From the IMG/VR virus record IMGVR_UViG_2667527717_000003: a stretch of DNA of 5,946 bases, one strand, 5' to 3'. Below, in pieces: positions 1-5,946 of the stretch. The stretch is from a virus (taxonomy: Duplodnaviria; Heunggongvirae; Uroviricota; Caudoviricetes). The notes under the pieces were generated by a model that saw only the letters and a list, made by a program, of their open reading frames with translations, was not told where the DNA came from and did no database searches. A program made the translations under genes and the position numbers. Within the stretch, counting starts at the first letter, position 1. The number at the start of each line of letters is the position of its first letter.

Positions 1-87
1 ACGTAACAGACAGCGGCTCCCGCAGTTAACGGTGCAGGAACTCCAGACCGCTTTCTCTTCTACCGGTACCTCTGCCGCTCGGACCAT

Positions 88-1200
88 TTGGGAAAATGGC
101 AGAGTGANNGCACNNNNNGNNNGNNNGAGCATCGGCATAAGAAGATTGCTGAGACGACAGGCTATAAGCCCGGTGCGGGACGTATTATCGAGCGTTTCGA
201 CGGGCGGTTTGAGATAAACGAATTTTATATGCCTGAGCATCCACGTACAGCGGATACAAGTAAGGTGTCCACGTTCCTTAATCATATGGCGTATCTGGTA
301 CCTGATGCCTGGCAGCGCGAGTTTTTCATCGCCCGTCTGGGGTGGATGGTTCAGCGTCCGGAGCGTCGATGCCCGATTTCTATTCTGCATGTGGCTTCCG
401 CACATGGTACGGGCAGAGGATGGGTCAGCCAGTTAATGGAGCGCGTGCTTGGTCCGTGGAACTGTGCTCGTACTCGCATGAAGATCCTGTGCGATAACCA
501 GTTCCATGACTATCTGTACAATACGCTTCTATGCACCATTGACGAGGTGCGCGAAAATGATAAGCGGTATGAGGTGAACGATAAGATCCGTGACGTGCTG
601 ACAGAACCACGGTTTGAAGTGAACCGCAAATATGGCAGCAAAAAAACGATGGATATATACACCGGCTTTCTGTTCTACACCAACCACTTTGATGCGCTGG
701 CGCTGCCAGAGGAAGACCGACGTATCGCTGTGCTGGGGGGCCCTGACTTCGCCGCAACTGAAGAGCATTACGCCAGCCTGTACGGTGCGCTAAGCGACAG
801 CGACTTTATCGCCCAGGTGTACTGGTATCTGATGGGCGTTGACCTGTCTCGCTTTAACTGGCAGCGCGCCCCCGAGACGAAAGAACGCCTTCTGATGATT
901 GAAAGCAATAAGAGCGATGTGGAGGCTGCTCTTATTGAAATCCTGGATAATCCGCCTGTGCCAGCAATGACTTATCAACAAATTGTTAACGCAATACTGG
1001 CAGAAGCAGGAATGGATGTAGAAATTAACCAGAAGCATATTACTCGCATTTTGAAAGAAAGAACAAAGCGGGAACCCGTACGCGTAAAAATTGACGGGTT
1101 TGTATATAGGATTTGGATTCTTGTAAAAAATAACGATTTCAGCAACGAAGAATTGCGCGAAATATATAAATCTTGCGAAATTTTGCAATCTGGATTGTAA
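88..1200 (+). CDS. P-loop NTPase with SF3-helicase-like motif order (D5 / P4-alpha primase-helicase C-terminal domain-like) and an AT-rich C-terminal putative DNA-binding domain; probable replication initiator/helicase. 5' boundary unresolved.
   Basis: 370-codon ORF ending at TAA 1198-1200. Glycine-rich loop HVASAHGTGRGW followed by a Walker-B-like hhhhDE block (LLCTIDEV) and a motif-C-like block (IRDVLTEPRFEVNRKYGSKKTMDIYTGFLFYTNH). Codon usage looks coding from ~128 onward. Start is uncertain: TTG at 88 has no obvious RBS, the first ATG is at 229, frame 1 has a TAA at 4-6, and frame 2 is open from the window start to 217 with N-masked bases at 108-127 in between. Confidence 0.6.
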   Translation: MGKWQSXXXXXXXEHRHKKIAETTGYKPGAGRIIERFDGRFEINEFYMPEHPRTADTSKVSTFLNHMAYLVPDAWQREFFIARLGWMVQRPERRCPISILHVASAHGTGRGWVSQLMERVLGPWNCARTRMKILCDNQFHDYLYNTLLCTIDEVRENDKRYEVNDKIRDVLTEPRFEVNRKYGSKKTMDIYTGFLFYTNHFDALALPEEDRRIAVLGGPDFAATEEHYASLYGALSDSDFIAQVYWYLMGVDLSRFNWQRAPETKERLLMIESNKSDVEAALIEILDNPPVPAMTYQQIVNAILAEAGMDVEINQKHITRILKERTKREPVRVKIDGFVYRIWILVKNNDFSNEELREIYKSCEILQSGL

Positions 1201-1202
1201 AA

Positions 1203-1466
1203 AGGTGACGGCTAGGTGACGGCAAAACGCTTAAGCGTCACCTTAAAAAGTATATATAAAACAATGGGAAATGTGCTAAAGGTGACAGGTGACGGCAGAA
1301 TTTAAAACTATATACGCGATAGTGTGTATTTTAGGTATTATACGATCGCTTATATATAGAGAACTAAAATCAACCGTCACCTGTCACCTAAAACATCTTC
1401 AGGCCTTATATGGCGCGCTTTGCAGCAGGTGACGGATATGTAATTACGCGTCACCTAGCCGTCACC
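1203..1466. repeat. Array of ten GGTGAC/GTCACC sites (extended consensus AGGTGACGG), five direct and five inverted, mirror-symmetric about position ~1335 and flanking an AT-rich core; candidate iteron/origin or multi-site operator region
   Basis: Direct GGTGAC at 1204, 1215, 1281, 1288, 1428; inverted GTCACC at 1237, 1376, 1383, 1450, 1461. The 17-bp block 1204-1220 (ggtgacggctaggtgac) is the exact reverse complement of 1450-1466; the 16-bp block 1280-1295 is the exact reverse complement of 1374-1389. AT-rich core 1296-1373 carries tatata runs. Spacers between mirrored sites are not themselves palindromic. Confidence 0.8.
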
Positions 1467-1515
1467 CGGAAATTAACTTGAAAAAATTAGCAAATAACTA
1501 AATGAGGATACGACG

Positions 1516-1806
1516 ATGTCAAAGATATTCCGCCAATGTATGCCTTACGGTATCCGCAAAACAGCTGAGGGGGCTTGGGAAGCATTCAACAGAGACTACC
1601 AGCCCTTAGGGGAGGCTTTTTTCTTCAAAAGAGCACTAACGCAGGCCACTCGAGATGTGTTGGCGCCACCGCCGGTAACTCAGCGCGACGACTGTGTATG
1701 GCTGTATAGCGATATCGAGCACCCGATGCACTCTGAGGCTTACTGGAAAGCGTATTGCCAGCGGCTTAAACATCTTTCTAACCTCAAAATGAAAGATGAA
1801 CGGTAA
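1516..1806 (+). CDS. hypothetical phage protein, 96 aa, function unknown
   Basis: ATG at 1516 preceded by GAGGA (1504-1508) at ~7 nt spacing; TAA at 1804-1806. Lies directly upstream of Q with a 25-bp gap, same strand. No family recognised by eye. Confidence 0.65.
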   Translation: MSKIFRQCMPYGIRKTAEGAWEAFNRDYQPLGEAFFFKRALTQATRDVLAPPPVTQRDDCVWLYSDIEHPMHSEAYWKAYCQRLKHLSNLKMKDER

Positions 1807-1831
1807 GTAGCAAAACGTAGAGGTCAGAGCT

Positions 1832-2254
1832 ATGCGTGATATTCGACTGGTTTTAGAGCGATGGGGGGGCTGGGCTGCGAGCGAAGGTTGCAGTGTCTAC
1901 TATCCACCTGTTTCCGCTGGATTTAAGAATCTGCTACCTGCAACGCAAGCCGGGCGGCTGAAGTGCAGTGACAATGACGGTCTGATCATCAGCTCTGCTA
2001 TGAACTGCCTGAAGAAAAAAGATCCGTACCTGTGTACGCTCCTTGAGTGGCATTACATCCAGGCGATGCCTGTGAGGGCTATGGGTGTGAAGCTCGGCGT
2101 ATCACACACTCAAGTTCTGAAGAGGCTCCAGGCTGCAGAGGGATTTATCGACGGCTGCCTGGCTATGCTGGACGTGGTTCTGGAAATGGATCAAGCAGTT
2201 CAGTCAAAGCCTAAGGCTATCAGGACTTTGCGAAGGAGCTGCCCGGCGGCATAA
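1832..2254 (+). CDS. Q: late-gene antitermination protein Q (QuuD / small-Q family of lambdoid phages)
   Basis: 140 aa. N-terminus MRDIRLVLERWGGWAA, AGFKNL, and C-terminal LQAAEG...LAMLDVVLEMD follow the pattern I recall for E. coli prophage QuuD-type Q proteins (MRDIQMVLERWGAWAA...AGFKGL...LQKAEG...ALDIRLEMD). GAGG at 1820-1823 sits 8 nt before the ATG. Position immediately upstream of the lysis cassette is canonical. Confidence 0.85.
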   Translation: MRDIRLVLERWGGWAASEGCSVYYPPVSAGFKNLLPATQAGRLKCSDNDGLIISSAMNCLKKKDPYLCTLLEWHYIQAMPVRAMGVKLGVSHTQVLKRLQAAEGFIDGCLAMLDVVLEMDQAVQSKPKAIRTLRRSCPAA

Positions 2255-2660
2255 TATCCAGTAATCAATCACGTAAGGGAATCAGATGGTATTCAGGATT
2301 GCCGTAAACACCTGACGGCTTCAGGTATCAAGGTAAGATAAAAAATAGTTGTGGAATTCCAAAAAGCCGATTAGCCTGATATCTGTTGAAAACAGTTCAT
2401 CACGAAGAGGCTTCCGCAAGGGGGCCTTTTTTATTGCCCCATTCTGGGGAAAAGTTAATAAAACAGGGCTTTCGCTGCGAAAAAACGCTATGCAGTTTTT
2501 GCCCTTTTTTATGCACCTTTTATTCACTCGAATTTCGTCATTCTGGACCACTTAAGTTGATTAAATAGGCCTTTCATCGCAAATCTATTGCGAGCGGGGA
2601 TCGTGTGGTTCCTATAACGTACATTATGTTAAATAACTTCCTTTTTTAACAAATTTAACA
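2255..2660 (+). promoter_or_regulatory. Q-to-holin intergenic late-control region, expected to hold the late promoter (PR'-equivalent) and the Q utilisation (qut) site; exact promoter not resolved
   Basis: ~400 bp AT-rich non-coding DNA between Q and an intrinsic terminator. Several weak sigma70-like candidates, e.g. CTGACG(2312-2317)-N16-TAAGAT(2334-2339), TTGCCC(2434-2439)-N16-TAATAA(2456-2461), TTGCCC(2499-2504)-N16-TATTCA(2521-2526). Only small TTG/GTG-initiated ORFs without RBS in this stretch. Confidence 0.35.
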
Positions 2661-2686
2661 AGGTTCGCTATGGCGAACTTTTTTTG
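2661..2686 (+). terminator. rho-independent terminator (tR'-equivalent, the likely target of Q antitermination)
   Basis: Stem GGTTCGC (2662-2668) / GCGAAC(T) (2673-2679) with 4-nt loop TATG, followed directly by a T7 run (2679-2685). The reverse complement lacks a T tract, so it is + strand only. It lies ~100 nt upstream of the holin start, as in lambda PR'-tR'-S. Confidence 0.7.
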
Positions 2687-2786
2687 TATTCAGGGCCCAC
2701 CGAAGGACGGCTCATAACCCAATCCTACGGGCGTATACGCAGGGCCCGCCTTTCAACAACACCCCGTAATGGCGGAGGTGGGAAGT

Positions 2787-3128
2787 ATGAAAATGCACAA
2801 TGCTCCTCATTCCTGGCCTGACTTACTGGAACTCTTACAAAGTTGGTGGCGTGGAGATACGCCGTTGGGCGCAGTGGTTATGTCAATTGTTATGGCTGGC
2901 TTGCGCATTGCCTATTTTGGCGGTGGCGGCGGCTGGAAACGAAAAACGCTTGAGATTTTGCTCTGTGGTGCTCTGACGCTGACTTTTGCATCCGCTCTTG
3001 AGTATGTCGGATGGCCTAAATCGCTTTCTGTTGCCATTGGTGGTGGTGTTGGGCTGATCGGTGTCGATGCTATTCGTGGGGCTGCAATGCGAGTAATCGG
3101 TAACAAGTTTGGTGGCTCTAAGGAGTAA
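2787..3128 (+). CDS. holin, class I (three predicted TM segments) with lambda-S-like dual-start motif Met-Lys-Met; the longest ORF would start at ATG 2769
   Basis: GGAGGTGGG (2775-2783) lies 3 nt before ATG 2787; ATG-AAA-ATG at 2787-2795 gives MKM. Three hydrophobic stretches (LGAVVMSIVMAGLRIAYFGG, TLEILLCGALTLTFASALEY, SLSVAIGGGVGLIGVDAI) and a charged C-terminus. Stop TAA 3126-3128 is 3 nt before the endolysin ATG. Confidence 0.85.
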   Translation: MKMHNAPHSWPDLLELLQSWWRGDTPLGAVVMSIVMAGLRIAYFGGGGGWKRKTLEILLCGALTLTFASALEYVGWPKSLSVAIGGGVGLIGVDAIRGAAMRVIGNKFGGSKE

Positions 3129-3131
3129 TTC

Positions 3132-3608
3132 ATGCAGACACTAAATTCCCAACGTAAAGCTTTCCTGGATATGGTGGCATGGTCAGAAGGAACGGATAAC
3201 GGGCGACAACCGACACGTAATCACGGTTATGACGTTATCGTCGGAGGTGAGTTGTTCACTGATTACTCCGATCACCCTCGCAAACTTGTCACGCTAAACC
3301 CGAAGCTTAAATCAACAGCCGCAGGCCGGTATCAGCTTCTTTCACGCTGGTGGGATGCCTACCGCAAGCAGCTTGGCCTGAAAGATTTTTCGCCAGAAAG
3401 TCAGGACGCTGTGGCGCTGCAGCAGATTAAAGAGCGTGGCGCTTTACCGATGATTGACCGTGGCGATATTCGTCAGGCAATCGACCGTTGCAGCAATATC
3501 TGGGCGTCGTTACCTGGTGCAGGTTACGGTCAGTATGAACATAAAATCGGTGACCTGATTTCCAGGTTTAAAGATGCTGGTGGGGTGGTAAATGAAGCTG
3601 ACTTATAA
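3132..3608 (+). CDS. R: endolysin, lambda R-type lytic transglycosylase
   Basis: 158 aa. From memory, the translation is nearly collinear and near-identical with phage lambda R (shared NQRKAFLDM.AWSEGTDNGRQ.TRNHGYDVIVGGELFTDYSDHPRKLVTLNPKLKST.AGRYQLLSRWWDAYRKQLGLKDFSP.SQDAVALQQIKERGALPMIDRGDIRQAIDRCSNIWASLPGAGYGQ), including the catalytic Glu in WSEGT. AAGGAG RBS at 3120-3125. Confidence 0.95.
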   Translation: MQTLNSQRKAFLDMVAWSEGTDNGRQPTRNHGYDVIVGGELFTDYSDHPRKLVTLNPKLKSTAAGRYQLLSRWWDAYRKQLGLKDFSPESQDAVALQQIKERGALPMIDRGDIRQAIDRCSNIWASLPGAGYGQYEHKIGDLISRFKDAGGVVNEADL

Positions 3609-4116
3609 GATTGTCATCGCGGCATTTTTCTTCTCTGCCTTTGGGGCGCTCGTCTGGTCTGCAAACCATTACCACAGCAAGTATCAGGCAGAAAAGTTGC
3701 GGGCTGATAAAGCGGAAGGTGAAGCTGAATATCAAGGGAAAGTGATAGCTAATCAGGCATTAAACTTCAATCGTTTTAACCAGATAGCAGAAAACGCAAG
3801 CCGATTAAATTCTCTGGTCGACATCGGTCACGAGAAGACAGTCATCAAATACCGTGAGGTTCTGCTCCGTGAAAAGAACTGTGATTTCCCTGTTCCTGCT
3901 GATATTGCTGTCGGGTTGCTCAACTACGCGAACCGTTTACGCGCCAGCGCATTGCACGCCGATTCCGGGTACATTGACCCAGCCGGTGATCGTGCCACTA
4001 CCACCAGAACGTTGACATATTGCCAGGCTGTTCTGTGGATTAACCCATTGTTGGCAGCCATCGAGAAGGCGAATAACCAGTTGGCTGGTGTCCGACAAAT
4101 AGAACAGTCCCGGTAA
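3592..4116 (+). CDS. Rz: Rz-type inner-membrane spanin (i-spanin)
   Basis: 174 aa. Start overlaps the endolysin 3' end by 17 nt. N-terminal TM segment (IVIAAFFFSAFGALVWSA), a long charged, helical-looking middle region, and a C-terminal periplasmic segment with Cys. Position after the endolysin and the embedded Rz1 frame support the call. Confidence 0.85.
   Translation: MKLTYKIVIAAFFFSAFGALVWSANHYHSKYQAEKLRADKAEGEAEYQGKVIANQALNFNRFNQIAENASRLNSLVDIGHEKTVIKYREVLLREKNCDFPVPADIAVGLLNYANRLRASALHADSGYIDPAGDRATTTRTLTYCQAVLWINPLLAAIEKANNQLAGVRQIEQSR
3869..4015 (+). CDS. Rz1: Rz1-type outer-membrane lipoprotein spanin (o-spanin), embedded in the +1 frame of Rz
   Basis: Not in the ORF track (48 codons). 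GTG at 3869 with GAGG (3856-3859) ~9 nt upstream. Translation MKRTVISLFLLILLSGCSTTRTVYAPAHCTPIPGTLTQPVIVPLPPER: positive n-region, hydrophobic core, lipobox LSGC, then a Pro-rich mature part with a second Cys. TGA at 4013-4015, entirely inside Rz. Confidence 0.7.
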   Translation: MKRTVISLFLLILLSGCSTTRTVYAPAHCTPIPGTLTQPVIVPLPPER

Positions 4117-4177
4117 TAGCATTACAGAAGCTCTTCCAGGAGGGGCTTCGATAATGACCTGATAACTGGAAAATAAA

Positions 4178-4750
4178 ATGACTAAGAAGCTGAAAGCAAA
4201 ACACGAGGTGTTTTGTCGCGAGTTTCTTGTCGATCTGAATGCTACACAAGCAGCTATTCGCGCAGGCTACGTCTCCAGGCGAGCACATGTTACGGGGGCT
4301 GAACTATACGGTAAACCTGAGATACGCGCCCGTATTAACGAGCTAAAGCAGGAGCGTATTGATCAACTGGGCATTGATGCGAATTATGTGCTGATGCGAC
4401 TGGTTGAGATCGACAGGCTCGATGTGGCTGACATCCTAGAGGACGATTTAAGTATTAAGCCTCTGTCTGCGTGGCCGGAATCGTGGCGTCGGTACCTGAG
4501 TGGATTTAACCTCGCTGAAATGTTTGAGGGGCGAGGAGATGACAGAGAAATGGTCGGGATCCTTAAAAAGATTAAGTGGCCTGATAAGGTTAAAAACCTT
4601 GAGTTGCTTGGGCGTCATGTTTCTGTTCAGGCGTTTAAAGACAACGTCAAAAATGAAGTGACTGGCGCTGATGGAGGACCAGTCAGAACAGAAATTACCA
4701 ACTTAACGCCGGAGCAGGCTGCAGAGGCGTATAGAAAAATGATGGGCTAA
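4178..4750 (+). CDS. terS: terminase small subunit (Terminase_2 / P27-like TerS family)
   Basis: 190 aa. N-terminal [24 protein letters not shown] matches the hallmark I recall for this family ([22 protein letters not shown]). Sits directly upstream of a TerL gene, with stop TAA 4748-4750 two nt before the TerL ATG. Confidence 0.85.
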
Positions 4751-4752
4751 GT

Positions 4753-5946
4753 ATGCCGTTACCATTCCCCTTCGATTTTAAACATCCTGATTACCAGATG
4801 GTTTTTGAATGGCGGATGGAACGCCTACAGCGCATTCGCCAGAATCCTGAAATATTGCCTGCACTAAAACAGTTTTACCGAACCAATCCGGCTCAGTTCA
4901 TCATCGACTGGGGCATGACAACGGACCCGCGTAATATTGATTATGGCCTGCCGGTGACCATTCCGTTTTTACTCTTCCCTAAGCAGGAGGAGTGGATCCA
5001 CTGGATTATGGAACGCTGGGGCAATCGGGAGAATGGTATTACCGAAAAATCCCGTGAAATGGGGCTCAGTTGGACCGCGATCGGACTGGCATGTTCGCTT
5101 TGTCTCTTCAACAAAGAAATGGTTATCGGTTTCGGCTCCCGTAAAGAGGAATACGTCGACAGCACCGGTGACCCGAAAGCATTGTTCTGGAAGGCGCGCA
5201 AGTTCGTGGAAACACTGCCTGTAGAGTTTCGCGGTTCGTGGAGCGAGAAGAAGCACGCGCCATATATGCGTGTTGAGTTTCCTGAAACTGGTGCCGTTAT
5301 CAAAGGCGAGGCTGGCGATAATATTGGTCGTGGTGACCGTACCACGCTTTATCTGGTTGATGAGGCTGCATTCCTTCAGCGTCCTCTGCTGATTGATGCG
5401 GCGTTGTCACAAACGACGCGTTGCCGTATCGACCTGAGTTCAGTTAACGGCATGGCTAACCCGTTCGCTCAGAAGCGTCATGGCGGGAAGATACCGGTAT
5501 TCACATTCCACTGGCGGGATGATCCTCGCAAGGATGAAGAGTGGTATCGCAGGGAATGCGAGAAAATCGATAATCCGGTGGTGGTGGCACAGGAACTTGA
5601 TCTGAACTACAGCGCATCAGCGGAAGGCGTCCTGATTCCATCCGAATGGGTACAGGCTGCCGTTGATGCGCATATCAAACTGGGTATCCAGCCAACAGGC
5701 AAACGACTTGGCGCGATGGATGTCGCCGACGAAGGCAGGGACAAAAATGCCTTTTCCACCCGTCATGGCTTCCTCCTGGAAAATGTGCGGGAATGGTCCG
5801 GTGTGGGCAGCGACATTTATCAGTCCGTCAAGAAGGTTTTCGGCTTTTGCGAACAGGACAACCTCGAAGAGTTTCGCTTTGACGAGGACGGGCTGGGCGC
5901 TGGCGTTCGCGGCGATGCACGCGCTATCAACGAACTGCGTAACGCT
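4753..5946 (+). CDS. terL: terminase large subunit, N-terminal ATPase domain and start of nuclease domain; 3'-truncated by the window end
   Basis: Frame 1 is open from ATG 4753 to the last base (398 codons, no stop), so it is absent from the complete-ORF track. Deviant Walker A ([16 protein letters not shown]), Walker B ([11 protein letters not shown]), and an acidic-rich region downstream. The minus-strand ORFs 4941..5345 and 4969..5256 are antisense shadows of this gene. Confidence 0.85.

Follow-up and report, generated by a model that had tools for sequence, protein, structure and literature searches.

The lysine of the Walker A motif is among the most invariant of catalytic residues, and swapping it for arginine is the usual way to engineer a site that 'binds but cannot hydrolyse': in RecA K72R, Rad51 K191R and many helicase mutants, nucleotide binding is usually kept while hydrolysis is abolished or greatly slowed. 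What, then, is to be made of a phage replication helicase that naturally carries arginine at this position? The question is raised by a 5,946-nucleotide stretch of Caudoviricetes DNA (IMG/VR record IMGVR_UViG_2667527717_000003; hereafter the window), at the left end of which a helicase-like gene encodes the P-loop S-A-H-G-T-G-R-G-W. A preliminary description of the locus proposed an ATPase-dead initiator or loader acting on an adjacent GGTGAC array, or else a non-canonical P-loop. The sequence comparisons described here favour the second possibility, and the protein is probably a functional initiator-primase-helicase with a non-canonical, Arg-type Walker A motif.

The gene in the window is truncated at its 5' end. 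Bases 1–107 (no strand assigned) find no alignment to the phage gene and are a fragment of the chromosomal gene ynfF, matching that gene at 100% in genomes of E. coli; they mark the left boundary of the truncation and are followed at 108–126 by a join riddled with Ns, which on direct reading is either a scaffold join or a masked junction. The alignment to phage 689R2 begins at base 127, and from there to position 1200 the plus strand encodes the C-terminal 357 amino acids (residues 397–753) of a 753-residue PrimPol-SF3 helicase protein, as identified by sequence identity, Pfam, phrog and a structural model, with the stop codon at 1198–1200. The gene is located after cI/cro in a temperate E. 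coli phage. Scans of the window against Rfam and for tRNAs gave no matches, and promoter and terminator signals were not enriched in it relative to shuffled sequences.

The window protein scores 54.9 bits with Pfam DUF5906 (PF19263), for which the curated cut-off is 27.6, over profile positions 3–114 of 114 (53.2 bits with the full-length protein), and it matches phrog_1156 'DNA primase' with E=6.5e-49; NCBIfam yielded no family for it. The PrimPol domain (PF09250, 31.4 bits) spans residues 75–185 of the intact protein and falls outside the window owing to the truncation at base 127. A phmmer search of the PDB retrieved the NrS-1 CTR structure 6K9C (E=4e-8), and the AlphaFold (AF2) model of the window protein, with a pLDDT of 95.4, finds its best Foldseek matches among SF3 primase-helicases: NrS-1 (6k9c) ranks first (E=2.5e-19, TM 0.69), followed by ASFV PrimPol (C962R), MPXV E5, VACV D5, the SaPI5 primase-helicase and PriRep1. 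The original assignment to the SF3/D5-type helicases is thereby borne out. From its N terminus on, the full protein consists of a PrimPol domain of the archaeo-eukaryotic type, the NrS-1-like SF3 helicase domain (DUF5906) and, at the C-terminal end, a winged-helix-like tail, and there is a better than even case that the window ORF is the helicase half of an initiator-primase-helicase for phage replication.

The reading of the P-loop is unambiguous at the level of codons. In frame +1 position 394 starts gct (A), followed by tcc (S) at 397, gca (A) at 400, cat (H) at 403, ggt (G) at 406, acg (T) at 409, ggc (G) at 412, aga (R) at 415, gga (G) at 418 and tgg (W) at 421, so that the motif occupies 397–423 on the plus strand and the AGA codon at 415–417 specifies R97 of the window protein, or R493 of the full protein. 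It aligns with GKQGTGKG of NrS-1, the phmmer alignment placing sahGTGRGWv against gkqGTGKGLl, and in the model HGTGRGW falls on a strand-loop-helix element (strand 85–89, loop 90–96, helix 97–108). The leading strand is beta-strand 1 (ILHVA; 382–396, plus strand; a DSSP strand in the model), the Leu87 of which is kept in 143/151 sequences. Both alignment and model thus place HGTGRGW at the Walker A position, and on this basis we take it to be the true P-loop of the SF3 helicase domain. The catalytic-lysine signature of SF3 helicases, GxxGxGK[S/T/G], is not found, as arginine occupies the lysine column; the closest lysine on the upstream side (DTSK) lies 54 residues away and that on the downstream side (RMKIL) 21, in keeping with the earlier remark that there is no lysine nearby. 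The same description had held the glycine spacing to be intact, which does not stand: the first glycine of GxxGxGK is replaced as well, in a column that is variable across the clade. A relocated, compensating lysine of the kind known from WNK kinases was considered and rejected, since there is no clade-specific lysine; the only near-invariant one, K168 in the hairpin discussed below, is common to the Lys-type relatives too. G505 and N508 (LGxxN) were likewise rejected as a clade-specific feature, since Lys-type relatives also carry LGxxN.

The condition of the gene invites the suspicion that the arginine stems from a sequencing error, or that the helicase has decayed to a pseudogene within a defective prophage: the window copy is truncated and abuts a chromosomal fragment through an N-riddled join, and in one related viral contig (L032) the Arg codon is replaced by TGA. 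However, the product of 127–1200 is 100% identical to the ON470582 CDS URC08840.1 and to WP_001551498.1, and four deposited phage genomes as well as complete E. coli chromosomes carry the same 753-residue ORF intact, strain WP3-W18-ESBL-08 being an example of a lysogen. The motif is moreover a property of the family. An exhaustive HMMER search, reduced to representatives of 50%-identity clusters (n=153) and reaching down to about 26–31% identity, has arginine at the Walker A lysine column in 150/153 representatives; with arginine filling the column to this extent, the conservation of the motif lies far beyond chance. At E<1e-10 the family as a whole counts roughly 2,200 representatives. The neighbouring columns are similarly constrained (G94 149/153, G96 153/153, G98 141/153, W99 122/153), and the residue pairs at the site are RG (141), RS (6) and RT (2) versus the Lys-types KS (7), KT (1) and KG (1). 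A word-indexed search with the helicase half alone yielded 13 proteins and added little.

Codon usage was followed in a second set of 69 loci, obtained by a search with a trimmed 12-sequence alignment; GTGRGW was obligatory in one of the two patterns employed, so that its Arg counts are biased, and the set was used solely for codon usage and genomic context. The arginine is encoded by AGA in 20 loci, AGG in 18, CGT in 13, CGC in 11, CGA in three and CGG in three. All six Arg codons are used, and the arginine has therefore been retained through many synonymous changes, which points to clade-wide purifying selection instead of a lesion. Artefact or decay is refuted as far as the motif is concerned, and deserves next to no credence overall. 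In 38/69 loci the codon is AGR, a single transition away from lysine. A scan of IMG/VR for HGTGKGW returned 14 sites, none of them in family members, and a scan for HGTGRGW gave at least 120, and 34 of the matches listed belong to the family. In a neighbour-joining tree, whose most divergent pairs drew a numerical warning, only moderate bootstrap support (20–30 of 40) attaches to the position of the three Lys-bearing members inside the Arg clade. These may be either reversions or early branches, and lysine and arginine may have replaced each other in both directions as the family evolved. In the limited literature searched we found nothing relevant on a natural Arg-for-Lys Walker A and no paper on the vB_EcoM-...R phages, and neither this literature nor the deposited phages yielded a characterised Arg-type member.

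The best-studied point of comparison is the helicase domain of the NrS-1 polymerase (gp28; PDB 6K9C/6K9E/6LRB), which has the same fold and the same order of motifs and is likewise fused to an N-terminal PrimPol domain. Its Walker A motif reads 447-GKQGTGKG-454 with the catalytic Lys453, and the enzyme, which has a glycine after the lysine (GKG), shows both helicase and (d)NTPase activity, hydrolysing all dNTPs and ATP (PMC7102993). The two proteins have in common G-T-G-x-G with a glycine after the basic residue, the x-E of Walker B, the N-R-K of the 'KN' hairpin, the S/T-N of sensor 1 and the D-R-R of the arginine fingers; they differ in that NrS-1 has both the lysine and the first glycine, whereas the window protein has arginine and has lost that glycine. 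They are only about 18% identical, and NrS-1 is a virulent-type deep-sea phage of Campylobacterota, as opposed to the temperate cI/cro module with its own iteron origin considered here. The glycine that follows the arginine removes the usual Mg-coordinating hydroxyl. The glycine is no anomaly in itself, as the active NrS-1 enzyme has the same residue at this place; in the closest relatives of the Lys type, the lysine is followed by Ser/Thr.

The remainder of the active site can be followed motif by motif on the plus strand. The Walker B strand LLCTIDEV (526–549) aligns with LIVHLNEV of NrS-1, and its glutamate (E140, 544–546) is kept in 152/153 representatives, while the acidic position before it (position 139, 541–543) is variable (E62/D29/H28/P11/A6). 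The motif C/sensor-1 block F-L-F-Y-T-N-H (667–687) corresponds to FIINSNE, with the sensor-1 asparagine (N186, 682–684) in 148/152 and S/T185 in 149/152 sequences; the retention of Walker B and motif C noted in the preliminary description thus extends to the family. The pair of arginine fingers in E-D-R-R (712–723), aligned to dsDRRfnv, is equivalent to Arg555/Arg556 of NrS-1, for which the finger function and the role of the 'KN' hairpin have been described (PMC7102993), and is kept as R198 in 145/152 and R199 in 152/152. The equivalent of that DNA-binding beta-hairpin of the central channel, E-V-N-R-K-Y-G (616–636; yINRKnm in NrS-1), retains N166 in 142/153 and K168 in 151/153. Walker B glutamate, sensor 1 and arginine fingers are accordingly 95–100% conserved over the Arg clade, and the pattern expected of a pseudo-ATPase, in which several further catalytic residues are lost or drift along with the Walker A lysine, is not seen.

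It is conceivable that the P-loop has been repurposed, the arginine altering its ligand (a different nucleotide or dNTP preference, polyphosphate or the phosphates of the DNA backbone) in what is no longer a classical ATPase site. The NrS-1 helicase already accepts all dNTPs besides ATP (PMC7102993), and the tight coupling of Arg and Gly in the clade suggests a remodelled phosphate/Mg site. The unchanged glutamate, sensor 1 and trans-acting arginine fingers, on the other hand, fit ordinary NTP hydrolysis at a subunit interface, and the data point to no other ligand, so that this idea is improbable.

A more serious competitor is an initiator or loader that binds nucleotide but hydrolyses it very slowly or not at all. 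ATP binding would then switch assembly on for recognition and melting of the origin and for priming, while the fork is unwound by host DnaB or the phage SNF2 protein. This reading has the engineered K-to-R mutants as precedent, which typically bind without hydrolysis, and two features of the site would agree with it, namely the exchange of the Mg-ligand Ser/Thr for glycine and the variable first acidic residue of Walker B; glutamate and arginine fingers could be retained for nucleotide-dependent assembly instead of turnover. Still, near-invariance of the glutamate, the sensor-1 asparagine, the arginine fingers and the ssDNA-translocation hairpin over some 150 clusters is not expected if turnover and translocation were dispensable. 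Wherever the context of an Arg-type gene was examined, the phage proved to be temperate (cI/cro), and such phages could profit from initiation that is slow and regulated; the gene also invariably has an SNF2 helicase as companion. In favour of an active helicase, this phage has no ring helicase besides the protein itself, just the SNF2-type SF2 protein. The host DnaB or the SNF2 protein could supply motor activity. SNF2 proteins are, however, dsDNA translocases and not replicative ring helicases. Nor is SNF2 a substitute specific to the Arg-type proteins, as Salmonella phage Chi pairs the same SNF2 helicase with a Lys-type protein.

The Chi protein, chi_042 ('putative primase'), has the same PrimPol plus DUF5906 architecture and the canonical Walker A motif GAHGSGKTT, and is about 28% identical to the window protein in the helicase core. 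Its module (Chi/Enc34-type) comprises the same companions, namely a DUF2800 nuclease, an Enc34-type SSB, a family-A polymerase (PolA), VRR-NUC and the SNF2 helicase, and this replication module is kept around the Arg-type genes at 36–46% identity, although Chi is a virulent phage and its gene order differs. A functional P-loop is favoured because the arginine is clade-invariant, because the catalytic glutamate, sensor-1 asparagine, arginine fingers and hairpin are near-invariant and because the Chi module has a Lys-type orthologue. The non-canonical P-loop is the better-supported half of the original interpretation, and the ATPase-dead protein gives up its place as the leading reading: it is less likely than a functional Arg-type site, and hydrolysis deficiency at large is a doubtful explanation, albeit one of some weight. 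The fuller proposal of a clade-wide, catalytically competent 'arginine P-loop', in which arginine for lysine is coupled to glycine for the Mg-ligand Ser/Thr and in which NTP hydrolysis and DNA unwinding persist, is to our mind evenly poised between true and false.

The proposed function of the protein is tied to the DNA immediately downstream. An origin-like array at 1204–1466 (no strand assigned), delineated from counts, inverted pairs and GC content, starts 4 nt past the stop codon of the primase-helicase gene and contains 10 iterons, GGTGAC(G/A)G, whose inverted sets (pairs I1 and I2) are nested around a TATA-rich centre at about 1300–1360 with a GC content of 0.30–0.35. GGTGAC occurs 14 times in the window versus 2.15 expected, and 10 of the 14 are located within the array. 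In relatives (at least 13 divergent loci) the layout is kept while the iteron sequence co-varies with the protein, reading GGTAACA in Serratia and GGTGGCA in Xenorhabdus. Sites that lie beside the gene, are enriched and co-vary with its product are what an iteron origin should look like in sequence, and they strengthen the earlier suggestion that the protein acts on the array, a putative origin. Recognition may reside in the helical, winged-helix-like C-terminal tail (880–1197, plus strand), which in the model comprises H252–260, H264–274, E280–282, H283–294, H302–313, E318–322, E325–331 and H340–356; it is a candidate iteron recognition domain in view of the iteron co-variation and by analogy with P4 alpha. 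The latter combines in one polypeptide a primase, an SF3 helicase and a C-terminal winged-helix domain that binds short iterons of its own origin. The window protein would share this plan, judging from model and co-variation, but P4 alpha has a DnaG/TOPRIM-type primase and the canonical GxxGxGK[ST] Walker A, and our searches detected no sequence similarity between the two. The inverted iteron layout also fits the mode of papillomavirus E1 and SV40 large T antigen, SF3 proteins that assemble on inverted sites flanking an AT-rich region; these differ in their canonical Lys Walker A, the lack of a primase domain and their eukaryotic viruses.

In the favoured scenario of a functional Arg-type initiator, the gene would be transcribed with the early rightward operon, directly behind cro, and its product would recognise its own iterons in the origin that starts 4 nt past the stop codon. 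Rings of the protein, probably head to head like those of other SF3 initiators, would assemble at the inverted iterons on either side of the AT-rich centre, and the protein would melt and unwind the DNA and lay primers for the phage family-A DNA polymerase. Within the active site, R97/R493 would replace the Walker A lysine as the ligand of the beta/gamma-phosphates, with glycine following instead of Ser/Thr, and NTP hydrolysis would proceed with arginine in place of lysine.

Some 150 clusters of phage replication helicases have fixed arginine at the Walker A lysine, and they fill the slot that Lys-type orthologues occupy in related phages. If they are active, their P-loop has been rewired for arginine and is a counter-example to the textbook Lys-to-Arg rule, and the R-G versus K-S pairing (R493K/G494S) offers a ready-made system for asking what makes arginine tolerable. 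If they are inactive, they represent an initiator family that has dispensed with its motor yet kept the motor's catalytic residues, which would change the reading of phage replication modules. The gene and its array resemble a self-contained initiator-plus-origin cassette with co-varying specificity, found in temperate phages of Enterobacterales, Pasteurellales and Alphaproteobacteria, and may aid the annotation of non-lambda modules such as those of the Stx-phage Eru types. Between cI and the late genes, the Eru10 region encodes nothing but a PrimPol-motif protein and Q (Fagerlund et al. 2022, PMC8951638), in a paper that does not take up the ATPase motif. This minimal arrangement recurs here, the likeness being one of gene layout alone, irrespective of whether the helicase half is of the DUF5906 or VapE type. 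In other E. coli prophages the same PrimPol N-terminal half (97% identity over residues 1–330) is fused to a Lys-bearing VapE-type helicase, a further sign that Arg-type and Lys-type proteins do the same job.

The target ORF (window 127-1200, plus strand) is a DUF5906/NrS-1-like SF3 helicase by profile, by fold and by every motif except the defining lysine of Walker A. It scores 54.9 bits with Pfam DUF5906, where the cut-off is 27.6, and matches phrog_1156 ('DNA primase') over profile positions 483-847 of 855. The helicase domain of the phage NrS-1 polymerase (6K9C/6K9E) is its sole solved sequence relative (E=4e-8), and the alignment sets sahGTGRGWv opposite gkqGTGKGLl, the NrS-1 Walker A being 447-GKQGTGKG-454 with the catalytic Lys453 (PMC7102993). 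An AlphaFold model built with 128 sequences (pLDDT 95.4) has strand 85-89, a loop and helix 97-108 at the motif; its best structural match is the NrS-1 CTR (E=2.5e-19, TM 0.69), followed in order by ASFV PrimPol, mpox E5, vaccinia D5, the SaPI5 primase-helicase and PriRep1. Profile, alignment and modelled fold, as three independent lines, put HGTGRGW on the P-loop, as the preliminary description had proposed; neither HMM nor structure placed the true Walker A elsewhere or took the protein out of the P-loop NTPases. The arginine is encoded by AGA at window 415-417, within codons 397-423 reading S-A-H-G-T-G-R-G-W. The Gly after the basic residue, first counted as a second oddity, is not anomalous on its own, since the active NrS-1 has Gly there. 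The motif has lost its initial Gly as well, at an alignment column that varies.

Searched exhaustively with HMMER, 1.84 billion cluster representatives gave 7,858 hits (196 at E<1e-30), and in an alignment of the best 150 of these and five extra homologues Arg occupies the Walker A Lys column in 150 of 153 sequences (consensus h-G-t-G-R-G-w), with aligned Arg-type relatives extending down to 26-31% identity. A word-indexed search likewise found Arg in 56/56 DUF5906-type matches. All six Arg codons are used among 69 loci (AGA 20, AGG 18, CGT 13, CGC 11, CGA 3, CGG 3), so the residue has been kept through many synonymous changes; at 38 of these loci the codon is one transition from Lys. A search of 2.9 million viral contigs with HGTGRGW gave at least 120 sites, with 34 confirmed family members among the matches listed, and the back-translated HGTGKGW pattern gave 14 sites and no family member. 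Judged on this record, selection has kept Arg in the column across the clade. The searchable literature yielded no account of an Arg-type Walker A, whether in this or in any helicase family, and among 50,697 deposited phage genomes it occurs in four E. coli phages only, absence in either source being no proof of novelty; other deposited phages carrying the domain are of the Lys type. In one related viral contig (L032, IMGVR_UViG_2848317263_000007, ~4260-4300) the Arg codon itself is taken by an in-frame TGA (HGTR*GW), which probably arose from CGA by nonsense mutation as that prophage copy decayed.

The P-loop states form a graded series, GxxGxGKS -> SxxHGxGK[ST] -> HGTGR[ST] (11/153) -> HGTGRGW, and Lys returns in two groups only, the first being relatives at 25-30% identity with the canonical GxGKS (loci L067, L069-L072). 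The residue that follows Arg is strongly biased to Gly (RG 141, RS 6, RT 2), and the one that follows Lys is Ser/Thr (KS 7, KT 1), the sole KG case being NrS-1. The second group, with GK[ST], consists of three low-ranked members (P0212, P0249, P0262), which, with the P-loop columns excluded, are 38-43% identical to Arg-types versus 19-32% to outgroup Lys-types. Their true nesting inside the Arg clade was recovered in only 20-30 of 40 bootstrap replicates, and they may be either early branches or reversions.

The rest of the active site, counted in the same unbiased alignment (best 150 hits and five extra), is retained: the Walker B Glu in 152/153, the sensor-1 Asn in 148/152, the Arg fingers equivalent to NrS-1 R555/R556 in 145/152 and 152/152, and the N-x-K of the channel hairpin in 142/153 (N) and 151/153 (K). 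An ATPase in decay would be unlikely to keep all these residues over some 150 clusters. A search for a clade-specific relocated Lys, in the alignment of the Arg clade against Lys-type relatives, found none. The residue before the Walker B Glu (window 541-543) is variable (E62/D29/H28/P11/A6), only the following Glu being invariant, and is Asn in NrS-1; the Mg environment of this family is therefore already unusual, and, once the Gly that follows the basic residue of Walker A is taken into account, the Mg-binding surroundings look unusual throughout the DUF5906 family. The reading we favour, with reasonable though not high confidence, is an initiator-primase-helicase that is functional, with Arg serving as the phosphate ligand in its P-loop. 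Its main rival, a distinctly less probable one, holds that nucleotide is bound as an assembly switch with slow or absent turnover, unwinding being left to host DnaB; the general behaviour of K-to-R mutants and the loss of Ser/Thr after the basic residue speak for such a switch, whereas the conservation of the residues for catalysis and translocation, together with a Lys-type orthologue in the same module, speaks against it. That the ligand specificity of the P-loop has been repurposed seems improbable.

The predicted helicase is followed, 4 nt after its stop codon, by an origin-like array of ten GGTGAC(G/A)G iterons (window 1204-1466); ten GGTGAC hexamers lie there in nested inverted sets about a TATA-rich centre, when 2.15 would be expected over the full window. 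At least 13 divergent loci keep nearly the same layout past the stop codon (about +4, +15, -36, +82, +89, -177, -184, +231, -252, -263). Among relatives the iteron sequence shifts along with the protein (GGTAACA, GGTGTCA, GGTGGCA, GGTTGCA, GGTTCCA, GTAACAC, GTCACAC, GTCCCAC, TGACACA), a co-variation that is good evidence that initiator and origin form a cognate pair. Layout and co-variation together support the earlier suggestion that the protein may act on the adjacent array, and we infer that the iterons are recognised by its C-terminal tail. Inverted arrays also follow the gene in some Lys-type relatives (L069, L071). The protein would thus join origin recognition to an SF3 motor, as P4 alpha, E1 and large T antigen do.

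The intact protein comprises PrimPol (PF09250), DUF5906 and a helical/winged-helix-like tail, and its gene directly follows a cI-like repressor and cro. The leftward early operon, seen in phage genome ON470582 (1-9500, outside the window), carries a replication set of the Chi/Enc34 type, namely genes for a family-A DNA polymerase, a DUF2800/PD-(D/E)XK nuclease, an Enc34-type SSB and an SNF2-type helicase, and no second ring helicase. Another of its products has a CAP12/Pycsar-effector TIR domain and may serve in defence or counter-defence. Avibacterium and Limnobaculum prophages share the layout around Arg-type genes at 36-46% identity, and the region has a layout similar to that of Eru10 in Stx phages (Fagerlund et al. 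2022, PMC8951638). The virulent Salmonella phage Chi has the same gene set (PrimPol-DUF5906, DUF2800, Enc34 SSB, PolA, VRR-NUC, SNF2) but a canonical Walker A, GAHGSGKTT. In other E. coli prophages (proteins P0046 and P0050) the N-terminal PrimPol half, which shares 97% identity with residues 1-330 here (L001:4813-5802), is joined to a Lys-retaining VapE-type helicase. Since the Chi module and these fusions carry Lys-type domains there, the Arg-type domain fills the normal primase-helicase slot. The domains are swapped cleanly near residue 330, and the Walker A of P0046 is itself deviant (SQQGKNKS, the second-last Gly being Asn with Lys-Ser kept).

The window covers the junction between the early-right and late regions of a temperate E. 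coli phage with a lambda-type organisation, in the order target ORF, 96-aa ORF, Q antiterminator, holin, lysozyme, Rz-like protein, small terminase and large terminase. Starting at base 127, its sequence matches four deposited phages (vB_EcoM-606R2, -689R2, -611R5, -683R1) at 100% identity, and is also identical to prophages of complete E. coli chromosomes. Of the 753 residues of the full protein (L001:4813-7074, URC08840.1 / WP_001551498.1), the ORF holds just the C-terminal 357: a chromosomal ynfF fragment (selenate/tellurate reductase subunit; window 1-107, 100% match) and a join of N-interspersed single bases (108-126) precede the mid-ORF entry of the phage gene at 127, so this copy is truncated, through either a scaffold/consensus join or a deletion that took the left half of the prophage. 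Artefact or decay as the source of the Arg motif is nonetheless very improbable: it concerns only the truncated copy and is refuted for the motif, which is exactly the same in the intact gene. The 96-aa ORF between origin and Q (window 1516-1806) has no Pfam or PHROG match and lacks a counterpart at this position in the prophages of Avibacterium and Limnobaculum, and is thus a lineage-specific insert. A promoter/terminator scan of the window overall gave no enrichment over shuffles. Two terminator-like hairpins with T runs, GGCUUCC-GCAA-GGGGGCC (by reading only) and AAGGTTCGC-TATG-GCGAACTTT (by reading and scan), fall within the pair of sites at window 2400-2430 and 2660-2690, both in the 510-nt gap from Q to holin, and either could be a candidate terminator read through by Q-modified polymerase.

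Follow-up and report, generated by a model that had tools for sequence, protein, structure and literature searches.

The 3′ end of a primase-helicase gene in an E. coli prophage is AT-rich and is followed directly by a cluster of GGTGAC repeats, which raises the question of whether this end of the protein reads the repeats as an origin of replication, and whether protein end and repeats are exchanged between phages as one piece. The original prediction was that they may form a swappable specificity cassette whose footprint is the drop in GC content. The window, i.e. the whole stretch of 5,946 nucleotides analysed here, comes from a temperate E. coli prophage of the lambdoid type.

Prophage context and primase-helicase protein

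Positions 130-1830 of the window match four induced coliphages, vB_EcoM-606R2 and its relatives, at 100 % identity, and chromosomal prophages matching the same positions are present in 46 of 5,426 complete E. coli genomes (~1 %). The 13.7-kb prophage stretch L002 was compared with the window over 1,701 bases (130-1830) and is 100 % identical to it there, window coordinates being those of L002 minus 5871. The genes of L002 encode, in order, a CI-like repressor, a Cro-like HTH protein, a 753-aa DUF5906 protein, a 96-aa ORF and a Q antiterminator, followed by a holin, a lysozyme, a spanin-region ORF, a small terminase and a 540-aa ORF in the position of the large terminase, beyond which lie a DUF1073 (portal-type) gene and a head-morphogenesis gene. 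A leftward operon encodes a DUF2800 nuclease and a DUF2815 protein. The holin, lysozyme, spanin-region ORF and small terminase are found within the window itself. There is no stx gene in the window; in the allele L004, stx2b is found downstream of Q.

The primase-helicase gene starts 1,061 nt upstream of the window (full gene L002:4810-7071) and has a run of N at 108-127. Both PF09250 Prim-Pol (aa 75-185) and PF19263 DUF5906 (aa 487-595; 55 bits, cutoff 27.6) were identified with Pfam in the one 753-aa protein, whereas no Pfam domain was matched in the last ~85 residues. In a phmmer search of the PDB, the primase-polymerase of phage NrS-1 was the nearest solved relative, matched in its helicase region (E 4.1e-8). 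An AlphaFold model of aa 440-753 (pLDDT 87.9) also matched NrS-1 with Foldseek, at E 6.1e-16 and TM 0.68 over ~328 columns including the C-terminal domain, with further matches to ASFV PrimPol, poxvirus D5/E5 and the SaPI PriRep1 and PriRep5 helicases. These matches identify the protein as a D5-like SF3 helicase. As an initiator it belongs with the Prim-Pol/SF3 helicases exemplified by SaPI/PICI Pri-Rep and NrS-1, and it is not of the lambda O/P type, no O or P homologue or domain having been found by Pfam in the window or in the full-length protein. The likeness to lambdoid replication modules invoked earlier was in this respect not upheld. The C-terminal domain is predicted from the model to fold as a winged helix. 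The features of the coding part are:

1..1200, plus strand: 3′ part (aa 355-753 of 753) of the Prim-Pol + DUF5906 (SF3, D5-like) primase-helicase, assigned with Pfam, PDB and Foldseek
397..723, plus strand: DUF5906 helicase/NTPase core (aa 487-595), from Pfam; GC-normal
967..1197, plus strand: predicted winged-helix domain (aa 677-753, the last 77 codons), presumed to bind the origin; the low-GC block begins here
1030..1065, plus strand: predicted recognition helix H3 (aa 698-709, QKHITRILKERT), from secondary structure
1066..1119, plus strand: loop and beta-hairpin wing (aa 710-727, KREPVRVKIDGFVYRIWI), presumed specificity determinant
1120..1200, plus strand: domain tail (end of the last strand, C-terminal helix, stop codon); GC 0.31, 86-98 % identity between site types

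Searches with the C-terminal domain returned only members or fragments of the same family, plus a 1,537-aa protein (P0133) that was matched over 28 residues only. The domain was not found outside its primase-helicase family, either in a word-indexed set of 5.8 billion proteins or in an exhaustive phmmer search of 1.84 billion representatives, which suggests that any swapping occurs among alleles of one family.

Composition of the low-GC block

GC content is 0.528 at 240-949, 0.361 at 960-1200, 0.400 at 1201-1515 and 0.518 at 1516-2254, compared with 0.492 for the whole window. The sharp drop described earlier for 950-1515 is real: a two-change-point likelihood scan placed the low-GC block at 966-1530, within ~15 nt (0.375 vs 0.521 elsewhere; 2*deltaLL 40.4). 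Only 0.56 % of 566-nt windows have a GC content as low as 950-1515, every one of them overlapping the same region, and the GC minimum of L002 (0.354) is a 240-nt window at the 3′ end of the primase-helicase gene. The left change point, 966, falls right where the winged-helix domain begins, at M677 (967-969).

The peptide previously quoted for the AT-rich segment was confirmed, and its richness in Lys, Ile, Asn and Glu was considered as the sole cause of the drop. All three codon positions are lower in the AT-rich 3′ coding part, GC1/GC2/GC3 decreasing from 0.59/0.42/0.56 in the gene body to 0.45/0.27/0.34 (Fisher p = 3.8e-4 for GC3), and because GC3 also falls, amino acid composition was ruled out as the sole cause. 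Hidden binding sites do not explain the low coding GC either, since no extra or degenerate iterons were found in the AT-rich coding part beyond one match with 2 mismatches.

The coincidence of the change point with the first domain codon and the fall in GC3 would both be expected if the whole ~950-1515 block had been acquired recently from a low-GC donor and were itself the unit of swapping. However, of 20 homologous loci, from hosts with gene-body GC of 0.42-0.65, 19 have a lower GC3 in the winged-helix domain than in the gene body, and the bias is therefore old and maintained, not the scar of a recent swap. Low GC is thus, across the loci compared, a family-wide trait of the entire domain-plus-origin module. 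Three candidate reasons for the synonymous AT-richness can be named: the flank may share in the meltability or bendability of the origin, DNA that is exposed there may be subject to mutational bias, or the segment may be an old accretion that exchange has held AT-rich.

Layout of the iteron array

The GGTGAC site array described in the original prediction was confirmed, with ten sites in 1204-1466 (array boundaries 1203-1467) compared with 2.15 expected across the whole window; the observed total was reached in none of 200 shuffles. As 8-mers the iterons read GGTGAC(G/A)(G/C). The features from the stop codon to the end of the next gene are:

1203..1243: outer iteron group on the left, with sites at 1204(+), 1215(+) and 1237(-), the first 4 nt past the stop codon
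1280..1295: left inner pair, overlapping, sites at 1281(+) and 1288(+)
1296..1373: AT-rich centre of 78 bp with a (TA)n tract, presumed melting site; GC 0.27
1374..1389: right inner pair, sites at 1376(-) and 1383(-)
1427..1467: right outer iteron group, sites at 1428(+), 1450(-) and 1461(-), mirroring the left group
1467..1515: AT-rich right flank reaching the next gene; GC 0.31, with a further mosaic joint at ~1480-1500
1516..1806, plus strand: 96-aa ORF, function unassigned, downstream of the putative origin; GC normal again

The sites form five mirror pairs that share one midpoint, 1334.5-1335.0, giving the array a two-fold symmetry with five sites per side. Within 900-1600, the 40-mer of lowest stability begins at 1327. 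The length of the (TA)n tract differs between alleles.

Site types and mosaic joints among E. coli alleles

Gene and array were aligned for seven, and later eleven, E. coli alleles. Helicase backbones that are 97-100 % identical (98-100 % in the DUF5906 core) carry three alleles of the array, in which all ten sites are switched in concert: type A has GGTGACGG, type B GGTGGCAG and type C GGTAACAG. Among 45 E. coli genomes the three types number 30, 9 and 6, and their identity values form separate bands between which no genome falls.

Identity between alleles is at least 97 % from the start codon to 1037/1067 and 54-72 % from there through 1466, and in L003 and L004 it is back to 100 % from 1467 onward. 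The most divergent coding stretch is 1068-1119, the loop and wing, with 54-58 % nucleotide identity compared with 96-100 % upstream. The alignment of homologues thus contains the sharp mosaic joints that had been anticipated, and it places recombination joints at ~1038/1068 and 1467 rather than near 950, where the breakpoint had been expected. A megablast match ending at ~939 was considered as this breakpoint, and turned out to be an IS1 insertion truncating the gene.

The step in GC content and the recombination joints are therefore different boundaries. Positions 960-1037 are as AT-rich as the rest of the block (GC 0.35, GC3 0.27) and yet 100 % identical across site types, so that the GC drop, with low GC3 in nearly all homologous loci, is not the footprint of a cassette swap as had been suggested. 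Recent acquisition of the whole block from a low-GC donor is accordingly unlikely: divergence between alleles is indeed 28-46 % inside the block and 0-3 % outside it, but the identity of 960-1037, the positions of the joints, the separate recombination of the tail (below), the age of the GC3 bias and the confinement of the domain to one protein family all argue against it.

The coding segments of the domain differ in how they follow the sites. H3 has two haplotypes, RILKER and KLLREK, neither of which follows site type, and L003 and L004 have different H3 haplotypes, yet identical wings and sites. The tail of L003 (type B) is 100 % identical in protein and 98 % identical in DNA to that of L006 (type C). 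Natural chimeras are thus found: wing and sites are of type B in both L003 and L004, but the recognition helix of L003 has the haplotype of type A and its tail is that of type C, and in L004 the helix has the haplotype of type C and the tail is of a third kind. The 18-aa wing is the only segment of the protein that always follows the site sequence. These haplotypes indicate that the tail, 1120-1200, recombines independently of wing and array, and since it lies between them, the exchanged unit is two co-selected pieces rather than one unbroken block. The proposed cassette was thus borne out in substance, though not in every part: a segment of the protein and all ten sites are switched together on otherwise 97-100 % identical genes, but not as a single block.

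Variation within types is concentrated outside the sites, with 6 variable columns of 234 in sites and 58 of 591 in spacers (p = 2.4e-4). That ten sites have changed alike while the spacers drift requires selection by a common reader. Four neighbouring proteins are excluded as this reader because identical copies accompany different site types: CI (WP_001046700.1) is shared by types B and C, Cro (WP_000016208.1) by types A and C, and both Q (WP_001244506.1) and the downstream ORF (WP_000034494.1) by types A and B. In some alleles other small ORFs are found in the position of the 96-aa ORF, irrespective of site type.

Wing and iteron sequences in other bacteria

A scan of genomes yielded 21 loci from Enterobacterales, Pasteurellaceae, other Gammaproteobacteria, Alphaproteobacteria and one Planctomycetota MAG, most of which have 6-10 copies of their own motif directly 3′ of the stop codon. 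The iteron offsets from the stop codon (sign indicating strand) are +4, +15, -37, +81, +88, -176, -183, +228, -250 and -261, and are nearly constant in E. coli, Serratia, Izhakiella, Erwinia and Xenorhabdus. A Cardiobacteriaceae MAG has a partial layout with six sites, and in a distant Devosia homologue the domain is present and a downstream array absent. The hexamer itself varies by locus, including GGTGAC, GGTGGC, GGTAAC, GGTTGC and more distant variants.

The wings group by iteron type and not by host. E. coli type C and Serratia both have GGTAACAG, and their wings are 84 % identical, compared with 54 % for the tails. The site sequence was predicted beforehand from the wing and then found in two Salmonella loci, GGTGGCAG with the type B wing of P0008 and GGTAACAG with the type C wing of P0020, and a B-like wing accompanies GGTGGCAG in P0024. 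New classes were also found: wings of the form ...xT(N/Q)RFW accompany GGTGTCAG (four loci), and the wing ...VPQRFW accompanies GGTAGCAG. Xenorhabdus has GGTGGCAG with a quite different wing, and there is thus no single residue-to-base code. Wing and iteron class agreed in all loci examined, ~35 from several genera. Comparison of these loci shows co-variation of the wing (aa 710-727) with the central bases of all ten iterons (GGT-NN-C-N-G), in at least eight matched classes across Enterobacterales.

Wing and iterons are physically close, and E. coli has few alleles, in three classes that are related, so the two could in principle co-vary by hitch-hiking through their ~90-400 nt proximity, and not because the wing reads the sites. 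This is improbable. Recombination between wing and sites has shuffled the tail haplotypes and the match was never lost; the same wing-site pairs are found in E. coli, Salmonella and Serratia despite different domain flanks; and all ten scattered sites have undergone an identical change amid drifting spacers.

The remaining alternative, that the array is an operator, partition or packaging site of another phage protein, or an RNA or small-protein gene, could appeal to its location in the early-right operon between replication gene and Q, to a 47-aa ORF (1289-1432) and to long inverted repeats, but it has very little likelihood, as identical CI, Cro, Q and downstream-ORF proteins accompany different site types, indels in other alleles break the frame of the 47-aa ORF and rule it out as a gene, no Rfam family reached threshold in the array (sub-threshold miRNA-precursor matches reflect the long inverted repeat only), promoter and terminator matches were not above chance, and the layout agrees with experimentally shown SaPI/PICI origins (PMC9371898, PMC6092414).

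We therefore consider it highly probable that 1203-1467 is the replication origin of the prophage, that 967-1197 encodes the origin-binding winged helix of the prophage's own primase-helicase, and that the specificity of wing and iterons is modular. The domain most likely binds the adjoining iteron array, as suggested indirectly by the co-variation and the conservation of the sites, and by analogy with known initiators.

Comparison with known replication systems

The working principle is already known from SaPI/PICI Pri-Rep-ori, P4 alpha and pRN1 ORF904, and in concept from lambda O/ori. The closest known system is SaPI/PICI Pri-Rep-ori (SaPI1, SaPI5 PriRep5, SaPIbov1, EcCICFT073). SaPI/PICI origins consist of 6-12 iterons directly downstream of rep, in two oppositely oriented sets around an AT-rich region, and the C-terminal winged-helix domain of Rep reads the iterons, with an origin specificity that differs by allele (PMC9371898, PMC6092414). 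The present locus resembles them in its initiator, here predicted to be a hexameric helicase that loads itself and has its primase fused to it or next to it, in the predicted C-terminal winged helix, in the location of the origin just 3′ of the gene, and in having five sites on either side of a 78-bp centre of GC 0.27. Foldseek matches to the SaPI structures 7pds and 7ola had E ~1e-7, and sequence identity to SaPI Reps is 12-14 %. The locus differs in the strict positional two-fold symmetry of its ten sites and in belonging to a full-size temperate prophage with lysis, terminase, head and portal genes, whereas a PICI is a satellite without structural, lysis or large-terminase genes of its own that relies on a helper phage. 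Because the element is a full prophage with its own structural, lysis and terminase genes, it is not a PICI as a mobile element. Two homologues with a different N-terminus (P0030, P0041) were considered as PICI Pri-Rep proteins and rejected, their contigs being full prophages with PolA, SSB, nuclease, Q and lysis/capsid genes.

If the prophage protein works as SaPI/PICI Rep does, it would be a hexameric SF3 helicase whose C-terminal winged helices bind the iterons, five per half-origin, so that one hexamer would occupy each half-origin and two would be loaded head-to-head. The AT-rich centre would then melt, the helicase would load itself and the fused Prim-Pol domain would supply priming. The three E. 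coli classes have come to lie on near-identical backbones through recombination at ~1038/1068 and 1467.

The helicase region of NrS-1 gp28 (6k9c, 6k9e, 6lrb) has the same order of Prim-Pol and SF3 helicase and 18 % identity; no iteron origin or specificity alleles were met in the literature on NrS-1 consulted for the comparison. In satellite P4, ori and crr carry iterons that are bound by the winged-helix domain of alpha. The likeness to alpha lies in the SF3 helicase followed by a (predicted) winged-helix origin-binding domain, and the difference in the N-terminus, which is here Prim-Pol (AEP) and not DnaG/Toprim. [quoted passage not shown] Alpha combines primase, SF3 helicase and C-terminal winged-helix origin-binding domain in a single polypeptide (PMC2777425).

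The lambda O/ori system is similar in the lambdoid order cI-cro-replication-Q-lysis. In lambdoid phages the DNA-binding part of the initiator and the iterons co-vary between relatives and are exchanged by recombination. The binding domain is, however, C-terminal in the present protein and N-terminal in O, and the iterons lie past the stop codon, whereas those of lambda are inside the O gene. Since the initiator itself is predicted to be both helicase and primase, a DnaB loader would not be needed.

The ORF904 protein of pRN1 consists of Prim-Pol, SF3 helicase and C-terminal winged helix, with an essential non-coding region just downstream (PMC2777425, PMC4234260). It differs in its archaeal host; a specific site could not be shown, and no such iteron array has been described. 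In the Eru10 type of Shiga-toxin phages, only a PF09250 primase-polymerase is found between cI and Q/stx (Fagerlund et al. 2022; PMC8951638). That paper defines classes by gene content only, and the terms 'iteron' and 'origin of replication' are absent from its text (PMC8951638). By gene content the present family would correspond to Eru10, as it has the PF09250 protein alone between cI and Q and, in L004 but not in the window, stx2b. No published link between DUF5906 and iterons was found in a literature search.

Implications

A likely origin and a putative origin-binding domain can now be assigned to the uncharacterised DUF5906 "Eru10"-type replication module. The module is present in 45-46 of 5,426 complete E. 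coli genomes and in Stx2b-converting phages, and thus bears on the amplification of the toxin gene upon induction. The layout that was thought to be peculiar to PICI satellites is also found in full prophages, this prophage family being a counter-example. The locus is also a warning that recombination joints may lie elsewhere than a step in base composition.

The chief value of the family is as a clean natural system for origin specificity. The alleles amount to a natural experiment, in which near-identical proteins differ in ~18 residues and the origins in one to three bases per site, and since so few residues and bases differ, specificity could be tested with few swaps. More tentatively, and with doubt slightly outweighing belief, the family may consist of mutually orthogonal origin/initiator pairs, in which the ~18-aa wing, chiefly its second strand (aa 721-725), would read the central GGT-NN-C-N-G bases, at least eight specificities would be exchanged by recombination, and PICI-type origins, instead of being confined to satellites, would also belong to full temperate phages, Stx2b converters among them, from which they might even stem. 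If the pairs are orthogonal, a possible gain for the phage would be freedom from cross-initiation or hijacking by co-resident prophages and satellites.

Mosaicism within the primase-helicase gene and its decayed and distant copies

A second mosaic joint was observed in the primase-helicase gene, in the part lying upstream of the window (amino acids 1 to ~330 of the gene). Some E. coli proteins (P0046) have a Prim-Pol N-terminus with 97 % identity, followed by an unrelated VapE-type helicase and a different C-terminus, and the homologues P0030 and P0041 have a different N-terminus and retain the DUF5906 helicase and the C-terminal domain. Positions 108-127 of the window, within the helicase gene, are ambiguous bases (N); the identical prophage L002 is unambiguous there.

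In E. coli VL7S7 (locus L001), the IS1 insertion that truncates the gene at the equivalent of window ~939 is followed by IS600 and IS2, and this prophage is probably decayed and replication-dead. Both copies from Arsenophonus endosymbionts (L023 and L025) are pseudogenised, with short ORFs. The C-terminal domain is also present in a distant, high-GC homologue from a Devosia MAG (L022:5600-6500), and no repeat array was found downstream of it in that region.

Centre of the presumed origin and sequences downstream of the array

The (TA)n tract at the centre of the presumed origin (window 1351-1357, in the dyad centre region) differs in length among alleles, by +4 in L003, +6 in L030 and -2 in both L031 and L033. 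The iteron-like motif TTGACGG occurs within the DNA coding for the wing of the C-terminal domain (window 1089-1097; 1092-1104 compared with 1430-1442 in the array). In the other alleles this motif did not covary with site type. It reflects conserved Asp-Gly codons, and its likeness to the iterons is therefore probably a coincidence.

A further mosaic joint is seen directly 3' of the origin, at window ~1480-1515, before the ORF at 1516-1806. Which small ORF comes after the array does not depend on site type; there are at least three alternatives (96, 76 and 139 amino acids). The 96-amino-acid ORF of the window (1516-1806) had no Pfam match.

The type B allele from E. coli JNEC-KY171 carries both stx2b genes, A and B, together with a tRNA-Arg, downstream of Q (L004:4962-6197), in a region which would correspond to window ~2255-2768. 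Both stx and the tRNA are absent from the window at that position, which instead holds only a 500-nt AT-rich non-coding stretch, containing the following feature:

2660-2681, terminator-like hairpin

The leftward operon

The leftward operon of phages with the primase-helicase module (L034:1-3898, L036:475-5791 and L002:1-1569) encodes a family A DNA polymerase, a DUF2800/PD-(D/E)XK nuclease and an Enc34-type ssDNA-binding protein. These proteins and the primase-helicase would together form a nearly self-sufficient replisome, which is unusual within the lambdoid gene order (cI-cro-replication-Q-lysis).

Follow-up and report, generated by a model that had tools for sequence, protein, structure and literature searches.

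The analysed stretch of DNA (5946 nt, hereafter the window) consists of two parts. The part from base 127 onward matches four deposited Escherichia phages and prophages of approximately 30 E. coli genomes with 100% identity. Positions 1-113 correspond to a fragment of the E. coli ynfF gene, with matches in approximately 5300 E. coli genomes, and they merge into an N-filled junction (108-126), in which the Ns stand largely at positions where ynfF and the phage sequence disagree. The segment 1-126 lies outside the element and represents unrelated sequence joined to the phage, as is evident from the genome matches and from the phage sequence at the junction. Owing to the chimeric make-up of the window, the boundaries of the first open reading frame in an earlier annotation made from the letters alone (88-1200; hereafter the sequence-only reading) are wrong: they are an artefact of the junction, and the true gene comprises 753 codons.

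The order of genes in the phage record ON470588 is a divergent S24-type repressor, cro, the 753-codon gene, an array of repeated sites, an ORF of 96 codons, and the antiterminator gene Q, followed by the lysis genes and the terminase. The array is located at approximately 14.2 kb in this record. The left arm of the phage codes for a family-A DNA polymerase, a SNF2-type helicase, a DUF2800 nuclease, and an Enc34-type single-stranded DNA-binding protein (SSB). In a collection of 50,697 phage records, close relatives of the 753-aa protein (at least 99% identity) are present in four records only, and all other matches are below 60% identity. A literature search with the names of these phages returned no publications.

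The segment 127-1200 (plus strand) is the 3' part of the 753-codon primase-helicase gene, namely 357 codons and the stop codon, as established by domain, PHROG, and structure matches. In the matching phages, the full-length protein combines a Prim-Pol primase domain (PF09250), a DUF5906 (D5-like SF3) helicase domain (E = 6e-14), and a predicted winged helix. Of these, the N-terminal Prim-Pol domain falls outside the window, and the part inside it encodes the helicase and the C-terminal winged helix. The assignment of the upstream gene to SF3-type NTPases, already made in the sequence-only reading, agrees with the identified D5-like helicase domain. The 753-aa protein also matches phrog_1156, annotated as DNA primase, and its sole sequence relative in PDB is the primase-helicase of NrS-1 (6k9c).

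In the AlphaFold2 model of the last 357 residues (mean pLDDT 89), the helicase core is followed by a canonical winged helix and a terminal helix. The winged helix (916-1197 including the terminal helix, plus strand) has the topology H1-S1-H2-H3-S2-S3, predicted at pLDDT 85-92, and is the candidate origin-binding domain; it coincides with the region, approximately residues 290-370 of the truncated ORF, where DNA binding had been guessed to reside. The helices comprise model residues 264-274, 283-294, 302-313, and 340-356, and the strands residues 280-282, 318-322, and 325-331 (residue i corresponds to window position 127 + 3(i - 1)). The wing hairpin (model residues 314-333, or 710-729 of the full-length protein; 1066-1125, plus strand) is the proposed determinant of specificity, as suggested by the protein tails of the site classes described below and by a near-isogenic relative whose differences start at 1068; it contains the tripeptide F-V-Y (1099-1107), which partitions by site class. 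A Foldseek search with the model retrieved NrS-1 6k9c (E = 2.5e-18), the SaPI initiators PriRep5 (7ola) and PriRep1 (7pds) with E-values of approximately 1e-9 to 1e-8 and TM-scores of 0.5-0.6, as well as the PrimPol of ASFV and the poxvirus D5/E5 proteins. On the strength of the model, the initiator is a predicted hexameric AAA+/SF3-like helicase of the D5/Rep fold.

The primase-helicase gene is immediately followed by an array of repeated sites (1203-1466), recognized by site counts, by inverted repeats, and in relatives, and proposed here as a replication origin. The hexamer GGTGAC occurs 14 times in the window, compared with 2.15 expected occurrences, and none of 200 shuffled sequences reached this number. 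Ten of the 14 copies lie within 1204-1466, five on each strand, with starts at 1204, 1215, 1281, 1288, and 1428 on the plus strand and at 1237, 1376, 1383, 1450, and 1461 on the minus strand. The full site is the 9-mer AGGTGACRG; two of the ten copies are GGTGACGC, and the first 9-mer begins 2 nt past the stop codon of the primase-helicase gene. The sums of start and end positions of the mirror pairs are 2670, 2670, 2670, 2669, and 2669, so that the five direct and five inverted copies form five concentric pairs with an exact dyad about position 1335, approximately, just as the sequence-only reading had described them. The two perfect inverted repeats that it listed, of 17 bp (1204-1220 and 1450-1466) and 16 bp (1280-1295 and 1374-1389), are likewise present.

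The array is composed of two outer blocks, two inner tandem pairs, and a core. The left outer block (1203-1243) contains a site at 1204-1211 (plus strand) and a palindromic pair at 1215-1222 (plus) and 1235-1242 (minus); it is delimited by the repeats, and its offsets of 7, 18, and 38 are kept in approximately 40 loci. The left inner tandem pair (1280-1295, plus strand) is formed, with a spacing of 7 bp, by 1281-1288 (GGTGACAG) and 1288-1295 (GGTGACGG), and its offsets of 84 and 91 are conserved. The right half was delimited by repeats and relatives: the right inner tandem pair (1374-1389, minus strand) is the mirror image of 1280-1295, and the right outer block (1427-1466), consisting of a palindromic pair at 1428-1435 (plus) and 1448-1455 (minus) and a site at 1459-1466 (minus), mirrors 1203-1243.

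Between the inner pairs lies an AT-rich core (1296-1373), the proposed melting region. The GC content of 1300-1379 is 27-30%, compared with 40-55% in the surroundings, in agreement with the earlier description of this part as AT-rich. The core contains an imperfect inverted repeat, CTATATACG at 1308-1316 and TTATATATAG at 1350-1359, which is the same whatever the site class, and a GATC at 1344-1347. The statement that the spacers between mirrored sites are unrelated in sequence holds for the outer spacers, A-rich on the left (1244-1279) and GC-rich on the right (1390-1426), but not for the inner flanks and the core, which are partly symmetric: the arms 1280-1314 and 1355-1389 are 80% complementary, and the arms 1309-1323 and 1342-1356 are 87% complementary. 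No DnaA boxes were found in the array, and their number in the whole window is at chance level. The Rfam search yielded sub-threshold chance matches only, the miRNA model over the palindrome reaching 27 bits where the gathering score is 107. An ORF of 47 codons within the array (1289-1432) was disregarded, because the spacers drift freely among related loci.

Protein searches followed by locus retrieval yielded approximately 40 loci with full-length relatives of the primase-helicase (46-100% protein identity); repeating the search with the C-terminal half brought in only 13 proteins and contributed little more. Among loci with proteins of 58-100% identity, approximately 40 in number, the ten sites stand at near-fixed offsets from the last codon, namely 7, 18, 84, 91, and approximately 232 for the sites on the plus strand, and 38 and approximately 178, 185, 252, and 263 for those on the minus strand. 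The 8-mer itself changes between loci, and it does so at all ten sites together, giving six classes: GGTGACGG, GGTGACAG, GGTAACAG, GGTGGCAG, GGTGTCAG, and GGTTGCAG. The 46%-identical relative from Limnobaculum has TGACACAG in a comparable layout. Two loci deviate, one (L107) having no array and another (L016) only half of it, and both may be defective prophages. Within a class, the site columns are 98.3% identical (1227/1248), compared with 75.5% for the core and 65% for the other spacers. The comparison of related prophages that had been suggested in the sequence-only reading thus came out in favor of conserved binding sites: site spacing is kept base-exactly and spacer sequence drifts. The difference between 98.3 and 65% identity shows that the sites are under selection.

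A relative of class GGTGGCAG (L080), which is near-isogenic with the window phage as checked from the last approximately 700 nt of the gene through the 96-aa ORF, delimits the segment that changes together with the sites. In a comparison of 1400 nt, 110 differences fall within window positions 1068-1462, whereas the flanking segments contain two differences (498-1067) and none (1463-1837). The swapped unit therefore consists of the wing, the terminal helix, and the array; it starts right after helix 3 and ends inside the last site. The only part of the primase-helicase that switches along with the sites is the last stretch of approximately 40 codons. Helix 3 is unchanged among the E. coli-type classes GGTGACGG, GGTGGCAG, and GGTGTCAG.

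Within the wing, the tripeptide that follows the invariant wing-turn glycine partitions by class across independent backbones. It is FVY in class GGTGACGG, IAQ in class GGTGACAG, MGY, IGY, or IAY in class GGTAACAG, MTV, LTV, DTL, KKE, or DTV in class GGTGGCAG, CTN, FTN, or STQ in class GGTGTCAG, and KTE in class GGTTGCAG. The relation between tripeptide and motif is not one-to-one in distant lineages, as KKE and MTV both occur with GGTGGCAG. The joint inheritance of wing and array could partly reflect the linkage of adjacent segments, although the boundaries of the exchanged unit are the start of the wing and a point inside the last site. Since the divergence of L080 covers the wing and the array and leaves the 96-aa ORF identical, the array is most plausibly an iteron origin whose sites correspond to the C-terminal wing of the initiator. 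The proposal of a phage origin to which the upstream initiator binds gains strong comparative support, in that all ten sites switch with the last approximately 40 codons of the initiator gene.

The same layout recurs beyond the DUF5906 lineage. A sister lineage combines the same Prim-Pol N-terminus with a VapE-type helicase, and its origins share the layout but are built from different motifs, for instance TACTCAACCT in the locus L108. The motifs of these VapE-type loci co-vary with a C-terminal wing of the form G-K-x-x-[KR]-[VI]-[WF], and the core of their arrays is similar (TATACGCG...). A further example is pW47-1, an 8.9-kb circular element that was deposited as a Proteus plasmid and has no Q gene. 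Its sole annotated candidate replication gene codes for a DUF5906 protein, approximately 30% identical over the C-terminal half, and a mirrored CGGTTACAA array surrounds an AT-rich core approximately 300 bp downstream of this gene. The element lends indirect support to the view that such a gene and array could suffice for autonomous replication.

Taken as a whole, the array most probably serves a temperate E. coli myophage as its origin of replication, with the upstream primase-helicase as the initiator. This reading builds on the observed anatomy of the array, the selective conservation of its sites, the concerted switching of sites and wing, and the predicted fold, which relates the protein to self-loading initiator-helicases. 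As the gene order suggests, early rightward transcription after induction, through cro and then the primase-helicase gene, would yield the initiator, whose winged-helix domains would bind the ten AGGTGACRG sites. Judging from covariation, residues of the wing (approximately 714-729 of the full-length protein, especially F721-V722-Y723) would discriminate positions 4, 5, and 7 of the site. If SaPI Rep and other SF3 initiators are a guide, two helicase rings of opposite orientation would form on the mirror-image arms of five sites each, one on either side of the AT-rich core of approximately 80 bp, and the core, with its class-independent motif CTATATACG...TATATAG, would be melted. The gene content further suggests that the Prim-Pol domain would prime synthesis and that the family-A polymerase and SSB of the phage would extend it.

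The design of the array is that of the known SaPI/PICI-type rep-ori module, of which it would be a new member rather than a new principle. SaPI origins consist of 6-12 iterons located directly after the rep gene, with an AT-rich centre that has half of the iterons, in opposite orientations, on each side, and they are read by a C-terminal winged helix of the initiator, a self-loading hexameric helicase whose specificity varies among elements (PMC9371898). The window resembles them in its ten iterons directly downstream of the initiator ORF and in the AT-rich centre (27-30% GC) between five and five sites of opposite orientation. At the level of the predicted fold, the window protein resembles 7ola and 7pds, with sequence similarity below detection. 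The system differs from SaPIs, which are satellites, in that the element is a temperate phage of a Gram-negative host, in that a Prim-Pol of the NrS-1/DUF5906 type is fused to the helicase as its primase, and in that the sites are 8-9 bp long and stand in a fixed 5 + 5 exact mirror layout.

A further comparison is offered by the PICIs of Gram-negative bacteria. E. coli PICIs have been described as "always" having two sets of iterons that flank an AT-rich region downstream of pri, and in E. coli a plasmid replicates from a PICI pri-ori segment (PMC6092414). The replication genes known from PICIs include some for DUF5906 proteins (PMC10111431). Set beside the published description of such elements (e.g., EcCICFT073), the window shares the E. 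coli host and the location of the origin downstream of the primase gene. PICIs, however, are satellites, whereas the module in the window is flanked by cro and Q in a prophage of full size, as part of its early right operon. A literature search for DUF5906 in connection with origins returned papers on PICIs and PICMIs only.

ORF904 of pRN1 comprises Prim-Pol, SF3 helicase, and winged helix, with the origin 3' of the gene, and similar arrangements have been noted in bacteriophages (PMC4234260). The window protein has the same order of three domains, and in both cases a large dyad-symmetric element, the origin of pRN1 and the proposed origin of the window, lies just 3' of the gene; the pRN1 origin, however, is described as a stem-loop of approximately 100 nt that lacks iterons, in contrast to the discrete repeated sites and non-complementary spacers of the window. 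The origins of SV40 and other polyomaviruses and of papillomaviruses are likewise served by an SF3 helicase-initiator (large T antigen and E1, respectively), which acts on short repeats in inverted pairs beside an AT-rich element and assembles as two head-to-head hexamers. The differences are that these viruses are eukaryotic, that their origin-binding domain is unrelated and N-terminal to the helicase, and that the core has only four pentamers. In lambdoid phages, the specificity of the initiator and the sequence of the iterons co-vary, and the origin is crossed by early rightward transcription. Unlike the intergenic iterons of the window, those of lambda lie inside the O gene, and the O protein is not a helicase, the host DnaB being recruited through P. 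In the phage record, neither an O gene nor a P gene is annotated.

The location of the array invites a reading in terms of transcription, in which the initiator, by occupying the ten sites, would halt transcription running on from the early operon into the 96-aa ORF and Q, or set its timing. The array lies between an early replication gene and Q (1832-2254, plus strand; Phage_antitermQ, E = 8e-41), and early rightward transcription must traverse it to reach Q. It is also followed, regardless of the next gene, by a conserved block (AATTAACTTGAAAAAATTAGCAAATAAC; 1470-1500, plus strand), which is found after a VapE-type array as well. This block is not a consensus sigma-70 promoter, and scans of 1200-1470 for sigma-70 promoters and intrinsic terminators found none. 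Moreover, the array stays with the initiator gene when the downstream genes are replaced, it occurs in the small circular element pW47-1 despite its lack of Q, and a roadblock needs neither an AT-rich core nor mirror symmetry. Transcriptional control could be a secondary function of the array, but as its main function it appears unlikely.

A second alternative derives from satellite phage P4, to which the sequence-only reading had drawn a link through a shared GGTGA. The iterons of P4 are indeed TGTTCACC, 8-bp type-1 repeats present in both orientations, and they occur in crr, located directly 3' of the alpha gene, whereas the true ori is 4.5 kb away from crr. By this precedent the array would be an auxiliary cis element that binds the initiator and stimulates an origin elsewhere. 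There is a likeness in layout: alpha is a multifunctional primase, helicase, and origin-binding protein, and crr follows its gene as the array follows the primase-helicase gene. However, P4 has two separated cis sites, whereas the 42.7-kb phage record has no other GGTGACRG cluster, eight of its 13 exact matches lying in the array and the other five being scattered singletons. In addition, an AT-rich core that carries a conserved palindromic motif is part of the array itself, and SaPI and PICI origins of the same layout suffice together with the rep gene. An auxiliary role of this kind is hence quite improbable.

The P4 link itself found no support. P4 alpha and the window protein show no sequence similarity in BLASTP (E = 0.32), and no P4 alpha structures are among the PDB sequence matches of the window protein. 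The primase of alpha is of the bacterial Toprim type (PMC4234260), whereas the window protein has a Prim-Pol of the AEP type. The crr element is a direct duplication of 120 bp, in contrast to the mirror-symmetric array, and GGTGA is common to only two (GGTGACGG and GGTGACAG) of at least six interchangeable motif classes. Membership of the module in the P4 family was rejected on these grounds, namely the dissimilar alpha protein, the different type of primase, the different iterons, and the single cluster.

Binding of the sites by another phage protein, i.e., the product of the 96-aa ORF, Cro, the repressor, or Q, is very unlikely. The 96-aa ORF (1516-1806, plus strand) is the neighbor of the array; domain and PHROG searches gave no family match for it, and from its sequence a role in DNA binding is conceivable. 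An involvement of this ORF, an alternative raised in the sequence-only reading, found no support, as the ORF is 100% identical in two phages of another site class (L080 and L081) and is replaced by unrelated sequence in a phage of the same class as the window (L086). The repressor/cro region likewise differs in a phage with the site class of the window (L079), and the codons that switch with the sites are confined to the end of the primase-helicase gene. Finally, the view of the array as an inverted duplication in decay or a functionless chance repeat, which could appeal to the predicted folding of the region as single-stranded DNA into a long hairpin (z = -7.7), as expected of any inverted duplication, is effectively refuted by the class comparison, because sites are 98% and spacers 65% identical within a class, while all ten sites keep base-exact positions and change in concert across proteins that are 58-100% identical, and the number of GGTGAC copies in the whole window exceeds that of every shuffled sequence.

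With the array read as the origin and the primase-helicase as its probable initiator, both can be assigned in a widespread and uncharacterised group of enterobacterial prophages. The biology itself is unsurprising, because SaPIs and Gram-negative PICIs are already known to follow the same general design; the added value lies in the set of near-isogenic variants of wing and iteron specificity. Such variants, L080 among them, are ready material for studying how the wing sets the specificity of an origin, and near-isogenic pairs may be used for orthogonal replicons in E. coli. At least six specificities are found in the DUF5906 lineage, and about nine further ones in the VapE-type sister lineage. 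Tentatively, the prophage group may carry natural orthogonal pairs of origins and initiators on a fixed scaffold of ten sites, in which a cassette of approximately 400 bp made of wing and iterons is exchanged and the wing, not the recognition helix, reads positions 4, 5, and 7. If this holds, a small residue-to-base recognition code would be at hand that is testable and engineerable, and the switching of specificity would prevent prophages and satellites that reside in one host from firing the origins of one another or hijacking them.

The arrangement of the array recurs among sister replicons (L108, L109-L155, and L011-L015) in which the Prim-Pol N-terminus is up to 97% identical and the helicase is of the VapE type instead. 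The origin layout in these relatives, as in the array at positions 5240-5490 of L108, is the same as that of the window array, whereas the iterons are different (e.g., TACTCAACCT, AGGTGGTTCCA, AGGTTGGTACA, and GGTGGTAACA), and the accompanying C-terminal G-K-x-x-[KR]-[VI]-[WF] motif is a different one for each iteron motif. The block AATTAACTTGAAAAAATTAGCAAATAAC, located 3' of the array at window positions 1470-1500, is conserved across site classes (groups of related loci, each sharing one iteron 8-mer at all array sites), even where the downstream gene is different, and was found 3' of the VapE-type arrays as well. No match to a consensus promoter was observed within this block.

A mirrored array of CGGTTACAA sites around an AT-rich core was also identified at positions 6719-6989 of pW47-1 (L157, NZ_CP104987.1), a circular Proteus mirabilis record of 8.9 kb that encodes a DUF5906 protein with 30% identity. 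Since a tape-measure gene is also present on this record, pW47-1 may not be a true plasmid but a satellite or part of a phage. In phage P4, the crr region (L158, 4291-4590) is built of 120-bp units, each with five type-1 repeats oriented + + - - +. It immediately follows the 3' end of the alpha gene, a position parallel to that of the window array, although P4 alpha and the window primase-helicase are unrelated in sequence.

Two relatives deviate from the common arrangement. The array is wholly absent from L107 (~4058-4130), where the primase-helicase frame is extended by ~25 codons and immediately followed by the antiterminator gene Q, while only its right half is present in a locus of an Arsenophonus endosymbiont (L016, ~5241-5460). 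Both are possibly defective prophages.

The left end of the window is chimeric: positions 1-113 correspond to E. coli ynfF, Ns are present at positions 108-126, mostly where ynfF and the phage mismatch, and the phage gene enters at position 127 in the middle of a codon run. The ORF 88..1200, which the sequence-only reading had taken for the upstream gene, is therefore an artefact, and the true gene has 753 codons. The record of phage ON470588 (L001) ends with the host genes yfhH, pgpC, and tadA (40486-42739), and thus includes flanking chromosome; a protein with a TIR-like domain is annotated amid its replication genes (3105-3866).

Downstream, the interval between Q and the holin gene (window 2255-2768) comprises 500 nt without an annotated gene and is the expected place for a Q-dependent late promoter and its terminator. 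Terminator-like hairpins were found here at window positions ~2400-2437, with a weak, sub-threshold match to ctRNA_p42d, and 2660-2691.

Within the array, the core contains an imperfect inverted repeat (window 1308-1316 and 1350-1359) that is independent of site class and takes the form CTATATACG ... (C)GTATATAG in relatives. The GATC at window 1344-1347 is conserved in the E. coli/Salmonella lineages, and alternating CG/CA runs replace the core in Xenorhabdus. The long spacers are asymmetric, the left one (window 1244-1279) being A-rich and the right one (1390-1426) GC-rich. The latter carries a GCCTTA motif (window 1403-1408) conserved in most site classes, which, together with the asymmetry, hints that the array may include a direction-specific accessory site.

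Follow-up and report, generated by a model that had tools for sequence, protein, structure and literature searches.

Comparison with related loci indicates that ORF96, a 96-codon open reading frame at positions 1516–1806 (+ strand) of the window, the whole stretch of 5,946 nucleotides analysed here, is a real gene, that it is exchanged between related prophages as a cassette, and that it varies independently of both the repeat type of the neighbouring origin and the allele of the antiterminator gene Q. We propose that its product is a stand-alone accessory protein of early lytic growth, which acts in trans on a target not confined to this phage, and we give this role about an even chance of being correct. 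The early co-transcription, the stand-alone action and the nature of the target are what we infer. A small exchangeable accessory gene of a temperate phage is of a familiar kind. The family to which this one belongs is undescribed, and its predicted fold has no neighbour among solved structures.

ORF96 begins with an ATG at 1516 and ends with a TAA at 1804–1806. The Shine-Dalgarno sequence GAGGA (1504–1508, + strand), read directly from the DNA, lies 7 nt upstream of the ATG, and AAGGAGA is found at identical spacing before the homologues in three diverged loci (L002, L003 and L004), in agreement with the good ribosome-binding site noted in the preliminary description. The length of ORF96 alone is no evidence for a gene because the ORF listing also holds antisense ORFs of 110–134 aa in the window. 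Instead, comparative conservation (its homologues, its dN/dS and the kept ribosome-binding site) marks ORF96 as a genuine and well-conserved prophage gene. Full-length 96-aa homologues with 69–100% identity are present in prophages of E. coli, Salmonella houtenae, Serratia and metagenomic scaffolds. In the comparison of these homologues, synonymous differences are near saturation (pS 0.66–0.96) at a pN of 0.12–0.19, dN/dS is 0.03–0.09 where computable, and the differences are biased ~3:1 toward third codon positions. The exact protein occurs on at least 1000 public contigs, each time named hypothetical, and the gene is carried by 32 of the 5426 complete E. coli genomes. The ORF had been reported at these coordinates on the + strand, with the proviso that it should be dropped if it were not conserved in related prophages or proved to be untranslated; neither was found, and the gene stands.

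ORF96 follows the 3′ part of a primase-helicase gene (88–1200, + strand; DUF5906, PHROG 1156 DNA primase, 753 aa for the full protein) and a probable replication origin (1204–1466), and it precedes Q (1832–2254, + strand; Pfam PF06530 Phage_antitermQ, E 8e-41; PHROG 79). A run of N at 108–127 makes the window sequence ambiguous at that point of the primase-helicase gene. The segment from 1200 to 2300 (1,101 bases searched) is 100% identical to four induced E. coli prophages of the vB_EcoM-611R5 type (ON470588 and relatives). The co-orientation and tight spacing with Q that were described earlier hold: both genes lie on the + strand, and the gap from the ORF96 stop to the Q ATG is 25 nt, which accommodates Q's own ribosome-binding site AGAGG (1819–1823, + strand). 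In consensus scans, the interval from the primase stop (1200) to Q was free of terminator-like and promoter-like sites, the stretch ahead of ORF96 included. With no such site to separate it, ORF96 is most simply part of the early rightward transcript, which ORF96 and Q most likely share with the upstream genes, much as the preliminary description had supposed for co-transcription with Q.

According to our comparisons, ORF96 is a swappable accessory cassette in a fixed one-gene slot between origin and Q, because homology breaks exactly at 1500/1501 and 1806/1807 with an unrelated gene in between. The exchanged unit (1501–1806, + strand) consists of the ribosome-binding site and the coding sequence. 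In a blastn comparison of the window with E. coli DEC5E (L107), 98% homology stops at 1500 and resumes at 1807 at 88%. The DEC5E prophage has a 99% identical primase and the same array, and its slot holds an unrelated gene (L107 4789–5019) with its own ribosome-binding site, which encodes a 76-aa CxxC...CxxC protein. A third, again unrelated gene of 139 codons occupies the same slot in NCTC9022 (L106 4791–5210), and neither the 76-aa nor the 139-aa protein has a PHROG match. Prophages whose primases are 95–99% identical thus carry different genes at this position. Mosaic junctions are also located at ~1452–1482 and 1814–1840, as seen from sliding identity against L016 and L012. This primase is found in 46 of the 5426 complete E. 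coli genomes, and 32 of the 46 have ORF96. In some E. coli strains the gene is frameshifted or interrupted (P0007, P0008), as expected for a dispensable gene. In addition, the cassette is found with differing virion modules, which are of the myovirus type in the window phage and of the podovirus type in L003.

ORF96 occupies the map position of the lambdoid nin region, as had been pointed out, and it resembles nin genes in position, strand and exchange as a unit among related phages. From a nin pool of 30–50 genes, all of them non-essential under laboratory conditions, an individual phage carries ~10 (PMC5630979). Here, in contrast, the region is reduced to a single slot that holds one gene, and outside phages the ORF96 family has a much wider distribution than nin genes typically have. 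Homology to nin families (Ren, NinA–NinH and the like) was not detected in PHROG or Pfam. The exchangeable accessory slots of temperate phages (morons and cargo hotspots; compare PMC7067206) likewise have fixed flanks, alternative unrelated genes and a patchy presence among relatives. The 1501–1806 cassette may differ from a moron in what surrounds it. A classical moron, an autonomous transcription unit within a prophage, has its own promoter and terminator, whereas neither was found around 1501–1806, for which consensus scans are weak evidence.

The family of ORF96 is broad and unnamed, and it has no match in any library searched. A full HMMER scan gave 103 cluster representatives at E≤1e-3 and a profile search gave 254 proteins, with members of ~95–130 aa. 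A distant subgroup of 106-aa proteins is joined to the ORF96 subgroup by hhalign at 98.9% probability (E 4e-17). This subgroup has 98 matching stretches confirmed in species-representative genomes from many phyla, including Cyanobacteria, several classes of Proteobacteria, Chlorobium, Nitrospira, Acidobacteria, Bacteroidota, Spirochaetes, Myxococcota and others. Members are also found on 62 plasmids, of which 50 are conjugative, in hosts including Enterobacter, Klebsiella, Citrobacter and Salmonella. The single plasmid inspected, the IncHI2 plasmid pSE12-01738-1, encodes the 126-aa member WP_007372363.1 (L104 8884–9264). One member neighbours Mrr and HNH genes in a Tn7-like element, and another is located in the replication region of a Klebsiella Jedunavirus, between exonuclease and DNA polymerase. 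Other bacteria have tandem duplicates or fused copies of the domain (L100 5723–6330; P0111). P0111 was considered as evidence of dimerisation and discarded, since it looks more like two tandem copies joined by fusion or read-through. Among proteins exceeding the family length norm, the only finding is one YozE_SAM_like fusion.

The sequence had been called unrecognised, and it remains so after sensitive searches, which matched no named family. The best Pfam hit of ORF96, NDUF_B7, scores 15 bits against a cutoff of 26, and PHROGs gave no match. When 51 family members were compared with Pfam-A, NCBIfam, PHROGs and PADLOC, no library family was matched by more than one member. Literature searches on the names of the phages and on locus tags did not turn up any functional study. 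The identical E. coli protein UniProt A0A0B0UEA8 and the relatives WP_007372363.1 and Klebsiella phage vB_KpnM_15-38_KLPPOU148 gp15 (BFVD A0A6B9J265) are all annotated as hypothetical. They belong to the same family by sequence or predicted fold, adding to its spread and not to its function.

ORF96 carries the family signature P-Y ... N-R-x-Y ... Y-x-D-x-x-x-P ... W-x-x-Y-x-x-x-L-x-x-L, in the form of P10 Y11, N25 R26 x Y28, Y64 x D66, P70, W77, Y80, L84 and L87. Nearly invariant in the family are P10, Y11, N25, R26, Y28, Y64, P70, W77 and Y80; most signature residues are kept in 47–51 of 51 members, D66 in 44 and L84 in 38. The homology search and structure prediction called for in the preliminary description were carried out, and the latter gave a confident alpha/beta model. 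AlphaFold2 with the family alignment predicts (pLDDT 93.2, pTM 0.84) the order alpha-beta-beta-beta-alpha-beta-alpha, with helices at residues 3–8, 43–49 and 74–88 and strands at 12–15, 21–24, 30–35 and 60–62. The spacing of W77, Y80, L84 and L87 fits one face of the last helix, where their role is probably structural. N25-R26-x-Y28 and Y64-x-D66 are located in loops after strands in the model and form a candidate functional site; from these loop positions, the conserved residues might come together as one site on the surface. The model has no significant fold match among solved structures (best Foldseek E 0.76), and a sequence-profile search of the PDB returned nothing significant. This covers the published anti-defence proteins among the structures deposited by April 2026, which match neither in sequence nor in fold at a significant level. 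The sole returns from the BFVD viral structure library are two uncharacterised relatives.

The surroundings of distant members were surveyed in 85 loci, in which neighbouring ORFs were called with the family gene fixed and a GC3 filter, and 211 flanking proteins were clustered and scanned with Pfam. No constant partner gene appears among them, which fits a protein working without an operon partner. One apparent neighbour in 14 loci was rejected: it consists largely of antisense ORFs that overlap the family gene in GC-rich genomes, together with chained small proteins. The only recurrent non-syntenic neighbour of the 106-aa subgroup is a DUF5906 or VapE primase-helicase, found in 11 of 85 loci by clustering; Pfam gave 8 DUF5906 and 5 VapE matches in a neighbour set that deliberately included these primases. 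The primase-helicase in those distant loci usually lies on the strand opposite to the family gene. S24-type repressors are near the family gene in six loci, and together with the primases they suggest that such loci are early regions of other integrated elements. Further flanks are of island type (Uma2, DNA methylases, DarT, AIPR, PIN_8), and many members stand beside housekeeping genes such as those for leucyl-tRNA synthetase, succinate dehydrogenase and UbiD. This mixture of flanks fits a gene that works alone and moves horizontally. Because of the housekeeping neighbours, a purely mobile-element or counter-defence role is not established.

Taken as a whole, the mechanism we favour starts from a translated delayed-early accessory gene, with both translation and transcription read from the sequence. 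The early rightward transcript would run through cro, primase-helicase, origin, ORF96 and Q. Its ORF96 product would be a compact single-domain alpha/beta protein that stands outside the origin-recognition machinery and acts alone, in trans, early in lytic growth. The target may be common to many bacteria, either a component of the host or its defences or a small ligand, and it would be bound through the conserved polar and aromatic residues N25-R26-x-Y28 and Y64-x-D66. The benefit would go to whichever mobile element carries the gene. Any particular target is far less probable than the role in general, and counter-defence, as one such target, we consider unlikely.

Alternatively, ORF96 may be an accessory factor of the replication module, one that modulates the primase-helicase next to it or brings in a replication protein of the host. 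The gene lies ~320 nt downstream of the DUF5906 primase-helicase and origin in 15 of 16 enterobacterial sequences (the window and 15 loci, with L004 as the exception), and its identity loosely tracks that of the primase. The recurrence of DUF5906/VapE primase-helicases near the 106-aa subgroup and the place of the Klebsiella phage homologue between exonuclease and DNA polymerase point the same way. However, the 75%-identical ORF96 of L004 goes with a different origin and an unrelated helicase of the AAA_25 type, a primase is absent within 6 kb at most loci of the family, and distant loci have the gene on the strand opposite the primase operon. Nearly identical primases (95–99%) work with a different gene in the slot, and ORF96 has no similarity to PHROG phage replication families. 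A small protein encoded beside a primase-helicase recalls phage P4, in which the small protein Cnr regulates the alpha primase-helicase and the C-terminal domain of alpha binds the origin repeats. No sequence relationship to Cnr is detectable at the level of PHROG families. Unlike Cnr, ORF96 also accompanies an unrelated helicase and is replaceable. We therefore regard a replication factor as rather improbable.

A second alternative, of similarly low probability, is that ORF96 is host-protective cargo of prophages, plasmids and transposons, serving in superinfection exclusion or as a single-gene defence. It sits in a variable cargo slot, and members of the family are found beside restriction or abortive-infection genes or within ~3 kb of them. 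Examples are the Mrr and HNH genes of the Tn7-like element and an AAA_15/AAA_21 ATPase in Shewanella, with DarT, AIPR and Uma2 elsewhere. Several distant prophages also have the gene on the strand opposite the early operon. In the window, however, ORF96 points the same way as the lytic early operon, and the scans detected no promoter-like site for the gene itself, so it should be silent in a lysogen. There is also no PADLOC match. The Shewanella ATPase gene (638 aa; Shewanella algae L006 3963–5879) immediately precedes the family gene and is co-oriented with it, and a second Shewanella algae strain has a transposase and a 210-aa gene at the site of the ATPase. The pair could be a defence-type pairing or a coincidence.

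That the ORF binds the GGTGAC array, as the preliminary description had suggested, is highly unlikely. In its favour are only the neighbouring position of the array and a computed pI of 8.8, which is mildly basic. GGTGAC occurs 14 times in the window (2.15 expected), with 10 of the 14 sites within 1204–1466. There, ten GGTGAC(G/A)G sites are arranged in inverted groups, with inverted-repeat arms at 1204–1243/1427–1466 and 1280–1314/1355–1389 around an AT-rich centre (~1294–1375), a layout that probably represents a replication origin just 3′ of its initiator gene. A sub-threshold Rfam microRNA match at 1276–1394 merely reflects the large inverted repeat. When array, ORF96 and primase were compared between the window and 15 related loci, the window array was found to be of the GGTGACGG type, while L014, L016 and L017 have GGTGGCAG arrays despite a 100% identical ORF96. 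Proteins with 69–75% identity accompany other repeats, which are GGTAACAG in Serratia-type loci, GGTGACAG in L019 and, beside the unrelated AAA_25 helicase-primase, GCGGGACA in L004. Altogether the repeat swap is seen in L014, L016, L017, L002 and L019–L023. In addition, ORF96 has no match above threshold to helix-turn-helix or other DNA-binding families.

The repeat type follows the primase instead. The primases of L016 and the window phage differ at 14 positions over the 753-aa alignment, and 13 of these fall in one 50-column block holding residues 713–745, where they were read as P713A, R715K, V716L, I718V, F721M, V722T, Y723V, I725M, I727M, V729A, N732C, S735N and S745T. This C-terminal patch (1075–1173, + strand; codons 713–745 of the DUF5906 primase-helicase) is the sole protein change that accompanies the switch from GGTGACGG to GGTGGCAG in L016. 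Because the repeat type co-varies with the patch and not with ORF96, the patch is most likely the reader of the array. ORF96 was rejected as an origin-repeat (iteron) binder on the same grounds.

Modulation of Q, which had also been raised, seems just as remote. ORF96 adjoins Q in most loci and is probably co-transcribed with it. However, an identical ORF96 stands beside a Q that is only 38% identical to that of the window (L012–14, L017) or 89% identical (L015–16). Elsewhere Q does not adjoin it at all: the fetched loci L003 and L018 contain no Q-like sequence anywhere, and in L019 Q is 5 kb downstream. In addition, a recombination junction falls exactly between ORF96 and Q, and most family members have no Q nearby. 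A Q-associated regulator was rejected since both constant linkage and co-variation with the Q allele are absent; judged by these pairings, ORF96 is not tuned to Q. In L003, a prophage of Salmonella houtenae, ORF96 is followed not by Q but by the gene of a 91-aa protein of PHROG 16553 ("transcriptional repressor", 6369–6644). This prophage has a structural module of the podovirus type, and its late-gene switch seems to be of another kind.

A metal site formed by Cys and His residues (C8, C60, H69, H72, C81 and H86) had been suggested as well. These residues are all present in the ORF96 of the window, and only C8 and H69 are invariant among six aligned 96-aa sequences. Within this subfamily, C60 is replaced by S, C81 by S or G, H72 by K, E, A or D, and H86 by R or K. 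Across 51 family members all six positions are mostly occupied by other residues (C8 mostly by N, C60 by K/T, H69 by N, H72 by N, C81 by S/F and H86 by R/K). A zinc-finger-like protein was rejected because a conserved set of three or four ligands is absent, and the alignment indicates that ORF96 is not a Cys/His metal protein. Lastly, a chance ORF or decaying pseudogene, which the shortness of ORF96, its unannotated function and random ORFs of similar length in the window might suggest, has a negligible probability in view of the dN/dS of 0.03–0.09 at near-saturated synonymous sites, the exact sequence on at least 1000 contigs, the 98.9% profile link to the distant subgroup and the confident predicted fold.

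The window continues past Q with about 500 nt of non-coding DNA (2255–2768), after which genes for holin, endolysin, Rz with Rz1 and both terminase subunits (small and large) follow. A promoter-like site is located at 2228–2255 and a terminator-like site at 2660–2681; the sites in 2228–2681 are candidates for the late promoter and for terminators overridden by Q. A GC-rich hairpin with a T run lies at ~2406–2437, where a sub-threshold ctRNA match was also obtained; Rfam and tRNA scans of the window gave nothing above threshold. The holin ORF (2769–3128) has a possible start at 2769, and at the GenBank start, 2787, the sequence Met-Lys-Met recalls the dual-start holin/antiholin motif of lambda S. 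Inside the Rz gene (3592–4116), a 53-aa ORF in a different frame (3854–4015), which is unannotated in ON470588, has a signal-peptide-like start and an LSGC lipobox and is probably the Rz1 outer-membrane spanin.

In this study, three ideas about ORF96, as a repeat binder, a Q modulator or a metal protein, were removed. Recognition of the repeats would pass to the C-terminal patch of the primase, and the junction between origin and Q is a one-gene exchangeable slot. The result is incremental, since small genes of unknown function are common in the accessory slots of phages. The wider interest lies in the family, which has hundreds of sequence clusters in many phyla and on clinically relevant plasmids and is without an entry in Pfam, NCBIfam or PHROG. 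ORF96 might be the first noticed phage representative of a family of single-domain effectors with a new fold carried by mobile elements, for example a counter-defence protein or a ligand sponge that uses its Asn-Arg-x-Tyr and Tyr-x-Asp residues. We hold this to be an unlikely reading, and the known defence models of PADLOC do not match the family. If it were true, such a family would have spread horizontally across many bacterial phyla, through phages and large conjugative plasmids as well as Tn7-like elements and chromosomal islands. Both a new family entry and a screen against defence systems would be reasonable for the proteins described here.

What the first reader, a model, noticed from the sequence alone, without database searches (positions are those of the whole stretch)
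2255..2786. Q-dependent late control region with a strong intrinsic terminator and no moron cargo
The layout Q, ~400 bp AT-rich non-coding DNA, hairpin plus T7 terminator (2661-2686), then holin mirrors lambda PR'-qut-tR'-S. This predicts a short terminated leader RNA (6S-like) in the absence of Q. Unlike many enterobacterial prophages, the Q-S gap carries no toxin, tRNA or defence cargo, only short TTG/GTG ORFs without RBS. I could not resolve the promoter itself.
Basis: partly seen in the sequence, partly recalled or inferred. Interest (0 to 1): 0.4.

Follow-up and report, generated by a model that had tools for sequence, protein, structure and literature searches.

The report
Phage late switch plus Xer site

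Summary
The sequence facts hold: a Q21-family Q gene (1832-2254), a 532-bp AT-richer gap, a hairpin plus T7 terminator (2660-2688), and a lambda-S-type holin (2787). There are no tRNAs and no credible ORFs.

- **Late switch.** Comparison with about 220 related loci places the Q-linked unit at 2349-2438. It reads TTGTGG-17-TAGCCT, with a palindrome (TGGAATTCCA) overlapping the -35 that co-varies with the Q recognition helix. A stronger terminator, t1 (2408-2435), follows and predicts a leader of about 50 nt.
It is real, but it is the third hairpin-plus-T element in series, not the Q-proximal one.
- **"No cargo".** This is secondary. Positions 2286-2341 are the remnant of a 342-bp phiTE_015-family gene that is intact in most relatives.
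- **Xer site.** Positions 2450-2634 are a cer/psi-type Xer site. The core is GGTTCCTATAA-CGTACA-TTATGTTAAAT (2607-2634), preceded by about 157 bp of indel-free accessory DNA. This module occurs in at least 139 phage loci in unrelated gene contexts, and in phage-plasmids.

All function is inferred. Nothing has been tested experimentally.

The parts
1832..2254 (+). Q antiterminator gene, Q21 family, 140 aa. Its recognition helix reads SHTQVLKRLQAAEGF.
   Evidence: Pfam PF06530 at E=8e-41. A profile search hits the PDB Q21 structures at E=2.4e-9.
2228..2255 (+). Sigma-70-like TTGCGA-16-CATAAT overlapping the Q stop codon. It is probably the promoter of the deleted downstream gene. It is found only with this Q allele.
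   Evidence: It is the best + strand promoter score in the whole window (8.4). L003 has TTGCGT at the same place.
2275..2341 (+). Remnant of a phiTE_015-family gene. The ribosome-binding site AAGGGA and the ATG at 2286 are fused out of frame to the last 52 nt, leaving a 9-codon ORF. The deletion is 286 bp.
   Evidence: Alignment with L003, where the 342-bp gene is intact. The same gene family follows a different Q allele in L174.
2349..2377 (+). Candidate late promoter PR': -35 TTGTGG (2349-2354), 17-bp spacer with an A tract (2362-2365), -10 TAGCCT (2372-2377).
   Evidence: The same architecture is found at the end of 38 of 49 distinct long Q genes, with 0 hits in 343 kb of control sequence. 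It is coding in some alleles and non-coding here.
2352..2361 (.). 10-bp perfect palindrome TGGAATTCCA overlapping the -35. Candidate Q-binding element.
   Evidence: Nine palindrome classes each go with their own Q recognition helix. Symmetry is kept by changes in both arms.
2380..2395 (+). -10-like TATCTG (2380-2385; TAAGAG or TATGAG in relatives), a candidate sigma-dependent pause element. A small leader hairpin CTGTT-GAA-AACAG (2383-2395) follows. The predicted start is about 2384.
   Evidence: Position conserved relative to the -10. Fold. The start site is inferred only.
2404..2438 (+). Intrinsic terminator t1, proposed as tR'. Stem 2408-2415/2420-2427, GCAA loop, T6 run 2427-2432.
   Evidence: Folds at -16.6 kcal/mol. 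Eleven stem variants keep the hairpin at -14 to -20 kcal/mol. The U·G pairs are valid only on the + strand.
2450..2606 (+). Accessory sequences of the Xer site. They include a hairpin with flanking A and T runs (2458-2512) and a weak ARG-box-like 18-mer (2511-2528).
   Evidence: 215 alignment columns without an indel in 44 distinct copies. The stretch lies on the XerC side of the core. The ARG-box score is 12/16, centred 101 bp from the core centre.
2607..2634 (+). XerC/XerD core site: XerC arm GGTTCCTATAA, centre CGTACA, XerD arm TTATGTTAAAT (identical to the E. coli dif arm).
   Evidence: It is the single match to the dif pattern with at most 3 mismatches; 0 of 200 shuffles gave a match. The XerD arm is invariant in 109 copies, while the XerC arm and centre vary.
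2623..2652 (-). Minus-strand sigma-70-like promoter TTGTTA-18-CATAAT. Its -10 overlaps the XerD arm. Possible counterpart of Pcer/Rcd in ColE1 cer.
   Evidence: Score 8.4, and both hexamers are invariant in the 44 copies. It is lost in the terS|terL class, so it is not universal.
2660..2688 (+).
   Evidence: -10.4 kcal/mol. Relatives have hairpins of different sequence at the same position, with wobble pairs valid only on the + strand. It is absent in some (L006, L009).
2689..2786 (+). Structured 5' leader of the holin gene. The Shine-Dalgarno sequence GGAGGTGGG is partly paired.
   Evidence: Folds at -38.1 kcal/mol, z = -2.0. Not analysed further.
2787..3128 (+). Holin, lambda S family, with a dual start Met-Lys-Met.
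   Evidence: Pfam PF05106 at 1e-27.

Best explanation
The Q-holin gap is a composite of four things.

1. **A Q-utilisation unit at 2349-2438.** It has a weak sigma-70-type promoter (TTGTGG-17-TAGCCT) whose -35 overlaps an allele-specific palindrome, TGGAATTCCA. I take the palindrome to be the Q-binding element. A -10-like element around the start site follows, then a strong intrinsic terminator, t1. Without Q, RNA polymerase should make a leader of about 50 nt and stop at t1.
2. **Two further hairpin-plus-T elements.** It would then enter the holin gene and about 22 kb of late genes.
3. **A gene remnant.** Upstream of the unit lies the remnant of an early gene that was deleted in this lineage.
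4. **A plasmid-type Xer site (2450-2634).** It most likely lets host XerCD resolve dimers of the circular phage genome.

**Shown:** the sequence elements, their conservation, their linkage or lack of linkage to Q, and the covariation.

**Inferred:** promoter activity, the start site, Q binding to the palindrome, read-through, and Xer recombination.
For: **Q family.** Pfam PF06530 at 8e-41; PDB Q21 profile at E=2.4e-9.

**Q-linked unit**
- 38 of 49 distinct long Q alleles carry it near their stop codon, against 0 hits in 343 kb of control.
- The motif is coding in some alleles (VVEFQK). In others it contains the stop codon. Here it is non-coding and lies after another gene. It is therefore kept as DNA.
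- Nine palindromes pair one-to-one with nine recognition-helix types, and both arms change together.
- The geometry resembles phage 21, where the Q-binding element lies between -35 and -10 and the pause element lies close to the start (PMC6606751; bioRxiv 651190).
- In relatives the unit's terminator is followed by tRNA genes, extra genes and lysis genes, as in lambdoid phages.

**Terminator t1.** It folds at -16.6 kcal/mol, and 11 stem variants keep the hairpin.

**Xer site**
- One match to the dif pattern; none in 200 shuffles.
- The XerD arm is invariant, while the XerC arm and centre vary.
- There are no indels in the 157 bp on the XerC side.
- The same core lies next to repA/relE and parA in plasmids and phage-plasmids.
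- These features match the published definition of plasmid Xer sites.

**Deletion.**
Against: - Both promoter hexamers match consensus at only 3 of 6 positions (score 4.6). That is weaker than expected for a constitutive PR'.
- The -10-like element TATCTG lacks the final T.
- The palindrome and the helix-turn-helix coding region are usually less than 200 bp apart, so their association could be linkage rather than recognition.
- Phage 21 Q binds a direct repeat, not a palindrome.
- Eleven long Q alleles fail the strict pattern. Four of them (L008, L027, L030, L046) carry CTAGTG in place of TTAGTG.
- Twenty-nine loci with short Q (120-131 aa) lack the palindrome altogether.
- No transcript data exist.
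- The ARG-box match is weak (12/16), and no ArcA site was established.
- A dimer-resolution site has no obvious benefit for an integrating phage that packages concatemers.
Confidence: 0.68

Rival explanations
1. PR' and its Q site lie somewhere in 2440-2660, the 2660-2688 hairpin is tR', and t1 merely ends the early operon that contains Q.
For: - t1 follows the last early gene in every allele type.
- The 2660-2688 hairpin is a genuine + strand terminator kept in several relatives with different stems.
- Some function must explain its position just upstream of the holin gene.
Against: - Positions 2450-2655 are not linked to the Q allele. Q alleles only 31-41% identical share a 79-97% identical copy.
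- The same module occurs with no Q nearby: between terS and terL, between terL and portal, after an HTH gene, and in plasmids.
- No + strand sigma-70 promoter is conserved there. The conserved hexamer TATGTT is part of the XerD arm.
- In L078 the Q gene with its own promoter-like unit and terminator lies 6 kb upstream of this module.
Confidence: 0.1
2. The TTGTGG...TAGCCT motif is not a promoter. t1 is only the early-operon terminator. The palindrome is an operator for something else, such as Q autoregulation or another phage protein. Q would then act on polymerase arriving from an upstream promoter, or at a site not identified here.
For: - The hexamers are weak.
- A better promoter, TTGCGA-16-CATAAT, lies at 2228-2255.
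- The link between palindrome and recognition helix could be hitch-hiking.
Against: - Known Q, Q21 and AlpA proteins load only at a sigma-dependent pause next to a promoter.
- The spacing -35/17-19/-10 and the 26-39 nt to the terminator are kept across alleles whose sequences otherwise differ.
- The 2228-2255 promoter exists only in the allele that carries the extra gene.
Confidence: 0.14
3. The conserved 2450-2655 module is primarily a small-RNA gene on the minus strand. Its promoter would be TTGTTA-18-CATAAT, its start about 2616, and its terminator the 2458-2512 hairpin read on the minus strand. The resemblance to a Xer site would be secondary.
For: - It is the best conserved promoter-like site in 44 copies, with a variable spacer between invariant hexamers.
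- The hairpin has a T run on the minus strand too.
- ColE1 cer itself encodes the about 90-nt Rcd RNA from Pcer.
Against: - In divergent copies the minus-strand -10 loses its last T (CATAAG, CATAAA). The -35 is absent in the roughly 45 terS|terL copies. The XerD arm stays intact throughout.
- The consensus RNA structure is weak on both strands (about -7 kcal/mol; at most one covarying pair).
- Rfam gives no hit.
Confidence: 0.08

Closest known systems
Lambda PR'-qut-tR' with 6S RNA, and the Stx-phage PR' leader StxS
   Same: - A Q gene is followed directly by a promoter, a short leader, an intrinsic terminator and then the lysis and late genes.
- A short terminated RNA is predicted in the lysogen. 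The Stx-phage leader acts as a regulatory small RNA (PMC7547250).
   Different: - The Q here belongs to the Q21 family (PF06530), not the lambda Q family.
- The leader is about 50 nt, against 194 nt for lambda 6S (from memory).
- The promoter hexamers are weak.
- Three hairpin-plus-T elements stand in series.
- The promoter overlaps the end of the Q reading frame in most alleles.
Phage 21 Q (21Q) with its Q-binding element in 21PR'
   Same: - Same protein family (PDB profile E=2.4e-9).
- The DNA element lies in the -35 to -10 region.
- The -10-like pause element lies close to the start.
- Two protomers are expected.
   Different: - The 21Q element is a direct repeat of TGAGCA with an 8-bp period at -26 to -13 (PMC6606751).
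- Here the element is a 10-11 bp inverted repeat at about -33 to -24.
- These Q proteins are shorter (128-145 aa against 162 aa) and align to 21Q only over its first 100 residues, ending at the first helix of the helix-turn-helix motif.
AlpA of Pseudomonas aeruginosa
   Same: A small Q21-fold antiterminator. It binds between -35 and -10 and needs a sigma-dependent pause and a downstream terminator (PMC9371919).
   Different: A single AlpA molecule binds a single 6-bp site (GGGACG). It has no sequence homology to 21Q.
ColE1 cer and pSC101 psi (plasmid Xer recombination sites)
   Same: - An 11-bp XerC arm, a 6-8 bp centre and an 11-bp XerD arm.
- About 180-200 bp of accessory DNA on the XerC side.
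- The XerD arm is the best conserved part.
- A promoter is possible inside the site, like Pcer/Rcd.
   Different: - It sits inside chromosomally integrated tailed prophages that have their own integrase.
- It lies in or at the head of the late operon, always co-oriented with it.
- The accessory-protein sites are not identified.
- Recombination is untested.

Membership tests
Q-dependent late antitermination cassette (Q21 type) | A Q protein of a recognised Q family encoded immediately upstream | tested here: met
   PF06530 at 8e-41; PHROG Q-like at 4e-36; PDB 6JNX/6P18 at E=2.4e-9 with a 13-sequence profile.
Q-dependent late antitermination cassette (Q21 type) | A sigma-70 promoter directly downstream of, or overlapping the end of, the Q gene | tested here: inconclusive
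   TTGTGG-17-TAGCCT scores only 4.6. The architecture recurs in 38 of 49 Q alleles and 0 times in 343 kb of control. Activity was not measured.
Q-dependent late antitermination cassette (Q21 type) | An allele-specific Q-binding element in the -35 to -10 region | tested here: inconclusive
   Nine palindromes pair with nine recognition-helix types. Physical linkage is not excluded. The symmetry is inverted, unlike the direct repeat of 21Q. Binding is not testable here.
Q-dependent late antitermination cassette (Q21 type) | A -10-like pause element in the initial transcribed region | tested here: inconclusive
   TATCTG at 2380-2385; TAAGAG or TATGAG at the same position in relatives; TAGAAT in L005. 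No pausing data.
Q-dependent late antitermination cassette (Q21 type) | An intrinsic terminator between the promoter and the late genes | tested here: met
   t1 at 2408-2435, plus 2458-2512 and 2660-2688.
Q-dependent late antitermination cassette (Q21 type) | Q-dependent read-through of that terminator | not testable with these tools
   Needs reporter fusions or in vitro transcription.
Plasmid-type Xer recombination site (cer/psi) | A 28-30 bp core: an 11-bp XerC arm, a 6-8 bp centre and an 11-bp XerD arm | tested here: met
   2607-2634 is GGTTCCTATAA-CGTACA-TTATGTTAAAT. It is the single match to the dif pattern; 0 of 200 shuffles matched. The dif sequence was confirmed in the literature.
Plasmid-type Xer recombination site (cer/psi) | XerD arm better conserved than XerC arm; centre not conserved | tested here: met
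   Mean entropy is 0 for the XerD arm, 0.57 for the XerC arm and 0.64 for the centre over 109 distinct copies. The copies were selected with a pattern that constrains the XerD arm, so the zero is partly by construction. The rule is as stated in bioRxiv 2024.04.05.588136.
Plasmid-type Xer recombination site (cer/psi) | About 180-200 bp of accessory sequence next to the XerC arm | tested here: met
   About 157 bp (2450-2606) are conserved on the XerC side. The 215-column alignment (2446-2660) has no indel in 44 copies. Conservation ends about 20 bp after the XerD arm.
Plasmid-type Xer recombination site (cer/psi) | An ArgR or ArcA site at a fixed distance, plus PepA binding | tested here: inconclusive
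   The best ARG-box-like match is 12/16, centred 101 bp from the core centre. The ARG-box consensus was taken from memory. PepA has no usable motif.
Plasmid-type Xer recombination site (cer/psi) | XerCD- and PepA-dependent recombination between directly repeated copies | not testable with these tools
   Needs a two-site deletion assay in xerC, xerD, pepA, argR and arcA mutants.
Xer-dependent integrating element (IMEX attP) | The dif-like site lies at the prophage ends after integration | tested here: not met
   The site is internal, with Q on one side and holin on the other, in 146 E. coli chromosomes. The prophage has its own tyrosine integrase next to yfhL.
Structured non-coding RNA (Rfam) | A match to a curated family, or covariation-supported structure | tested here: not met
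   There is no Rfam hit at E<1 in the conserved 2450-2655 module. The only hit in the gap is a sub-threshold ctRNA match (26.1 bits against a 50-bit cut-off) to the t1 hairpin at 2406-2437. RNAalifold gives about -7 kcal/mol on either strand, with at most one covarying pair.

The most novel reading that the evidence does not exclude
Tailed temperate phages of Enterobacteriaceae place a plasmid-type Xer dimer-resolution site inside or at the head of their late operon. The site is always co-oriented with the operon and is bracketed by terminators. Late transcription could therefore act as a switch. While Q is absent, t1 and the flanking hairpins would keep polymerase off the site, so XerCD can keep phage circles monomeric. 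Once Q-modified polymerase reads through, it would sweep the accessory-protein complex off and turn resolution off, just when concatemers are needed for headful packaging. In addition, this Q subfamily would recognise an inverted repeat that overlaps the -35, a loading geometry different from the direct repeat of 21Q.
Probability: 0.15. Interest if true: 0.75.

Novelty: new variant of a known kind. Interest (0 to 1): 0.5.

Why it matters
If the assignments hold, three things follow.

- **Q specificity.** The Q21 family would gain a large, naturally varied set of matched protein and DNA-site pairs: nine recognition helices and nine palindromes. These are ready-made specificity-swap experiments. 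They also raise the question of how a Q21-type nozzle loads from an inverted repeat rather than a direct one.
- **Leader RNA.** The predicted constitutive leader of about 50 nt, with a terminator hairpin and a U tail, is the kind of prophage RNA that acts as a regulatory small RNA in Stx phages.
- **Xer sites in phages.** A cer/psi-type Xer site was found in at least 139 tailed-phage loci as well as in phage-plasmids. This suggests that host XerCD has a role in the life cycle of integrating tailed phages. My two literature searches did not find this described. The shared module could also serve as a recombination linker between early and late gene blocks.

For annotation, it shows that "empty" Q-to-S gaps can hold DNA-level elements that gene callers and Rfam do not see.

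Tried and rejected
**Readings of the conserved module (2450-2655) that I rejected**
- *Structured RNA.* RNAalifold was weak on both strands, and there was no Rfam hit.
- *Protein-coding.* There is no 3-nt periodicity, and ORF ends are not conserved.
- *Minus-strand small-RNA gene as the main function.* It looked attractive in the first 44 copies. It was rejected because the promoter decays in divergent copies while the XerD arm does not. I keep it only as a possible Pcer-like add-on.
- *A + strand late promoter with -10 TATGTT.* I held this for a while because genes always follow in the same orientation. I dropped it once TTATGTTAAAT was recognised as the dif XerD arm.
- *Other motifs.* DnaA boxes (TTATGCACC, TTATTCACT), the sigma-28 motif GCCGATAA, sigma-54, LexA and IHF were all checked by eye. 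They match only in part or are not conserved.
- *cos or pac site.* Rejected because the position relative to the terminase genes varies. The TerS DNA-binding domains also differ between phages that share the module.
- *attP.* Rejected.

**Other points**
- The direct repeats TGCGCTACGC x2 in L006 looked like a Q site of the 21Q kind. The first copy varies while the second does not. Only its palindromic core tracks the Q helix.
- My first unit-detection script used a wrong regular expression and under-counted. It was corrected.
- The promoter sequences of phage 21 could not be read from the papers because they appear only in figures.
Full report
**What the window is.** The 5946 bases are 100% identical to four induced E. 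coli phages (vB_EcoM-606R2, -689R2, -611R5, -683R1). They also match prophages in 146 of 5426 complete E. coli genomes, always on the chromosome. The gene order is as follows:
- a DUF5906 primase-like gene;
- a 260-bp iteron region;
- a 96-aa ORF;
- Q (1832-2254);
- the gap (2255-2786);
- holin, endolysin and Rz/Rz1;
- TerS and TerL.

In the whole phage about 22 kb of co-oriented late genes follow. The prophage has its own tyrosine integrase next to yfhL.

**Checking the observation.**
- Q is a Q21-family protein. It matches PF06530 at 8e-41, and a profile of homologues hits the solved phage 21 Q structures at 2.4e-9.
- The holin is lambda-S-like with an ATG-AAA-ATG dual start.
- The gap is AT-richer than its flanks (GC 0.375-0.45 against 0.53).
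- It has no tRNA and no Rfam match above threshold.
The scan places it at 2660-2681 plus the T run, and it folds at -10.4 kcal/mol with z = -3.5.
- Relatives carry hairpins of different sequence at the same place, with G·U pairs that work only on the + strand.

- *t1.* At 2408-2435 there is an 8-bp G+C-rich stem (AGGCTTCC/GGGGGCCT) with a GCAA loop and a T6 run. It folds at -16.6 kcal/mol. Eleven sequence variants of this stem in related phages all keep the hairpin, at -14 to -20 kcal/mol, through changes on both sides.
- *The 2458-2512 hairpin.* This third element has A and T runs on either side (-17.5 kcal/mol, z = -3.3).

**"No cargo" is a deletion.** Most E. coli relatives match the gap only from window position 2285 onwards. 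In ETEC H10407 (L003) and an O121 strain (L004), a 342-bp gene annotated "phiTE_015 family protein" lies between Q and the rest of the gap. The alignment shows that the window keeps that gene's ribosome-binding site and its ATG (2286). These are fused, one base out of frame, to the gene's last 52 nt. This is a 286-bp deletion that leaves a 9-codon ORF. The best sigma-70-like site on the window's + strand, TTGCGA-16-CATAAT at 2228-2255, overlaps the Q stop codon. It occurs only with this gene, so I read it as that gene's promoter. The gene has no known function.

**Where the Q-linked unit is.** I collected 80 loci with Q homologues of 47-90% identity. In almost all Q proteins of 128-145 aa, the DNA at or just after the stop codon follows one plan:
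- TTGTGG, TTGTGT or TTAGTG;
- a spacer of 16-19 bp with a central A tract;
- a TAnnnT hexamer;
- a conserved G.TA(A/T)GAGT stretch;
- about 25 variable bases;
- a strong intrinsic terminator.

tRNA genes, extra genes or lysis genes come after that. A pattern for this plan hits 38 of 49 distinct long Q alleles and nothing in 343 kb of other sequence from the same loci.

In the window the plan occupies 2349-2438, as TTGTGG-17-TAGCCT, then TATCTG, then t1. The motif is part of the Q reading frame in some alleles (it encodes VVEFQK). In others it contains the stop codon. In the window, and in L174, it is non-coding DNA that follows the extra gene. It is therefore kept as DNA, not as protein sequence.

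**A candidate Q-binding element.** A perfect palindrome overlaps the -35 hexamer; in the window it is TGGAATTCCA at 2352-2361. Nine palindrome classes exist, and each goes with one type of Q recognition helix:

| Palindrome | Q recognition helix |
|---|---|
| TGGAATTCCA | SHT(H/Q)VLKRLQ |
| TGTAATTACA | SHNHVSVRLQ |
| TGTCATGACA | SYNTVS(L/I)RIQ |
| TGTGCGCACA | SHLSVRTSLR |
| TGCGCTACGCA | SEGFIRQQLQ |
| TGCGGGCCGCA | SEREVRRL |
| TGCGGGTCGCA | SEREIRRV |
| TGCGTGTCGCA | SEMEVRRR |
| TGCGGCCCGCA | DEKVIRVEIQ |

Symmetry is kept by paired changes in both arms. This is what co-evolving protein and DNA specificity looks like.

Two cautions apply. The two features are usually less than 200 bp apart, so linkage contributes. 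Also, phage 21 Q binds a direct repeat (TGAGCA twice, between -35 and -10; PMC6606751), not an inverted one.

The geometry otherwise fits. The palindrome ends 19 bp upstream of the -10-like TATCTG. This is comparable with the distance from the 21Q sites to its pause element. That comparison is my inference.

**Why the promoter is not in 2440-2660.** Q alleles only 31-41% identical to the window's carry a 79-97% identical copy of 2450-2655. A window-type Q can carry a divergent copy of it (L009). The module is therefore not linked to the Q allele.

Two exact-pattern scans of viral contigs found it in at least 139 loci. The gene upstream of it falls into these classes:
- TerS in about 45 loci, with the module sitting between terS and terL;
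- the phiTE_015-family gene in 19;
- Q in about 30;
- a 90-aa HTH protein of podovirus-like phages in about 35.

It also lies between a TerS-like gene and terL in Pectobacterium phage ZF40, between terL and portal in Klebsiella phage Mulock, and before higB in Yersinia phage vB_YpM_39. There is one copy per genome. In L078, Q with its own promoter-like unit and terminator lies 6 kb upstream of the module.

**What the module is.** Its invariant 3' block is a XerC/XerD core site. In the window, 2607-2634 reads GGTTCCTATAA-CGTACA-TTATGTTAAAT. E. coli dif reads GGTGCGCATAA-TGTATA-TTATGTTAAAT (sequence confirmed). A search for the dif pattern with at most three mismatches gives this single hit and none in 200 shuffles.

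The evidence across copies is:
- In 109 distinct copies the XerD arm never varies, while the XerC arm and the 6-bp centre do. The copies were picked with a pattern that constrains the XerD arm, so its invariance is partly by construction.
- The 157 bp on the XerC side are conserved, and the 215-column alignment (2446-2660) has no indel in 44 copies.
- These are the published hallmarks of plasmid Xer sites such as ColE1 cer and pSC101 psi. In those sites about 180-200 bp of accessory DNA next to the XerC arm binds PepA with ArgR or ArcA in fixed register (PMC2699498, PMC5357621, bioRxiv 2024.04.05.588136).
- The same core lies next to repA and a relE/higB toxin pair in 47-kb E. coli phage-plasmids, and next to parA in a 14-kb Klebsiella plasmid.

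The accessory-protein sites remain unidentified. The best ARG-box-like match is only 12 of 16 positions. Because the site is internal to the integrated prophage, it is not the attachment site.

**A possible Pcer-like promoter.** On the minus strand, TTGTTA-18-CATAAT (2652 to 2623) has both hexamers invariant in the 44 copies of the first set, with a variable spacer between them. Its -10 overlaps the XerD arm. ColE1 cer contains a promoter, Pcer, that makes the about 90-nt Rcd RNA and is thought to be held off by XerCD (PMC4393325, PMC2254391). The parallel is suggestive. However, the promoter decays in divergent copies and is absent from the terS|terL class. It is not the reason the module is conserved.

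**How the region most likely works.** Early transcription makes Q. In relatives it also makes the extra gene.
- *Without Q.* Polymerase starting at the weak promoter at 2349-2377 should stop at t1, giving a leader of about 50 nt.
- *With Q.* Q bound to the palindrome would load onto polymerase paused at the -10-like element.

I did not test that. The Xer site itself most likely lets host XerCD resolve dimers of the circular phage genome. Every step involving activity, binding or recombination is inference.

**Verdict.** The finding is a real Q-dependent late control region of a known kind, with its parts mis-assigned. The two things worth following up are the allele-specific inverted repeats at the -35 and the cer/psi-type Xer site embedded in late operons of integrating tailed phages. 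Two literature searches did not turn up a description of the latter. That is not proof that none exists.

Noticed in passing
window 1204-1466: Ten copies of GGTGACGG (at most one mismatch) lie on both strands between the primase-like gene and the 96-aa ORF. The whole window has 14 matches against 3.6 expected, and 0 of 200 shuffles reached that number. They look like iterons of a replication origin.
   Followed up: partly
window 108-127: Ns are scattered through this stretch inside the primase-like ORF, so the sequence there is masked or uncertain.
   Followed up: no
window 2689-2790: The holin leader folds at -38.1 kcal/mol (z = -2.0), with the Shine-Dalgarno sequence partly paired just upstream of the Met-Lys-Met dual start. 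This recalls the structure that sets the holin/antiholin ratio in lambda S (from memory). Part of it (ACGGACGGCTCATAACCCAATCC) is also conserved in L010, L016 and L027, upstream of different genes.
   Followed up: no
window 3854-4015 inside 3592-4116: An Rz1-like lipoprotein ORF (LSGC lipobox) is embedded in the +1 frame of the Rz gene. It gives a weak LysC Pfam hit.
   Followed up: no
L004 1317-2014 (E. coli O121 strain 201805972): An IS1A element is inserted in the Q gene, leaving a truncated Q of 106 aa. This prophage probably cannot switch on its late genes.
   Followed up: no
L180, L187, L212, L214 (about +70 to +170 after the Q stop): Sequences that look like tRNA genes follow directly after the Q-linked terminator, in the classic lambdoid cargo position. 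I did not run ARAGORN on them.
   Followed up: no
L200-L231 (29 loci): Short Q homologues (120-131 aa, helix KKDEKLIRIEIQ) have a terminator 2-17 nt after the stop codon and no palindrome. Where these proteins act is open.
   Followed up: no
L174 (+1 to +350 after the Q stop): A homologue of the phiTE_015-family gene sits between a different Q allele (129 aa) and its promoter-like unit. The arrangement Q, extra gene, PR' therefore recurs.
   Followed up: partly
L233 (E. coli 47-kb plasmid) and L150 (Yersinia phage vB_YpM_39): The same arrangement of two small ORFs, a Xer site and a relE/higB toxin-antitoxin pair occurs in a plasmid record (where repA lies upstream) and in a phage record. They appear to be one phage-plasmid lineage.
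   Followed up: partly
window 2642-2655: The block TTTTTTAACAAATT lies 7 bp after the XerD arm. It is invariant in the Q-linked and HTH-linked copies but is replaced by a ribosome-binding site in the terS|terL class. Apart from supplying the minus-strand -35, its role is unexplained.
   Followed up: partly
L078 7013-8026 and L105 6866-7879: A 337-aa ORF that looks like an integrase (judged by eye from its N-terminal sequence; no family search was run) lies between the lysis genes and terS, just upstream of the terS-Xer site-terL junction. I did not examine whether it relates to the module.
   Followed up: no

Follow-up and report, generated by a model that had tools for sequence, protein, structure and literature searches.

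Phage lambda Rz/Rz1 is the prototype of the embedded two-component spanin, whose outer-membrane subunit, the o-spanin, is a functional class (Summer et al. 2007; Kongari et al. 2018). In lambda, Rz encloses the entire Rz1 gene, read in the +1 frame, at the end of the S-R-Rz/Rz1 cassette. Lambda Rz is made up of a membrane segment at the N-terminus and a periplasmic domain that is helical and contains two cysteines, and lambda Rz1 consists of a lipobox signal and a short, proline-rich mature peptide with one extra cysteine. The overlapped arrangement has phage P2 LysB/LysC as its prototype, and P2 LysC is the namesake of the Pfam family LysC (PF23793), on which it scores 64.9 bits.

The spanin survey of Kongari et al. 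2018 (PMC6139136) lists an embedded group made up of HK225, ZF40 and mEp237. It places the i-spanins of SfIV and SfV in a group of their own (SfIV,SfV) and the corresponding o-spanins, which fall into Pfam LysC, in the "Mu" family. According to that survey, no spanin family spans the embedded and the overlapped or separated architectures. Here we describe an embedded spanin pair in a 5,946-nt stretch of tailed-phage DNA (IMG/VR record IMGVR_UViG_2667527717_000003; the whole stretch is called hereafter "the window"), and compare it with these systems.

The lysis cassette and an ORF embedded in Rz

The lysis cassette of the window has the gene order holin, endolysin, Rz, and is followed by the small terminase gene (Table 1). 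All of its genes are intact. The holin has a dual-start motif, MKM; a longer reading of its ORF runs from 2769, and the start at 2787 is the one given in RefSeq. This holin is 26% identical to lambda S. The endolysin was expected to be lambda-R-like, and its identity to lambda R indeed covers all 158 aa. Its gene overlaps the start of Rz by 17 nt. Scanning the window for Rfam families and tRNAs gave no matches.

The Rz protein has an N-terminal hydrophobic segment (approximately residues 6-23) and two invariant periplasmic cysteines, Cys97 and Cys144. An AlphaFold model of low confidence (pLDDT 52.9), used for secondary structure only, places helices at residues 2-75, 81-94, 103-123 and 143-173. 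Some homologues of this protein carry precomputed DUF2570 matches. An NCBIfam scan gave no match for Rz, and only sub-threshold generic lipoprotein matches for Rz1.

Wholly within Rz, the gene directly 3' of the endolysin, and in its distal part, lies the Rz1 ORF. It is in the +1 frame relative to Rz ((3869-3592) mod 3 = 1) and stops at the TGA at 4013-4015. The full product is (M)KRTVISLFLLILLSGCSTTRTVYAPAHCTPIPGTLTQPVIVPLPPER, and the precursor reads MKRTVISLFLLILLSG up to the lipobox cysteine. Its signal is composed of an n-region with KR (MKR), the h-region TVISLFLLILL and the lipobox L-S-G-C, ending at Cys17. The lipoprotein signal was assigned by a pattern rule of the PROSITE PS51257 type, which it matches, and not by a trained predictor; the Pfam family LPAM_1 gave 18.5 bits, just below its cut-off of 20.

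In the mature peptide, the predicted lipidated cysteine (3917-3919) is followed at +2 by Ser and not Asp, so that it carries no inner-membrane retention signal; in the homologous mature peptides listed, the cysteine is followed by S or T. The peptide contains seven prolines (22%), a second cysteine at mature position 13 (3953-3955) and the conserved motifs TRTVY and PLPP. These are the features that the original prediction had read from the DNA: 48 codons in the +1 frame inside Rz, an LSGC lipobox, a Pro-rich mature peptide and a second Cys. At the profile level Rz1 matches phrog_456 (E 7.5e-7), and the gene in which it is embedded, following holin and endolysin, matches the i-spanin family phrog_214.

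Table 1. Features of the lysis cassette and of the embedded spanin pair in the window.
Feature	Position	Strand	Evidence or remark
Holin, lambda S family	2787..3128	+	Pfam Phage_holin_3_1 E 1.2e-27; TIGR01594 E 7e-40
SfIV-like module	2826..3730	+	blastn 88% to Shigella phage SfIV; most of holin, endolysin, Rz codons 1-46
Endolysin, lambda R type	3132..3608	+	88% aa identity to lambda R; phrog_90 endolysin
Rz i-spanin gene, 174 aa	3592..4116	+	phrog_214 "Rz-like spanin" E 1e-58; homologue alignment
HK225-like module	3742..4104	+	blastn 76% to HK225, 74% to phage LLS; Rz codon 51 onward, all of Rz1
Alternative in-frame GTG, 53-aa precursor	3854..3856	+	ORF listing; less likely start
Shine-Dalgarno-like GAGGT	3856..3860	+	8 nt upstream of GTG 3869; upstream sequence ATACCGTGAGGTTCTGCTCC
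Predicted Rz1 o-spanin gene, GTG start, 48 codons + TGA	3869..4015	+	ORF reading, conservation, codon phase, annotated homologues
Predicted Rz1 signal peptide, 16 aa	3869..3916	+	read from sequence; matches the PROSITE PS51257-type rule
Predicted mature Rz1, 32 aa	3917..4012	+	conservation; hhalign to long o-spanins
Rz C-terminal segment, aa 139-174, RTLTYCQAVLWINPLLAAIEKANNQLAGVRQIEQSR	4006..4113	+	homologous to C-terminal half of LysC-type long o-spanins

Choice of the Rz1 start codon

The GTG at 3869 had been proposed as the start of Rz1. The gene could also be real but begin 15 nt earlier, at the GTG at 3854, which is the first start after the preceding stop in the ORF listing. The equivalent of this codon is the start annotated in E. 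coli O103:H2 12009 (protein P0121), and the precursor made from it also matches the PROSITE-type rule, with the cysteine at position 22. Of the 67 unique homologous loci, however, just four have a start codon at the aligned 3854 position, whereas 50 have GTG, ATG or TTG (five ATG) at the equivalent of 3869. Nothing resembling a Shine-Dalgarno motif was seen upstream of GTG 3854, whereas the core GAGG sits 9 nt ahead of GTG 3869, and a 4-nt core is found at a matching distance in 52 of 76 Rz1 loci. Phage LLS, moreover, is annotated with the 48-codon form. By these comparisons the proposed start is the better supported of the two, and use of 3854 appears unlikely. As both starts yield the same mature lipoprotein, function would be unaffected by the choice.

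Occurrence, annotation and mosaicism

Of 5,426 complete E. coli genomes, 124 carry the locus in the chromosome, and four records that are 100% identical have been deposited as phage genomes (vB_EcoM-606R2, -689R2, -611R5 and -683R1). Neither the phage record ON470582, which is 100% identical, nor the E. coli record NZ_AP022003 of RefSeq annotates the Rz1 ORF. In the record inspected, PGAP calls Rz a "hypothetical protein" and omits Rz1, and the Rz span is only a "hypothetical protein" in 20 of the 20 E. coli matches listed. Phage LLS, Serratia phage BZS1 and E. coli O103:H2 12009 each have a homologous ORF whose annotation reads o-spanin or Rz1. The gene is therefore not new, but an ordinary, already catalogued phage spanin.

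The chromosomal copies raise the question of whether Rz1, although intact, sits in a prophage that is defective and never serves in lysis. Decayed copies do exist elsewhere: one locus has a nonsense codon (L027), another a frameshift (L071), and P0122 is a chimera. Against this stand the four identical phage-genome records and the intact state of every cassette gene in the window, and we regard it as rather improbable that the gene is idle.

A mosaic cassette had been proposed from the contrast between a lambda-like endolysin and spanins unlike those of lambda, which implied a junction between R and Rz. The cassette is indeed mosaic at the DNA level, with an SfIV-like module followed by an HK225-like one, but the junction is inside Rz and not at the R/Rz boundary (Table 1). 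The blastn match to lambda DNA is confined to 3150-3544.

Relation to the lambda and HK225 spanins

That the two spanins differ from those of lambda, as anticipated, is borne out by profile and pairwise searches. Pfam Rz1 (PF06085, cut-off 27.9 bits) gave no match to the window Rz1 at E <= 1, and the control lambda Rz1 scored 72.2 bits. Likewise, Pfam Phage_lysis (PF03245, cut-off 25.4 bits) did not match the window Rz, with a control score of 183 bits for lambda Rz. In BLASTP against lambda Rz and Rz1 only the hydrophobic membrane and signal segments aligned, with no detectable homology. The mature peptide is also shorter, 32 aa versus 40 aa in lambda Rz1.

In contrast to lambda, both spanins are similar to those of HK225-type phages, and the embedded architecture is the same. 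The Rz protein of HK225 is 64.7% identical to the window Rz over 80% of the length, that of mEp237 60.1% identical. HK225 has an equivalent embedded ORF, GCSNTRTVYVPAQCTPIPTDLTQPMIVPLPPAQ followed by a stop, which is homologous to the window Rz1. On the strength of these alignments, the pair is assigned to the HK225/ZF40/mEp237 embedded spanin family and not to the lambda family. The window differs from HK225 in its first 46 Rz codons (membrane segment and first helix), which are of the SfIV type, and in the partner holin and endolysin: HK225 has a DLP12-type lysozyme.

A frame relation to long LysC-type o-spanins

The Pfam LysC profile matched the window pair in two pieces, Rz1 at profile positions 1-33 (16.9 bits) and Rz residues 128-173 at profile positions 25-68 (14.7 bits). 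No single polypeptide of the window gave a full-length match to its 69 positions at 27 bits, the cut-off, or above. P0122, the natural frameshift chimera that joins both halves, scored 36.6 bits over the full profile. A phmmer search with P0122 found proteins of 75-110 aa that align over both halves. These long o-spanins belong to overlapped pairs, confirmed in 148 and in 33 stretches of viral contigs and present in SfIV, and with 52-57 bits on Pfam LysC they are true members of that family.

Profile-profile alignment with hhalign extended the likeness to the whole pair. Rz aligned with the short i-spanin of the overlapped pairs (E 2e-16), Rz1 with the N-terminal half of the long o-spanin (E 3e-18, probability 99%), and Rz 135-174 with the C-terminus of that o-spanin (E 7e-7, probability 91.8%). 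In SfIV the i-spanin, which is below threshold on DUF2570, is homologous to Rz 1-129 and stops at 130 aa. The SfIV o-spanin is annotated with 113 aa and extends approximately 140-160 nt beyond the i-spanin stop, so that the genes are overlapped and not embedded. The C-terminal helix is carried by the o-spanin in SfIV, whereas in the window it is carried by Rz. The cysteines differ as well: the helix of SfIV-type o-spanins has "QCN" where Rz has "LTYC", and the long o-spanin is without a Cys at mature position 13.

Spacing is almost the same in the two arrangements: the Cys codon and LTY lie 95 nt apart in the window and 96 nt apart in SfIV. In the window one half follows the other at the Rz1 stop with no gap, one base out of frame; the LTYC motif begins at 4012, and one base is common to it and the last Rz1 sense codon (4010-4012).

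Sequence of the embedded type in an overlapped arrangement was found in a clade of L279 and 13 related loci. The single o-spanin of L279 resembles Rz1 (53%, E 2e-11) and, over 36 aa, also the C-terminus of Rz (50%, E 5e-9), and has in common with the Rz helix the motifs L(T/S)(Y/F)..VLW..LL..IEKAN.QL..IR.IE. Its i-spanin aligns with Rz 6-125 (35%, E 1e-20).

These alignments show that the window pair is colinear with the overlapped LysB/LysC-type pairs, except for a net one-base difference in frame at the Rz1 stop. The correspondence reads as follows: Rz 1-129 is equivalent to the short i-spanin, Rz1 to residues 1-48 of the long o-spanin, and Rz 139-174 to the C-terminal helix of the latter. 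As a result of the frame difference, the helix is on the inner-membrane subunit here, and on the outer-membrane subunit in the relatives. The one uncommon trait of Rz1 is this resemblance to a longer, known spanin divided by a shift of a single base. Since the short i-spanin ends approximately 10 codons before the junction, more than one mutation separates the architectures. We consider it reasonably likely that the HK225-type embedded pairs and the overlapped LysB/LysC-type pairs (SfIV/SfV, Mu-type o-spanins and many viral contigs) are one family with two architectures. One would turn into the other through a net change of one base in frame where Rz1 ends, by which a conserved C-terminal helix of about 35 aa passes from the outer-membrane to the inner-membrane subunit. 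Literature searches found no description of such a link between embedded and overlapped spanins.

The likeness between the Rz helix and the C-terminus of LysC might instead reflect convergence, or the composition of amphipathic helices, and not descent by a change of frame. The segment is indeed short (about 36 aa) and helical, its hhalign probability does not exceed 99%, and P2 LysC has no pairwise BLAST similarity to the chimera. A column-shuffle control, however, gave 10.4 +/- 2.5 (maximum 19.5) against 42.9 for the real helix, about 13 standard deviations above, and the reversed control was null. The 50% identity and the common motifs of the L279 o-spanin, the gap-free junction exactly at the Rz1 stop and the homology of the flanking i-spanin and o-spanin parts also argue for descent, and convergence is quite unlikely.

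As to P2 itself, BLASTP of the window Rz or of the P0122 chimera against LysB and LysC gave no similarity, and a locus search with P2 LysC retrieved nothing but copies of 95% identity or more, from which no independent profile could be made. The link to P2 appears only at the profile level and through SfIV-type intermediates.

Some long proteins found in these searches were set aside. A long o-spanin is not common in the close HK225-type family, where the homologues of P0122 are mainly partial or frameshifted Rz fragments. P0122, P0149, P0150 and P0152 were rejected as real long genes and are taken for sporadic chimeras due to a frameshift or to gene calling; P0149 and P0150 have a chimeric look. 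P0152 was also rejected as an intermediate: the loci it comes from carry normal embedded pairs, and the protein itself is an artefact of gene calling or of a frameshift. No contig encoding P0152 or P0182 is on record.

A programmed -1 slip at CGT 4010-4012 would fuse PLPPER to LTYCQAVLW, colinear with the natural long o-spanins, so that both forms would coexist, but this was rejected as most improbable, because no X XXY YYZ slippery heptamer is present at 4000-4015 (CCACCAGAACGTTGA) and the helix is already provided by Rz.

Conservation and codon phase of the +1 frame

The lipobox signal is not sufficient to recognise a gene. In dinucleotide-shuffled windows the PROSITE PS51257-type rule was matched by 0.34 ORFs per window, with at least one ORF in 29.5% of shuffles, so that the signal pattern alone is not beyond chance. 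The window itself holds a second match, evidently spurious, in an ORF at 2800-2976 that reads the holin gene in another frame.

Lack of a predicted lipoprotein signal, or of conservation of the +1 frame among Rz homologues, had been set beforehand as grounds to drop the prediction, and neither was observed. An intact +1 lipoprotein ORF was found in 73 of 75 informative homologous loci from Enterobacterales, whose Rz identity to the window ranges from 39% to 71%. Two further loci (L079 and L080) match only Rz 140-174, are broken by N-masked stretches and were counted as uninformative. Of the 76 sequences measured, counting that of the window, 73 have a mature Rz1 of 32 aa. Three loci (L045, L048 and L049) have Ser in place of the second cysteine, hence a disulfide role of Rz1 would not be universal.

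Variability by codon position follows the limits of the ORF. The mean entropy of Rz codon position 3 falls from 1.54 ahead of the overlap to 0.54 within it, and is back at 1.46 beyond. Where the two genes overlap, the most variable position is Rz position 1, which is the wobble position of Rz1 (1.16 in the mature part). The phase of variability changes within 1-2 codons of the ends of the Rz1 ORF. This pattern indicates that the +1 frame is under purifying selection and that, across the mature part, it is more constrained than the frame of Rz. The position of Rz1, its conservation and its codon phase are all beyond chance.

The idea that Rz1 is a chance open frame with an accidental lipobox and no functional protein draws on the shuffled windows, the spurious holin-frame match and the missing annotation in the nearest records; it is extremely improbable, and is effectively refuted by the intact frame down to 39% Rz identity with its constant mature length, by the switch of codon phase, and by the profile homology to bona fide o-spanins.

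Proposed role of Rz1

The original prediction named the ORF an embedded Rz1 o-spanin gene, and the lipobox rule, the i-spanin host gene, the selection on the +1 frame and the annotated homologues agree with it. Taken together with a lambda-like mechanism, the HK225 family and the frame origin outlined above, it is highly probable that 3869-4015 is the embedded o-spanin (Rz1) gene and the last element of the holin-endolysin-spanin cassette of an E. coli lambdoid prophage.

The steps of its action are proposed by analogy with lambda Rz/Rz1. Translation would start at GTG 3869 behind the GAGG Shine-Dalgarno-like motif. The precursor would be exported and lipidated on Cys17, and signal peptidase II would cut between Gly16 and Cys17. 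The 32-aa Pro-rich lipopeptide would then be transported by Lol to the inner leaflet of the outer membrane, a destination expected because its +2 residue is Ser and not Asp. There Rz1 may bind Rz, a protein anchored in the inner membrane, at its periplasmic C-terminal part, in a complex spanning the periplasm. The extra Cys of Rz1 and Cys97 and Cys144 of Rz mirror the lambda pattern, in which homodimers are held by intermolecular disulfides, and might act likewise. With the peptidoglycan cleared by the holin and the R-type endolysin, the complexes would fuse or disrupt the outer membrane, completing lysis. Rz1, complexed with the i-spanin, would thus be needed for outer-membrane disruption.

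Implications for spanin evolution

As found, Rz1 is one more embedded o-spanin overlooked by annotation pipelines, and in itself it matters little. The practical lesson is that an Rz of family phrog_214 (partly DUF2570) should prompt a search for a 48-codon ORF in the +1 frame. If the proposed relation between the embedded and overlapped pairs is true, it would provide a concrete route to the embedded architecture, a question left open by the 2018 spanin survey. It would also mean that the spanin complex tolerates an interface helix on either subunit, and the presence of the helix on one subunit or the other would constitute a natural experiment on which parts of the spanins form the subunit interface.

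An o-spanin gene embedded in Rz

The ORF at 3869-4015 (+) starts with GTG AAA AGA and ends with CGT TGA; its 48 sense codons and stop lie entirely within the 174-codon Rz ORF and, the two starts being 277 nt apart, it is in the +1 frame. Its product, (M)KRTVISLFLLILLSG|CSTTRTVYAPAHCTPIPGTLTQPVIVPLPPER, opens with two basic residues followed by a hydrophobic core of 11 residues and a lipobox, L-S-G-C, with Ser at +2. The mature part is 32 aa long, with seven Pro (22%) and one additional Cys. The coordinates and description given in the original prediction were correct. The lipobox pattern alone is weak, non-decisive evidence, since 0.34 ORFs per dinucleotide-shuffled window satisfied a PROSITE PS51257-type rule and a spurious match was present in the window itself. 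That match, ORF 2800-2976 (+) in an alternative frame of the holin gene (...QLLWLAC|ALPILAVAAAG...), was set aside as due to chance: its "mature" part is hydrophobic and overlaps sequence coding for holin membrane segments.

Conservation was examined in 77 loci with Rz homologues from Enterobacterales, one genome per species (39%-71% protein identity to the window Rz), two of which, L079 and L080, contain interrupting stretches of masked N and were uninformative. The +1-frame ORF was intact, with a lipobox and a strongly conserved mature peptide, in 73 of the 75 informative loci. The exceptions were L027 (L027:2697-2804), whose Rz1 signal peptide is broken by a stop codon, and L071 (L071:2330-2803), where a frameshift fuses Rz to the Rz1 tail. 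The mature consensus is C-S-x-T-R-T-V-Y-V-P-A-Q-C-T-P-I-P-x-x-L-T-x-P-x-x-x-P-L-P-P; of the 76 sequences measured, the window included, 73 have a mature part of 32 aa. The +1 frame, on whose conservation among Rz homologues the original prediction depended, is therefore kept.

Entropy per codon position was measured on the codon-aligned sequences of 69 unique Rz genes, Rz position 3 being Rz1 position 2, and Rz position 1 being Rz1 position 3. The phase of the entropy switches within 1-2 codons of the ORF start and sharply at its end (residue 141/142), and in the stretch coding for mature Rz1 the +1 frame is more constrained than the Rz frame. A chance ORF is ruled out by this dual-coding signature, together with the conservation among loci.

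Entropy per codon position of Rz before, in and after the overlap
Region	Rz residues	Position 1	Position 2	Position 3
Before overlap	45-92	0.97	0.76	1.54
Overlap	93-141	0.98	0.46	0.54
Overlap, mature Rz1 part	110-141	1.16	0.48	0.48
After overlap	142-172	0.58	0.31	1.46

The same frame is open from an upstream GTG at 3854, which would give 53 aa. At the position aligned with 3854, only 4 of 67 unique loci have a start codon, and no Shine-Dalgarno-like motif precedes this GTG. At the position aligned with 3869, 50 of the 67 have one (GTG in 41, ATG in 5, TTG in 4), a GAGG at 3856-3859 sits 9 nt upstream, and the 48-codon form is the version annotated in phage LLS. The start first proposed, 3869, is thus the better one; the mature lipoprotein is identical from either.

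Anatomy and proposed function of the pair

The pair has the anatomy of a two-component spanin. Rz has an N-terminal hydrophobic segment (residues ~6-23), and in a low-confidence model (pLDDT 52.9) helices are predicted at 2-75, 81-94, 103-123 and 143-173, with an unstructured linker at ~124-142. Its Cys97 and Cys144 are invariant among 25 aligned homologues (A1, the alignment of Rz homologues). Rz1 is predicted to be a lipoprotein with an outer-membrane sorting residue and one extra Cys. By analogy with lambda, Rz1 would be lipidated at Cys17 and then cleaved by signal peptidase II, carried by Lol to the outer membrane, and bound there to the C-terminal part of Rz, itself anchored in the inner membrane, to form a periplasm-spanning complex. 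Once the holin and endolysin had destroyed the peptidoglycan, this complex would disrupt or fuse the outer membrane.

Lambda Rz and Rz1 form covalent homodimers through intermolecular disulfides, and the Cys pattern here is as in lambda, two in Rz and one in Rz1. In three homologous loci from Kosakonia and Enterobacter (L045, L048, L049), the second Rz1 Cys is replaced by Ser (VYVPAPSVPIPP). A disulfide-homodimer role is therefore uncertain for the window pair, and the presumed intermolecular disulfide of the o-spanin may be dispensable in part of the family.

Gene context

The window represents the late region of a lambdoid prophage of E. coli. Over Rz it is 100% identical to phage genomes vB_EcoM-606R2, -689R2, -611R5 and -683R1, and among 5,426 complete E. 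coli genomes 124 carry the locus. Rz goes under "endopeptidase Rz" or "hypothetical protein" in the phage and RefSeq records with identical sequence, and the +1 ORF has no annotated feature there.

Coordinates of the genes in the window
Feature	Position	Strand	Basis
DUF5906 protein (3' part)	88-1200		annotated in identical RefSeq locus
Antiterminator Q	1832-2254		profile match
Lambda-family holin	2769 or 2787 to 3128	+	profile matches
Endolysin	3132-3608	+	phrog and lambda R comparisons
Rz	3592-4116	+	phrog_214, E 1e-58
Small terminase	4178-4750		profile match

The longer holin ORF, 2769-3128 (+), opens with MAEVGSMKMHNAP. The RefSeq start is an MKM motif (2787), resembling the lambda S107/S105 dual start; an identical phage record starts the gene much later, with an 82-codon CDS (locus 3289-3537) that seems too short. 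Between Q and the holin gene lies a terminator-like hairpin (2660-2681, +), nine pairs followed by a T-run (TTTTTGTATT), at the place expected for a lambda-like tR' subject to readthrough by Q; it is a consensus match only, and a terminator scan of the window gave sites no more numerous than in shuffles. The DUF5906/primase-like ORF contains 13 masked or unresolved N bases in four runs (108-109, 114-118, 120-122, 124-126).

A mosaic cassette and a known spanin family

The lysis cassette had been described as mosaic, with Rz and Rz1 differing from those of lambda beside a lambda-R-like endolysin, and each of these points was borne out. The endolysin is 88% identical to lambda R and the holin 26% identical to lambda S; lambda DNA matches 3150-3544 only. 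Segment 2826-3730, which spans the holin, the endolysin and Rz codons 1-46, has 88% DNA identity to Shigella phage SfIV, and segment 3742-4104 has 76% to HK225. The junction, 3731-3741 (~codons 47-50), lies inside Rz just upstream of a conserved VIAxQAFNFNRFNQ block. Its position fits the two alternative N-terminal types (membrane segment and first helix) of Rz homologues in A1, and it reads as a mosaic recombination junction. In HK225 this spanin family accompanies a DLP12-type lysozyme, and in LLS a pinholin and SAR endolysin. Such a mosaic cassette is ordinary, and normal among lambdoid phages.

The Pfam Phage_lysis and Rz1 profiles, which strongly matched the lambda proteins as a positive control, did not match the window pair, and BLASTP against lambda Rz and Rz1 aligned hydrophobic segments only. 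The pair would be lambda-like in its working, by analogy, while by sequence it falls outside the lambda Rz/Rz1 families. An embedded family (HK225, ZF40, mEp237) is present in both the i-spanin table and the o-spanin table of Kongari et al. 2018 (PMC6139136), and similarity places the window pair in it: HK225 Rz is 64.7% and mEp237 Rz 60.1% identical to the window Rz, and HK225 carries the same embedded ORF. Homologous ORFs already carry annotations: o-spanin in phage LLS, Rz1 in Serratia phage BZS1. A 53-residue "putative lipoprotein Rz1 precursor" of E. coli O103:H2 12009 is 98% identical to the window Rz1 (BLASTP) and includes all of it after its start codon. From these annotations and the survey tables, gene and family were already known; Rz1 is missing only from the nearest records. 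The predicted embedded o-spanin gene is thus real and conserved, in a catalogued family.

Rz homologues with 52% identity were also seen in records named Stenotrophomonas phages BUCT708 and BUCT709 and Elizabethkingia phage EKP1, hosts far outside the Enterobacterales, the source of every other member found. These records could reflect a wide host range or a questionable host assignment.

Relation to overlapped LysC-type spanins

Pfam LysC (PF23793, P2-type o-spanin; cut-off 27 bits) weakly matches both Rz1 (profile positions 1-33, 16.9 bits) and, in the other frame, Rz 128-173 (profile positions 25-68, 14.7 bits). P0122, a 78-aa protein from one E. coli genome, named "Rz1-like lysis system protein LysC" by its source, scores 36.6 bits over the whole profile and is a natural frameshift chimera of the Rz1 N-terminus and the Rz C-terminus. 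It is, as are L071 and L027, a decayed copy of the pair in another genome; the short database "proteins" P0135, P0138, P0149, P0150 and P0152 were rejected as artefacts of the same kind.

A HMMER search with P0122, covering 1.84 billion representative proteins, matched proteins of 75-110 aa that align over both halves. Among these is a diverse set of long o-spanins with a lipobox Cys, xTRTVYVP, PIPxxLT and then LTYG..LL.AL..CN.DK..IR.IE. They are bona fide Pfam LysC members (52-57 bits), and searches with two of them gave 148 and 33 relative-encoding stretches confirmed on viral contigs. Long o-spanins belong to overlapped pairs, each following an i-spanin of 126-133 aa, starting in its +1 frame and extending ~140-160 nt beyond its stop; SfIV has an annotated pair of this kind (i-spanin 1201-1593, o-spanin 1412-1753 of locus L278).

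Profile comparisons aligned Rz 1-129 with residues 1-129 of 130 of the short i-spanin (probability 98.7%, E 2e-16), Rz1 4-48 with long o-spanin 4-48 (probability 99.0%, E 3e-18), and Rz 135-174 with long o-spanin 43-82 of 90 (probability 91.8%, E 7e-7). For this last comparison the real score was 42.9, against 10.4 +/- 2.5 (maximum 19.5) in 100 column shuffles, and a reversed control was null. The homologous pieces adjoin without a gap, and 32 mature residues precede LTY in both kinds of o-spanin. The LTYC of the window begins at 4012 in the Rz frame, one base being common with the last Rz1 sense codon (4010-4012), and the Cys codon and LTY are 95 nt apart in the window versus 96 nt in SfIV.

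Viral contig L279 and 13 related ones (L280-L292) combine embedded-type motifs with overlapped architecture (L279:1194-1749). The single o-spanin of L279, with six additional residues (DSDGKT) ahead of LSF, matches the window Rz1 at 53% (E 2e-11) and, over 36 aa, the window Rz C-terminus at 50% (E 5e-9), and its 125-aa i-spanin matches Rz 6-125 (35%, E 1e-20). This clade may be an intermediate that links the two architectures.

These comparisons give good support to a relation between the embedded pair and overlapped pairs of LysB/LysC type through a net frame change of one base at the Rz1 end, which would place the C-terminal helix on Rz rather than on the o-spanin. At least one further change, at the i-spanin stop, is needed. 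Rz residues ~124-141, which bridge to the helix, are its most variable stretch and are predicted to be unstructured, as expected of a recruited linker. The long form occurs in P2-like phages of several Proteobacteria and in the Mu-family o-spanin group of Kongari et al. 2018, to which SfIV and SfV belong; since it is far more widespread, we infer that the embedded architecture is derived.

According to Kongari et al. 2018 (PMC6139136), there is no family with members in embedded as well as overlapped or separated architectures. The link was undescribed in the literature searched; such absence is no proof of novelty. Rz1 and the mosaic cassette are themselves of known kinds, with little new in the finding as first stated, and what a specialist might find new is confined to the apparent frame relation with overlapped LysC-type spanins.
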